Shown here: positions 1 to 64,000 of the stretch, one piece after another | Layout: each line of letters begins with the position of its first letter | Numbering within the stretch: position 1 is the stretch's first letter | Assembly: GCF_009914755.1 (NCBI RefSeq) | Contig: NC_060931.1 | Strand: one strand, 5' to 3' | Length of the DNA: 64,000 nt | From: the human T2T-CHM13v2.0 reference genome, Homo sapiens | The notes under the pieces: generated by a model | Database searches by the model: none | Seen by the model: the letters and a program-made list of their open reading frames with translations, nothing else | What the model was told of the DNA's origin: nothing | Made by a program: the position numbers and the translations under genes

Positions 1-309
1 GTCTGACTGTTCCTAAAGGAGTTGAGAGGAGGCAGCAATTGACTTGAGTAAAAGTAGTAGTGTTCCAGGTAAAACAATTACTAAGAAAATGTACAGTGTA
101 TAATATTACAGAGCACCTCAATCTATTGCAAAATCTTGTTGGTATTTCATGTGACTAAATTCAGAGATGGGCCAGTGCAGTGTGGAGCTGTAGTGAAGGC
201 TCCTCTCTGGCAGGTGCTACTGTATTGCAAAGCAGTCCCTGTGTGGGCAAAGGTCACAGCTTACCCGGATGCTGCTCAGAGGATATCTTTCATCTTAATT
301 GGGAGTCAG

Positions 310-510
310 GCTCAATGGTGAAGAGCAGATTTTGACACAAGAAGACTCCGAAATGCCCTCAAACTGTGCTCCTCAGTTTTGTCTTCTGTAAACTGAGCTT
401 AGTCATCCATGTCTCAAAAGGTGGCTGAGGGGATTTAATGAGGGAATCCATGCCCTTAGCCAACATGCCTGGCTGATTATGAATTTTTAATTAGCAGTTT
501 TCACTGCTGT
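310..510 (+). mobile_element. MIR SINE fragment
   Basis: cctcagttttgtcttctgtaaa...gaggggatttaatgag...cttagccaacatgcctggc resembles the MIR core. Confidence 0.7.
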
Positions 511-589
511 CATCATTGCTGATTGTTATTAGCAAAGAAGGCTTGTGTTCTTCGTCAGGTGCCTGAGAGCTGCTCTGTTCCACCCGCAG

Positions 590-767
590 CCTGGAGAGCA
601 TCCGTCAGTGTGGAGTGGCCCTCTGCATCGTGCTGGGATTCTCCATCCTGTCTGCATCCATCGGCAGCTCTGTGGTGAGGGACAGGGTGATTGGAGCCAA
701 AAGGTTGCAGCACATAAGTGGCCTTGGCTACAGGATGTACTGGTTCACAAACTTCCTATATGACATG
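590..767 (+). CDS. ABCA13: ABCA13 coding exon (~exon 50), 178 bp, phase 2->0: [59 protein letters not shown]
   Basis: Acceptor cacccgcag| at 589 and donor ATG|gtagga at 768. Contains the ABCA motif 'R..GAK.LQ.ISG....YW..NFL.DM'. Joins in frame to the next exon. Confidence 0.96.
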
Positions 768-1719
768 GTAGGATTTGGGAATGAGATTCTGTGTGCCTCC
801 ACAATAGTGATCTAAATAGTGCGTGTATGGAGGGATGGAGGGGGGCATTGGGGCCCTGGCTGCCTTGGAGTGTCCACAAAAAGGGGTCATCTTATTGATA
901 AGAGCATTTCAGATTAAGTCACCTTTACTGATCACCATAGAATTGGTTCATAAGGGGAAGACTGATAAGCTTCAGGCTGGAGAACTGGGAAATTATAGAA
1001 CTTTACAAAGATGCAAAGTTTCTTATTGAGAAGATGAGAAAATTATTACCTTTACTATGCTCTTTTCAATGGGGTAGCAGATGAGGTGATAAAAATCATT
1101 AGAAATGATCTTTCATCTGCATGCTTAACACCCCCTCCTGTGAGACCTGTGCCTCATTGCCTAATAGGTATGGCGGGTATTATTAGCATTTTTGGAATGC
1201 ACTCAGTTTCCCAATGGAAACCCTCCAGATCAGTGTCTGCCATCCTGGGGGACAATAACAGATGCTTTGTCTAGGTGTTCCCTATTCTTCAGGACATTTA
1301 TCTTAAGTAAAAAAAAGCATCTTATATGATAAGTTGTTCTTAGTGGTCAATATCTACTGTCATTGTTCTCTGGTGGAGCTGTCTTTATTTTGTAGGAAAG
1401 TGATATCCTTGCCCTCATACATATGATTCATCTTGTGATACAGAAAATCATACATAAGTCAGTGGAAGGCCGGAGGTCAACCATTTACTGAGCACCTTCC
1501 ATGCACTAGGTGCTGTCTGAGCTGTGCTACACCAGGCACAAATTTCCGCATATTAACATGTTGCTTTCCTGTAAGGTTTATTTCTTTGAGCTGGCTTAGA
1601 ATTTAGCTAATTTATTTTCTTTTGATCATGTAACTTGGATTTTTGTTTTGTTTTGAAAGTACAATTTATCGGGGTCACACCTAAGTTACCTAACATTTCA
1701 GGAGTTCATTTAATTTAAT

Positions 1720-1900
1720 CAGAGGTTTCCCTGAACCTGCCTGGTGATAGATATCACCTGGGACATTTGGTAACAATAAGGATTCCCAAGGGCCTATCCT
1801 TCGAGATTCTATTCAGTAGGACTGGGGGGACTTGGAGGTCTGTGTTTTACTAGGTACTCAAGGTGATTTATGAATCTTAACCAAGATTGACAAATTCTGG
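1720..1900. mobile_element. MER5-like hAT-Charlie DNA transposon remnant
   Basis: atcacctggg...agattctattcagtaggactgggg...tgttttactaggtactcaaggtgat pattern. Confidence 0.6.
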
Positions 1901-1909
1901 GTCTTTAAA

Positions 1910-2020
1910 CCCTTATCTTTACTGAGGGACACTTGAAGGCAGGCAAGTGGAAGTGACTTGTCCAAGATTTTACATCTAGTTGGTACAGAGATGGCTTCTC
2001 AGTGCCAGCCTCTGTCTCCT
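1910..2020 (-). mobile_element. MIR fragment
   Basis: aagtgacttgtccaagattttacatctagttggtacagag resembles the reverse MIR core. Confidence 0.6.
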
Positions 2021-2446
2021 GGTCCAGTTTTGTTCCCTGTGCTACACACTGCTGCTGGCTACTTGTCTCTCTGCCGTCTGTCATTTAACAGTGTCTAAGG
2101 GCCACAACTTTCCCAGATAAAAGGGAAGAAGTGTGTGGCAAGAGAGAATCACAACACACAGGGGGCCACGTTTCTAGGACACCATGGGGCTTTCAAAGTC
2201 TCCAAAACCCCAGGATCTTCCTTCTTTTCAGCACCCTTAGTTTATTATCTCTTTATGCCTCCCACTCAGTCTGACTCTTCTTTACTCTGTGATGTTTGAT
2301 CTTGGTGATTAAGGACAGGAAGGGTTTCTTGCTTCTTGCTTGGATGGTTTTCCATCTTCATCCAATCATTCTCTGCTTATTCTATTCAATCACTAATTTA
2401 ATAAATATTTTTGAGGATCTGTTGTGGGTCAAGGTGGGTCCAAGGT

Positions 2447-2785
2447 TGCTATAGACTAAATGATTATGTCCCCCCAAAATTCATGTTGACACCTAATCCC
2501 CAGTGTGATGGTATTTGGATGTGGGATCTTGGAGAGATAATTAGGTTCTGAGAATGGAGCCCTCCTGAATGGGATTAATGGCCTTGTAAAAGAGGCCGCA
2601 GAGAGCTCTATGTGAGGACACAGTGAGAAGTCACAGCCTGAACGAGGAAGCTGGCCCTCGCCAGTCACCGAATCTGCCAGCACCTTGATTCTGGTCTTTC
2701 CAGCCTCCAGAACTGTGAGCAATAAAGTTGTGTGGTTTATAAGATACTTGGTCTGTGTTATTCTGTCATAGCCCCCCAAATGGTG
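2447..2785 (+). mobile_element. MLT1A-like MaLR LTR, inserted into a degraded L2
   Basis: Starts tgctatagactaaatg..gtcccccaaaattcatgttga. Contains gaatctgccagcaccttgat..ccagcctccagaactgtgagcaataaa. Flanks on both sides look L2-like. Confidence 0.85.
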
Positions 2786-3270
2786 TTGGGCATAAAGCCA
2801 TGCATAAAGCAGAGAAGATTGCTCCCTCAAAGAGATTCTTATGAGAGGAAGCAGAAAAACTAGTAAACAAACAAATAAATAAATGCGCAGGATACAGTTG
2901 GCCCATGACTGGGTCTGTTGAAAGAATGAAAGAGATTGATGGGATGGAGGATGACTTCAAATGTGAAGGTCAAAGAAGACAGTGAAACTTTACCTGAGAT
3001 CTGTGAGGTAAGAAGGGGCCCTGCCCATGGATGACGTGCAGGAAGAGGTCTGCAGCTTGAGGCTCTAAGAGAAGAAGGAACCAGGCGTGTGAGAGCCTGA
3101 AGGAAAGCCATGGCTATTGTTGGCCTGCAGGGAGCACCTTAAGGTGAGGCTGGATAGGGAGGTAGTGTGAGGAGCCTGTCCTTGGTTCTACGTGTGTGGG
3201 AGGAGGCTGTGTTTCATGAAAGCTGATTGGATTCCTTGACCCTCCTCAAAGGAGATGGATATGCATGACA

Positions 3271-3644
3271 GTAGTAGTCACCTCAGGCCACCATAACAAA
3301 ATACCACAGGCTGGGTAGCTTCACCCCGGAAACTTGATTCTCTCATTGTCCTGGAGGCTGGAAGTCTGAGATCAAGGTGTTGGCAGGGTTGATTCCTTCT
3401 GAGGCTTCTCTCCTTGGCTTGTGGACAGCCATCCTCTCCCTGTGTCCTCACATGTCAGCCCTCTGAGAGTGACTGCATCCTGATCTCCTCTAGAGACACC
3501 AGTCATGTTGGATGAGGGCTCACCCAATTGACTTCATTTTACCTTAATCACTTGTTCAAAGTCCTGTCTTCAAATACAGTCACATCTTGAAATACTGGGG
3601 GTTCAATGTATAAATTGTGGGGGGGTACAACTCAGATTAAAACA
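3271..3644 (-). mobile_element. MLT1B/C-like MaLR LTR
   Basis: ccataacaaaataccacaggctgggtagctt...ctggaggctggaagtctgagatcaaggtgttggcagggttg...caaatacagtcacatc. Confidence 0.85.
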
Positions 3645-3802
3645 AGCGACTTTCCAGGACTAATTCCACGGCTACAGAACTCCTAATGTGCAAAATAGGA
3701 AATATATTTGTGAAGTTGAAAGGAAACTTCAGGATAAGTAGATGATAATAAATATGACCATCTGATGTAACAGCTCTCCCTTATTTCTTTTTATCTTCTC
3801 AG

Positions 3803-3918
3803 CTCTTTTACTTGGTTTCCGTCTGCCTGTGTGTTGCCGTTATTGTCGCCTTCCAGTTAACAGCTTTTACTTTCCGCAAGAACTTGGCAGCCACGGCCCT
3901 CCTGCTGTCACTTTTCGG
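3803..3918 (+). CDS. ABCA13: ABCA13 coding exon (~exon 51), 116 bp, phase 0->2: [39 protein letters not shown]
   Basis: Acceptor ttatcttctcag| at 3802 and donor GG|gtatgt at 3919. Hydrophobic TM helices typical of ABCA TMD2. Frame is continuous with both neighbours. Confidence 0.96.
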
Positions 3919-4744
3919 GTATGTGATGAGAAACGCTGCTGCAGAATTACGGTTTGTTTTCTGAAAGAGAAAACCCTCAGGATGGCTTTGAACCTGCTGT
4001 CGACTTCATGATTTCCTCTCTTTTGAAGCAATTATGTTGCTTCTGCAAGGGACACGGAGCAAACAAGCCTGAGCAGGATGATGAATGCCCCGTGGAGGAA
4101 GGAAGGGCTGACCTGGTCGTGATGAAGACAGCACTGCCCTGTCTCAGACAGGCCCTTGAGCTGTTTGACAAACTTGTGCAGCTGGAAATGGATTCTCTAT
4201 TATTCTCACTTTGACATTAATCAGGGGCTCAAATACATAATCCAATTAACTCGGAGATTGCATTTGTGGAGGTTCTCTCAGCAAGCTCTCTGGCATTTTT
4301 TCTCCTCTCCTCTAATATTAGTAGTTTGAAAATGTTTTGTCTAATTTCTATCACTTTTTTTTCAGATGAAAAAATAGCAAATGGAGAAAAGTCATTTTAT
4401 GAATTTCTGATTTATGCATGCTAGTCAGGATCATTGCTAGTGGCCTCAAAATTATATCTATCCGGTATCAGGATATATATGTCTTCTTATTTGTCATGCA
4501 CGTATGCTTATATACAGGCTAACTACATAAGAGATGCTTAGTAGGGAAAATCATTATCATACTAATTTATTATACTTCAAGGCTATTTTAAAAGATAAAA
4601 CAGCTTGCTCTTATTTAAGAGGATTACAAATAAAGTGATTTTTACAGTTTGTATTTATATAAGTGCCCTAGAATTATTCAAAACATCTAATTAGAGACAG
4701 AGTTTTACTTAAACAAATATATACCATTACTAGATGATTGTATA

Positions 4745-4890
4745 GGTGGGTGGGTGGATGGATGGAAGTATGTAGATAAGAGAAAGAAAGATAGACAGGG
4801 AGAGAGAGATTAACAGAGAGAGGGAAAGAGACACTAAGAGAGAGAGGGAGAGAGAGATTAAGAGAGAGAGAGAAACAAGACAGACAGACA
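4745..4890. repeat. GGAT / GA-rich low-complexity tract
   Basis: gggt/ggat units followed by interrupted (GA)n. Confidence 0.85.
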
Positions 4891-7089
4891 AACTTTTGGG
4901 GGAACATTGATATTACTACTCACTAACCCCAATGCTGTAGCTTTGGTAATACTAATTATTCTGTCTAATCCTCAGTTTTTTCTTTGTAAAACTTCATGTC
5001 TTTTGCTATAAAGATTAAATAGTTTATATGAATATCATGGACAATGACTGGTACAAAATTCCCATTAAATTAATTTTAGCCATTATTGTTACTCTTTAGA
5101 ATTATTTTACTCTTTAGAAGATGTAATATCCTGAGCTATAAAACATGCTTATAGTAGACATATATTTATTATATTTAGCTAGAAATTTATGGACTTGTGT
5201 ATAAAGATCTATGTGTGTGTACCCAGCTCTAAGAACACAGTTTGATTTCAGTTTATTGATCCAATTGAATGGATAGTGTTGTCATGTCTCCCTCTATTTC
5301 AAGTAAAATAGACTTTGCTATAAAATTATTTTTGAATTTTAGGAGAGTATATCTCAAAAACTGAGTTAAAACTTAGATGAAATGGTTAGAAAGCCTTGAA
5401 AACACGCTTTTAGAAATTTTTATTAGTTGTTTTGATTGTGAAACCCTTTAAGAATTTGAATTAAACTAAGAATTCTCTTCACATACATAACTACCACATT
5501 TTTCAAAGAATTTCTGGAGATTCACAGGTCTGTTGAAGCACAATCATAGGCAATAGGGGTTACACGCTTCTGGTTAAGAACTCTTAGGTTGCAGAGACTG
5601 GAAAGATGTCAGAGATAACTCAGACCGTGTTTGTAATCATGGCTAATCCCAGGGAAGAAGAGCCCCCAAGGAAAGTTTATCAGGGTCACTGGGTGACATC
5701 CATGGGAATGCAGATTTAGAAGGTAGCTCTTTCTTCATTGGAGCACAGCCAGTGGAACTGGTGACAACCTCCCCCGCCACTGTAACAGGAGGGGCAGTGA
5801 GAGACCCGGTCTGGGGAACTGCTGTCTCCTGTGTGCCTGGCAATCTCTGGGTGAGGATAGCAGAATTGGCTCATGCCTGCTGTCCTTCTAAGGACCTATG
5901 GGTACACGGAGCCCAAGGGCAAACTCAGGAAAGCTGAATCCCGAGCTGAAACCTAAGAGCACGTCCAGGCATTAAATGGCTGCTTAAAGGCAGGAATCTG
6001 AAGGAATAAGGGATAGTATACACGAATTGATTCTTTTAAGAGATAACAAGATAAACATGCCTAATCGCAGTCTTATTGTTTTTCTTCTTTCTATCAAGGA
6101 CAATTTGTTATTTAAACTATAAAAGGGAGAGTCAGGGAGAATTAGCATCCAAAAGAGGGAAGTAACACCTAAAATGAATGAAAGAAAACAGAGCCTAACT
6201 TACATAAAGATGGAAACCTTAAGAACATATTTGATGTATATTTACCGCTAAAAGATGAGATTGCAGAATCCTGCTTGGTGTCTTGGGAAATCCACAAAGC
6301 ATGGGGAAGCGGCCGATTTTCAAAAGGGGAATTTTCTTCCGCCATAAATTCCATGATGTTGTGAACAGTAGGCCAGTCTCTAGCAAATTTTAAAATCATT
6401 AAAATGATATTATATTTTAATAAAAGCCTGGAGATTGTTGAAATTCATTGTAATTTTCACAAAAAAATAAATATAAACCAATTTCATTTTTTTCTTATAA
6501 AATAGGAGACGGGAGCTGCTAATACGTTAATTTGAGCCAAGTATTTTAAAGATAACTAATGAAAATGTAGTAAAAAAAGTGATGGAATCATAGCCCGTTG
6601 AAAACCACACTGGAATACTCTTCATTCATCTAGCAATAGGAACTCTCATGTGGCTTCATTTAGGACAATGTCTCTGATTCTTTGTTTTTCTTAAATAATG
6701 CTTTGATCCACTTGTCAAATATTTAAATGACATAACCCAACATGGAAACCTTATGTAATAAGTAACTAGATACAGATCCTGAACCATCTCAAAGGAAGTA
6801 GAGCCTAATGTTGAGGTGGTAATTAGTCACTCAAGTGCAGATCAGGTATGCAGACTCCACAGCAAGACCGGGAGGCTGCTGTACCCTTAGATTGTATTGC
6901 TGGATGTGGAGATGCTGATCAAAGCAGATGATAATCTTGCTGTGTGTTGTGCCAGGCCAACCACATCATGTTCTCTGTGAGGTAGCTTTACCTAAACTCC
7001 CCTAAGTCCCACAATGCAAAATTTAACAGAGAGAGCTGGTTGAATATCGTGTTGTTAAAGGAGCAGAGAAAGACCCAGTCTTTTGTAGT

Positions 7090-7275
7090 GGAGGTTTAAG
7101 CAGAATAACATGGCTATCCTCAGCTATTTAAAGGACTGTCACATGGAAAAGAAAAGCAATTTGTCACGTGCTGTTCCAGAATATAGAGTTTGAATCAGTA
7201 GCTATAAGTTGGAGAGAGTTTTCATTCACTCTTAGAATGAATTTTATAGCAATTACAGCTGCCCCAAAATTTGGC
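7090..7275 (+). mobile_element. L3/CR1 LINE fragment
   Basis: catggctatcctcagctatttaaaggactgtcacatggaa...aattttatagcaattacagctgccccaaaat resembles the L3 ORF2 3' end. Confidence 0.65.
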
Positions 7276-8269
7276 TCACAAACTTCTACTACTGCTTATA
7301 TTTCTGTTGCAAAAATACTTGCAATTCTGTGATTTCATTTGATTCTCAAAACAGTTGCGTGAAGGAGTGTAGCACTTGATTTTTGTCTCAGAAGGCACAG
7401 TAAAGGAAAGAGGGTAGGTGTGTGGTGTGGGTGAATATGTGTTGGGGTTTGAATTCTCTCTGTGGTAGTTTATTTCAGACAGAGATGTTGATAATGTACA
7501 GCCCTAAGAAGTCATGACTTATCTCTCTGGTAATTATTTTGATTTAATTAGTTGATTGTCTTATGTAGCAACTGTTTTAGAACAGCTCTTGCCTCCATTG
7601 TGTGCTTTGAAATAATTAATGCCCACATTTTGAGGCAGATTGCTATTGAGTAGAGTGTCTAAAACACTATATGATTTTATATATCATATTATATATATCT
7701 TATGAACTGTGAGAATGTATCTTTTAACCCAGGAAAGCATTCCAACATCATGGATGTCATATGAAAGGGGGTGCATACTAGACTAAGAGTTAACTTGAGG
7801 GCCTGGCATCTCTTATATCATTTTGAAGTCTCATACTTTTCAGAACTTGTTAACATATTAGGAAAACCTCAGACATTTTGCAGGCACTGAAGTGTTTCAG
7901 GTTAATCCAATTATTCACCATAAGAAAACAGTGATACATTTACCTTGAGTGAGCAGAGAACTTGTTGGAGCTCCGGATATATGAGAATCTTTTGGGAAAG
8001 TTGTGATTCAAAATCAGTGACTTCTCTGCTGATATTAGGAACCATCGTTCAAAGTGTACTTCCTTTATTGGGTGCAGTGGTATTATTTCAGGAAGGAGAT
8101 GAGGGAAGTTGCCATGAGTGAAACCTGGCTCTAGAATTGAGGAGACGGAATGAAGAAAATGAGATGTTTTCCTTTTAGGGACATTTGGGTGGTATCTTAG
8201 ATCCTGATGTCATCTGACACATGTGGGGACTGCTTCTAGGGTTCAATGTTTAGCAATGCTTCTTACTCC

Positions 8270-8480
8270 CCAGCTTTGGGGCCACATGGAAATGAATCCC
8301 ATGTTCATCTACTTATCACCTGCAAAGCTCGATCAAGTGTCTGAACTCTGCAAATCCCCATTGTTCTGCCTGTAAGATGACAGTTACAGTGCTGTCTCCT
8401 GGCTTGCTGGGGACTAAAGGAAGATTAGGGCACACTGAGGAGTTACAGATGGTACCCCCTGTGCAGTGGATGCTGGAAGG
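8270..8480 (+). mobile_element. MIR fragment
   Basis: gaatcccatgttcatctacttatcacctg...aagtgtctgaactctg...cctgtaagatg. Confidence 0.6.
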
Positions 8481-8880
8481 AGGCTTTCAGTTTTTATTTT
8501 TAGGCCTTATTTTTTTTACGTAGCTCTGCAGCTTTTTATATTCTTGATATCTTTTGATTCTCAATATAATGAATAAGTATTATTCCTGCCTTCCTGATGA
8601 GAAGCAGAGCAGAGAAGCTCCTTTTGGAGAAGAGAGGTTGGAGAAGTCAGCCGACTTTCTCCAGGCCACAGAGCCGACAAGTTCAGGCCCACGTACAACC
8701 CGTGTGTGTGTTGTGACCCCATCCGGTGTTCTTTATTGCATTGCAGAGTCCTCTGAAGCCCCAGGAAGAGTGTGTTGTCTTTGAAAAATACCGTGGAATG
8801 TATTATGTAAAGTTCATTTCTGTTCACCAAGTGAGGAAAAATTGCTGGGCCAATAAAATTGCATCTATAATTCAGTCTTA

Positions 8881-9399
8881 CGGCTGTCCCCTTATCTGCA
8901 TTTTTGCTTTCAGAGAATTCGGTTACCCACAGTCAACTGTGGTCTCAAGATATTAAATGGAAAATTCCAGAAATAAACAATTCATCAGTTTTAAAGGGCA
9001 CAGTGTTCTGAGTAGCAGGATGAAATCTTGTACTGTCTTGCTCTATCCCATCAGAGACGTGAATTTCCCCTTTGTCCTGCATATCCTCACTTTGGACCTG
9101 GGAGTCAGTGAGTTACCAAATTGACTGTCGCAGCATGGCAGTGCTTGTGTTCAAGGGACCTTTGTTTTACTAGATGGCCCCAAAGTGCTAGAGTAGGCAC
9201 GCTGGCATATTGCTGTAATTGTTCTATTTTATACTACTCATTGTTCTTAATCTCTCACTGTGCCTAATTTATAAATCAAACCTTATCATAGGTTGTATGT
9301 ATGGGGAAAAACATAGTATATGTAGGATTCAGTAATATCTGCATTTTCAGGGATTCACCCCAAGGTCTTAGAATGTATCTGCCATAGATAAAACTACTG
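8881..9399 (+). mobile_element. MER44 (Tigger7-derived, TcMar) DNA transposon
   Basis: TA at 8879-80 and 9400-01. Ends cggctgtccccttatc / gata..actactg. Internal attaaatggaaaattccagaaataaacaattc. Ends 46 bp before the exon acceptor. Confidence 0.85.
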
Positions 9400-9445
9400 T
9401 AAATGTTACAGTAAAACAAACATTACTTTTCACTTTACTTTTCAG

Positions 9446-9602
9446 ATATGCAACTCTTCCATGGATGTACCTGATGTCCAGAATCTTTTCCAGTTCGGAC
9501 GTGGCTTTCATTTCCTATGTCTCACTAAACTTCATCTTTGGCCTTTGTACCATGCTCATAACCATTATGCCCCGGTTGCTAGCCATCATCTCCAAAGCTA
9601 AG
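9446..9602 (+). CDS. ABCA13: ABCA13 coding exon (~exon 52), 157 bp, phase 2->0: [52 protein letters not shown]
   Basis: Acceptor tttacttttcag| at 9445 and donor AAG|gtcagt at 9603. Contains the ABCA motif 'G....P.MY..S..F'. Confidence 0.96.
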
Positions 9603-11514
9603 GTCAGTAGCTTTGTAGCATCACCTCTACACTTCTGCACCTCTAGTGCAAAGACGGTGTTAACTCATGCCTCTTTTGTTGCTTTTCTGACTGGAATTCA
9701 ATGGAAATGCATTGGTATCCACTGTCTTTAAACTCCAGAGAGATAAATGGATTCTAATTAACAAAAAACACATTGCCGTTATAAAAGCCATGCCTAGGCT
9801 TAGCAACAATTGACGAAAAAATGTTCTGTTTCGGCCACTCCATTCTTGAGGGTAGAGCCATGAAGATGTTCACTGCCGCATCCCTAGCATTTTCATCAGA
9901 GACTATTTATTGATGAATTACTGATGAATGGTGGAAGAGTGAGTCATTGAAACATGCCCTCTCAATGTTCACCATCGTTTGGGTCAGACACTACAAGATA
10001 GAATGGGCCACACAACACAGCTGACCATGCTCTCGGGGCACAGCATGTCTGAATGATGATCTGGCGGGATTCTACCCTCTTCTCTGGGATTTCTGGAACA
10101 AATTTAATTTTGCTGTTTTCCAAGCATGGCAGCCAAGGGCTTTCCTGAGCCTGAGGCCCGTGGTCAGGAAGAACTTCTCCTTGTGAGGTCAACGCCACTC
10201 TCCAATAGGCCGTTCTGATTAGCAAGTCATTTCTTAAATGTCATCTCCAGCTGGTGTCTAGGTCAAGGTGAACCCATTAGTCCTGCCACATTCCTTTCAC
10301 TCCTGTCTCCTCCCTTAGTGAGGCCTGCCTGGGTGTTTGCCTCTGCTTTAATACATCTTTCAGCCCCTCAGCATCCCCAGTGCTACCTGGAGATACAGAC
10401 TTCAGATTTTGCACTTTCCTCTGCACCCTTATTGCAATCCTTTTCATTCTGTTTTCTTTTCTCAGCTCTGACCACACTATTCTCTCCTGATTCCCTGCTG
10501 CTTATATGGAGTCTGATTCCTCAGTAGTTCCCAAATGTTTGGCCAGCTCAGGGGCTGAGAAATGACCTGGAAAAGGTACTGAGCTCCTAGTTTTGAAGCA
10601 TGTGCTGCAGTTCTCATTTCAAATCAAACAGGGACTGATGCCTATTTAATTGGGATGAGTCTACTTCCTCATGGCTGGACTTTCAGAGACTTAGTAAATT
10701 TGCCACTGATAGCTAACATTAGTTTTTATTACTGTGCTTCATATTTGGATAGAAGCAGTGAACTCTGTAAACATCTATTATGCATTCAGTGATGGTAATA
10801 ATCTATTTTGGTGATTTTTACAGATTTATTATTGACACTGATTTATATTAATATGTCTACACTTTAAAGAGAAAACTTGCAGAACCATTGATTGGCTTTA
10901 GCTTGAGGAGAAAATTGAAATCAGTAGAGATAGTGTACAATTTCCCTCCTCCCTCATCGGATCTCTAGCATGACATGAACCATCAGGATGTCAGTCATGA
11001 ATCATGGTGAAACTGAAAAGAGACTCACAGTAGATAATCCTATTGGTGAGGAACTTGAAAGCAGAGAGCTTCCCTGGGGAGTGGAGTCACAGAAGTGAGA
11101 TTTAGCTCCAAAAGAAAAACGAAGAAGAATTGTCCATATCCAAAGAGGAAGCTGACCAGGAACCTTTCCACTCATGAGGTTTTACCAGTGTGGCAAGTGG
11201 AAAGCCTTGTTACCTTTAATTATAAACAGCATTGCTTACTTGTTAAAAAAAAAATCAACAGGCAATGAAGTGTTTGCCAGAAAATGGATCTAAATCAATT
11301 GGTAACAAGTAATTAAAAGCAGCTTATTGCTTTTGTTTGGGTCTTTCTTTTCCTTTGCTCTTTATTTTGATATTATTTGCTTAGGAAGCAACCTTATTCA
11401 AATGTTTATTTCAAATAATTTCAAATTTTCATTTGTAGGTTATGGAGCTTTGTAGCATTAATTCTTATAGAATTAATGAAAGAAACCAAAAAAGGTGACT
11501 GGATTCTCAGATCA

Positions 11515-12123
11515 CTCTTTTTCTTAAAAAATAAAAATATTTTAAGTTCTGGGGTACATGTGCAGGATATGCAGGTTTGTTCCATAGATAAATGTGTGCC
11601 ATGGTGGTTTGCTGCACCTCTCAACCCATCACCTAGGTATTAAGCCCAGCATGCATTAGCTATTTTTCGTAATGCTCTCCCTCCCCCACCCCATCCCCCA
11701 ACAGGCCCCAGTGTGTGTTGTTCCTGTCCTTGTGTTCATGCGTTCTCATTGCTCAGCTCCCACTTATAAGTGGGAATATGCAGTGTTTGGTTTTCTGTTC
11801 CTACATTAGTTTTCTGAGGATAATGGCTTTCTTGCTCCATCCATGTCCCTGCAAAGGACATGATCTCCTTCCTTTTTATGGCTGCATTGTATTCTATGGT
11901 GTATCCATCTATCCAGTCTATCATTGATGGGCATTTGGGTTGATTCCACGTCTTTGCTATTGTGAATAGTGCTGCAGTGAACATATGTGTGCACATATCT
12001 TTGGAATAGAATGATTTATATTCCTTTGGGTTTATACCCAGTAATGAGATTGCTGGGTCAAATCGTATTTCTGGTTCTAGATCTTTGAGGAATTGCCACA
12101 CCATCTTCCACAGTGGTGAACAA
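11515..12123 (-). mobile_element. 5'-truncated L1PA (about L1PA8-10), 3' end
   Basis: ttttaagttctggggtacatgtgcagg...; minus-strand ORF 11736-12104 matches the L1 ORF2p C-terminus ([31 protein letters not shown]). Confidence 0.92.
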
Positions 12124-12761
12124 TAAGTCTGAATATCTAGTGTAACCAGTATTAACCATTGTGTTTACAAATTATAGTGTTAATTAATCATTTTCATTGT
12201 TACCAAATCACAGTTTATATGATGACACATTTTGATTTCAAACACAAGATCTGGAACATCTGTCTTTCCCACTGGTGAGGCTCCCTGTTGGAGCGAGGGG
12301 GATGTGGGGGAGCAAAAACTCATGTTTTCTAATTTATTTCTTTGTATAATTATCATTTTCACATAATCCTAAATCGAACACTTATGGATTGTTATTCTGT
12401 GAGTTTGTGCACCTGCATCCCCCTTCTATGTATGGATTATTTGTTAACTCAGTGTTCATATATTGCTAACACCTTTGTTCATACTTGTGTAGAGATCATT
12501 GTGATTTCCTTAAAAGTAGATGTAAAAATCATCACTGTTCTCAAGCAAGAAAACCTTGAAAGGCAAATACCAGTAGATCTAATTAATATCTCTAAACAAA
12601 ATACCTTTGTTTTGATGGCTGTCTGAGAATATCAGTGAATAGTTGGGATAGGGAAGACCTGGAACACAGAGCTAACCAAGGAGAAAAAGAAGTTATTGGT
12701 ATATATTATGAAAAGGGGAATAGCTTTTAATTGGATTTTTTTTCTTTTTTTCACTGTGCAG

Positions 12762-13015
12762 AATTTACAGAATATCTATGATGTCCTCAAGTGGGTCTTT
12801 ACTATTTTTCCTCAATTCTGTCTTGGTCAAGGACTGGTAGAACTCTGCTATAATCAGATCAAATATGACCTGACCCACAACTTCGGCATTGATTCCTATG
12901 TGAGTCCCTTTGAGATGAACTTTCTGGGCTGGATCTTCGTGCAACTGGCCTCGCAGGGCACAGTACTTCTCCTCTTGAGGGTTCTGCTACACTGGGACCT
13001 TCTGCGATGGCCAAG
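12762..13015 (+). CDS. ABCA13: ABCA13 coding exon (~exon 53), 254 bp, phase 0->2: [32 protein letters not shown]...HWDLLRWP(R)
   Basis: Long T tract plus cactgtgcag| at 12761, donor AAG|gtgggt at 13016. Contains the ABCA motif 'F.IFP.FCLG.GL'. Confidence 0.95.
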
Positions 13016-13267
13016 GTGGGTTCTGAAGGACTCATCCTCGAGCTGCACTTACTCCTGCAAAATGAGAGGAAGAGAAAAATTCATCCTGGAGGTTGTAAAA
13101 TAAAAATTATATCTGATCAGCATTATACATAGTTCTAATGCGTTAAGATTTTATTATTTTTTAAACATTGATTGGTGTCAGTCACCCACACCAGGAAGGA
13201 AAATTTCAAAGGATAAGGTGACAAACTGTGAGATGATCTTTCCAATTATTTGTCTCAGCATATTTTC

Positions 13268-13514
13268 TTTTTTTAAAATTTTTTTTATTGTACTTTAAGT
13301 TCTATGGTACATGTGCACAATGTGCAGGTTTGTTACATATGTATACATGAGCCATGTTGGTGTGCTGCACCCATTAACTCATCGTTTACATTAGATATAT
13401 CTCTGAATGCTATCCCTCCCCTCTCCAACCACCCCACAACAGGCCCCGGTGTGTGATGTTCCCCTTCCTGTGTCCAAGTGTTCTCATTGTTCAATTCCAA
13501 CCTATGAGTGAGAA
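13268..13514 (-). mobile_element. Short younger L1PA (about L1PA4-5) 3' UTR with TSD catattttc
   Basis: Canonical L1PA 3' UTR. catattttc occurs at 13259-13267 and 13515-13523. Confidence 0.9.
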
Positions 13515-15399
13515 CATATTTTCACTTTGAAATTGCTGAATTTCTCTGTTACTTTGAAGCAGCTAAGGTAAATTTGGTTAATACCATAACATTATTTTTA
13601 CAACTAAATGCCAAGAACTCTGGGAGCAGGAAGATAGGAAAATTCAGTACAGATGTCTGTGTGTCCTTTGCTGGATCTTGTTGCTTATGCTGCTGTACTC
13701 TGATCTTTGTCAGGTGAGGTCGAAAGTCAGTAGCATGGGGCATGTGTAGACATGTAGATATATAATGTGGTTTATACACATGCATGCACACACATGCATT
13801 CCTACTACTATAAATAGGATTTAATGTGGCCTTGAAAGGATATCTGAAATATTGTCAGATAAAACATTTGAACTGCATAAGGAAGCAATGTGCTTTCCTG
13901 TGTAGGGTCCACAATGGTTGGCTTCCCCCCCATACCCAAGTGGCCTGAATTCATTGGCCTGCTCTTTCCAAGGGCTATGTATTTCCGTCTGACCTCTACT
14001 TGAGGGAGGGATCCTTTTTGGAGAAATTACCAATTAAGACCATGTCACTAGAAAATCTATTAAGGATTATAAAGACACATGATTAATAATTTATGGTGAT
14101 CTCTTCATAGAATTATTTTTCCTTTCAGCCATTTCCTGACATATTTTGTTACATAACCCCTTTTAATAAAGTAAAATAGACACCGTTTTGAGTATAAATC
14201 CCAATGTGCTTTTGAATTGGCCACATCACCCTGGAGTCTGCAGATTTCCAATAGCTGACTGAACCTGGAGTAAAATGCAGAGTGCCCTTTAAACATAATT
14301 TGTTCTCTGATGTCCCTTACTAGTTTAGTCTATTTTATAAAACTGTAATGTAGGATCCCCCTTGGCAGATTTCAGGGTACTCCATTTTCCTATAGTATCA
14401 AAAGATTTTTCTTTAAAGAGAAAAATCTGTATTACCTTTACTTTCTAGAGTTGTAAGTATAAGTTGAATTGTATTTTAGAATAATATCCTTGTTACCCAC
14501 AGTAAAGAGTCAATTTTTTTCTCTACATGAAGGTTACAGAGCATAGAAATTTAAGTGAATTTAGACACTAGTTGCCTACTACCATTTTATGGATAACTGT
14601 CATAATGACTGCATGACCCAGTCAATTTACTTTTAAGACCCAGATCTAACTAAGCCACTAATCATTGTTTGAAAGGTAAAGCCCAAGGTTCTTAGCAAGG
14701 CCCCCCTGAAGTGTGGTGCCTTCTGCTCAGTGAAGGTGTCTGTGATCCTCCTCCCATCCCACAGGGATATTTGTTGCCCTGCCTCTGGGGCTGGGCTGAT
14801 GCCTTCTCCGTGTTTCTGTTACGCCCTCTTTCTCTATTAGGGCACATCTATGTTGGTTTATGGTATCGATATGCTACTCATAATTGAATCTTGCAAGAAA
14901 ATAGGGAGACCCTGCCCTGTGCAACTGGGAATGGATAGATCCTGCCTTCCCAGCCTGAGCAGGGCCCCTGTCACCTGCACCCACTGCTGGACATGAGTGC
15001 TGAGATCCCACTTCCTTGCTGTCCTTCCCTAACCTGCGCTGACTCCTGTCCAGCTGTCCCACTGTCCTGCTGCTGGCCTTGGGTTGTTTGCCATGAATTC
15101 AGGTTTCCATTAGGACCTGAGCCCTAGTTCCTGCCTATTTTGTCTCCTGCCTAGAGCTGCACTTTTGCTGTCTGTACCCTAGGTGCTGGCTGGGTTGGAA
15201 CAGCCACACTGTTCAGATATGAGATATGCTGCATATCTGGAAAGTTCTGCTATACCTAGGTCCCATCTGAATTCTTCCTATTTAATACAGGGATCGTTTG
15301 TTAGTCATTTTCAGTTAGAGGATAACTAAGTGGCACATTTCTGGGCATAGTTGGATTCCTGTATTAGGACACTGGATTGTTGTGAGTGGGTGGACCAGA

Positions 15400-15570
15400 A
15401 GTAAGCTCAGTCAATTGTCTCCACCAACCAGAATTACTTGAAGAGATTTAAATGAATGTGCACACCTGGGCCCCTCCCTAGAACTCTGCAATGAGAAGCT
15501 CTGGGGATGAGACCCAGGAGCTGTTCATAAAGCTTCCCAGGTAATCCTCCTGAGGAGAGAATGAGCAAGC
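15400..15570. mobile_element. MER5-like remnant
   Basis: cctgggcccctccctaga...ctctggggatgagacccaggagctgttcataaagcttcccaggtaatcct. Confidence 0.55.
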
Positions 15571-16969
15571 TGATGTGGGTTACTGTGAATACTACTCTGC
15601 CAGGCAGGAGGGAATACAGTGGCACAACTTCCTGTTGGAGTGGGAAGACTTCCAAAAGTCCAGGATAGGGTGAAAGGTCAATAAACACACCTTCATCTGG
15701 GAGAGGGAAATAACATTCAAACAGAAAAGTGTAAAATTCAATGAATTTTCACAAATTGAACACATTGATGTAGCCCCCTCTCACTAATAAACTGAATACT
15801 GCCAACACTTCAGATGGCCTCTCATAAACTTCTCCATCAATAGCTGCACCCTAGGTAACTGCAATCCTTATTTTTATTTTTATTGATTCATTTTTCTTGC
15901 CTTTGAACGTTATATAAATGAGGTCATGTAAGATAGAATTCTGAGTATCTAGCTATATTTTTCTCATCGTCTATGTTCTCTGTAGAATAAATTATATATT
16001 GTCAAATGGTGATTTTATATGTGGAAAAATAATAAAGAAAAGTTGCTGGGGATACTGGGAGCTTGCCATGGATATTGGATTTTATTTTTAATACCTTTTT
16101 TATTTTGAAATAGTTTAATAATCAGAAGAAGTTGTAAAATTATTATCGAACATTGCTATGTACCTTACACCCAGCTTCTCCCAATGATAATATAATAATA
16201 TATTACATGGCAATTTACACTGTCAAAGCCAGGTAATTGATGTTGGTTATGATACTAACTCAGTCGTTATCATTAAAATATAATCATTAAATATATTTTA
16301 AATGATTAAATATAATAATTAAAATGTTGGCATATTATAGTTTATAGGGGAAATTGAAATTTATTGGAAAGTTAAATGTGTCAGATTGCAAATTAGAAAG
16401 AAGATTAAAAAGTGAGCAGCTCAGATTTAGAGAAAATAAGAGTTGAAAATTAAATTTGCATTCCTCTGATAGATACTTACTGAATACTTTTTGCAAAGTA
16501 TTGTGCAAAGTGCTGGTTATATAATCCTTTTATGCGATTCAACATATACTATAAACTTACAATGTTTCAGTACTTTTATATACAATCTACATTATTAAAT
16601 GACTTGTTTAGTAAAAAGCACTTAATAAGTAAATGCCTTATAATAATTTTGTGATAAGCTATTTTAACATTTAGTACAATTAATCTGGCATGATCTTATT
16701 CATAAAATTAAAAACTAGCTCTAGTTTAGTGCCAATTCATTTCAGTATCTTTTAGGAATGTATATATTTCATTTATGTTAGACAATAAAAAATGGATTCT
16801 TGCCTGATAATCAGGATGGCAGAACTGGGGTGCTCTGGACAAAGCTGACTGCCCAGAAGTCCGAAGGTGATATCTTCAATTTTTTACAAATCTCTGACCT
16901 TTTTGCCTCTTCTAGACTATTCTGGTATCATTTGCTAGGTGTGAATTCACTCTGATTTCATCTTCCCAG

Positions 16970-17162
16970 GGGTCATTCTACTCTCCAAGGCACAGTCAAA
17001 TCTTCTAAGGATACAGATGTTGAAAAAGAGGAAAAGAGAGTGTTTGAAGGAAGGACCAATGGAGACATTCTTGTGTTATACAACCTTAGTAAACATTATC
17101 GACGCTTTTTCCAGAATATTATTGCTGTGCAAGATATTAGTTTGGGCATACCAAAAGGAGAG
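16970..17162 (+). CDS. ABCA13: ABCA13 coding exon (~exon 54), 193 bp, phase 2->0: [64 protein letters not shown]
   Basis: Acceptor tcatcttcccag| at 16969 and donor GAG|gtaatg at 17163. Encodes the 'D.DV..E..RV' linker and the start of NBD2 ('NLSK.Y', 'AV..ISLGI..GE'). Missing from the supplied ORF track. Confidence 0.96.
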
Positions 17163-18111
17163 GTAATGAAGCTTCTATTTTTAATCTTCTTCTGTTGTGA
17201 ACCTGTACAACTCTAGTAGCTGATCTGCTTGTGTTAGTCTCAGAATATTTGAAATCAGAGCCAAAAATAGCCTTCAAATTTTAGAAATTCCTACAAAATC
17301 AGTAGGAGCAGAACCAAATAGAGGGTCTGTTGACTATTTCATAGTAAAAACTTGGCTGATTGATAGGATTTATTTTGTTTTATAATGTTAAAAATTTCAT
17401 GTGATTGCATAGTTTTAATTATGACTTGGGCTATGGGATAACTTTTTGTTGAGCAAATATTTTTTTGAATCTAATTAAGGAACCACTTTTATCTCTTACT
17501 GGGACATCAGTACTCTAAGTGTCCAATTAAGCCCATCTGGCAAAATGCTACTCAGAAAAGGTAAAGAACACTCATCCACCTAGCAATAGCTCAGGAATTT
17601 TTGTTCACAGGTAAGACATTAATTCTAGTTATAATGTTTAATCAGAACTGACAGAAGCCATATAAATTGTTCCTGATTTATGCTTAATGTGTAAAGGGAA
17701 ATCAGTTCTGGAAGTGATTGCCTTCAATTAACTGTTAAAAATAAAAGAGCACCTTGCATTCATATGGTTCCCAGCTCCTGAGAAATTCAAAATAGGTTAT
17801 ATTGTTATCTGATTGGTATCTATATTCTACTTGTGATCTGACAGTAGGTGTCTCAGATATGTGTATTCTGAGGTAAAGAGAAGCCGAGAGATCAATCTGA
17901 AGTAATGCAGGCATATTCTTACTCTCTGAACTATGATTTCTGGTAGATTAGAACAAAATGTTAAGAAAGGATTTTTTTTTTTAGTAGTTGTTAGCTTCTG
18001 CTCTAAGACTGGCTATGCAATCTTACCCATCTTATTGAACTATTTTTTGTACCCTTGCTTTAAAAATCATGATTATTATAGTTTTGCCGGTACCTCTCCA
18101 TAGTAGTTTGA

Positions 18112-19043
18112 GGCAAAGGGGTGTGGGAGGGCCAAGATTCACTGAAAATCAACTGACAAAAGGCAGAGTAACAGGAAAAAGGCATATGAATTTATTTGAT
18201 TATAGTTTTACGTGATACGAGAGCCTTCAGAATGAAGACCCAAAGATACAGGGAAACTGTCTGTTTTTATGCTTAGGTTCAACCAAGTACGGACAGCCAT
18301 GTAGAAATATGGTTGGACAAAAAGAGTATGACCCAATTAATGCTATTAGGCTGAGAGGGGAAGCCCAGCAAGGCCTCTCTGTTTAGATGCGCTTTTTTTT
18401 TTTTTTTTTTTTTTTTTGAGTTATTATCTACATGTTTATGATGTTTTATTTTTATTGTTAAAAATTTTATTTTAAGTTCTGGGATACATTTGCAGAATGT
18501 GCAGGTTTGTTACATAGTTGTAAATGTGTGCTGTGGTGGTTTGCTGCACCTCTCAACCCATCACCTAGGTATTAAATCCCACATGCATTAGCTATTTATC
18601 CTGATGCTCTCCCTCCCACCATCCCTCTGACAGGCCCCAGTGTGTGTTGTTCCCCTCCCTGTGCCCACGTGTTCTCATTGTTCAGCTCCTACTTATAAGT
18701 GAGAATGTGCAGTGTTTGGTTTTCTGTTTCTTCCTTGTGGGTGTGGGGCAGGACCCTCTCTGGAATGCAGGTCTGTCTTATGACCTACAGTCAAACAAGG
18801 TAGGACAGATAACTTCTTTAGGGGTAATTTTTGTACTGAAAAATATGTAAAAGGGGAGAAGTTAGGGTAATATTTTTGGTTTTATGGTGGCTTTGGGGAA
18901 AAGAGGTTCTAGTTTCTATGACCAGCCTCAGGGGAGAAGGAGGGGCCGGAGACAGCAGGGCAGGAAAAGGTCAGAGTAAAACTTTTGATTCTGAGGCTGC
19001 CTTTGGGGCCTTCACTTTGGGGTATTATTTTCTGAGTCCCAAC
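18112..19043 (-). mobile_element. MER39/MER34-family ERV1 solo LTR, interrupted by an L1 insertion at 18393-18727
   Basis: ttcactgaaaatcaactgacaaaaggcag...aatttatttgattatagttttacgtgatac on the left; terminus ggggtattattttctgagtcccaaca on the right. Confidence 0.75.
18393..18727 (-). mobile_element. Short L1PA (about L1PA8) 3' end with an extra segment and a second poly(A)
   Basis: L1 3' UTR at ~18466-18727; T25 at 18393-18417. Confidence 0.88.
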
Positions 19044-19224
19044 AGGGCTAAGAGATAAACTTGTAAAACATTGACAGAATGATGCTCCAGGTATCTTAAA
19101 TGGTCCAAGATGCCATTTAAAGTTAGATTTTATTATCTTAAGCTCTTATAAGCATTACAGTTTAATTACCTAGATGGAGAGTGCTATGCAAAAGTCTGTG
19201 GAAAATACAGAAATGACTAAGATA

Positions 19225-19530
19225 CAGTCCTGTGTTGTTTAACAATGGGGATATTGTCTGAGAAATGTGTCATTAGGTGATTTCATTATATAATATACTT
19301 TCACAAACCTACATGGTATAGCCTACGACACACCTAGGCTGTATGGTAAGCCCATTCCTCCTTGGCTACAAATCTATACAGTATGTGCTGAATACTGTAA
19401 GCAATTGTAACACAATTGCAAGTATTTGTGTATCTAAACATAGACAAGGTACAGTTAAAATATGGTATTGTCATCTTGTAAGATGACCATTGTATATGCA
19501 GTTCATCATTGCCTGAACTATCATTGACTG
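19225..19530 (-). mobile_element. Tigger3a-like TcMar DNA transposon
   Basis: TA|cagtc...gactg|TA termini. Internal gtatagcctacgacacacctaggctgtatggta and aagtatttgtgtatctaaacataga. Confidence 0.85.
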
Positions 19531-20959
19531 TATATCCTTCTCCATCTAGAAATTAATAATCAGTTAGGAAACAAAATATCATAAGCATGTACTATGTTAC
19601 ATGGGAGCATAAGCATTGTCCCAAGGCAGGGACTGTGATATAATAATGTAATATTTTTTGGAAGTCACAGCATCATAATAATTGTTATCCTCCCAATTTC
19701 ATTTTTGTATATATTAAAGTACTTTCTAAAAAGAACTGAAAGGTGCATGAGTGGTATTGTCTTCAATGCTGTCAGTCCAGAGAGGGTGGCTGTGCAGGCA
19801 GGGAAGGAAAGGTGGGAGGACAGGGTATGTGGGGAGAGCTTTATTAAAAATGTGGTTTATAGCTAAGCCTAAAAGCGTTGGTAGAATTTGGATAGGCTGA
19901 TGGTGGTGTACCCTGGAACATGGACAGGGTAGGCCTGGGGGAGACGGACTCATATTGCAAATGGTGGGAGAGATGCAGGGAAAGCGGGGAAAACATGGTA
20001 ATTGAAGCAGATGGCAACTCATGGGGTTGTGAAATTCAGAGGTCCAAAATAGGGTGAGGTGATGGTTAGGTGGGGCTTGGTGGCAGAAAATCCAGAAGCA
20101 GTCACTTTCCAAGATTTGAGGAGCCAGGAAGCCAGTTTGTATCCATAGATCGCAGCTCCTAGCCATCAGAAAACAGCTGTCTTGGAAGGAGATTGACAGA
20201 ACCAGAGAGACACTGTCACCAAGGTGGACTCTCAGGCACAGTATATGCTGAGGCACATGATAGAGACAAAGTGTAGAAAAGACAGCAAGAAGGCCATTTT
20301 TCACATTGGCTGTAAGGCGAGATTTGATCAAGAACTGAGTTGACTCTATGCTCAATGTCAGAATATAGAACGAGAGTTTCTCTTTTAATTAATATCAAGA
20401 TTAGCTTAGACTCTGAGTTAGGAGTGAATTTGCAGGAATTTACAGGCTCTTCAATGGAAAAAGAAGATATATAAGAAAGCTGTGAGCACTACACACACAC
20501 ATACACATACACAGACAAACACATATGTATATACAGTAGAAGATGGAATCTTTTAAGAAAATACTTTAAAATACACAAAAATGAAATTAGGAGAATAATA
20601 ATTATAATGATGTGACTTCCTAAGAATATTATATTATCTCTGCATAATTTGGGGGTAGTTGGCATTTACTTCTCATCCTCTTGAGTTTTCCACACATGAA
20701 TTTATTGTCTGTAAATTACTGCTGAAATTCTTATACCATTCAAGTGCCATGATGATTTTGAGAGGACTTTGTAATCTATACAGTGTTTTATACACTATTG
20801 TCATTTTAAAACTCCATAAATAACACAAACCAGCAAAGTCAACTCAAAGTTGGCTAAAAGCAAGTGCTGTTTCTGATATAATTTTGATTTTATTTAACTT
20901 GTTCTATTTATTTAGCTTGTTTGATTGAATGTGCTTTACTTAACTTTGTTTCCTCTTAG

Positions 20960-21069
20960 TGCTTTGGACTTCTAGGGGTGAATGGAGCTGGGAAGAGCAC
21001 GACTTTCAAAATGCTGAATGGTGAAGTTTCTCTAACTTCAGGACATGCTATCATCAGGACTCCCATGGG
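20960..21069 (+). CDS. ABCA13: ABCA13 coding exon (~exon 55), 110 bp, phase 0->2: [36 protein letters not shown](G); NBD2 Walker A at 20975-21001
   Basis: Acceptor tttcctcttag| at 20959 and donor GG|gtaaga at 21070. '[13 protein letters not shown](S/T)TTFKML' is the ABCA NBD2 signature. Confidence 0.97.
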
Positions 21070-22630
21070 GTAAGATACAGATTTCATCATTTTTGTTGCT
21101 TAAAGAGATAATAAGCCCAGAGAACCCCCAGCATTTTCCCTCAGTCCCGTGGAATAAAATTTGAAAACATCATTTTCCTCCAAATTTACCTTCCAATTAC
21201 CACTCCTCTGATGTGGGGAAAAGTTTCCAAATATGAATAAACTGAGCTCAGTACTTCCAGCTGGAGTAAAGGGCCTTGGAGGTCTTATCACAGAGCAGCC
21301 AAAGGCAGACGTCCCTGGGAGGTATCAGAGTGGATTGGAAGTGCCCAGCTCCTCTCTGCAGATGGAACTCAGGGGAGCAGGAAATGGCCAAGGGGTGGTT
21401 CTTCTTTATTCTCCTCTGGATAAAACTTCAAATGTTCCCATCAGCCTAAGTGGCCAGATGGTTTCCCTCTTTTTACCACCCAGACTTCCTCTTTCAGGTG
21501 GTCATGACTCCTTCAGGGTGGGAGCAGTGAACACATTAAAAACCAAGAAAGCAGCCTCTAGGGGAGTAGGCAAGATGTTTATTCCCCTTGCTTTAACATA
21601 TGTGAGGTCCCTGGGCACCCTGCACACTCAGAGGCTGCCTGAGGCCAGATGACCCCTGCAGGCTCTGTGGGTAACATACACTCATGCATTCCTTTATGTC
21701 ACTCTTACCTGGGCCCTTTCACTCCCATTTCACAGGGCACCTGATTCTTCACCTCCTTCTAAACTGTGTGCTTGGTTGGGAACATTCAGGGCATGGTGCC
21801 TTCACGCCCCTTTCTGCACCTGTGTGGTAGTGTGTCTTCCTTTTTCCCCTGCTCTGATCAGGACTAATGTTAATGATGTTTCTCTCTACTGCAAGAAGAA
21901 ATCCCCTGCTCTAAACCTCTCTGTGCTCAATTTGCTCTTTGATTTGTGTGCTATCAAGTTTACCCTAACAGCAAACTGGGCTCAATATCACAAACTAAAA
22001 TCTTAGACCTTTAATTTCATAGCCAGTTTCTGGTGATTCTTTCTCCACATACCACTCCTGTGCTGTGCCTTCTAATATGGATGTCCTCGTATCCCATTCT
22101 TTTTTCAGCACTGTGTTACAAGGCCCCAGGCATCTATCTTTCTTTTTTCCCACTACAGCAAACTCATGGTAACTTGATGGGTAGTCAAATTCATAGCTGT
22201 CTTTATGAATTTAAACCCAGCACCCACCAGCCAACAGGTTGAGATGCGACCTCCAGCTTTCTGTTCAGTTTCTGATCCGCAGAGATATTTATTTTTAAGA
22301 GAGGTTATATGTTCTTGACCCTAGTTTTGTAGCAATGAATATGGCAAATAAAAATCGATTAAACATTGTTTTGTGGATGTAGAGAAAGAACTGTAAAGGA
22401 TTGTGTCTACAATTTCCCACTGGAATTTTAATTGACTTTATGTTGCATTTATAAATTAATTTGGAAAGAACTAACATTTGACAATCTCTTTTTTTTTACA
22501 ATCACTTGCTAAAATAAATATAATTCATTTGTGAAAGTATTTTAATTAATCCTTGCAGTCTTTTAGAAGAGAATGCTCTTATCAGTAATTAATGAAACAG
22601 TTTTCTACACTTTCTCTACAGTAATGTCTC

Positions 22631-25600
22631 CTTTTTAAATTTTATTTTTTATTTCAATAGGTTTTTGGGGAACAGGTGGTGTTTGGTTACATGAATAAGT
22701 TCTTTAGTGGTGATTTCTGAGATTTTGGTGCACCTCACCCAAGCAGTGTACACAGTACCTAATTGTGTAGTCTTTTATCCCTCACTCCTCTCCCAACATT
22801 TCTCCCCAAGTCCCCAAAATTCATTGTATCATTCTTGTAATTCATTGTATCATTCTTATGCCTTTGTGTCCTAATAGCTTAACTTACAATTATAGTGAGA
22901 ACATAAGAATGCTTGGTTTTTCATTCCTGAGTTACTTCACTTAGAATAATAGTCTCCAGTTCCATCCAGGTGGCTGCCAATGCCATTATTTATTTAGTTC
23001 CTTTTTGTGGCTGAGAGGTGTTTCATGGTGTATATATATGTATATATATACACATATACATATATAGATGTATATATACACATATATACATATATATTCT
23101 TTATCCACTTGTTGATTGATGGGCATTTGAGCTGGTTTCAAATTTTTGCAATTGCAAATTATGCTGCTATAAACGTGTGCGCAAATATCTTTTTCATATA
23201 ATGACTTTTTTTCCTTTGGGTAGATACCTAGTAGTGAGATTGCTGGATCAAATGGTAGACCTACTTTTAGTACTTTAAGGAATCTCCACACTGTTTTCTA
23301 TAGTGGTTGTACTAGTTTACATTCCCACCAACAGTGTAAAAGTGTTCCCTTTTTACCACATCCATGCCAACATCTATTATTTTGATTTTTTGATTATGGC
23401 CATTCTTGCAGGAGTGAAGTGGTACCACATTGTGTTTTGATTTGCATTTCCCTGATCATTAGTGATGTTGAGCATTTTTTCATATGCTTGTTAGTCATTT
23501 GTCTATCTTCTTTTGAGAATTGTCTATTCATGTCCTTAGCCCACTTTGTGATGGTATTTTTTGTTTCTTTCCTGCTGATTTGTTTGAGTTCTTTGTAGAT
23601 TCTGGATCTTAGTCTTTTGTCAGATGTATAGATTGTGAAGATTTTCTCCCACTCTGTGGGCTGGCTGTTAACCCTGCTGATTGCTTATTTGGCTGTGCAG
23701 AAGCTTTTTAGCTTAATTAAGTCCCATCTGTTTATCTTTGTTTTTGTTGCATTTGCTTTTTGGTTCTTGGTCATGCAGTCTTTGCCTAAGCCAATGTTTA
23801 GAGGGGTTTTTCCGATGTTATCTTCTAGAATCATTATGGTTTCAGGTCTTAGATTTAAGTCTTTGATCCACCTTGAGTTGATGTTTGTATAAGGTGAGAG
23901 ATGAGGATCCAGTTTCATTCTTCAACATGTGGCTTGCTAATTATCCCTGCACCATTTGTTGAATATGGTGTCCTTTCCCATCTTTATGTTTTTTTGTTTG
24001 CTTTGTCAAAGATCAGTTGGCTGTGAGTATTTGGCTTTATTTCTGGGTTATTGATTCTGTTCCATTCGTCTATGTGCCTATTTTTATACAAGTACCATTC
24101 TGTTTTGGTGACTATGGCCTTATAGCATAGTTTGAAGTTAGGTAATGTGATGCCTCCAGGTTTGTTCTTTTTGCTTAGCAATTGCTTTGGCTATGTGGGC
24201 TTCTTTTTGGTTCCATATGAATTTTAGGATTTTTTTTTCTAGTTCTGTGAAGAATGATGGTGGTATTTTGATGGGAATTCCACTGAAATTGTAGATTGCT
24301 TTTAGCAGTATGGTCATTTTCACAATATTGATTCTACCCATCCATGAGCATGGGATGTGTTTCCATTTGTTTGTATCATCTATGATTTCTTTCAGCAGTG
24401 TTTTTTACTTTTCCTTGTAGAGGTCTTTCACCTCCTTGTTTAGGTATATTCCTAATTTTTTTTTTTTTTTTTTTTGCGGCTGTTGTAAAAGATGTTGAGC
24501 TCTTGATTTGATTCTCCGTTTGGTTGCTTTTGGTGTATAGCAGAGCTACTGATTTGTGTACATTAATTTTGTGTCCTGAAACCTTGCTGAATTTATTTAC
24601 TAGTTCTAGGAGTTTTCTGGATGAGTCTTTAGGGTTTTCTACGTATACAATCATATCATCAGCAAACAGTGACAGTCTGACTTCCTCTTTACCAATTTGG
24701 ATGCTCTTTATTTTTTTCTCCTGTGTGATTGCTCTGGCTAGGACTTCCAGTATTATGTTGAATAGAAGTGCTGAAAGTGGGCATCCTTGTCTTGTTCCAA
24801 TTCTCAGGGGGAATGCTTTCAGCTTGTCCCCATTCAGTATAATATTGTCTATGGGTTTGTCATAGATGGCTTTTAATACCTTAAGTTATGTCCCTTCTAT
24901 TCCTATTTTGCTGAGGGTTTTAATCATAAAGAATGCTGGATTATGTCAAATGCTTTTTCTGCATCTATTGAGATGATCATGTGAATTTTGTTTTTAATTC
25001 TGTTTATGTGGTGTATCACATTAATTGGCTTGCATGTGTTAAATCAACCCTGCATCCCTGGTATGAAACACATTTGATCATGGTGGATTATCTTTTTGAT
25101 ATGCTTTGGATTCAGTTAGCTAGTATTTTTATAAGGATTTTTTCATCTATGTTCATTAGGGATATTGGTGTGTTGTGTTGTGTTCTTTTTTTGTTATGTC
25201 CTTTCCTGATTTTGGTATTGGGGTGACACTGGCTTCATAGAGTGATTTAGGGAGGATTCCCTCTTTCTCTATCCTGTAGAATAGTGTCAATAGGATTGGT
25301 CCCAATTCTTCTTTGAATGTCTGATAGAATTCAGCTGTAAATTCCTCTGGTACTGGATTTGTTTTTGTTGGTAATTTTTTTAATTATCATTTCAATCTTG
25401 CTGCTTGTTATTGGTCTATTCAGAGTTTCTGTTTCTTCCTGGTTTAATCTAGGAGGATTATATATTTCCAGGAATTTATTCATCTCCTTCAGGTTTCCTA
25501 ATTTATGTGTGTGAAGGTGTTTATACTAGAATTGAATAGTATTTTTTATTTCTGTAGTATCAGTAATAATATCTCTTTTTTCATTTGTAATTGAGCTTAT

Positions 25601-28600
25601 TTGAATCTTCTCTCTTCTTTTCTTGGTTAATCTTGCTAATGGTCTATCAATTTGATTTGTCATTTCAGATAACCAGCTTTGTGTTTCATTTATCTTTTGC
25701 ATTTTTTTTGTTTAAATTTCATTTCATTCTGCTCTGATCTTCATTATTTCTTTTCTTCTGCTGGGTATGAGTTTGGTTTGTTTCTCTAAGTCTTTGAGAT
25801 GTGACTTTACGTTGGCTGTTTGTGCTCTTTCAGATGTTTTGATGTAGGCATTTAAGGCTATGAGCTTTCCTTTTAGCATTGCCTTTGCTGTATCCCAGAG
25901 GTTTTGACAGGTTGTGTCACTATTATCATTCAGTTCAAAGAATTTTTGAATGTTAATCTTGATTTCATTGTTGACCCAATGATCATTCAGGAGTAGGTTA
26001 TTTAATTTCTATGTATTTGCATGGTTTTGAGGGTTCCTGTTGGAGTTGATTTCCCATTTTATTCAACTGTGGTCTGAGAGAGTACTTAATATAATTGTGA
26101 TTTTCTTAAATTTACTCAGACTTGTTTTGTGTCCTATCATATGGTCTATCTTGGAGAATGTTCCATGTGCTAATGAATAGAATGTATATTCTGTAGCACA
26201 TGAATGTTCTGTAATCATCTGTTGAGTCCATTTGTTCTAGGGTATAGTTTAAGTCCATTGTTTCTTTGTTGACTTTCTGTCTTGGTGACCTGACTAGTGC
26301 AGACAGTGGAGTATTAAAGTCCTCCACTATCATTGTGTTGCTATCTGTCTCATTTTTTAGGTGTAGTAGTAATTGTTTTATAAATTTAGGAGCTCCATTG
26401 TTAGGTGCATATATGTTTAGGATTGTGATATTTTCTTGTTGGGCTAGTCCTTTTGTCATTATATAATGTCCTTCTTTATCTTTTTTTTAACTGCAGTTGC
26501 TTTAAAGTTTGTTTTGTCTGATATAAAAATTGCTACTCCAGCTTGCTTTTGGTGTCCATTTGCATGGAATATCTCTTTCCACCCCTTTACCTTAAGCTTA
26601 TGTGTATCCTTATGTGTTAGATGAGTCTCCTGAAGACAGCAGAAATTTGGTTGATGAATTCTTCTCTATTCTGCCATTCTGTATCTTTTAAGTGGAGCAT
26701 TTAAGCCATTTACATTCAATGTTAGTACTATTTGTTGCCTGAATGTCTTGTTTGTTTGTCTGTTTCATTGTGTTATTGTTATATAGGTCCTGTGAGATTT
26801 ATGCTTTAAAGAGGTTCTATTTTGGTGTATTTTGAGGATTTGTTTTAAGATTTAGAGCTTGTTTTAGCAGTTCTTGTAGAGTGGGGCTGGTAGTGGCGAA
26901 TTCTCTCAGCATTTGTTTGTCTGTAAAAGACTGTATCTTTCCTTCATTCATGAAGCTTAGATTTGCTGGATACAAAATTCTTGGCTGATAATTGCTTTGT
27001 TTAAGGAGGTTAAAAATAGAACCCTGATCCCTTCTAGCTTTCAGGATTTCTTCTGAGAAATCTGCTGTTATTCTGATAGCTTTTCCTTTATAGGTTACCT
27101 GATGCTTTTGCCTCATAGCTCTTAAGATTCTTTCCCTTGTCTTTACTTTAGATAACCTGATAACTATGTGCTTATTTGCATGGTTTTGAGGGTTCCTTAA
27201 AACGTAGGTGATGATCTTTTTTCAATGAATTTCCCAGGTGTTCTTTGAGCTTCTTGTATTTGAATGTCTAGATCTCTAGCAAGGCCAGGGAAGTTTTTCT
27301 TGATTATTCCCTCATATATGTTTTCCACACTTGTAGATTTCCCTTCTTCCTCAGGAAAACCAATTAGTCTTAGGTTTAGATGCTTAACATAATCCCAAAC
27401 TTCTTGGAGGCTTTGTTCATTTTTTAAAATTCTTTTTTCTTTGTCTTTGATGAATTGGGTTAATTAGAAAGTCTTGCCTTTGAGCTCTGAAGTTCTTGCT
27501 TCTGCTTTTCCAGTTCTATTGCTGAGACTTTCCAGTGCGTGTTGCATTTCTCTAAGTGTGCCTTGATTTCCAGAAGTTGTGATTTTAAAAAATTTATGGT
27601 ATCTATTACACTGGAGATTTTTCCTTCCATGTCCTGTATTATATTTTTGATTTATGTAAGTTAGAGTTCACCTTTCCCTGGCTCCTCCTTGGTTAGCTTA
27701 ATAATTGACCTTCTAAATTATTTTTCTGACAATTCAGAGATTTTGTTTTGGTTTTGATCCATTGCTGGTGAGCTGATACGATCTTTTAGGGGTGTTAAAG
27801 AATTATGTTTTGTCATATTACCGGAATTGTTTTTCTGGTTTCCTCCTCATTTGGGTAGACTATGTCAGAGGGAAGATCTGGGACTCTAGCTGCTGTTTAG
27901 ATTCTTTTGTCCCACAGGGTGCTCCCTTCATGTGGTGCTCTTCCCCTTGCCCTAGGAATGGGGCTTCCTGAGAGCCCAACTGTAGTGATTGTTTTTACCC
28001 TTTTGTGTTTAGCCACCCAGCAGAGCTACCAGGCTCCAGGATGGTATTGGGGAGTGTCTGCAAAGAGTCCTGTGATGTGATCCATCTTCAGGTCTTTCAG
28101 CCGTGGATACCAGCACCTGCTCAGGTGGAGGTAGCAGGGGAATGAAGTGGACTCTGAGGTTCCTTGGTTGTATTTTTGTTTAGTGTGCTGGTTTTGCATT
28201 GGTTGGCCTCCAGCCAGGAGGTGGCGCTTTCAAGAGTGTATCGGCTGCCCTTGTGGAAGAAGGATCAGGTGGTGGGTGGGGCCATAGAGTTCCCAAGAGA
28301 TTATGTGCTTTATCTTCAGCTACCAGGGCAGGTAGAGAAGGACCATCAGATGGGGGCAGAGTTAGGTGTGTCTGAGCTCAGACTCTCCTTTGGTGGGGCT
28401 TGCTGTGGTGGCAGTGGGGGTGGGTGTGTGGTTCTCAGGCCAGTGGATTTATGTTCCTCAGGGGATTATGGCTGCCTCTGCTGAGTCACACAGGTTGCCA
28501 GGGAAGTGGGGTAAGTCGGCAGTCACAGGCTTTACCCCGCTGCCATACAGCCTGCAGTCCTAAAGACAGGTCTCACTCCCACCGTGGCCCTCCCAACAGC

Positions 28601-28867
28601 ATCAAGTCAATTTCTGGGCAGTTGGTGACCAGGGCTGAGAACTTGCCCCAGAGAACTCAGCCTTCCTGCTGAGAAAGCAAATGGACTCATGGTTTTCCGA
28701 TGTCTCATTGAGCCAGCAGCAGTGATCCAGTTCCTTCAAAGGGTCTGTGGATTCTCTCAGCTTTCCTGGTATGTTCCTAGGGTAATTCTTGTAGCAAAAG
28801 TTCACGATATGAGTCTTCACATGCAGCTGTCTGAGCAGGAGCTGCAGGCTAGTCCTGCCTCCTTTCC
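22631..28867 (-). mobile_element. Near full-length (~6.2 kb) inactive L1PB1-like LINE-1
   Basis: L1PB-type 3' UTR (tttcaataggtttttggggaacaggtggtg). Broken ORF2 pieces include EN (NIYAPN.GAP, 26112-26459) and RT/C-terminal segments; ORF1 piece at 26817-27116; 5' UTR to ~28867. Diverged 17-bp TSD. Confidence 0.95.
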
Positions 28868-29087
28868 CTCTATGGTAACATCTCTGATTCTAATTCTCCT
28901 TATTGCTTTCCTTAGAACTATCAAAACAATGTTAAATGGCAATGCATTTTCTCATTTAATGGTAATATTTCTATTTATGAAATGATGGATTGAAAATTAT
29001 CTACAAATTTTCATCTAATGTAGACATTATTTTGTTGGCAATTTTATAAAAAGTTCTTACAAGAATATTTTAAATTTATCACTTTAA

Positions 29088-29383
29088 GGCCAGGTGCAGT
29101 GGCTCACACTTGTAATCCCAGCATTATGGGAGGCCGAGGTGGGAGGATCACCTGAGGTCAGAAGTTCAAGACCAGCCTGGCCAACATGGTGAAACCCCAT
29201 CTCTACTAAAAATACAAAAATTACGTGGGCGTGGTGGTGTGTGCCTGTAATCCCAGCTACTCAGGAGGCTGAAGTGGGAGAATCACGTCAACTCTGGAGG
29301 CGGAGGTTGCAGTGAGCCAAGATCACACCACTGCACCCCAGCCTGGGTGACAGAGTGAGACTCCATCTCAAAAAAAAAAAAAA
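29088..29383 (+). mobile_element. AluS (Sx/Sz-like)
   Basis: Full dimer with A tail; degraded TSD (aaatttatcactttaa / aaaattataacttcaa). Confidence 0.95.
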
Positions 29384-30094
29384 TTATAACTTCAACATTT
29401 ATAAAGTTGCATGTATTTTATAGTTCTTTTCCTTTTGACAAATTTGTTATAAATAAGAGGTAGTTGATTATCCACCTATCCTTAGCTTTCCATAATAAAT
29501 TTTATTTTTGTTAGATTTTTAATATTTTTGTTAAATTTCATATGCTAATAGTCTATATAGATTTTATATTTATTATTCATAAGAAAAATTAATTTGTTGA
29601 AAACATCATTTTCAATTTTTGCTATTAACTATTTTGCATTTTTGTAATTTTGACAATTTGTGTTTCCTTAGAAACTCATTAATTTAATTTAAAATTGCAA
29701 ATTACTTACATAGGATTATAACTATGGTTCTCCTAAAATTTGTATTTCCTTCCTATACCTGTGTCTGTATATTTGTGTTTTATTTCTATAAGTTATATTT
29801 TCCAGATTCTGACTTTTATTTTTAAAAGGATGAAATATTAATTTATTTAGAAATTCAAATTATTTTTGCTTTTCAAATTTATCAAACTTTGTCATTCTTC
29901 TTAATCCCCCACCATGCTTTTCTCAATCTAGTTTTGTTGTTTTATTTCTAACTTTTTGATTTAAGTGTTTTTTGTGTTTTTCATCTTAAAATAAAAAATC
30001 AAATTATGAGGACTACCAATATGCTTTTTGTACAGCTTTTACCTTGATCCTAAAAATGTAATAAATCATAGTATTGTTGTTATTCTCTAAATGA

Positions 30095-30728
30095 TGTTAG
30101 AAATACATTTTCAGTGCCACAAAGGAAGTAGCACTCGAACATGAATTTTCTCAGCAAGGCAATTTTACTTCTATAGAAGGATGCATCTCACGGATGGAGC
30201 AATGGCGAGAGCACACCTGAACAAGGGAGGGGAAGGAGTTTTTATCCCTGACGCAGGTAGCCCCTACTGCTGTGTCATTCCCCTATTGATTAGGGTTGGA
30301 CCACACAGTCTAAGCTAATTCCTACTGGCTATTTTAAAGAGAGCAGGGTTACGAGCCAGAGTGGTGGGATGAGCAGTTCTGGTGGGAAAGACGGTTACAG
30401 AACAAATGACTAAATGTGACTCAGGTCAGAACAGGTGACCAAGGGTGACTCAGGTTGCAGCAGGTGATCAGGGGTGACTCAGGACAGAGCAGGTGATCAG
30501 GAGTGACTCAGGATGGAGCAGGTGACCAGGGGTGACTCAGGACTGAGCAGATGACCAGGGAAACAGTTGTGAACTACTGATTACAACTGGTGGGGAGGTT
30601 GTTTACTGAAACTAGGGGAAGGAGATGAGGAGAACAAGGAAGTTAAACTTTAAAATGAAGGTCATAGAACTGAACATACTGACATACTGATACTTTGAAG
30701 AGAAACTTAGAACTCACTGTATTTAACA
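30095..30728 (-). mobile_element. Solo LTR10 (LTR10F-like, HERV-I group, ERV1), 634 bp
   Basis: Inverted termini tgtta...taaca with 4-bp TSD atga (30091-94 and 30729-32). Minus-strand start tgttaaatacagtgagttctaagtttctcttcaaag. Internal AP-1 tandem repeat. Confidence 0.85.
30416..30560. promoter_or_regulatory. 29-bp tandem repeat x5, each unit with an AP-1 site TGACTCA (candidate enhancer)
   Basis: TGACTCA starts at 30417, 30446, 30475, 30504 and 30533. Unit is about GTGACTCAGGAC(A/G)GAGCAGGTGA(C/T)CAGGG. Motifs are seen directly; activity is inferred. Confidence 0.75.
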
Positions 30729-30804
30729 ATGACATATATGATTTTAATATAGTATTTTTATCAAACTTTAGAAGGCTTTTTTTCAGATACTCATTATCTT
30801 ATTT

Positions 30805-31121
30805 TTTTCTTTCTTTCTTTCCTTTTTTTTTTTTTTTTTGAGGTGGAGTCTTGCTCTAGCACCCAGCCTGGAGTGCAGTGGTGCGATCTCAGCTCACTGT
30901 AACCTCTGCCTCCTGAGTTAAAGTGATTCTCCTGCCTCAGCCTCCTGAGTAGCTGGGATTACAGGCGCATGCCACTGCACCCGACTACATTTTGTATTTT
31001 TAGTAGAGATGGGGTTTTACCATGTTGGCTAGGCTGGTCTCGAACTGCTGACCTCAGGTGATCCACCCACCTCGACCTCCCAAAGAGCTGGGATTACAGG
31101 TGTGAGCCATCGCGCCCAGCC
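30805..31121 (-). mobile_element. AluS (Sx/Sz-like)
   Basis: Full dimer; TSD tatcttattt at 30795-30804 and 31122-31131. Confidence 0.95.
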
Positions 31122-31819
31122 TATCTTATTTCTTCCTTCAATATTTTTACAAAATAATTTTAAAGACTTTTTTGAAGTTTAATTTACATATGAAAAAGAA
31201 CATCCAATGACTTTTCATAAAATGAATATAATTATATAATCTGTACCTACCTCAAGAAACAGAACCAGACCACCAACCCATAAATTCCATCTAATCACAT
31301 CCCTGTTGAGGTTAACTCTTATTTGCATCTTTTTTGTTTTTAATACAACTTAATGTATTATTAAAGGCAATCTTGTAAACAAAACTCAGGACAAGAAGTA
31401 GAACTTTGGTAGCTAACTTATAAGTCATTCTATGTACTCCATTCCAAATACAACCTCTTCCATTTAAATGATTTTTTTTGAATTCATTACGCAAGAGTCT
31501 ATTCCTAGACACCATAGTTTAATCTTGCATGTTTGTAAGATACTTGATAGGGCCTTTAAGTTACTCAATTCACAGGTCCTTTCTCCATTCCTTTCATTTC
31601 TTTACAAACTCTCTGTCGAAGAACCTGAACTGTTGGACATGGTGAGTTGGCCTACAAACTTTGCTGACTGCATACTGATGATGGAATTTAATATGTTCAT
31701 TTGTTCTGTTTCTTGCAATTGCAGCTGGATTCAGAGGTTTAGTTAGACGCAGGTTCAATCCTTTGGCATGACTAAACAGGAGATGATGTTCTCTTTCATC
31801 AAGAGGCACATAATGTCTG

Positions 31820-32011
31820 GGCCAGGTGAGGTGGCTCATGCCTGTAATCCTAGCACTTTGGGAGGCTGTGGCGGGCGAATTGCTTGAGCCCAGAGTTTGA
31901 GACCGGTCTGGGAAACATGGGGAAACCCTGTCTCTACCAAAAATACAAAAATTAGCCAATCTCATAACCTTGTGTAAAAATAATAAATATTAAAATATAA
32001 AACTAAAAAAT
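31820..32011 (+). mobile_element. AluJ-like left monomer plus linker plus non-Alu tail, bounded by a TSD
   Basis: ttgcttgagccca (J-type). Alu similarity stops at attagcc (31957). TSD aggcacataatgtctg / aggcacataatagctg. Confidence 0.88.
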
Positions 32012-34129
32012 AGGCACATAATAGCTGGTCTTTAGTCTTTTTTTTTTTGCTTTTAGCAGTTTTGATGTTTAATGCTTAGGTGAATTCATCCATTGCAAAA
32101 TGGTCATGTTTTAACCTAGTCTTTTTGTTTTCATTTACTAGTTTGGATAATTTTGTACAGAGATGCTTTAACTGTCTTTTATTTGGCTACTCAGAGGTAC
32201 AGTTCATACAGGAAAAGAGACAGAATTTATTTACCCAGTTTTCACGATAATCAATTGGTTTTCAGCTGTCCTCAGAAAGTGACAGATTAGGTTTTCATGT
32301 ATTTGTTTCCTTGTATCATTCTGACTTCATTCTGATAGAATTAGAATGTATCACAAGTGTCACTTTGTGCTTAGTTATCTCTTTTACTTCTTAGAATTTC
32401 CCTTTTTTATTCTCTCGACATTCTCCTCTAGTCATTTCTTCATCCATATACTAGAAATAATAACTCAAATGTTTAAATGAAGGTTCAATGCTATACCACA
32501 TAAAATCCACCTTGTGCAGAAACAGACATGCTGTTGTCATTTAACTGCAACTAACTTATATGAAGAAAATTGCAGACCTGAAATCAAATCTATCTTGCTC
32601 CAAATGCTACATGCTATATCTGTTTCTGTCTGTCGGCAGATAATGCAGTTTTACTTGGGTTAATCTATGTCAATAGGTGAAAACTCAACATTAAGAGCTA
32701 ATTATGTTTGAGAACAGAAAGTAGAGAAAATTTATTAGTTGAGCAAGTGTTTGAGGTTGGTATGTGTAAAGAGAGTTGTGATACTACTTACTCTGAAAGG
32801 AAATCCTGCTGTATGGGATTGAATCTCTCTCAAGTGTTTCCTTGATTTTTCTCTGCAGTCATAGAAGAAGTAAGATATTTTTGTTGAATTTGGAGGTAGG
32901 TTTTGAAAAAAAAAATTCTAACTTCTCTATTTACAAGTACATGTAGACAAAAGAATTTTAACTTATAAAGCAAAATTAGGTTTATTTCTTCATCCCTGGA
33001 AGACTGACTCTCTCCTTTGTAATTCTATTTCATCATTTGTAAAATAATTGGAAAATGAAATTCAAATAACTACTCTTGAAAAGAAGAATAAATTTACATA
33101 CAAATAATGGTCTGCAAGTCCCTTATTATACTCCATATCTGTGTAATTAGTTTAATTATAACTAAATCATGCTTGCATTAATTATATTTTAACCTTGATT
33201 ATTTGTAATGTTAATTGCACATTGGTATTCAAAGAATTAAATAGGTAATTAGCAGCACAATGGAATTTTTCACTACTTAGAGAGTTGAAATGTACCTTCC
33301 TGCCCATGAAGCCCATAGCTTATTGCTACCTAATTGAAACACATCTACTCATTCATTCAATATATTAAGGTATTTTTGTCTCTTCTTTGAGGTTATATTA
33401 TCTAAAACAGGGCTCTTTTACTTTCCTGTTTAATTTACTAATCTCCATGAATGCACATCTTCAAACTTGAGAGTAATACATGTCTAAATATATTTCAAAA
33501 TTGTCCACTGTAGTTTGGCTCAGAGCATGTCATGTTCTCCTGATATACTGATAGTTGTCTCAGGCCAGAAATCACATGCATTTTTATTATTATTATTTTC
33601 TATTCTCTGTAGCTCTTCTTCCTACTATCGTAACTCTCAACTTTTTGTCTTGGCAAGTTGTCAAGGCTGCAGCATGATAGACTAGGTCCCAGAGGAAGTG
33701 AAGACAAGGAAGTGAAGTAAGGAATTTAAGACTAAGATTTGTTTTATGAATTTGATCAACACAGTTGAGAAGCAGGCATAAGAATAAATAATTATTTGAC
33801 TTAAAACTAGCAGTCTCATATCTGGAACACTAAAGTCCTGCTAAGGTAGTGGCAAGATTAACAAAAGGCTCTAAAAATTGGAGACAAGTTTTCTGATGAA
33901 AATCTTATGTTGTGATATTTACTTAAAATATGAAAGGCTGTGGCATTTTTATTTGGTCAGCATAGTGTTAAAATTTTGGATTTGGATTGGCGTTGGTTCC
34001 AGTTTGTCACAGTTGCCACCATTGCTTGTTGCCTTATTGATGGACACCATCAAACATTTACTTGGACTATTACATCTGAAATTATTGAAATTTGTGGCTC
34101 CTGAACACCATAAATGTTAATCTCATTAG

Positions 34130-34350
34130 CCATGATTTACTGTGTCTCTCTTATTCGCCGAGTATTAAGTTAGGGGCTTTACATTCTAGATCTTATTTGA
34201 TAATTATAATGACAAAGAGGTTGTTATCCTAATTTTACTGACAAGAATCTAAGATTCAGAAAAATTAAGTGGCTTGCCGGAAGTCAAACTTCTAGAACAT
34301 GATGGAGCTTTGAATCCAAGTTTTTGAAACTCTAAATCACATGCAGTTCC
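34130..34350 (-). mobile_element. MIR
   Basis: gttatcctaattttactgacaagaatctaagattcagaaaaattaagtggcttgccggaagtca. Confidence 0.7.
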
Positions 34351-36016
34351 TATCCACCCTTTGACTATTAGAGAAAACAAAGTAGTCACAATCAATGAGA
34401 CAGAACATAAAATATTTTAAAAGGGAGAAGAAAAAGAGATATATATATACATATAAAATATCATGTATATAAATATCATATGATATATATCTTAGTTATA
34501 TCTATATATATATTTTAAAAGGAAAGTTGACAGATAACAGAGCAGGCACATATTTTTATAATAAATATTATTGGGAGTATCTTTCCTTAAAAAATCAGAC
34601 ACTCAGAAACTGGGTTAAAAAAGGTATTTTTTTTTTTACATGACACAACACACCATTACAGTGAAATTAAAAATAATGGCCATTATGCAAATGAAAACAA
34701 AACAAAACTGTATAAATACGTTAACATTTAAATATATAATTCAAGTAAAGGTACATATGAGGCAAAGACACTACTAAATAAAATACATTCTTTGATGTGA
34801 AGTCATTGCAGTCAAGAAATTCTGTATATGAAAGACATAGAATGATAAGGTGTAAAGCAAAGTCTGTTGGGAAAACCAGAAAGAGAATGAGAGGATACGT
34901 TGGAAGGAAGAGACCTTAACTCTTTAATTATCTAATAGTTACAAAGTGTAATATATTTGGAGAATGAGTTTCACGTCATCAACACAAGAAACAAGACTGT
35001 TTATCATACAAACATGACAAATACAACTCTTCATTTTTATTTATGAAGTACTAGAGTAATTCCTGTTAAAATAAGAAACAGAATAACATGATCAACATTA
35101 TTATTTAGCATTTTCTGGAATTTAAGTTCCTGCTATAAGACATAGTTTAAAAAATAGTATGAGTATTTATACTGCTAATTATTATCTTTTGTGTCATCAT
35201 ACACTTAAATACCCAAGAAGATCAATTAAGAAATAATTTCAACTGAAGTGGCCAGAAAAAATAATAAATACATTCAAGGCTATATAATATGAAAAACAAT
35301 TACAATAGAAAAAAACACATGCAAGGTAATGAATAACCTTAGAAGGAAATATGGTCAACCTATATGTTAAAATGTAGATGATGTTTTCAGCATAAAAGAA
35401 TAAATAAGTAATAAGATAATACCATGTTGCTGAATGGAAAAGCTGAATCATCTTACTATTACTCTCCTCTAGCAAGTTTTATAGATTTAATGTAATTCCA
35501 ATTGATATTGCAGAGAATAGAGTAGGCTTTACACAGAATTTCTGAAGTTTTAAACACAAGAATAAATAGATGGGTCTAATCGTGACATTTTTCAAAAAGA
35601 ATAGGTTGATAATGGCTAAATGACTTAAGAAATATTTCAGTGCATTATATTGACTTTGTAATAAAATAATGTCTTTCTAATTGGATTGCTTAATCGATAA
35701 GAGAAAATCAAAATATAAAAAAGGTAGTATACACATTTTACATTAGTGATAAAAGGAAAAGAAGTTGCAAAATTTTCCTGAGATTGGTATTTTCTATCCC
35801 TCAAAGAAAATTAGAAATAAGGCAAATAAACACATTGTTTATTCAATAAGGACATTTCTTTTAGACATTAAATTAATATAAAATTTACAGTAGAAAATAC
35901 AGATATATTTAAACATAGAAATTTAAATTTCTTCTGTAAGTCGAAACATTAAAATTGAAAGGCTGAAAACAAGGATCAAATAAGACAAAGCATTAATAGG
36001 TATAATATGTAAATTA

Positions 36017-36418
<402 letters not shown>

Positions 36419-36957
36419 TTAATAAACATTTTAAAAATAGTTGCCATCATTAATATAAAAATGCAAAACAAACAACAGATACATATATATTTTTAATCAT
36501 TATAAACAACTAAAATGTAGTGCACAATTTCATGAAGGTATAGTAAAGTGGACACTGTTATATGCTTATCTTTGGAATATAAATCATAATTTTACTGGAG
36601 TTAAGCATGGCAATATATATAAAAAATACTTGGGCTAATAATTTTCCTTCTGGGAAATTTGTGCCTAGGGAGATAACAGAAACTTGGATAAAGGTTTAAA
36701 TGAAAATATATTTATTCTAGTAAATAATTGAGAAGGTATTGTTCCTATATATTTAACAATTACATTAATTACAAAATGTTGGTGCAAAATCATTTAAAAT
36801 AATATTAAATATATTAAAATGGAAGATTAGCATAACTTGAAAATGCTCTCATTACTAGATAAGAATTATCTAAAACGATTATATTAGTACCTATCTGAGG
36901 TCACAAGAAAGGAGGGAAATTTCCAGGTGCCATAAAAGAAGAAACCAACAAACCTGA

Positions 36958-37779
36958 TGTGATACTGTGCAATATATATTTTTGTCTTAGACCCATTTCC
37001 AAGCCTACAACTCCTAAAATTCTTGGAATGTCCAAACTGATGTAATTTTTATGCTAATGATTTATGGCGCTGGCAGCCTCTAGGTCACTTCAGGATGGGG
37101 CTGGTCACCAGAAAGACCAAGGCAGGATTACAGGGTTGGGACTTCCAGCCACACCCCTCAATCTCAGGGGATGATGAGACGCTGAAGGTTAAGTTGATCA
37201 CAAATGACCAACGATTTATTCAACCATGCCTCTGTAAAAGCTCTGTAAAATCCCCCAAAACTGTGTTCAGGGAGTTTCTGGATACCTGAACACTTGATAG
37301 TTCCTGGAGGGTGGTTCCCAGAGAGGGATGGAAGCTCCATACCCCTTCCCACATGCTTTCCCTTATACATCTTTTCATTTCTATCTTTTGTAATAGTCTT
37401 TGTAATAAACTGGTAAATGCAAATAAGTGTTTCCCTGAGTTCTGTGAGCCATTCTAGCAAATTAATCAAACCCAAGAAGAGGGTCATAGGATCCCTGGCC
37501 GATCCCAAAAGGTCAGAAGCTCAGGTAAAACAACCTGAGGCTTGTGACTGGCATCTGAAAGGGAGCGGTCTTGGGGACTGAGCCCTCAACTTGTGGGATC
37601 TGATTATGTCTGCAGGCAGATAGGGTCAGAATAGAACTGAACTAGAGAACATTCAGCTGGTGTCTGCTGCAGAAATGATTGCTTGATTGTTGGTGGGGAG
37701 AAATCCCCACACATTTGGTCACAGAAGTCTTGTGTTGATTGTTGTGGTGTGAGAGCAGAGGAAAAACAGAGTTTTCACA
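36958..37779 (+). mobile_element. MER21 (MER21B-like) solo LTR, sense to the gene
   Basis: Starts tgtgatactgtgcaatatatat. Contains ttcaggatggggctggtcaccagaaagaccaaggca and gtaataaactggtaaat..gtgtttccctgagttctgtgagcc. Confidence 0.85.
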
Positions 37780-38559
37780 CTTTCATTCCAGAGTAATTGC
37801 TTGTGTTGCCACCTAAGAAAGGGGCAAAGCATATGTAAATTTCTGATTTGGAGGCATAGGTTTTAATGTCCCTGATGGTGCAAGAGCTATGACTGCAGCT
37901 CTGCATGTGGAGAAGCATTGAACTGAAACTCTGTATAAAGCTAGGATCGTTGAAAGGCTGCATCCTTACTGAAGGGGTAGGATCTAGAAAAGACCTTCTA
38001 CTGGCATAGAAAGATAATAGGAAAACATTAATTTCTGTCTAGGATTAGAGGTGAAAAGAAAAAAATCTCCCCTGGAATTTTGAAAACCTGAGCTTATACC
38101 CTAGAACTGAAACTCCTAGAATTGTGGGAGTTTAAATTTGACTACCTGTGATCTGAGAACCACAACTCCCCCTACCCAAGAATATAACATAAACATTGAC
38201 CTCAGTTTGATGATACCCATGGGCACTTTTAAGAAGAAAACACAAATCTTTGCAAGGATGGTCTCACAGCTCATATATCATTTTTTTTCAAGAGCCCATT
38301 AAAGTGGAGTGACTAAACAAACATTACAAAACACACAAGACAACTATCTACTATATAGATAAATTAATGGCTATCACAAAAAGGAGAATTGGCACACAAA
38401 GAATGTAATGTAAGAGAACTACAATCACAAAGAAAATGTAAGAAGTACCATGATATGAGAGAGAATAGATTTGAAAAAAAAAGTACTAAGATTAAAAACT
38501 GTGGCTATTAAAAAGAAAAACAATGGTTGGGTTAAAAACAAATGATGTACTGCTAATAA

Positions 38560-38830
38560 AAAATATGAAAATGAAATTATGTGAAATATGGAGGATAGAA
38601 AGAGGTCTAACATAAGTCTAATTAGATTTCTGAACAAAAGAATAGAGACAATGGGAGAGAGGCACCATTTGAAGAAATAATAGGTGAGGATTTTCTAGTG
38701 TTAAGACTGTTGCTTCCTTCAATTGAAGAAACATTACATTTATTGAATATAATAAATGAGACATTCATACTTAGGCACTTTGTGTTGAAACCAAGAATTC
38801 CAAAAACAAACTCTTAAAAGAAACAAGGTG
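38560..38830 (+). mobile_element. Ancient L1M ORF1 fragment
   Basis: gaggtctaacataagtctaattagattt...atttgaagaaataataggtgaggattttc. Confidence 0.55.
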
Positions 38831-38854
38831 GCAGGTCACCACAAAGTAAGAAAT

Positions 38855-39058
38855 ACACCTGCATCTGTTCACAATAATAGCCACTAGCCACTTGTAGCAT
38901 CTAAAATTAAATGTAAATATGTTAAAATCAAATCAAATTATAATTTTTTTCTCAGCAGCCACTAGCAACATTTCAAGAGTACAAGAACCTTCTGTTTCAG
39001 GCAGCACAGATACAAAACATTTTCATTGTTGCAGAAAGTTTAATTTGGCAGTGATGAA
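38855..39058. mobile_element. MER3-like hAT-Charlie element
   Basis: tagccactagccacttgtagc...ccactagcaacatttcaag...acattttcattgttgcagaaagtt. Confidence 0.7.
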
Positions 39059-40337
39059 TTAGACCAAAGACCAACTTCTTGACAGCAAGAATATAAACAG
39101 AATCCAGTAAAATGAAAGAACATAATGAATCAAAATGCATTAATAGGTCAATAGTTGTTATATATAGACACAGAATTATAGGTTAAGTTTTATTTTTTCT
39201 TAATCCTTCCTGTACTTTCCAAATCTTGCGCTATGATCGTGTGTTAGATTATCAGACAATTAAATAATAAACGGGATATAAACTCTTAAGACAAAAGCCT
39301 TTCTCTTCACATTTCAAACTAGCATTTTTTGAGTTTGCTCCATTTTAATATATGCAACTGGGATAAACTGTTTTTTCCTTAGGTTTTCCCGTTTTTTAAG
39401 TGACCATATCATAGAATTCATGTGAACAATAACTATGAAGTGCTATGACACCATCAAAATTCTAAGTATTATGTATATAATACTTAAAAATTTATGTATA
39501 AATTACTGTGCTTCATATAAACCAATGCACTACCAATATATACAAAAAGACATGGAACTCATTTATTGCTTTTAAATGTTTCATCTTCCTTTAGACTAAT
39601 ATGAATCACAAATTAGAGTAGTTTGAATCATAACCTCACCAACTAGCAACTAGTTGACAATTTAATTTTCTCCATTTAAAATTAAATGACAATTTAACAA
39701 TACTAACCTAGGAAAACAATGAAAGAAAGTCCTCTCTAATTTTACATCAAAGTGATTTTTATTCTTGCAGACACCAGTTTAAAAAAATGGTCTAACTGTG
39801 CCTCTATGTTTGTATGTATCAATTATCTGTCTGCATGTACACATGCTTGCATGTACATATACACAAAAATGCTCATATACAGTGTATATTTTTTTCATTC
39901 ATTTCATTCAGTTTTTAAATTTACATCATCATATCAAAATGTTTTCAGAACTGCTGCACAGTCTTCACATTAATGCCTACCTTGTATTCCACTGGTTTTC
40001 TATGCCAGCATGTACTGAGTCATTTCTCTATTACATAGTTATATTCTCATTTGAATTTCCCTTCCCTGGAACAAAGTATCTCTTAGCTGAAAAAGTCTTA
40101 TTCTGTGAAAGAAAATGCTGCCTCTTCCATGCTATGTCTAAGATATGGCAGAATGTGCAAACTAGCAGAAAGCATCTGTATTTAGCCACAAGCATTGACT
40201 TCAGTCGGCCCCATGTAGATCTGTATTAGATGGGTTTCCCTGCTGCTTGCTGCCTCAGGCTTCCATGGGGAGCACCCAGAATACAGTATGTGCAGAGGTG
40301 TTCTTAATTTCACACTGAAGATGCTCACTCCTCTGCA

Positions 40338-40679
40338 CACATGGTCCGTGATGTCCCAACTTTACACTGGTGTAAAAATGATACACATTTCAGTGAGTAC
40401 CATACTTTGGGTACCCATACAATCATTCTTTTCACTTTCAGTACAGTATTTACTAAATTACTTGAGATATTCAGGACTTTATTATGAAATAGGTTTTATG
40501 TTAGATGATTTTGCCTAGCTGTAGGCTAATGTAAGTGTTCTGAGCACACTTAAGATAGGCTAGGATAAGTGATGATGCTTGGTAGGTTAGGTGCAATAAA
40601 TGCATCTTCAACTTACAGTATTTTAAACTTACAATAGGTTTATTGGGATGTAACCCCATCCTAAGTTGAGAAGCATTTG
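40338..40679 (-). mobile_element. MER47A-like (Tigger) DNA transposon
   Basis: gttagatgattttgcctagctgtaggctaatgtaagtgttctgagcac; terminus taaccccatcctaagttgagaagcatttg|ta. Confidence 0.85.
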
Positions 40680-41756
40680 TATTTGCTACTTGTTGATGTT
40701 TACTTCCTGTTTGCTAACACACTACCTGTGGTGTGGCTTCTGTCATCCACGATGTCTTTTGTGTCTTTTCAAGAACAACAAGGTTGATGCATAGCTAGAA
40801 CTGATAATATGTTCTTTTTAGTGGAAAATATCTTCTGTATATAACAAACTGCTAACTGCTCATACACAGCGAGTATTTTCATTTGTTAGTTTTCACTGGA
40901 AAATATTGTTTATCCTATAGGAATACATATATTTCTATATTCCTATCCCGATATGCCACTATAATTAAATCATCTTGGGTACAGTCTTTGTTTCATTACG
41001 CAGTGGTATTAGAAAACTTCTGAAAGTCCCCTGGCGGAGAAATGTCCCTAAGCATTTTGTTAATTAAGGGATAATTTCACTGAAGAGGAATATTGGAAGG
41101 AATTGCTTTCTTTCTCAGACATTTAAATATAAAAGCCGAGTTGAAGTCTTTGTTAATCTAGAATCTATTTTTCTTTCTAAGGCTATGCCAACATAAAACC
41201 ATATTTTCTTTAGTTAATGTAATACAGTACTGGGAGTGAAGGATGATAAAAACACCAGCATGTAACACATTTTTTTTTTTTTTGTCCACAGATTGTTAAA
41301 CGTCAAAAGCAACCTCACGCTATGGCTTATGTATTGAGCTGTGTGAGAGTTCACATGTCGACTTCCAATCTTCAAATTTTAGTTAATATATTGTTTGAGC
41401 TCCCTAGCGCTTCATGGGAAGTCCTCACTGGGAGACCTTATCTCCCTTTCAGCTGCTCTCGTTACATAGAAACTAAGCCACCATGAGCAATGTGCAGGTT
41501 CCCTCATGCCAGGGTGTTTTCTGCATGCCTTGCTGGCACAGCTTCTATGTTCCCTACATGCTCCTTACACCTGGGGAGCTCTAATCCTGTCAGTGCCAGG
41601 CACAGGTGAGTCTACTGACTCACACAGGAAGGGAGGATTATTCTCAGCTTCTTTCTAAGATTGAAACTTGACTACATCTCTATTAAAATAGAGATGGGTG
41701 GTGGTTGCCTGGTAAACCTATAGCCAGACAACTCTAGCCTATTTAGGAGTCATTAT

Positions 41757-42853
41757 TTTTTCTTTACTTTTTTTAAAAAAAATTTACTTTAAGTTCCAGG
41801 ATACAAGTGCAGAATGTGCAGGTTTGTTACTTAGGTATACATATGCCGTGGTGGTTTGCTGCACCTATTAACCTGTCATCTAGGTTTTAGGCCTTGCATG
41901 CATTAGGTATTTGTCCTAATGCTTTCCCTCCCCTTGCCCTCTACCCGCCAACAGGCCCAGGTGTGTGTTGTTCCCCTCCCTGTGTCCATGTGTTCTCATT
42001 GTTCAACTTCCACTTATGAGTGAGAACATGTGGTGTTTGGTTTTCTGTTCCTTTATGAGTTTGCTGAGGATGATGGCTTCCAGCTTCATCCATGTCCCTG
42101 CAAAAGGACATGATCTCGTTCTTTTTTATGGCTGCATAGTATTCCATGGAGTACATGTACCACATTTTCTTTTTCCAGTCTATCATTGATGGGCATTTGG
42201 GTTGGTTCCATGTCTTTGCTACCATAAATAGTGTTGCAATAAACATACGTGTGCATGTGTCTTTATAGTAGAATGATTTATTTTCCTTTGGGTATATACC
42301 CAGTAATTGGATTGCTGGATCAAATGATATTTCTGGTTCTAGATCTTTGAGGAATCACCACACGTCTTCCACAATGGTTGAACAAATTTACATTCCCACA
42401 AACAGTATAAAAGCGATTTTATTTCTCCACAGCCTCACCAGCATGTATTGTTTCCTGACATTTTAATAATCACCATTCTGACTGACGTGAGATGGTATCT
42501 CATTGTGGTTTTGATTTACATTTCTCTAAGGATCAGTGATGTTGAGCTTCTTTCATGTTTGTTGGCCAGTTGAATGTCTTCTTTTGAGAAATGTCTGTTC
42601 ATATCCTTTGCCCACTTTTTGATGGGATTGTTTGTTTCTTTCTTGTAAATTTGTTTAAGTTCCTTGAAAATTCTGGATATTAGACCTTTGTCAGGTGGGT
42701 AGATTGCAAAAATTTTCTCCCATTCTTTAGGTTCCCTGTTCAGTCTGATGCTAGTTTCTTTTGCTGTGCAGAAGCTCTTTAGTTTAATTAAACCGCATTT
42801 GTCAATTTTGAATTTTGTTGCCATTGCTTTTGGTGTTTTAGTCATGAAGTCTT
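41757..42853 (-). mobile_element. 5'-truncated L1PA (about L1PA7-8), ~1.1 kb
   Basis: L1PA 3' UTR; ORF2p C-terminal peptides ([28 protein letters not shown]). Confidence 0.93.
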
Positions 42854-42984
42854 CATAGGCAGATGAAGCATAGCTAACATTTCTGTCCTATGCTTACCAC
42901 AAAGTAGCTGAATATTTATTTTTATAGAAAATTCTGCGTTTCATATATTTTCTTCTTTACCAAACTCTTTGAAGTCTCTATTTT

Positions 42985-43279
42985 TCTTTTTTTTGGAAAT
43001 GGAGTCTCGCTCTGTTGCCCAGGCTGGATTGCAGTGGTGCGATGTCAGCTCATTGCAACCTCTCCCCAACCTGATTCAAATGATTCTCATGTCTCAGCCT
43101 CCAGAGTAGCTGGGAGTACAGGCGCCTGCCACCATACCTGGCTAATTTTTGTATTTTTAGTAGAGACGGGGTTTCATCATGTTGGCCAGGCTGGTTTTGA
43201 ACTCCTGGCCTCAAGTGATCCGCCCCCCCTCAGCCTCCCAAAGTGCTGGGATTACAGGCGTGAGCCACCAAGCCTGGTC
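42985..43279 (-). mobile_element. AluS
   Basis: Full reverse dimer with T tail. Confidence 0.93.
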
Positions 43280-43387
43280 TCTACTTTCTTTTTTATCTTT
43301 GAGTAACAAATCTCTTAATTTATGTGTGTGTTGTTGTTTATTCTTCTTTTTTCAGTGGATGATGCCACTGGCTGAATAATACTGTGA

Positions 43388-43497
43388 ATCCATCTATTTA
43401 TCTATCTACGTACCTACATACCTATCTATCTCATCTATCTATCTTTTTAATCTATCCATCCGTCTGTCCATCCATCCGTCCATCCATCCATCCATCT
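43388..43497. repeat. (TCTA)n/(TCCA)n degenerate tetranucleotide repeat
   Basis: Seen directly. Confidence 0.85.
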
Positions 43498-46400
43498 GCT
43501 TGGCAGACCTGCACAGGTCATCCATGTTATGTCACCTCCCCACACTATCAGTGTGCACCAACTGTCATCCCAGGCAGATACTGTTTTTAATAATTTTACA
43601 GATAAGACTAATAGAGGCCAACTGAAAATTTTTTTTACCTTCCAGCTCTTTACTGAGCATTCTATTTTAGTCATATTTCTAAATATTTCAAGAATTATTT
43701 TTTCTCTCTTGACTTATTTATGAAAAAAATGGCATCCTACTTTTTAGAAATGCAATATCTAGATAAATCATTTTTTCTTTAAATATTGATGTATTTTTCT
43801 TTTAAATTAGTTTATCTGCATTGTTTCAGCTACCTGAATTTTCTGGAGTTTTTTGTTTGTTTTTGTATTGTTCATGTCATATATTTCCTTCAAATAGCTA
43901 ATGTTTTGTGATTGTCTACTCCTACTTAATATGTGAGCATTAAAATCCTTAATGAAAACCCTTGGTATATGGCTAGGGCTTACTGACTGTTCACTATAGA
44001 GTGAGCTATCATTTTGATAGAATTTGGTGAGGCAATAAAAGTAAAATGTACATTTAAACTTCATCTTTAATTAGATGTCTAGATTAATTAAAACCACTTT
44101 TGCATTGCCACTATAATCCCATGTGATTATGTTGTATTCCTTTGAATTTTTCAAAAATTTGAATTTCCAGAATCAATAGTGAAATATTTTTGAGTTACAG
44201 ACACATAAATCTAAGGATTATTAGATCTGTCCTTTTTCTCTTCAGTCTTGATAATGTTCTTTGATTTTAGATTTAGACTGCTTTTAGGTTATTACTTTAT
44301 TATTTTTTCTTTTCAAATAAATTCGTATGTATTGCACTCTTTTTTTTTTTAAGATATATGTCTGTTTTAATTTGTTTCTACTGACCACCAACTTTTTCAT
44401 TCATTATAATAATGCTTAATTCCCAGTTTGGTAAAATTAATCTTAGTTGTGTTTTATTTTTGTAACAAAGGATGACTGCAGTGAGAGATTCCCTGTCCTG
44501 ATTCCCTGACTACCAGAGAGTAGGTTTCAGCCTTCCCTTCTGAAAGACAAGAATGCACATGCCATTCTAAGGTCACACATTTTCTCACCAGACTCTGGGC
44601 ATTATCCTACTGTCTTCTGACAGTCAGCATGCAATGGAGAGGTCCAAGGCAGCCTCACTTTGATTCTTGTTCAGATATTTACATGTTTTATGTTCTTTCC
44701 TCTGAAGTTAACCAAAAAAAGCAAGAAAACAAAACCCATTAAACTCCTTGTCAAATCATCAAGGCTTAGTAGTATTTTCATTTGTCCTTTTAGCCTTTAT
44801 TCATAGTTTTGTTTTTAATTTAAGAAAATAATTTTGGTTTCCTTGCAGTCCTTACTAATTTTAACCTATTAACCTGTTGTTCTCATTCTGGAGGGCCTTA
44901 AAAAAAAAGTTACAATTTTATCTCAGACATTCCTTTCCTTGGGTTTTATGTTTCTATTTCATTGAGGCTGCTTCATCTTGCATTCTTCTGGAAATACCAG
45001 TGTCTTTCCTTAATATTCAGATACATGTTTTGCTGAATCTTAGAGATTTTGTTCCTTTTCCACTGTTTATTTTTAGAGGATGTTGTTTTACTCATCTAAG
45101 AAAATGTAAACTTTTTATTAAGTTGATGTTGATCAACAGCAATGGACAGTAGAATTCTCTCTGCTTACTTTGGTGGTGGTTGGATACAGAATTTGGACCT
45201 ACAACATAGGTTGAATAGAAATGTATAGGTCTTAGTTCAGTCTTGGTTTTTAGCAAGGTTTTACTTTGTACTTCCTTTGTATTGTAGGAGCATTGTTCCT
45301 CACCTTTGTTGCCTTTTTTTTTTTTAGAAAAAAATATGTATTGACAAATTATAATTGTATATATTTACGGGGTACAAAGTAATGTTATGATTTAAGTTGT
45401 TTAATTTTTAATATTTGTTGGTACATAAGAGTTATATATATTTATGGGGTACATGAGATACTTTGATATAGGCGTACAGTGCATAATAATCACATCATGA
45501 CAAATGGGGTATCTGCCCCCTCAAACACTTATCCTTTTTGTTATAACAATCCAATTATACTATTAGTTATTTTAAAATGTATAATTAAGTTATTATTGAC
45601 TGTTATGCTATAAAATACTAGGTCTTATTCATTCTTTACAACTACTTCTTGTACCCATTAATCATCCCCACTTCCCTCCCTACACACCCACTACCCTCCC
45701 CAGCCTCTGGTAACTATCCTTCTATTCTCTTTCTCCATGAATTCAATTGTTTTAATTTTTAGCTCCCACAAATAAGTGAGAATATATGAAGTTTGTCTTT
45801 CTGTACTTGGTTTATTTCACTTAACACAATGACCACCAGTTCCATACATGTTGCAAATAATGGGATTCTCTTTTATGGCTGAATAGCACTCCACTGTGTA
45901 TATGTGCCACATTTTCTTTATCTATTCATCTGCTGATGGACACTTAGGTTACTTCCAAATCTTACCTATTGTGAACAGTGCTGTGATAAATGTGGGAGTG
46001 CAGATATCCCTTTTACATGCTGATTTCCTTTCTTTTGGGTATATACCTAGGAGTGAGATTGCTAGGTCCTTTGGTAGCTCTATTTTTAGTTTTGAGGAAC
46101 TTCCAAACTTTTCTCCATAGTGACTACCAATTTACATTCCTACTAACAGTGTATGAGGGTTCCCTTTTCTCTGCATCCTCTCTAGCATTTGTTGCTTGTT
46201 GCCTGTCTTTTGGATAAAAGCCATTTTAACTGGGGTGAGATATCTTTTTGTAGTTTTGGTTTGCATTTCTCTGATGATGAGTGATGTTGGGAACTTTTTC
46301 GTATACCTGTTTGTCATTTGTATGCCTTCTTTTGCAAAATGTCTATTCAGATTTTTTGCCCATTTTTAAATCAAATTATTAGATTTTTCCTGTATATCTG

Positions 46401-49400
46401 TTTGAACTTGTTATGTATTCTGGTTACTAATCCCTTTTCAGATGGATAGTTTGCAAATATTTTCTCCCATGCTTTGGGCTGTCTCTTCACTTTGTTGGTT
46501 ATTTCTTTTCCAGTGCAGAAGTTTTTTAACTTGATGTGATCCCATTTGTCTGTTTTTGCTTTGGATCACTTGTGTTCGTGGGGTATTACTCAAGAAATTT
46601 TTGCCCAGACCAATGTCCTGGAGAGTTTTCCAAAGTAATAGTAATAGTAACTGTTCAAGTAATAGTTTCATATTTTGAGGTGTTAGATTTAATTCTTTCA
46701 TTCATTTGGTTTTACCTTTTTATATGATGAGAAAATAGGGGTCTAGTTTCATTCCTCTGCATATGGATATCCAGTTTTCCCAGAACCATTTATTGAAGAC
46801 CATCTTCTTCTGAATGTATGTTCTTGACACCTTTGTCAAAAATGAATTTCCTATGGGTGTATGGATTTGTTTCTGGGATTTCTATTCTGTCGCATTGGCC
46901 TATGTGCCTGTTTTTATGCCAGTACCATGCTGTTTTGGTTACTATGGCTCTGTAGTATATTTTGAAGTCAGGTAAAGTGATTCCTCTAGTTTTGTTCTTT
47001 TTGCTTAGGATAGCTTTGTCTATTTTGGGTCTTTTGTGGTTTCATATAAATTTTAGGGTTGTTTTCTCTATTTCTGTAAGAATGCCATTGGTATTTTGAT
47101 AGGGATTGTATTGAATCTGTAGATTGTTTTGGGAAATATGGATATTCTAACAATATTGATTCTTCCAATTCATGAATATGGAATATCTTTCCATTTTTTT
47201 ATTCCTTCTTTGATTTCTTTCACCAATGTTTTGCCATTTTTATTGTAGAGATCTCTCACTTCTTTGGTTGGGTTAATTTCTAGATATTTAATCTTATTTG
47301 TGGTTATATTAAATGGGATTACTTTCTTGATTTCTTTTTCAGATTGTTCACTGTTGTCATGTAGAAATGCTACTGATTTTTGTATGTTGATTTTGTATCT
47401 TGAAACTTTAATTTGTTTATCAGTTCTAGTAGTTTTTTGTGCTAGAGTGTTTAGATTTTTTTCAAATATAAGATAATATTATCTGCAGCAAGGATAATTT
47501 GAGTTCTTCCTTTCTAGTGTGGATGCCCTTTATTATTATTATTTATTATTATTATTATTATTATTATTTGATTGCTCTGGCTAGAAGTTCCAGTACTATG
47601 TTAAATAACAGTGGTGAAGGTGTCCTTGTTGTGTTTTAGATCTTAGAGGAAAGGCTTTCAGGTTTTCCCTCATTCAGTGTGATACTAGCTGTGGGTCTGT
47701 TGTATATGACTTTTATTATGTTAAGGGATGTTCCCCAGTTTTTTGAGGGTTTTTAATCATAAAGGGATGTTGAATTTACTGAATACTTTTTCAGTATCAA
47801 TTGAAATGATTATATGGTGTTTATCCTTCATTCTGTTGTTATGATGTATCACATTGATTGATTTGTATATGTTGAAACATCCTTACATCCCTAGGATAAA
47901 TTTCACTTGGTCATGATGAATGATCTTTTTAATTCATTGTTGAATTCAGTTTGCTTGTATGTTGTTGAGGATTTTTGCATCAACATTCATCAGAGATATT
48001 GGCACATAGTTTTCTTTTTTTGATATATTGTCTGATGTGGGTATTAAGGTAATACTGGCCTCATAGATTGAGTTTGGAAGTAGTCTCTCCTCTTCTACTT
48101 TTCAGAATAGTTTGAGTAGGATTGGTATTAATTTGTTAAACATTTGGTAGAATTCAGCAGTGAAATCATTGGGTCCCAGGCTTTATTTTTTGCTGGGATA
48201 TTTTATTATGGCTTCAATCTTGTTACTTGTTATTCACATGTTCAGATTTTGAATTTCTTCATGGTTCAATCTTGGTAGGTTGTATGTGTCTAGGAATTTA
48301 TCCATTTCCTCTAGATTTTCCATTTATGGGCATATAGTAGCCACTAATGATCCTTTGAATTGCTGTGGTATCAGTTGTAATTTCTCCTTTTTCATCTCTG
48401 ATTTTATTTATTTAGGTTTTCCCTCTTTTTTTCTCAGTCTGGCTACAGGTTTGTCAATTTTATTTATCTTTTCAAAAAACAAATTTTTATTTTATTGATC
48501 GTTTATATTATTTTCTTTATTTCACATTCATTTATTTCTGTTTTAATCTTTATTTATTTTTTACCAATTTTGGGTTTGGTTTGCTCTTGCTTTTCTAGTT
48601 CTTTAATATGATTATTAGGTTCTTTATTTGACATTTTTCTTCTTTTTTGTTGTAGCCATTTATAGCTATAAATTTTCTTCTTGGTACTGCTTTTGCTGTA
48701 TTTCATAGATTTTGGTATGTTGTGCTCTCATTAGCATTTAAATAAATTTTTCAATTTCTTTCTTAATTTCTTTACTAATCTACTGGTTATTTGTGATCAT
48801 ATTGTTTAATTTCCATGTGTCTCTGTAATTTCCAAAATTCTTCTTGTTCTTGATTTCTAGCTTTATTCTCTTGTGGTCAGGGAAGATATTTGTTATTATT
48901 TCAAAGTTTTTGAATCTTTTAAGATTTGTTTTGTGATCTCATGTATGTTCTTTCCTTGACAGTGATCTACGTGCTGAGAAGGAGAATATATATTCTGAAG
49001 CTGTGGAGGGAAAGGTTCTGCAGTATCTGTTAGATCCATTTGTTCTATAGTACAGATTAAGTCCAATGTTTCTTTGTTGATTTTCTGTTTATAATATCTG
49101 TTCAGTGCTGCAAGTGGGGCATTGAAGTCCCCAGGTATTGTTATATTGAGGTCTATCTCTCTCTTTATCTCTCATAATATTTGCTTTATATATCTGAGTG
49201 CTCCTGTGTTGGGTACATAAATATTTACAATTGTTTTACCTTCTTGCTGAATTGACCCTTTTATCGTGATGTAATGACCTTCTTTGTCTCTTCTTATGGA
49301 TTTTGTCTTGAAATCCATTTTGTCTGATATAAATATAGCTACTCATGCTACATTTTGGTTTCCATTTGCATGGAATATAGTTTTTCCATCCCTTTATTTT

Positions 49401-50427
49401 CAGTCTATGTGTATTTTTATAGGAAAAATGTATTTCTTGTAGGCAGCAGATCATTGAGTCTTGTACATTTTTTTTCATTTGGCCACTCTGTTTTTTGATT
49501 GGAGAGTTTTGTCAACTTACACTCAATATTATTGATAAAAAAGGATTTACTCCTGCTATGTTATTGTTTTCTGTTTGTTTTGGCATCTTCTCATCTTTCT
49601 TTTATTCCTTTATTGAAGATGATTTTCTCTGGTTGTATGATTTAATTTTCTGCTTTTTATTTTGTTGTTTATCTGTTGTATGTTCATTGATTTGAGTTAC
49701 CGTGAAGCTTGCAAATACTATTGTATAACCCACTATTTTAAATTGATGACAACTTAACAGTGATTGCATAAACAAACAGGCAAAAGGAAACTACTAAAAA
49801 CTCTAGGTTTTAATCTTGTCCTCCAGCTTCTTAACTTTTTTTGTTTCTCTTTAAGTTTTTTGTACTATCTATGTCTTCAAAAGTTATTGTAGTTATTATT
49901 TTTGATTGGGTTCATCACTTAGTCTTTCTACTTGATAAGAGTAGTTTACACACCACAATTACAGTATTATAATATTCTGTATTTTTCTGTGTGCTCACTA
50001 TTACCAGTGAGCTTTACACTTTCAGATAATTTCTTATTGCTCATGAACAACCTTTTCTTTCAGATTGAACAAATGTTTTTAGCATTTCTTGTAGGACAGG
50101 TCTGTTATTGATGAAATCATTCGGCTTTTCTTTGACTGGGAAAGTCTTTTTTTTTCCCTTCATGTTTGATAGATATTTTCACTGGATATACTCTTGTAGG
50201 ATAAAAGTTTTTTCTATCAACACTTTAAATATGTCTTGCCATTCCCTTTTTGCCTGTAAGGTTTCCACTGAAAGTCTGCTGCCAGACATATTGGAGCTTC
50301 ATTGTATGTTATTTGTTTCCTTTCTCTTGCTGCTTTTAGAATCCTTTTTTTATTCTTGACCTTTGGGAGTTTGATTATTAAATGGCTCAGAGTAGTCTTC
50401 TTTTGGTTAAATCTGCTTGGTGTTCTA

Positions 50428-50524
50428 TTTGTTTGGTGCAAAAGTAATCACGGTTTTTGACATTAAAAGTAATTACTTTTGGCAATTAAAAGTAATTACC
50501 ACAATTACATTTGCACCAACGTAA
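50428..50524. mobile_element. MADE1 (Hsmar1-derived MITE), expanded to 97 bp
   Basis: Inverted termini ttggtgcaaaagtaat / attacatttgcaccaa, flanked by TA on both sides. Confidence 0.92.
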
Positions 50525-50839
50525 TATAACCTTCTTGTACTTAAATGTTGATATCCTTCTCTCAGTTTGGTAAGTTCTCTGATATTATCCCTTTGAATAA
50601 ACTTCCTGCCTCTATCTCTTTCTCTTCCTCCACTTTAAGGTCAATAACTCTTAGATTTGCCCTTTCGAGGCTATTTTCTAAATCTTATATGCGTGCTTCA
50701 TTCTTGTCTGTTCTTTGTTCTTTTGCCTCCTCTGACTGTATTTTTAAGTAGCCTGTCTTCAAGCTCATCAATTCTTTCTTCTGCTTGATCAATTATACTG
50801 TTAAGAGGCTCTGATGCATTCTTTAGTATGTCAATTGTA

Positions 50840-51351
<512 letters not shown>

Positions 51352-54300
51352 TGATTCTTTTGATTTTTTCAATCTCTTTATTAAATTTATCTGATAGAAT
51401 TCTGAATTCCTTCTCTATGTTATCTTGAATTTCTTTGAGTTTCCTCAAAACGGCTATTTTGAATTATCTATGTGAAAGGTCACATATCTCTGTTTCTCCA
51501 GGATTGATCCTGCCTTAGCTCATTTGGTGAGGTCATGTTTTCCTGGATGGCCTTGATGTTCAGAGATGTTTGTCAGTGTCTGGACGTTGAAGAGTTAAGT
51601 ATTTATTTTAGTGTTTACACTCTGGGCTTGTTTGTGCCCATATTTTTGGGGAAGGCTGGGCTACTGTCATAGTGGCAGCCTTTTTGCTTTCTTCTTTGGC
51701 CCCCTCTCAGCTGCTAATGTCTATCTAACTACCTAACATAACCACTACCTGCCTACCACCTATGTTCACTCAAGGCCCTAGGGCTCTACAATCAGCAGGT
51801 GGAGAAACCAGCCATGTTTGTGTCATTCCCTTCAGGGGGTGAGTTCCCCCAGGCCCTGGCTGGACCCAGAGAAGCTGTCTGGGATCCAGGGATTAGAGTC
51901 AAGTATCTTAGAAATCTACCTGGTACTCTATTTTGCTGCGGCTAAGCTGGCTGTCAAACCACAAGTCAGAATCCTTCCCTCCTTTTCCTCCCTTTTGACT
52001 GTCAGAGGAGCCTCTCTCAGTGGCCACCATCACTACTGGCTCACAGGGAGTTCTTCAAGGCCAACGCTGATGTCCCTTTAAAGCCCAAGAATCAGCTTGT
52101 GATAAATGCTGCCAGGCCTGTGACTCACCCTTCAAGGCAGTGGGCTCCCTTCTGGTCCAAGACAGGTCCAGAAATAATGTCCAAGAGCCTAGGCTTGGAC
52201 TCTGATACCCTAAGAGCTCACTCAGGTACCATAAGCGCTCCACCCCACTATGGCTGAGCTGGTACATAAGATTCAAGACAAAGTCATCTTTCCTTTGCCC
52301 TCTGCCCTTCTCAAGCAGAAAGATTATTTTATCATAGCCACTACAGCTAGGAATGTGCTGGATCTCTCCTGAAGCCAACACAACTCAGTCTCATCCAAGG
52401 CCCATGGCATATTACCTGGGTATCACTGCCAGTTATTCAGGACTCAAAAGTTCTTTCGTCATCGAGTGATGAGTCCTGCCACGACTGGGGCCTTCCTTTC
52501 AAGGCAGCGGGTTCCCTTCTGGCTGAAGTTATTCTAGAAATGTCATCCCGGAGCAAAGGCCTAGATTGGAGGCCTCATGAATTTGCCTGGTGCCCTATTT
52601 GATTGTGGCTGAGCTGTTAAAAGTCCTGTTTATTTTTTCTCTCCTCTCTAACAGAAGGAAGGAGTCACTTTCATTGCCACCAGCTATGCTGCCTTGGGTT
52701 GAGGGAAGGGTGGTGCAAGAACTTCCTTAGCTGACCCCACTGGTGTCTCCCTAGGTCACATGCCACCCTAGTCCACTGGCTGTAATCCCAGCCTAGAATT
52801 AGGATTTGCCTGGGAATTTTAGTCCTTGTGTTCTAGGCTCCCTTTCAAGTTTACCTAGGACCCTAGAGCCCTTTAGCCAGAGATGGTAAGGCTTGCTGAA
52901 ACTCAGGTTCCAACTGCTGGGATGGATGACTCCCCTCCAGCTAGGGCTGGTCCAAATGCTACCTCCATGTGTGGGCACTGACTGAGCCCTGCATGATTTT
53001 GCTCTCTGCTGTGACAGGGCAGCATTTAGTTCAGTGCCAAGTCCCCCAGTCACTGTGCTCTTCCTCCCCCAAGTGCACAGATTCCCTCTCCACACCATAC
53101 AGCTGCTGCAGGGGTATGGGGGAGGGATGTAATCAGCGATTTATGACTGTCTCTCCCACCCTCTTCAGTGCCTCTTTTAGTGATATGAAGTTAAAACCAG
53201 GTACTGTAATTGCTCACCTAATTTTTGGTTCTTATGATGGTGCTTTTTTTGTGTGTAGTTAGTTGTTAAAATTTGGTGTTTCTGCAGGAGGGACAATCAG
53301 TAGAGGCTTCCATTCTACCATCTTGTTCCACCTCTATTGTGATTTTTGATGAGAATATGGAATAACTAAATTAAGCTGATTAGCATACCCATTACTTCAA
53401 ATATTTTAACTTTTGTGTGATAAGCATATTAGACGGTTACTTTCTAGCAATATTGAAATGTACAGTACTCAGTTATTAGCTGTATTTAGCATGTTGTGCA
53501 ATAGATCTCAAAATAAAATCAGATTTATTTATTCTATCTAATTGAGCCTTTGTATGCTTTGACTATTATCTTCTGATTCTCTTCACCATTCAGTCTTTGG
53601 TAATCATGATTCTACTGTCTGTTTCTGTGATTTCAGTTGTTTTAGATTCCACATGTTAGTGACAATATGTGGTATTTGTTTTTCTGTATTTGACTTATTT
53701 CCCATAACATAATGTTCTCTAATTCTGTCCATATCATCACAAATGACATAATTTCTTCCTTTTTAAGGGCTGAATAGTATTCCATTGTATGTATATGTAT
53801 ATATATGTATGTATGTATGCATATATATTTTTTCTTTATTCATTTTCTTTATTTATCCATCCCTTGATGGACATGCAGGTTGATTCCATAACTTAGCTAT
53901 TGTGAATAGCGCTGCAATGAACATGGGACTACAGCTAACTCTTCAACATAATGATTTCAAATCTTTCAGTTAAATACCCAGAATCAGAATTGCTGGGTCA
54001 AATAATATTATATTTTTAGTTTTTTTGAGTGATCTTTATACTTTCTCTTTCATAATGTTTATACTAATACACTTTCCTATCAATAGCATGTAAGGGTTCC
54101 CTTTTCTCCACATCCTCACCAACACTTGTCTTTTCTCTTTTTGATAACAGATTTAACAAATGTAAAGCGATATCTCATTGTGTTTTTAATTTGCATCTCC
54201 CTAATGATTAGAAATGTTGAACATTTCTTCATGTATCTGTTAGCTATTCAGATGTCTTATTTTTAGAAATGTGTTTCTTGCCCATTACTTAATTAGATTA

Positions 54301-56513
54301 TTGGTTTTCTTTCTGAGAAAGTTTGTTTGAATTTCTTATATATTTTGGATATTAATAGCTTATCAGATATATGGCTTACAAATATTTTCTCCCAATCCAT
54401 AGATTGTCTCTTCACTGCTGTTTTCTTTGATGTGCAGTAGCTTTTTATTTTGATATAATCCCGTTTGTCTTTGTTTCTATTGCTTGAGTTTTTGGAGTCA
54501 AGTCTAAAAAATCATTGCCCAGACCAAAGTCATGTAGTTTTTTCTCCTATGTTTTTTTTTCCTACGAATGTTATAGATTTGGGTCTTATGTTTCAATCTG
54601 TAATCTATTTTGAATTGAGTTTTGGATATCGCATAAGATAAGTGTCCAATTTCATTCTTTTGCAGGCTGTCTTTTCTGAAAGCTTTCTGAATAAGTGTAG
54701 AACATGAAAACAGGCCCCGTCTCATAAGCAGCCCCCAGTGTTTGAGGAGCAAAGTGCCCTGTCTTCTGGTTGGAAAGCTTCCTTCCTCTGTGAGCCGGGG
54801 TTCAGAGGACATATGCATATGTATGGGGGGGGAGGTGGATACAAAGTTTGCCTGCCTTTTTTTTCTTCATATATTCTCTCTTTATGATTTGAATCCTTAT
54901 TATGATCTGAGCTGCAGTTGTGATAGTTTTTGGTTGTTTTAGTGCCACTCTTCACTTCTGTCTTGTAACTATTAAGACACCTTCTAATGTTATTATTATA
55001 CTGCTTTTTTGTGGGCTGAGTTTTTAATTCTATGGGCATTTTAGGGAAATATTAGAAATGTCATTCCTTAATGACATCTAAGGTTGGAAGTTAGAGCTTT
55101 GGTTTTGAATAATAAATCCGATAAGATAAAGTGTGAATCACCATGGGCAAAAACTCTTCTTTTCTTCAGATATCTAGGCAAGGGACCATGGGGAATGAAA
55201 CAAAGAGAAGAGCTGAGGAGTTAAAGAAGCAGAAATGACATATGCAAACATAGATTGGGTACCATAGAACCTAACTCTTGACCAGGGCCAGTGAAAAAAA
55301 TAGAATCAAATATAATTCTGAAGTAGAGATGTTTGAGTCAGGATTTTCTGAAGAGTGACATGTTAATAAGCAACAGAGAACATGAAAAAGGAACCACTGG
55401 GGGACTAGATGCTGTCTTTACTTTTAGATGTTATTATTTTATTTTTTGGTGTTTGTTACATGTTCAAAGGTACATATGCATCCTGAAACTGAAAGGCATA
55501 AAGTTGTGATTTTGATATAATTTGTTACCTGTGAATACGGTAGATGGTTGCCAAAATTATGTAGCATAAATAATATAAACATGTGGTATCATCCTCTGTA
55601 ATGATACTAATATGTTGTGATTTCCAAAAAGAATGATGATGCCTTATAGCTTTGAGTTATTACATATATGTATGTGTGTATATATATATATATGTCTGTG
55701 TATCTACATATATATATTATGTGTGTATATATATTTATATATATGTCTTGTGATATTGCTTTAGCATTTGCATTTGGCATGATCATTTAAAATATTTTTA
55801 AATATGCAATGCATGGCCATGGTATAAATATCCAGGCTATAAAAAGGTACAGTCAAGGTGTGTCAAAGTCACTGAAAGGTATAGTTTTCCCCAGTCATGC
55901 AGCATTTCTCTTCACAGATTTCTTGTTTAGTTTTGTGTACCTTCTATGTGTAGATTTGTGTTACAGTGAGAAGGAGTTGTTCTTCAGCACATTCTTTCCA
56001 ATTTCTAAATAATAATTGGTCATTGTTTGCTCATCTGTGAGGTCAGTTTGGGTTATTTATATTTCCTGAAGAAAGAGAGGGTTAAAGGCTAGGGTGGAAA
56101 AGTATTGGGTACCTAGTCGGAGTAGGGAAATGTGTCATTAAGGTTCTCCCTTGCTCCTCCCATGATGAGGTCTCAGCAGAGATGATGAAGGACTCAGATA
56201 AAGAGATAAGAATGAAGTCACCTGGGCTAGAAATGCCAATACATGTAAGAGCATGCCTGGCCAAAGGAGCCTGAGACCTTGACTGGGACTTCTCTCAGAG
56301 ACTTCAGTGTGTTGGCTGTGCACCAAGTCTCATAGAGGAAGGGCAACTTTCCCCCATGAGGCCTGTCAGGTACAGATTTTGTAATGGCCTGTGGTCAGGC
56401 CTGAAAAGTTGCATAAGTCTTTAATTGGAAGCAAGACTCCTCAAATCCCCCCACCCCAATCATGTTTAATTATATCCGTGTATGGTCTAGCTTTTGTTGT
56501 TTTTGTTTACTGC

Positions 56514-56514
<1 letters not shown>

Positions 56515-56556
<42 letters not shown>
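56515..56556. repeat. (TG)21 microsatellite
   Basis: Perfect dinucleotide run. Confidence 0.97.
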
Positions 56557-56560
<4 letters not shown>

Positions 56561-58298
56561 GCATGGCCTCATCTTTCTTCCTATAATTTGGAGGATTTCT
56601 AGCCTGTGTTTAGCTTCTGTGGTTTCCTCTACAAATATAACTCTATATAATGCTTGGTTTCCTACTTCTTTACAGGGACTATATTAACTCTTCAGTATAA
56701 ACAATAGCAAAGTTATTTAGTATATTCCTAACTCCACATGTCATCTCCTCTCTTTCTTTTTAAATAGATCTCCTTTCATCTTTTTCCCTCTAGCTTTTTT
56801 CTTTTGGGAAAGCATCATGGCATGAGACTAGAAGTGAGACTTGGACCCACAGCCAGAGGTTCTGGGTGCAACACATCTCTCAGATCTAATCTAGCACATT
56901 GATTTGGTCCAATGTAACTGTCATATATGGTCCTGAATTCTGTCCCCTTTAAATCTGTAAAATAATAATAACCTCAATTTATCCATGTCTTTTTTTTTTT
57001 GAGGTAAAATACATTAGAATCTCTGAAAGACACTGACAGATTTAAAGAATGGTATAAAACTGAGGCATTATCATCTTATGGCTACTGGTTATCAACAGCT
57101 TATTAACAAAAAAATGAAGCTCTTTTTTCTGATAGCTGTAGTTTCAACTTTTTTTTTAATAATAATGATTCTTAGTGTATTTTGACACATAATATGGTAA
57201 AGTAACCTGTGCTCACATAGGAATTTGTTTTTAATATCACTTTAGGAAAATAAAAATCTTAGTAAGTTTACCTTCCCTTGCTTAAATATCTAAAAATATC
57301 AGCCAGGTAGAGAATAGTTGTACTAACATTCTCAATCTATCAATATCTTGTAAATAGTAAAGTTTTGGTATTTCTTTATATAAAAATTTCTTATATAATT
57401 AAAAAGTTAAATAGATTAGAAAATACGTTAGAAAAATTTGAAATACTAAAGTTTAAAAACCTCCCTGACAATATCTATTATGGAATTAATAATGCATTTA
57501 AAATTTTTGAATCTACATATATTTGGAAAATAATACAAATATGTGTAAGCTATATTACAGACAATTGTTATGTGAATTAGTGGCTCTCATATTTACTATC
57601 CGGAATCTGTAAAATTTAACAGTGACTTGCTTGATCTCTAACACTAACTTTGTGGAAGAATTAGATTTGGTAAAGGAGTTCTAAGAAAACTGGAACTGTA
57701 TTGTTTTCTGGATAGTTTTTAAAACTGAACCTGTGTGTGTCATAAATTAAGACACCAAATGAAAGAAACATTAAATGAAAAGTCTGAGTGACTGCGGAAA
57801 CGGTGATAAACATAAGCCACCATTTGTTCTTTAAAAACATGTCTTTGATATATTAGTCTTTTCCTCCAATAAATTATTAAGTGGGAAGATTGGCAGCTGC
57901 TATGAACAGAGCATGTGTGTAATTTAATGAGCTTTTTTTTTTTTTTTTTGCCAGTAGTTTATAACATTTTCTTCATGGGCAAGAACAAAAAAAAAAAATC
58001 TCAGGAGTATGAAAATATAATTGTGTGTTAATTTTTCTGTTTTGAAAAGATGTAACTTAATCAGATTTGTGACGTCTCCCTCAGCCAAGCACAAAGGAAG
58101 AAAATGAATAAAAATCATTACTGAAGTCCCGAAATGAATGACTGTTTTCTCTTATGTTGCAATTGTAGTGATGTTTAAATACCAATCTGAAATACCCGAG
58201 AGAACTTCAACTTGTATTAGAGGGTTATATAGGTGTGTATGTGTGTGTGTACCTTTAAACCGGGGGGATAAACTTATTCTACCTTTCAAAGAAGATAA

Positions 58299-58385
58299 GG
58301 CCGGGCGTGGTTGCTCATGTGTGTAATCCCAGCACCCAGACTCCATCTCAAAACAAAACAAAACAAAACAAAAACAAAAACAAAG
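58299..58385 (+). mobile_element. Collapsed Alu (5' ~37 nt joined to the last ~12 nt and a (CAAAA)n tail)
   Basis: ggccgggcgtggttgctcatgtgtgtaatcccagcac-cc-agactccatctc-aaaac...; TSD aagaagataa / aagaaggtaa. Confidence 0.85.
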
Positions 58386-61300
58386 AAGAAGGTAAAAACA
58401 TATTCCTAATCCATATGTAAGAAACAAATCAGCATGAGAGCATCGTAATCTTTCTAAAACAATGTCAAGCTGTCATGGAGTGTATGCTCCCTGAAGCTGT
58501 CTTTGGATTCAGTTTCTTTGGTTTTGGTCACAGGCTCAGGGCCTTCTCCTAACAAACACATGGCCCATGTTTAAGAGCTAACAAGACCAACAGACAGGAG
58601 CCTGTGACATTCCTGTTAACACACAAAAACAATTCAGATATTCAGGATCCAGTCACTTGATGAAAGGGCAGGTGGTAAACTGGGGGTTAACCTTCCTATA
58701 AAGTATGGCCAGTGGCAGTAGAGAATCCAGCAGTTTGGAAGCAAATGAATTTAAAATACTATCTGGAAAGCAAATCAAATCAGGACCATTGAGCTGTTCT
58801 TTCTTGACTCTCATTGACCTACTTTCACGGTTTACAGACTGCTGATAATATAAAGGAAATTAAATGCCTGCAGTGAGAAGGTTCTTGATCTGGCAAAGAC
58901 CCCTCAGAGTGCTCCAAACATTTTATTTAATTTCCAAAATTTCTTGATCTGTTATGTCATTAAATAAAGGGGGAGAAACAGCTAGTCAGCATGCATCATG
59001 ATAAAAGCCACTTGAAGCTCACTTTTCTGTCCCACCCAGGACTAAAAAATGTCTTGCCTTTCCAAGTGGTGCTGAAGCGTAAAGCATACAGTTATGACTT
59101 TCACTGCTAGGTTGAGATAACTGAAATGCAAGTGCATGGAAACCGTAAAATGGATGTGAGCATTTTCTAATAATATCAATATGATTGACAGTGATTTTGA
59201 TTAAGGAGATGTTGGTTAGCATCTCACAGAGATAGATTAGAAGATTTATATAGATGAGCTCACTTCTTCTAGGTCAGTCAGAATGAGCTCTGGTTTAGAT
59301 AATAAGCTCTTGCCTTGCTGAAAGGCTTTATTATCATATGACCTCCTTTTGTATGCAAATCTGCACAAGGCTGTACCCACTTAGTGCTTCCATCTGGATT
59401 ATAAGAAGACACCATGGAAAATGGGTCCTGTTCACTTAAACTGAGTTGTCAGGTTGGTCTTCGTAGATCCTTATTTGCCCCCAAAATTCACATAAAGAAA
59501 TTTAGCTATTCACAGAGCAGCAGGTATTTAAGCCAATAAAATAGAGCATGGGAAATCACAGTACAGTTTGACTTAACATGTCTTTAAAATGCTATTTGAG
59601 TACTGACCTCTACTGTGGTTTAGCACACTCTGGATCTTCTCCGCAAACATTCTACCGAACTACTTATAGTGATAGACACATCACTGCTTAATAAAATCTA
59701 AAGAATTGATAGATATGCTGTGTGCAAAAGTTGAGTGAGGTGATTCCCACTAACTGCAAAGCAACTGCAACCATTTTAATTGTACGGCACACAGAAGATA
59801 CCCTGCTCTGAAAGTGGAAGTAAAGGTTCTTCATTTGTTTTCATTATGAAGTCATGCCCTTAGTTTAAAAATATAATCTAAGTAATTAAAAATTAGGCAG
59901 CTGTCATTGAACTGGATGACGGGTTGCTTTGAAGGCAGAAAGACCTTTTCCATTGTTGAATCCCTGTGTTCGCAGAGTGCTGTATTTCCTGTTTTGAAGT
60001 AGAAAGATACTGAGTAGAAAAAAATGAGTATGGGCCTTGGGCAGTGCAGAGGCTGCAAGGGTGCTGGGGTCATTGGACAATGCAAAGAATATCTGAATAT
60101 GTATTCCATATCTTTATATGTTTTAGAACATTTAAAATATATATTATATGGCTTTACATTGTTAGGGAGCTCATTGAGATTGGGGAGTAGTTGGTAGGAG
60201 ACCATCCAAACACATTCTATCAGAACTTATATAAAACCTTTTTTAGACATGAACATTTGTGCTAGGTGATTAATTAATGTGTGGAGATTACCAACAAATT
60301 TTAAAATATCAACTTAAACATTGAGTATATAATACTCATAAATCATAAATATATGGGTTGATGAACTTTTATAGTATTAGCATACATGTAACTATCATCA
60401 GGAGAGAGACCTTTGGCAGACCCCCAAGAAACTCCTTTCATGACCCTATCTAAACCAAAGATAAACACTGTTCTGGCTTTTATTAGCATAGGTTAGTTTT
60501 ACTTGTTTGTGAATTTTATATAAATGAGATCATACAGTTTATATTTTTACATGAGCGATTTTTTCCTATAAAATCATATTTGTAAAATGCTTCCATATTG
60601 TCACATGTTGCAATAGTTTTATTGTCATTAATAATGACAGATATTTGTTAGGAACAATCCCCAATACGTATATGAATGAAATTGCCTCCATAGAGCATGT
60701 GTGTGTTTAGCTTTTGTAAATACTGGTAGTGTTTTGGTTAACTAAGACATAATTCACATACTATCAAACTTATAATTTTTTAAATGCAACAATTCAGTGA
60801 TTTTTACCATATTCATAAAGCCATATGATGATTTCCACTAACTCTAGAACACTTTCATTACTTTGAAAAGAAACCCTATACCAATTAACAATCATTCTCC
60901 ATTGCGTCCCCCCATTGTCAACCATTAATTTACTTTCTATCTCCATGGATTTGAGTATCCTGGAAATTCCATATAAATAGGTTCATACAATAACTTCCTT
61001 TTATCTCAAATTCTTTTCCTGTTTTATCATAAAAGGGTATTGAATTTTGTCAAATTCTTTTTCTGAGTTTAATGAGATGTGTGGTTTTTGCACTTTATTC
61101 CATTAACATGGTATAGATGATTGGTAGAATCAACAAATAATTAATTTTATATATTAAACTAACTTTGCATTCCTGGAATAAATTACACTTGAGCATAGTG
61201 CCTACTTCTCTTTATATGGGCTGGATTTGATTTACTTGTATTCTGTTGAGGATTTTTAAACATCTATTTATAAGAAATAATGTTATATAGTTTTCTGTCA

Positions 61301-62227
61301 TGTCTTTAGTTGTGGTATCAGGGTGATACTGACCTTATGTAATTAGCTTGGGAATTTTTTTTCTCTTCTACTTTTTGAAATAGTCTAGAAGCATTAGTAT
61401 TAATCCATTTTTAAATATTTGGTAGAACTCACCAGTGAAACCATTTGGTAGTGGGCTTTTATTTATGAAAAGGTTTTTTGGCATTGTTTTTATTGTTTTT
61501 ATTATTATTATTACTAATTCAGTATCTTTACTTGTGGATCTGTTTAGATTTTCTTTTTCTCATTTGGTCACTTTCAGTATTTTCTGTCTTTCTAGGAATT
61601 TGTCCGTGTTATCTAAATTTCTTAGGATTTTGGCATACGAATATTTAGACTATTAAAAAATTTTCCATTTCTTTAAGATTGGTAGAAATATTTTATTTCT
61701 TATTTTAGTAATTTTAATATTCTTGTTCCCTTTTGTTGGTCATTGTAGCTATGAGTTTGTAGATTTGATTGACCTTAAAGAATCAAGATTTGATTATGAT
61801 TATTTTCTTTATTATTTCTTCCCTATTTTATTTATTTCTGCTCAAATCATTATTTTTTTATTCTGTTTTCTTTAGGTTTAGTTTGCTTTAGTTTTTCTAA
61901 TTTCTTAATGTAAATGGCTAGGTTATTGTTCTGACATCTACCTTTTTAAAAAATAATACAGATATTACAGCTGTATCTTCTCTTTATGTACCTTTTTAGC
62001 TGAATACCATGTTTTGATATGTTGTGTTTTTGTTTTCATTCATCTCAAAGTATTTTTTCATTTTCCTTTTGATTTCTTCTTTGACCCATTGGTTATGAAA
62101 TAGTATGTTGTTTAATTTCTACACATTTGGAATTTCCCAAAGATTGCTTCTGTATTGATTTTTAATTTTAGTCCATTGTAGTCAAAGAACATACTTTGTA
62201 TGATTTCAGTCCTTTTCACTTACTGAG

Positions 62228-62541
<314 letters not shown>

Positions 62542-62900
62542 AATAAGTCTTTTTATTTGTTTGTTTGTTTTTTTAATAGCCAAACACTTGTTCTATTCTG
62601 GAGAATTGCTTCTATATACATTTGAGAAGAATGTTCAGTCTGCTCTTTTTGGATGGAGAGTTCTAAGTCTCTATAGTCTCTTAGGTCTAGTTATCTTGTT
62701 GTATTGTTCCAATCTCCTATATTTTTGTTAATCTTCTAGCATAGTTATTCTATTAAATATTGAATATAGTGTATTGAACTTGTTCTATTGTTGAATTGTC
62801 TATTTCTCCCTTTAATGCTGTCAGCATTTGCTTTGTGTGTTGTGTGGCTCTGTTCTTAATTTCATGTTTTTATGATTAGTCTGTCTTCCTAAGGAATTGA

Positions 62901-63339
<439 letters not shown>

Positions 63340-64000
63340 GCATCCTTTTACTTTCAAACTATTTGTGACTTTGATTCTAAAGTGTATATTTTATAGACAG
63401 CATACAGTTGGATAATTAAAAAAAAATCCAGTCTGCCAATCTATGAATTTGTTAAATGGTAGAATTAATTGATAATTATGTGGTAATTACATTAAATGTA
63501 AATGAGCTAAATAATCTAATTATTGAGATGGTAAAATTGGTTTCCACCATTTTACTATTTGTTTTCTATATTTCCTCTATATTTTTCATTCCTCTGTTCT
63601 TCTATTACTGCCATCTTTTGTGCTAAATAAGTATTTTCTAACATACCACTTTAAGTCCTTATTGTGTTTTTTTGCTATATATATTTTTGAGTTATTTTCT
63701 TAGCAGTTTTCCTGGGGATTGCAACTAACATCTTGAGTTAAAATTCTCTAATTTAGATTAATACCAACTTAATTTCAATAGTTTATAAAATTGTGTTTCT
63801 ACATAGCTCCTCTCCCATTTATGCTATTATTATTACAAATTACATTTTTAGAGATTGTGTGCTCATCAGCATTGATTTTTAAATTATTCTATTATGGAAA
63901 TGCATTTAACTAAAACAGAAAAAGGAATTACAAGAAACACGTACATTTATCTTGTCATTTATATTTCTTTATATGGTAATCTTAACCAGTGCTTTTTGTT

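What the first reader, a model, noticed from the sequence alone, without database searches (positions are those of the whole stretch)
30095..30728. Intact solo LTR10 with a 5-unit AP-1 tandem array: candidate MAPK-responsive, copy-number-variable intronic enhancer
Seen: five perfect TGACTCA sites at exact 29-bp spacing. Four units also carry CAGGTG (an E-box of the ZEB/SNAI type) and the fifth has CAGATG. There is a variant TGACTAA at 30407. Termini and the 4-bp TSD are intact. Established: LTR10A/F elements contain AP-1 VNTRs and act as FOS/JUN-dependent enhancers in epithelial cancers. Inference: this copy could regulate ABCA13 or a neighbour, or start antisense transcripts running towards the upstream exons. 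The alternating activator and repressor motifs could act as a switch, with repeat number tuning strength. I do not know whether this copy has been studied.
Basis: partly seen in the sequence, partly recalled or inferred. Interest (0 to 1): 0.7.

Follow-up and report, generated by a model that had tools for sequence, protein, structure and literature searches.

The report
Old LTR10A solo LTR, AP-1 array
This is a roughly 30-million-year-old leftover end-piece (solo LTR) of the HERV-I retrovirus family inside an ABCA13 intron, carrying five tandem AP-1 binding sites; the kind is already described in print and this copy is already marked as an enhancer in public annotation, so it is real but ordinary.

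Summary
Window 30095-30728 is a complete solo LTR (TG...CA ends, 4-bp ATGA duplication) with five perfect TGACTCA sites exactly 29 bp apart.

It is LTR10A (HERV-I). It aligns end to end at 86.2% with the element RefSeq names the 'LTR10A placental promoter' of NOS3. It carries the printed LTR10A motif context at all five units and the LTR10F context at none.

It lies on the minus strand, antisense to ABCA13. Divergence dates it to about 28-32 My, matching the printed 30 My.

RefSeq already annotates a 1.2-kb 'BRD4-independent group 4 enhancer' centred on the array.

The five units differ from each other by 3-6 of 29 bases. The array is therefore old, and strong present-day length variation looks less likely here.

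MAPK response, AP-1 occupancy, target gene and polymorphism were not testable.

Predicted ABCA13 transcripts end or splice inside the LTR.

Verdict: a known kind and an annotated copy, of low interest.

The parts
30095..30728 (-). Solo LTR10A (HERV-I family), 634 bp, complete from TG to CA. Its 5' (U3) end is at 30728 and its 3' (U5) end at 30095.
   Evidence: Sequence read. Genome copies align to positions 1-634. It is 86.2% identical over 515 aligned columns to the RefSeq-annotated LTR10A at NOS3. Orientation comes from the flanks of two proviral LTR pairs and from the strand of the printed LTR10A motif.
30091..30094 (.). Left copy of the 4-bp target-site duplication, ATGA
30729..30732 (.). 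Right copy of the 4-bp target-site duplication, ATGA
   Evidence: Perfect 4-bp duplications are also seen at 3 of 8 solo relatives that reach both ends, and at the chr3 provirus.
30416..30560 (-). Tandem array of five 29-bp units. Each unit has a perfect AP-1 core (+ strand TGACTCA at 30417, 30446, 30475, 30504, 30533). Units 1-4 have an E-box CAGGTG (30432, 30461, 30490, 30519) and unit 5 has CAGATG.
   Evidence: The LTR10A motif context CCTGAGTCACC on the - strand is perfect in 3 units and has one mismatch in 2.
30407..30413 (-). Degenerate AP-1-like site (TGACTAA on +, TTAGTCA on -) just 3' of the array in LTR sense. It sits where the paper places LTR10A's third motif.
   Evidence: It has more than 2 mismatches to the printed 10-mer, so one search does not list it.
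30330..30338 (-). TATA-like run (TTTAAAATA in LTR sense), about 70 bp 3' of the array. This is a reading of the sequence only.
   Evidence: No functional evidence.
29898..31096 (.). RefSeq functional element 'BRD4-independent group 4 enhancer', 1199 bp, with its midpoint near 30497 inside the array
28013..30711 (+). Last exon of the predicted ABCA13 isoform XM_054357327.1 (coding part 28013-28145 as in the gene table). Its untranslated tail runs through the LTR on the LTR's antisense strand and ends 17 bp before the LTR end. XR_008487533.1 and XR_008487534.1 use 28013-30256, with a splice donor (CAG|GT at 30256/30257) inside the LTR.
   Evidence: These are Gnomon models. No AATAAA or ATTAAA lies in the 40 bases before 30711 (read).

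Best explanation
Window 30095-30728 is a fixed solo LTR of subfamily LTR10A, the long terminal repeat of the gammaretrovirus-like HERV-I.

History: it integrated about 30 million years ago on the minus strand of what is now a 51.9-kb intron of the canonical ABCA13 transcript. The provirus later collapsed by LTR-LTR recombination, leaving one LTR between the 4-bp duplication. The recombination step is inferred from the structure.

Anatomy: its U3 region carries the family's 29-bp tandem repeat, here five units. Each unit has a perfect AP-1 site next to an E-box.

Likely mechanism (family-level print plus an annotation for this copy; not shown here for the endogenous locus): in cells with high FOS/JUN activity the five sites recruit AP-1 and the LTR works as an enhancer. 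In most normal tissues it is kept silent by KRAB zinc-finger/TRIM28/H3K9me3 repression, and possibly by ZEB1/ZEB2.

This copy's activity outside the chromosome has already been recorded: RefSeq lists it as an enhancer centred on the array. Its target gene, if any, is unknown.
For: Shown here:
- Structure and array.
- Family membership: 114 matches and 1100 first-look candidates in the same genome.
- 86.2% identity over 515 aligned columns to the element RefSeq labels 'LTR10A placental promoter' and mobile_genetic_element at NOS3.
- 84.4% (315 columns) and 83.9% (168 columns) to the two ends of the LTR10A near GPR137B named in print.
- An LTR10F-type copy aligns over only 157 of 312 bp of one segment and not at all with the other.
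- The printed LTR10A motif context is found 5 times, with 0 of 100 shuffles reaching 5. The LTR10F context is found 0 times.
- Orientation: 2 of 2 proviral pairs have a TGG-starting primer-site-like flank beside the same LTR end, and the chr3 pair has a purine tract beside the other end plus a CTAT duplication.
- Age: the terminal branch is 0.071 (0.061 without CpG sites), which is 32 (28) My at 2.2e-9 per site per year. The two LTR pairs, at 0.123 and 0.125, give 28 My.
- Enhancer annotation: the feature spans 29898-31096 with its midpoint near 30497. All 5 AP-1 cores of the feature lie in its central 300 bp. The group 1-4 features number 364 on chr7, about 0.3% of the chromosome, so a chance overlap is unlikely.

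From print (PMC466953 sections 6, 12 part 1, 13, 14 and passages):
- LTR10 is the HERV-I LTR, about 30 My old.
- LTR10A/F carry a 28-30-bp AP-1 VNTR.
- FOSL1/JUND bind these elements, and their activity depends on MAPK/AP-1.
- Motif number correlates with H3K27ac and FOSL1 signal.
- ZEB1/ZEB2 and ZNF562/TRIM28/SETDB1 are associated with them.
Against: - No occupancy, chromatin or expression data for this locus could be read here. The supplementary tables that may list it (S14, S24, S25) are closed.
- The paper states that many LTR10 elements have no predicted regulatory consequence and that LTR10 is heterochromatic in normal adult tissues.
- The RefSeq label is 'group 4, BRD4-independent'. In my chr7 samples AP-1 cores were typical of group 1 (16 of 20 features) rather than group 2 (5 of 20). 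Whether AP-1 explains this copy's reporter activity is therefore not established.
- That the screen was STARR-seq in HCT116 cells is my recall of Neumayr et al. 2022, which is not held.
- The subfamily call rests on motifs and named comparators, not on a Dfam or RepeatMasker run.
- The 5' part of U3 splits relatives into a group at about 84-91% identity and a group at about 75-80%. The NOS3 copy falls in the lower group (76.8%).
Confidence: 0.72

Rival explanations
1. Inert relic. The LTR is what it looks like, but at its chromosomal site it is permanently heterochromatic and regulates nothing. The RefSeq enhancer call reflects activity of naked DNA in an episomal assay only.
For: The paper reports H3K9me3 and no enhancer marks on LTR10 in normal adult tissues, and says many elements have no predicted regulatory consequence. 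The paper predicts 71 LTR10 elements as enhancers; its merged LTR10A/F set holds 649 elements. No transcript start, CAGE cluster or other regulatory feature is annotated at the LTR.
Against: All five AP-1 cores are intact in an element whose own branch is about 7% diverged. The paper reports that motif number correlates with FOSL1 and H3K27ac signal. Only 1 of 33 BLAST-picked relatives has as many cores.
Confidence: 0.4
2. RNA-processing donor. The LTR's main effect on ABCA13 is to supply, on its antisense strand, a splice donor and a transcript end for truncated or non-coding ABCA13 isoforms that begin with the cryptic exon at 28013.
For: XM_054357327.1 ends at 30711, inside the LTR. XR_008487533.1 and XR_008487534.1 splice from 30256, inside the LTR, to 31725. 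CAG|GT is present at 30256/30257.
Against: All three are Gnomon predictions. The canonical NM_152701.5 skips the whole region. No AATAAA or ATTAAA precedes 30711. The exon starts 2 kb upstream of the LTR, so the LTR does not create it.
Confidence: 0.2
3. Promoter rather than enhancer. Like the NOS3 LTR10A, it fires from the AP-1 array. This could be on the LTR's antisense strand (ABCA13 sense), or from the LTR's own TATA-like box on the minus strand, giving antisense RNA toward upstream ABCA13 exons.
For: NOS3 NM_000603.5 starts at chr7:152163824 inside the annotated LTR10A, on the last base of an AP-1 core, on the strand antisense to the LTR. That point aligns to window 30510. The NOS3 copy has the same orientation relative to its host gene as the ABCA13 copy. 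The paper says some LTR10A/F act as promoters. A TATA-like run lies 3' of the array in LTR sense.
Against: No transcript on either strand is annotated as starting in this LTR. The NOS3 exon's splice donor lies outside its LTR, so nothing transferable is shown.
Confidence: 0.1
4. Chance cluster of AP-1-like words in unique intronic DNA, not a retroviral remnant.
For: The window-wide TGACTCA count is at expectation. The LTR is not among the masked-repeat rows of 100 bp or more.
Against: The genome holds many full-length relatives. The element has TG...CA ends with a duplication, exact 29-bp period with no indels, and a match to a RefSeq-named LTR10A, which is also unmasked.
Confidence: 0.01

Closest known systems
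LTR10A/LTR10F AP-1 VNTR enhancers (Ivancevic et al., Sci Adv 2024, PMC466953)
   Same: Same family. Same 28-30-bp tandem unit holding an AP-1 site, same LTR10A motif context, and an adjacent E-box matching the reported ZEB1/ZEB2 association.
   Different: This copy is not named in the main text ('ABCA13' occurs 0 times). Binding, H3K27ac, MAPK response and polymorphism at this locus are unknown to me. Its five units are mutually diverged, unlike the expanding loci the paper highlights.
LTR10A placental promoter of NOS3 (RefSeq functional element; review PMC12682753, passages)
   Same: 86.2% identical over 515 aligned columns. Same orientation relative to the host gene. An AP-1 array sits at the homologous place.
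   Different: The NOS3 copy has 3 AP-1 cores against 5 here, and is an annotated transcription start. No start is annotated in the ABCA13 copy.
LTR10A near GPR137B (chr1), the hypervariable VNTR locus of the 2024 paper
   Same: Same subfamily and the same 29-bp unit. The flanking LTR parts are 84% identical to this copy.
   Different: It carries 212 AP-1 cores, 210 of them at exact 29-bp spacing, with near-identical units in CHM13. This copy has five old, diverged units.
Tandem enhancer repeats in the U3 of gammaretroviruses, and the VNTR of SVA elements (recalled; SVA is also cited in the paper's Discussion)
   Same: It works alike: transcription-factor sites are multiplied by tandem duplication inside a mobile element, so that repeat number can set strength.
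   Different: These are different elements and factors. No sequence relationship was tested.

Membership tests
LTR10A (LTR of HERV-I, ERV1 class) | Full-length sequence similarity to an element publicly named LTR10A | tested here: met
   NOS3 'LTR10A placental promoter'/mobile_genetic_element: 444 of 515 aligned columns identical. GPR137B LTR10A: 84.4% and 83.9% over the two non-array segments.
LTR10A (LTR of HERV-I, ERV1 class) | Internal 28-30-bp tandem repeat holding the AP-1 motif (printed as specific to LTR10A and LTR10F) | tested here: met
   Period 29, 5.0 copies, no indels. The criterion comes from PMC466953 section 13.
LTR10A (LTR of HERV-I, ERV1 class) | LTR10A rather than LTR10F motif context (strings printed in the paper's Methods) | tested here: met
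   LTR10A context: 3 perfect and 2 one-mismatch matches, all in the array, with 0 of 100 shuffles reaching 5. LTR10F context: 0 matches at up to 1 mismatch. An LTR10F-type copy aligns only partly.
LTR10A (LTR of HERV-I, ERV1 class) | TG...CA ends and a short target-site duplication | tested here: met
   TG at 30095, CA at 30728, ATGA on both sides. Relatives show 4-bp duplications: 3 of 8 solo copies and 1 provirus. That 4 bp is usual for this retroviral class is recalled.
LTR10A (LTR of HERV-I, ERV1 class) | The same LTR bounds proviruses of the family | tested here: met
   There are two same-strand pairs, 7.8 and 9.8 kb apart. Both have a primer-site-like flank, and the chr3 pair has a purine tract and a CTAT duplication. 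Inner genes were not fetched or read, by rule, and were not needed for naming.
LTR10A (LTR of HERV-I, ERV1 class) | Assignment by the Dfam/RepeatMasker model | not testable with these tools
   No repeat library is on hand. The masked-repeat rows carry no names and skip both this LTR and the NOS3 LTR10A.
LTR10A (LTR of HERV-I, ERV1 class) | Age near 30 My, present in anthropoid primates only | tested here: inconclusive
   Divergence gives 28-32 My at 2.2e-9 per site per year and 47-55 My at 1.3e-9. Orthologous sites in other primates could not be read.
AP-1/MAPK-dependent LTR10 enhancer (functional class of Ivancevic et al.) | Multiple intact AP-1 motifs | tested here: met
   5 perfect cores. 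Relatives have 0-5, and 1 of 33 reaches 5.
AP-1/MAPK-dependent LTR10 enhancer (functional class of Ivancevic et al.) | Enhancer activity measured for this copy | tested here: met
   A RefSeq enhancer feature at 29898-31096 is centred on the array. The assay and cell line are recalled, not read.
AP-1/MAPK-dependent LTR10 enhancer (functional class of Ivancevic et al.) | FOSL1/JUN occupancy and H3K27ac at the endogenous locus, and loss on MAPK inhibition | not testable with these tools
   No epigenomic data here. Supplementary tables are closed.
AP-1/MAPK-dependent LTR10 enhancer (functional class of Ivancevic et al.) | Repeat-number polymorphism at this locus | tested here: inconclusive
   Units differ by 3-6 of 29 bases, and none are identical. 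The feature is 1199 bp against the modal 1200 bp, which argues against a whole-unit difference between two assemblies. No population data.

The most novel reading that the evidence does not exclude
The ABCA13 LTR10A behaves like its NOS3 relative. In placenta or AP-1-high tumours it would fire from the AP-1 array on the LTR's antisense strand, in the ABCA13 sense direction. It would act as a cryptic intragenic promoter for short transcripts that carry only the last exons of ABCA13. The E-boxes (ZEB/SNAI-type sites) would keep it off in mesenchymal-like states.
Probability: 0.06. Interest if true: 0.5.

Novelty: already known. Interest (0 to 1): 0.2.

Why it matters
It matters little beyond bookkeeping. 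The class (LTR10A/F AP-1 VNTR enhancers) was described in 2024, and this copy already carries a RefSeq enhancer record.

The work here adds the following:
- A firm subfamily, strand and age.
- The link between the RefSeq enhancer and the AP-1 array at its centre.
- The finding that the array is old and internally diverged, so it is probably more stable than the family's headline loci.
- The observation that predicted ABCA13 isoforms borrow a splice donor and an end from the LTR.

If public epigenomic tracks showed AP-1 binding here, the copy would be one more candidate tumour-specific enhancer near ABCA13. That would be of local interest only.

Tried and rejected
1. Third LTR10A motif. I searched the printed 10-mer at up to 2 mismatches and got 49 matches against 47.35 expected. 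This is uninformative, and the TTAGTCA at 30407-30413 is not among them, so I do not use it for naming.

2. Genome-wide ranking of array length. The loose three-core pattern gave 394 matches (control 79), but only 100 were listed and these were flooded by the GPR137B array. The strict CCTGAGTCA context gave 10 matches at 7 loci (control 3), and only the window gave three overlapping matches, meaning five consecutive units. An earlier count said 8 loci; 7 is right and entry 4 corrects it. This ranks exact-context arrays only. The paper's own table of motif counts (S25) is closed.

3. Source of the RefSeq label. Neumayr et al. 2022 is not held by PMC id or DOI, and two searches found no copy. 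I read only passages in two papers that cite the label.

4. Whether 'group 4' enhancers are AP-1-rich. Groups 1 and 2 gave 16 of 20 and 5 of 20 features with a core, against 6 of 51 background tiles. The question for group 4 stays open.

5. Conservation of the cores within the array. The 9 variable columns all fall outside the 10-bp GTGACTCAGG block (P = 0.009 for that block and 0.05 for the 7-bp core). The test is post hoc, and part of the variation is ancestral difference between unit types, so I draw no claim of selection.

6. Masking. The absence of the LTR from the masked-repeat rows is meaningless, because the RefSeq-named NOS3 LTR10A is unmasked too.

7. The chr14 pair. L001 and L002 share the same 30 bp upstream and have no duplication. 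I used the pair for distance only and leave its structure unexplained.

8. Not in print. 'ABCA13' with 'LTR10' gave 0 papers. 'ABCA13' with 'endogenous retrovirus' or 'solo LTR' gave 10 listed papers, none holding ABCA13. 'ABCA13' occurs 0 times in the main text of PMC466953. Supplements were not seen.

9. The tRNA match of the primer-site-like flank (the 'I' of HERV-I) was not tested.
Full report
**1. Observation**

- TGACTCA stands on the + strand at 30417, 30446, 30475, 30504 and 30533, each 29 bp from the next.
- The word is not enriched in the window as a whole: 11 matches against 11.44 ± 3.44 expected, with 56 of 100 shuffles reaching 11. What is non-random is the arrangement.
- Tandem Repeats Finder reports one array at 30416-30560, with period 29, 5.0 copies, 84% matches, no indels and score 192.
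- CAGGTG follows four of the cores, at 30432, 30461, 30490 and 30519. The fifth unit reads CAGATG.
- TGACTAA is at 30407.
- The element begins TG and ends CA, and ATGA flanks it on both sides at 30091-30094 and 30729-30732.
- A BLAST of the element against the whole window finds only itself and its own internal repeat, so it is a solo LTR.

**2. Family**

The same genome holds many relatives: 114 matches, from 1100 first-look candidates of which 39 were scored. Many of these cover query positions 1-634, and the best other copy is 83% identical. No repeat library is on hand, so I named the element from print and from public annotation.

(a) Print. Ivancevic et al. 2024 (PMC466953; I read the outline, sections 6, 12 part 1 of 2, 13 and 14, and passages) state the following:
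- LTR10A-G are LTRs of HERV-I, which entered the anthropoid genome about 30 My ago.
- LTR10A and LTR10F alone carry a 28-30-bp VNTR holding the AP-1 motif.
- The Methods print the motif contexts of the two subfamilies.

In the window, the LTR10A context occurs at all five units on the minus strand: 3 perfect and 2 with one mismatch, against 0.64 expected, with 0 of 100 shuffles reaching 5. The LTR10F context does not occur at up to one mismatch.

(b) The NOS3 copy. One of my genome hits, chr7:152163468-152163983, coincides with a RefSeq mobile_genetic_element (152163482-152163983) inside the feature named 'LTR10A placental promoter'. A review also names an LTR10A as a NOS3 promoter (PMC12682753, passages). 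A global alignment of the window's LTR to that copy has 444 identical of 515 aligned columns, or 86.2%.

(c) The GPR137B copy. The hit at chr1:235493077-235499711 lies 45 kb from GPR137B. [quoted passage not shown] Its two ends match the window's two non-array segments at 84.4% over 315 columns and 83.9% over 168 columns.

(d) An LTR10F-type copy. A copy with a 28-bp array and 12 LTR10F-context motifs (chr1:73.0 Mb) aligns to only 157 of 312 bp of one segment, at 77.7%, and not at all to the other.

I therefore file the element as LTR10A. One reservation remains. The 168-bp segment at the LTR's 5' end splits the relatives into a group at about 84-91% identity and a group at about 75-80%. The NOS3 copy is in the lower group at 76.8%. 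A Dfam run remains the formal test.

**3. Strand**

Two same-strand LTR pairs look like proviruses: chr3, 9.8 kb apart, and chr14, 7.8 kb apart. I fetched only the LTRs with 30-bp flanks.
- In both pairs the inner flank of one LTR begins, four bases after the CA, with a TGG-led stretch of the kind that primes reverse transcription.
- In the chr3 pair the inner flank of the other LTR is a purine run, and the outer flanks share CTAT.

This puts the LTR's 5' (U3) end at window 30728 and its 3' end at 30095, so the LTR is on the minus strand, antisense to ABCA13. The printed motif, read from the family model, is on the same strand.

In LTR sense the order is: 168 bp, then the array, then the degenerate TTAGTCA, then a TATA-like run about 70 bp further on, then the rest of the LTR.

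**4. Age**

I aligned the LTR with 20 relatives (21 rows, 657 columns), masked the array zone and computed Kimura distances.
- The window's copy is 0.116-0.204 from the others, with a mean of 0.143.
- Its own terminal branch, by three-point averaging, is 0.071. The others have a median of 0.066 and a range of 0.050-0.115. Without CpG sites the window's branch is 0.061.
- At 2.2e-9 substitutions per site per year this is 32 My (28 My without CpG). At 1.3e-9 it is 55 My (47 My). Both rates are recalled values.
- The two LTR pairs differ by 0.123 and 0.125, which is 28 My at the faster rate.

This agrees with the printed 30 My. Orthologous sites in other primates could not be read.

**5. The array's own history**

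The five units differ pairwise by 3-6 of 29 positions, and no two are alike. With about 7% change per lineage since integration, two units present at integration would now differ by about 4 positions. The array is therefore as old as the insertion, or nearly so, and I see no recent duplication.

The GPR137B LTR10A in this assembly is the opposite case. It holds 212 cores, 210 of them exactly 29 bp apart, in near-identical units.

Five cores is at the top of the sampled range. The 33 BLAST-picked relatives have 0-5, and one reaches 5. Among exact CCTGAGTCA-context arrays, the window is the only one of 7 loci with five consecutive units.

The nine variable columns all avoid the 10-bp block around the core. 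The test is post hoc and I claim no selection.

**6. What is already recorded for this copy**

The chromosome's annotation file lists a RefSeq functional element, 'BRD4-independent group 4 enhancer', at window 29898-31096.
- Its midpoint, about 30497, lies inside the array, and all five AP-1 cores of the feature are in its central 300 bp.
- Chr7 has 93 such features and 364 of groups 1-4. All enhancer features together cover 1.83% of the chromosome.
- It is the only feature of these four groups in this part of ABCA13. Two others lie more than 200 kb upstream.

The source paper (Neumayr et al. 2022) is not held. That it was a genome-wide STARR-seq screen in HCT116 cells is my recall. A citing paper describes a feature of this label as dependent on BRD2, P300/CBP, MED14 and CDK7 with little reliance on BRD4 (PMC11924960, passages).

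I tried to learn whether group 4 is an AP-1 class. Group 1 had a core in 16 of 20 features and group 2 in 5 of 20, against 6 of 51 background tiles. AP-1 sites are therefore common in this screen's group 1 enhancers. Whether they explain a group 4 call is open.

Of the 92 other group 4 features, 75 are 1200 bp in CHM13, and this one is 1199 bp. By inference, the assembly on which the feature was defined and CHM13 do not differ by a whole 29-bp unit.

**7. Host transcripts**

The canonical NM_152701.5 jumps from the exon at window 20960-21069 to one beyond the window, so for that transcript the LTR is intronic. Three Gnomon models use a cryptic exon starting at 28013:
- XM_054357327.1 runs on to 30711, which is 17 bp short of the LTR end.
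- XR_008487533.1 and XR_008487534.1 splice from 30256, inside the LTR at CAG|GT, to 31725.

No usual polyadenylation hexamer precedes 30711. Nothing is annotated on the minus strand within 150 kb except one lncRNA about 120 kb away.

**8. A lead from the NOS3 copy**

NM_000603.5 starts at chr7:152163824, inside the annotated LTR10A and on the last base of an AP-1 core. It reads the strand antisense to the LTR. The point aligns to window 30510, in unit 4. The ABCA13 copy has the same orientation relative to its host. This is the basis of my most novel reading, a cryptic ABCA13-sense promoter in the array. No annotation supports it here.

**9. Mechanism and comparison**

The best reading is the family's printed one. 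AP-1 dimers on the repeated sites make the LTR an enhancer in cells with strong MAPK/AP-1 signalling. KRAB zinc-finger/TRIM28/H3K9me3 silencing holds it off elsewhere. ZEB1/ZEB2 are associated with the family by ChIP-seq and are negatively correlated with its activity.

For this copy, the sequence and a reporter-type annotation are shown. Occupancy, chromatin state, target gene, MAPK response and polymorphism are inferred or unknown. The paper itself warns that many LTR10 elements have no predicted consequence.

**10. Verdict**

The remnant is real, correctly recognised, now typed (LTR10A, minus strand, about 30 My, solo) and already annotated as an enhancer. No held paper pairs ABCA13 with LTR10, none of the ten papers listed holds ABCA13, and the closed supplements may list this copy. 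It is a known kind of element. Interest 0.2.

Noticed in passing
L039 = G000 chr1:235493077-235499711: In CHM13 the LTR10A near GPR137B carries 212 TGACTCA cores, 210 at exact 29-bp spacing, over about 6.1 kb. The paper gives up to 33 AP-1 motifs for elements in its reference and singles this locus out for germline and somatic expansion.
   Followed up: partly
window 28013-28145, and on to 30256 / 30711 and 31725-31825: A cryptic ABCA13 exon, absent from the canonical transcript, appears in three Gnomon models. These read through 2 kb of intron into the LTR and either end there or splice from a donor inside it.
   Followed up: partly
L033 = G000 chr7:152163468-152163983: The main NOS3 mRNA (NM_000603.5) starts inside the annotated LTR10A on the last base of an AP-1 core, on the strand antisense to the LTR. 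160 bp of its first exon is LTR sequence.
   Followed up: yes
L001 and L002 = G000 chr14:95551246-95551907 and 95559071-95559731: The two LTRs of this pair share nearly the same 30 bp upstream, and the outer flanks show no target-site duplication. The cause may be a longer LTR variant, a rearrangement or a local duplication; this is unexplained.
   Followed up: no
L024 = G000 chr14:21416966-21417919: This LTR copy is 954 bp long. About 450 bp sit where the window has about 125 bp of array zone, yet it has only 2 AP-1 cores. This could be a decayed expansion or an insertion.
   Followed up: no
window 30095-30728, and chr7:152163482-152163983: Neither this LTR nor the RefSeq-named NOS3 LTR10A appears among the masked-repeat rows (100 bp or more) of the annotation file. 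That masking therefore misses this family.
   Followed up: partly
G000 chrX:154095930-154096477 and chrY:62292885-62293432: Two hits have the same score and the same neighbouring genes (VAMP7, SPRY3). They are one LTR10A-like copy in sequence shared by X and Y.
   Followed up: no
window 30790-31175: A T-rich run (30802-30839) followed by Alu-like sequence lies 60 bp beyond the LTR and inside the RefSeq enhancer window. The T run is a likely place for the 1-bp length difference of the feature.
   Followed up: no
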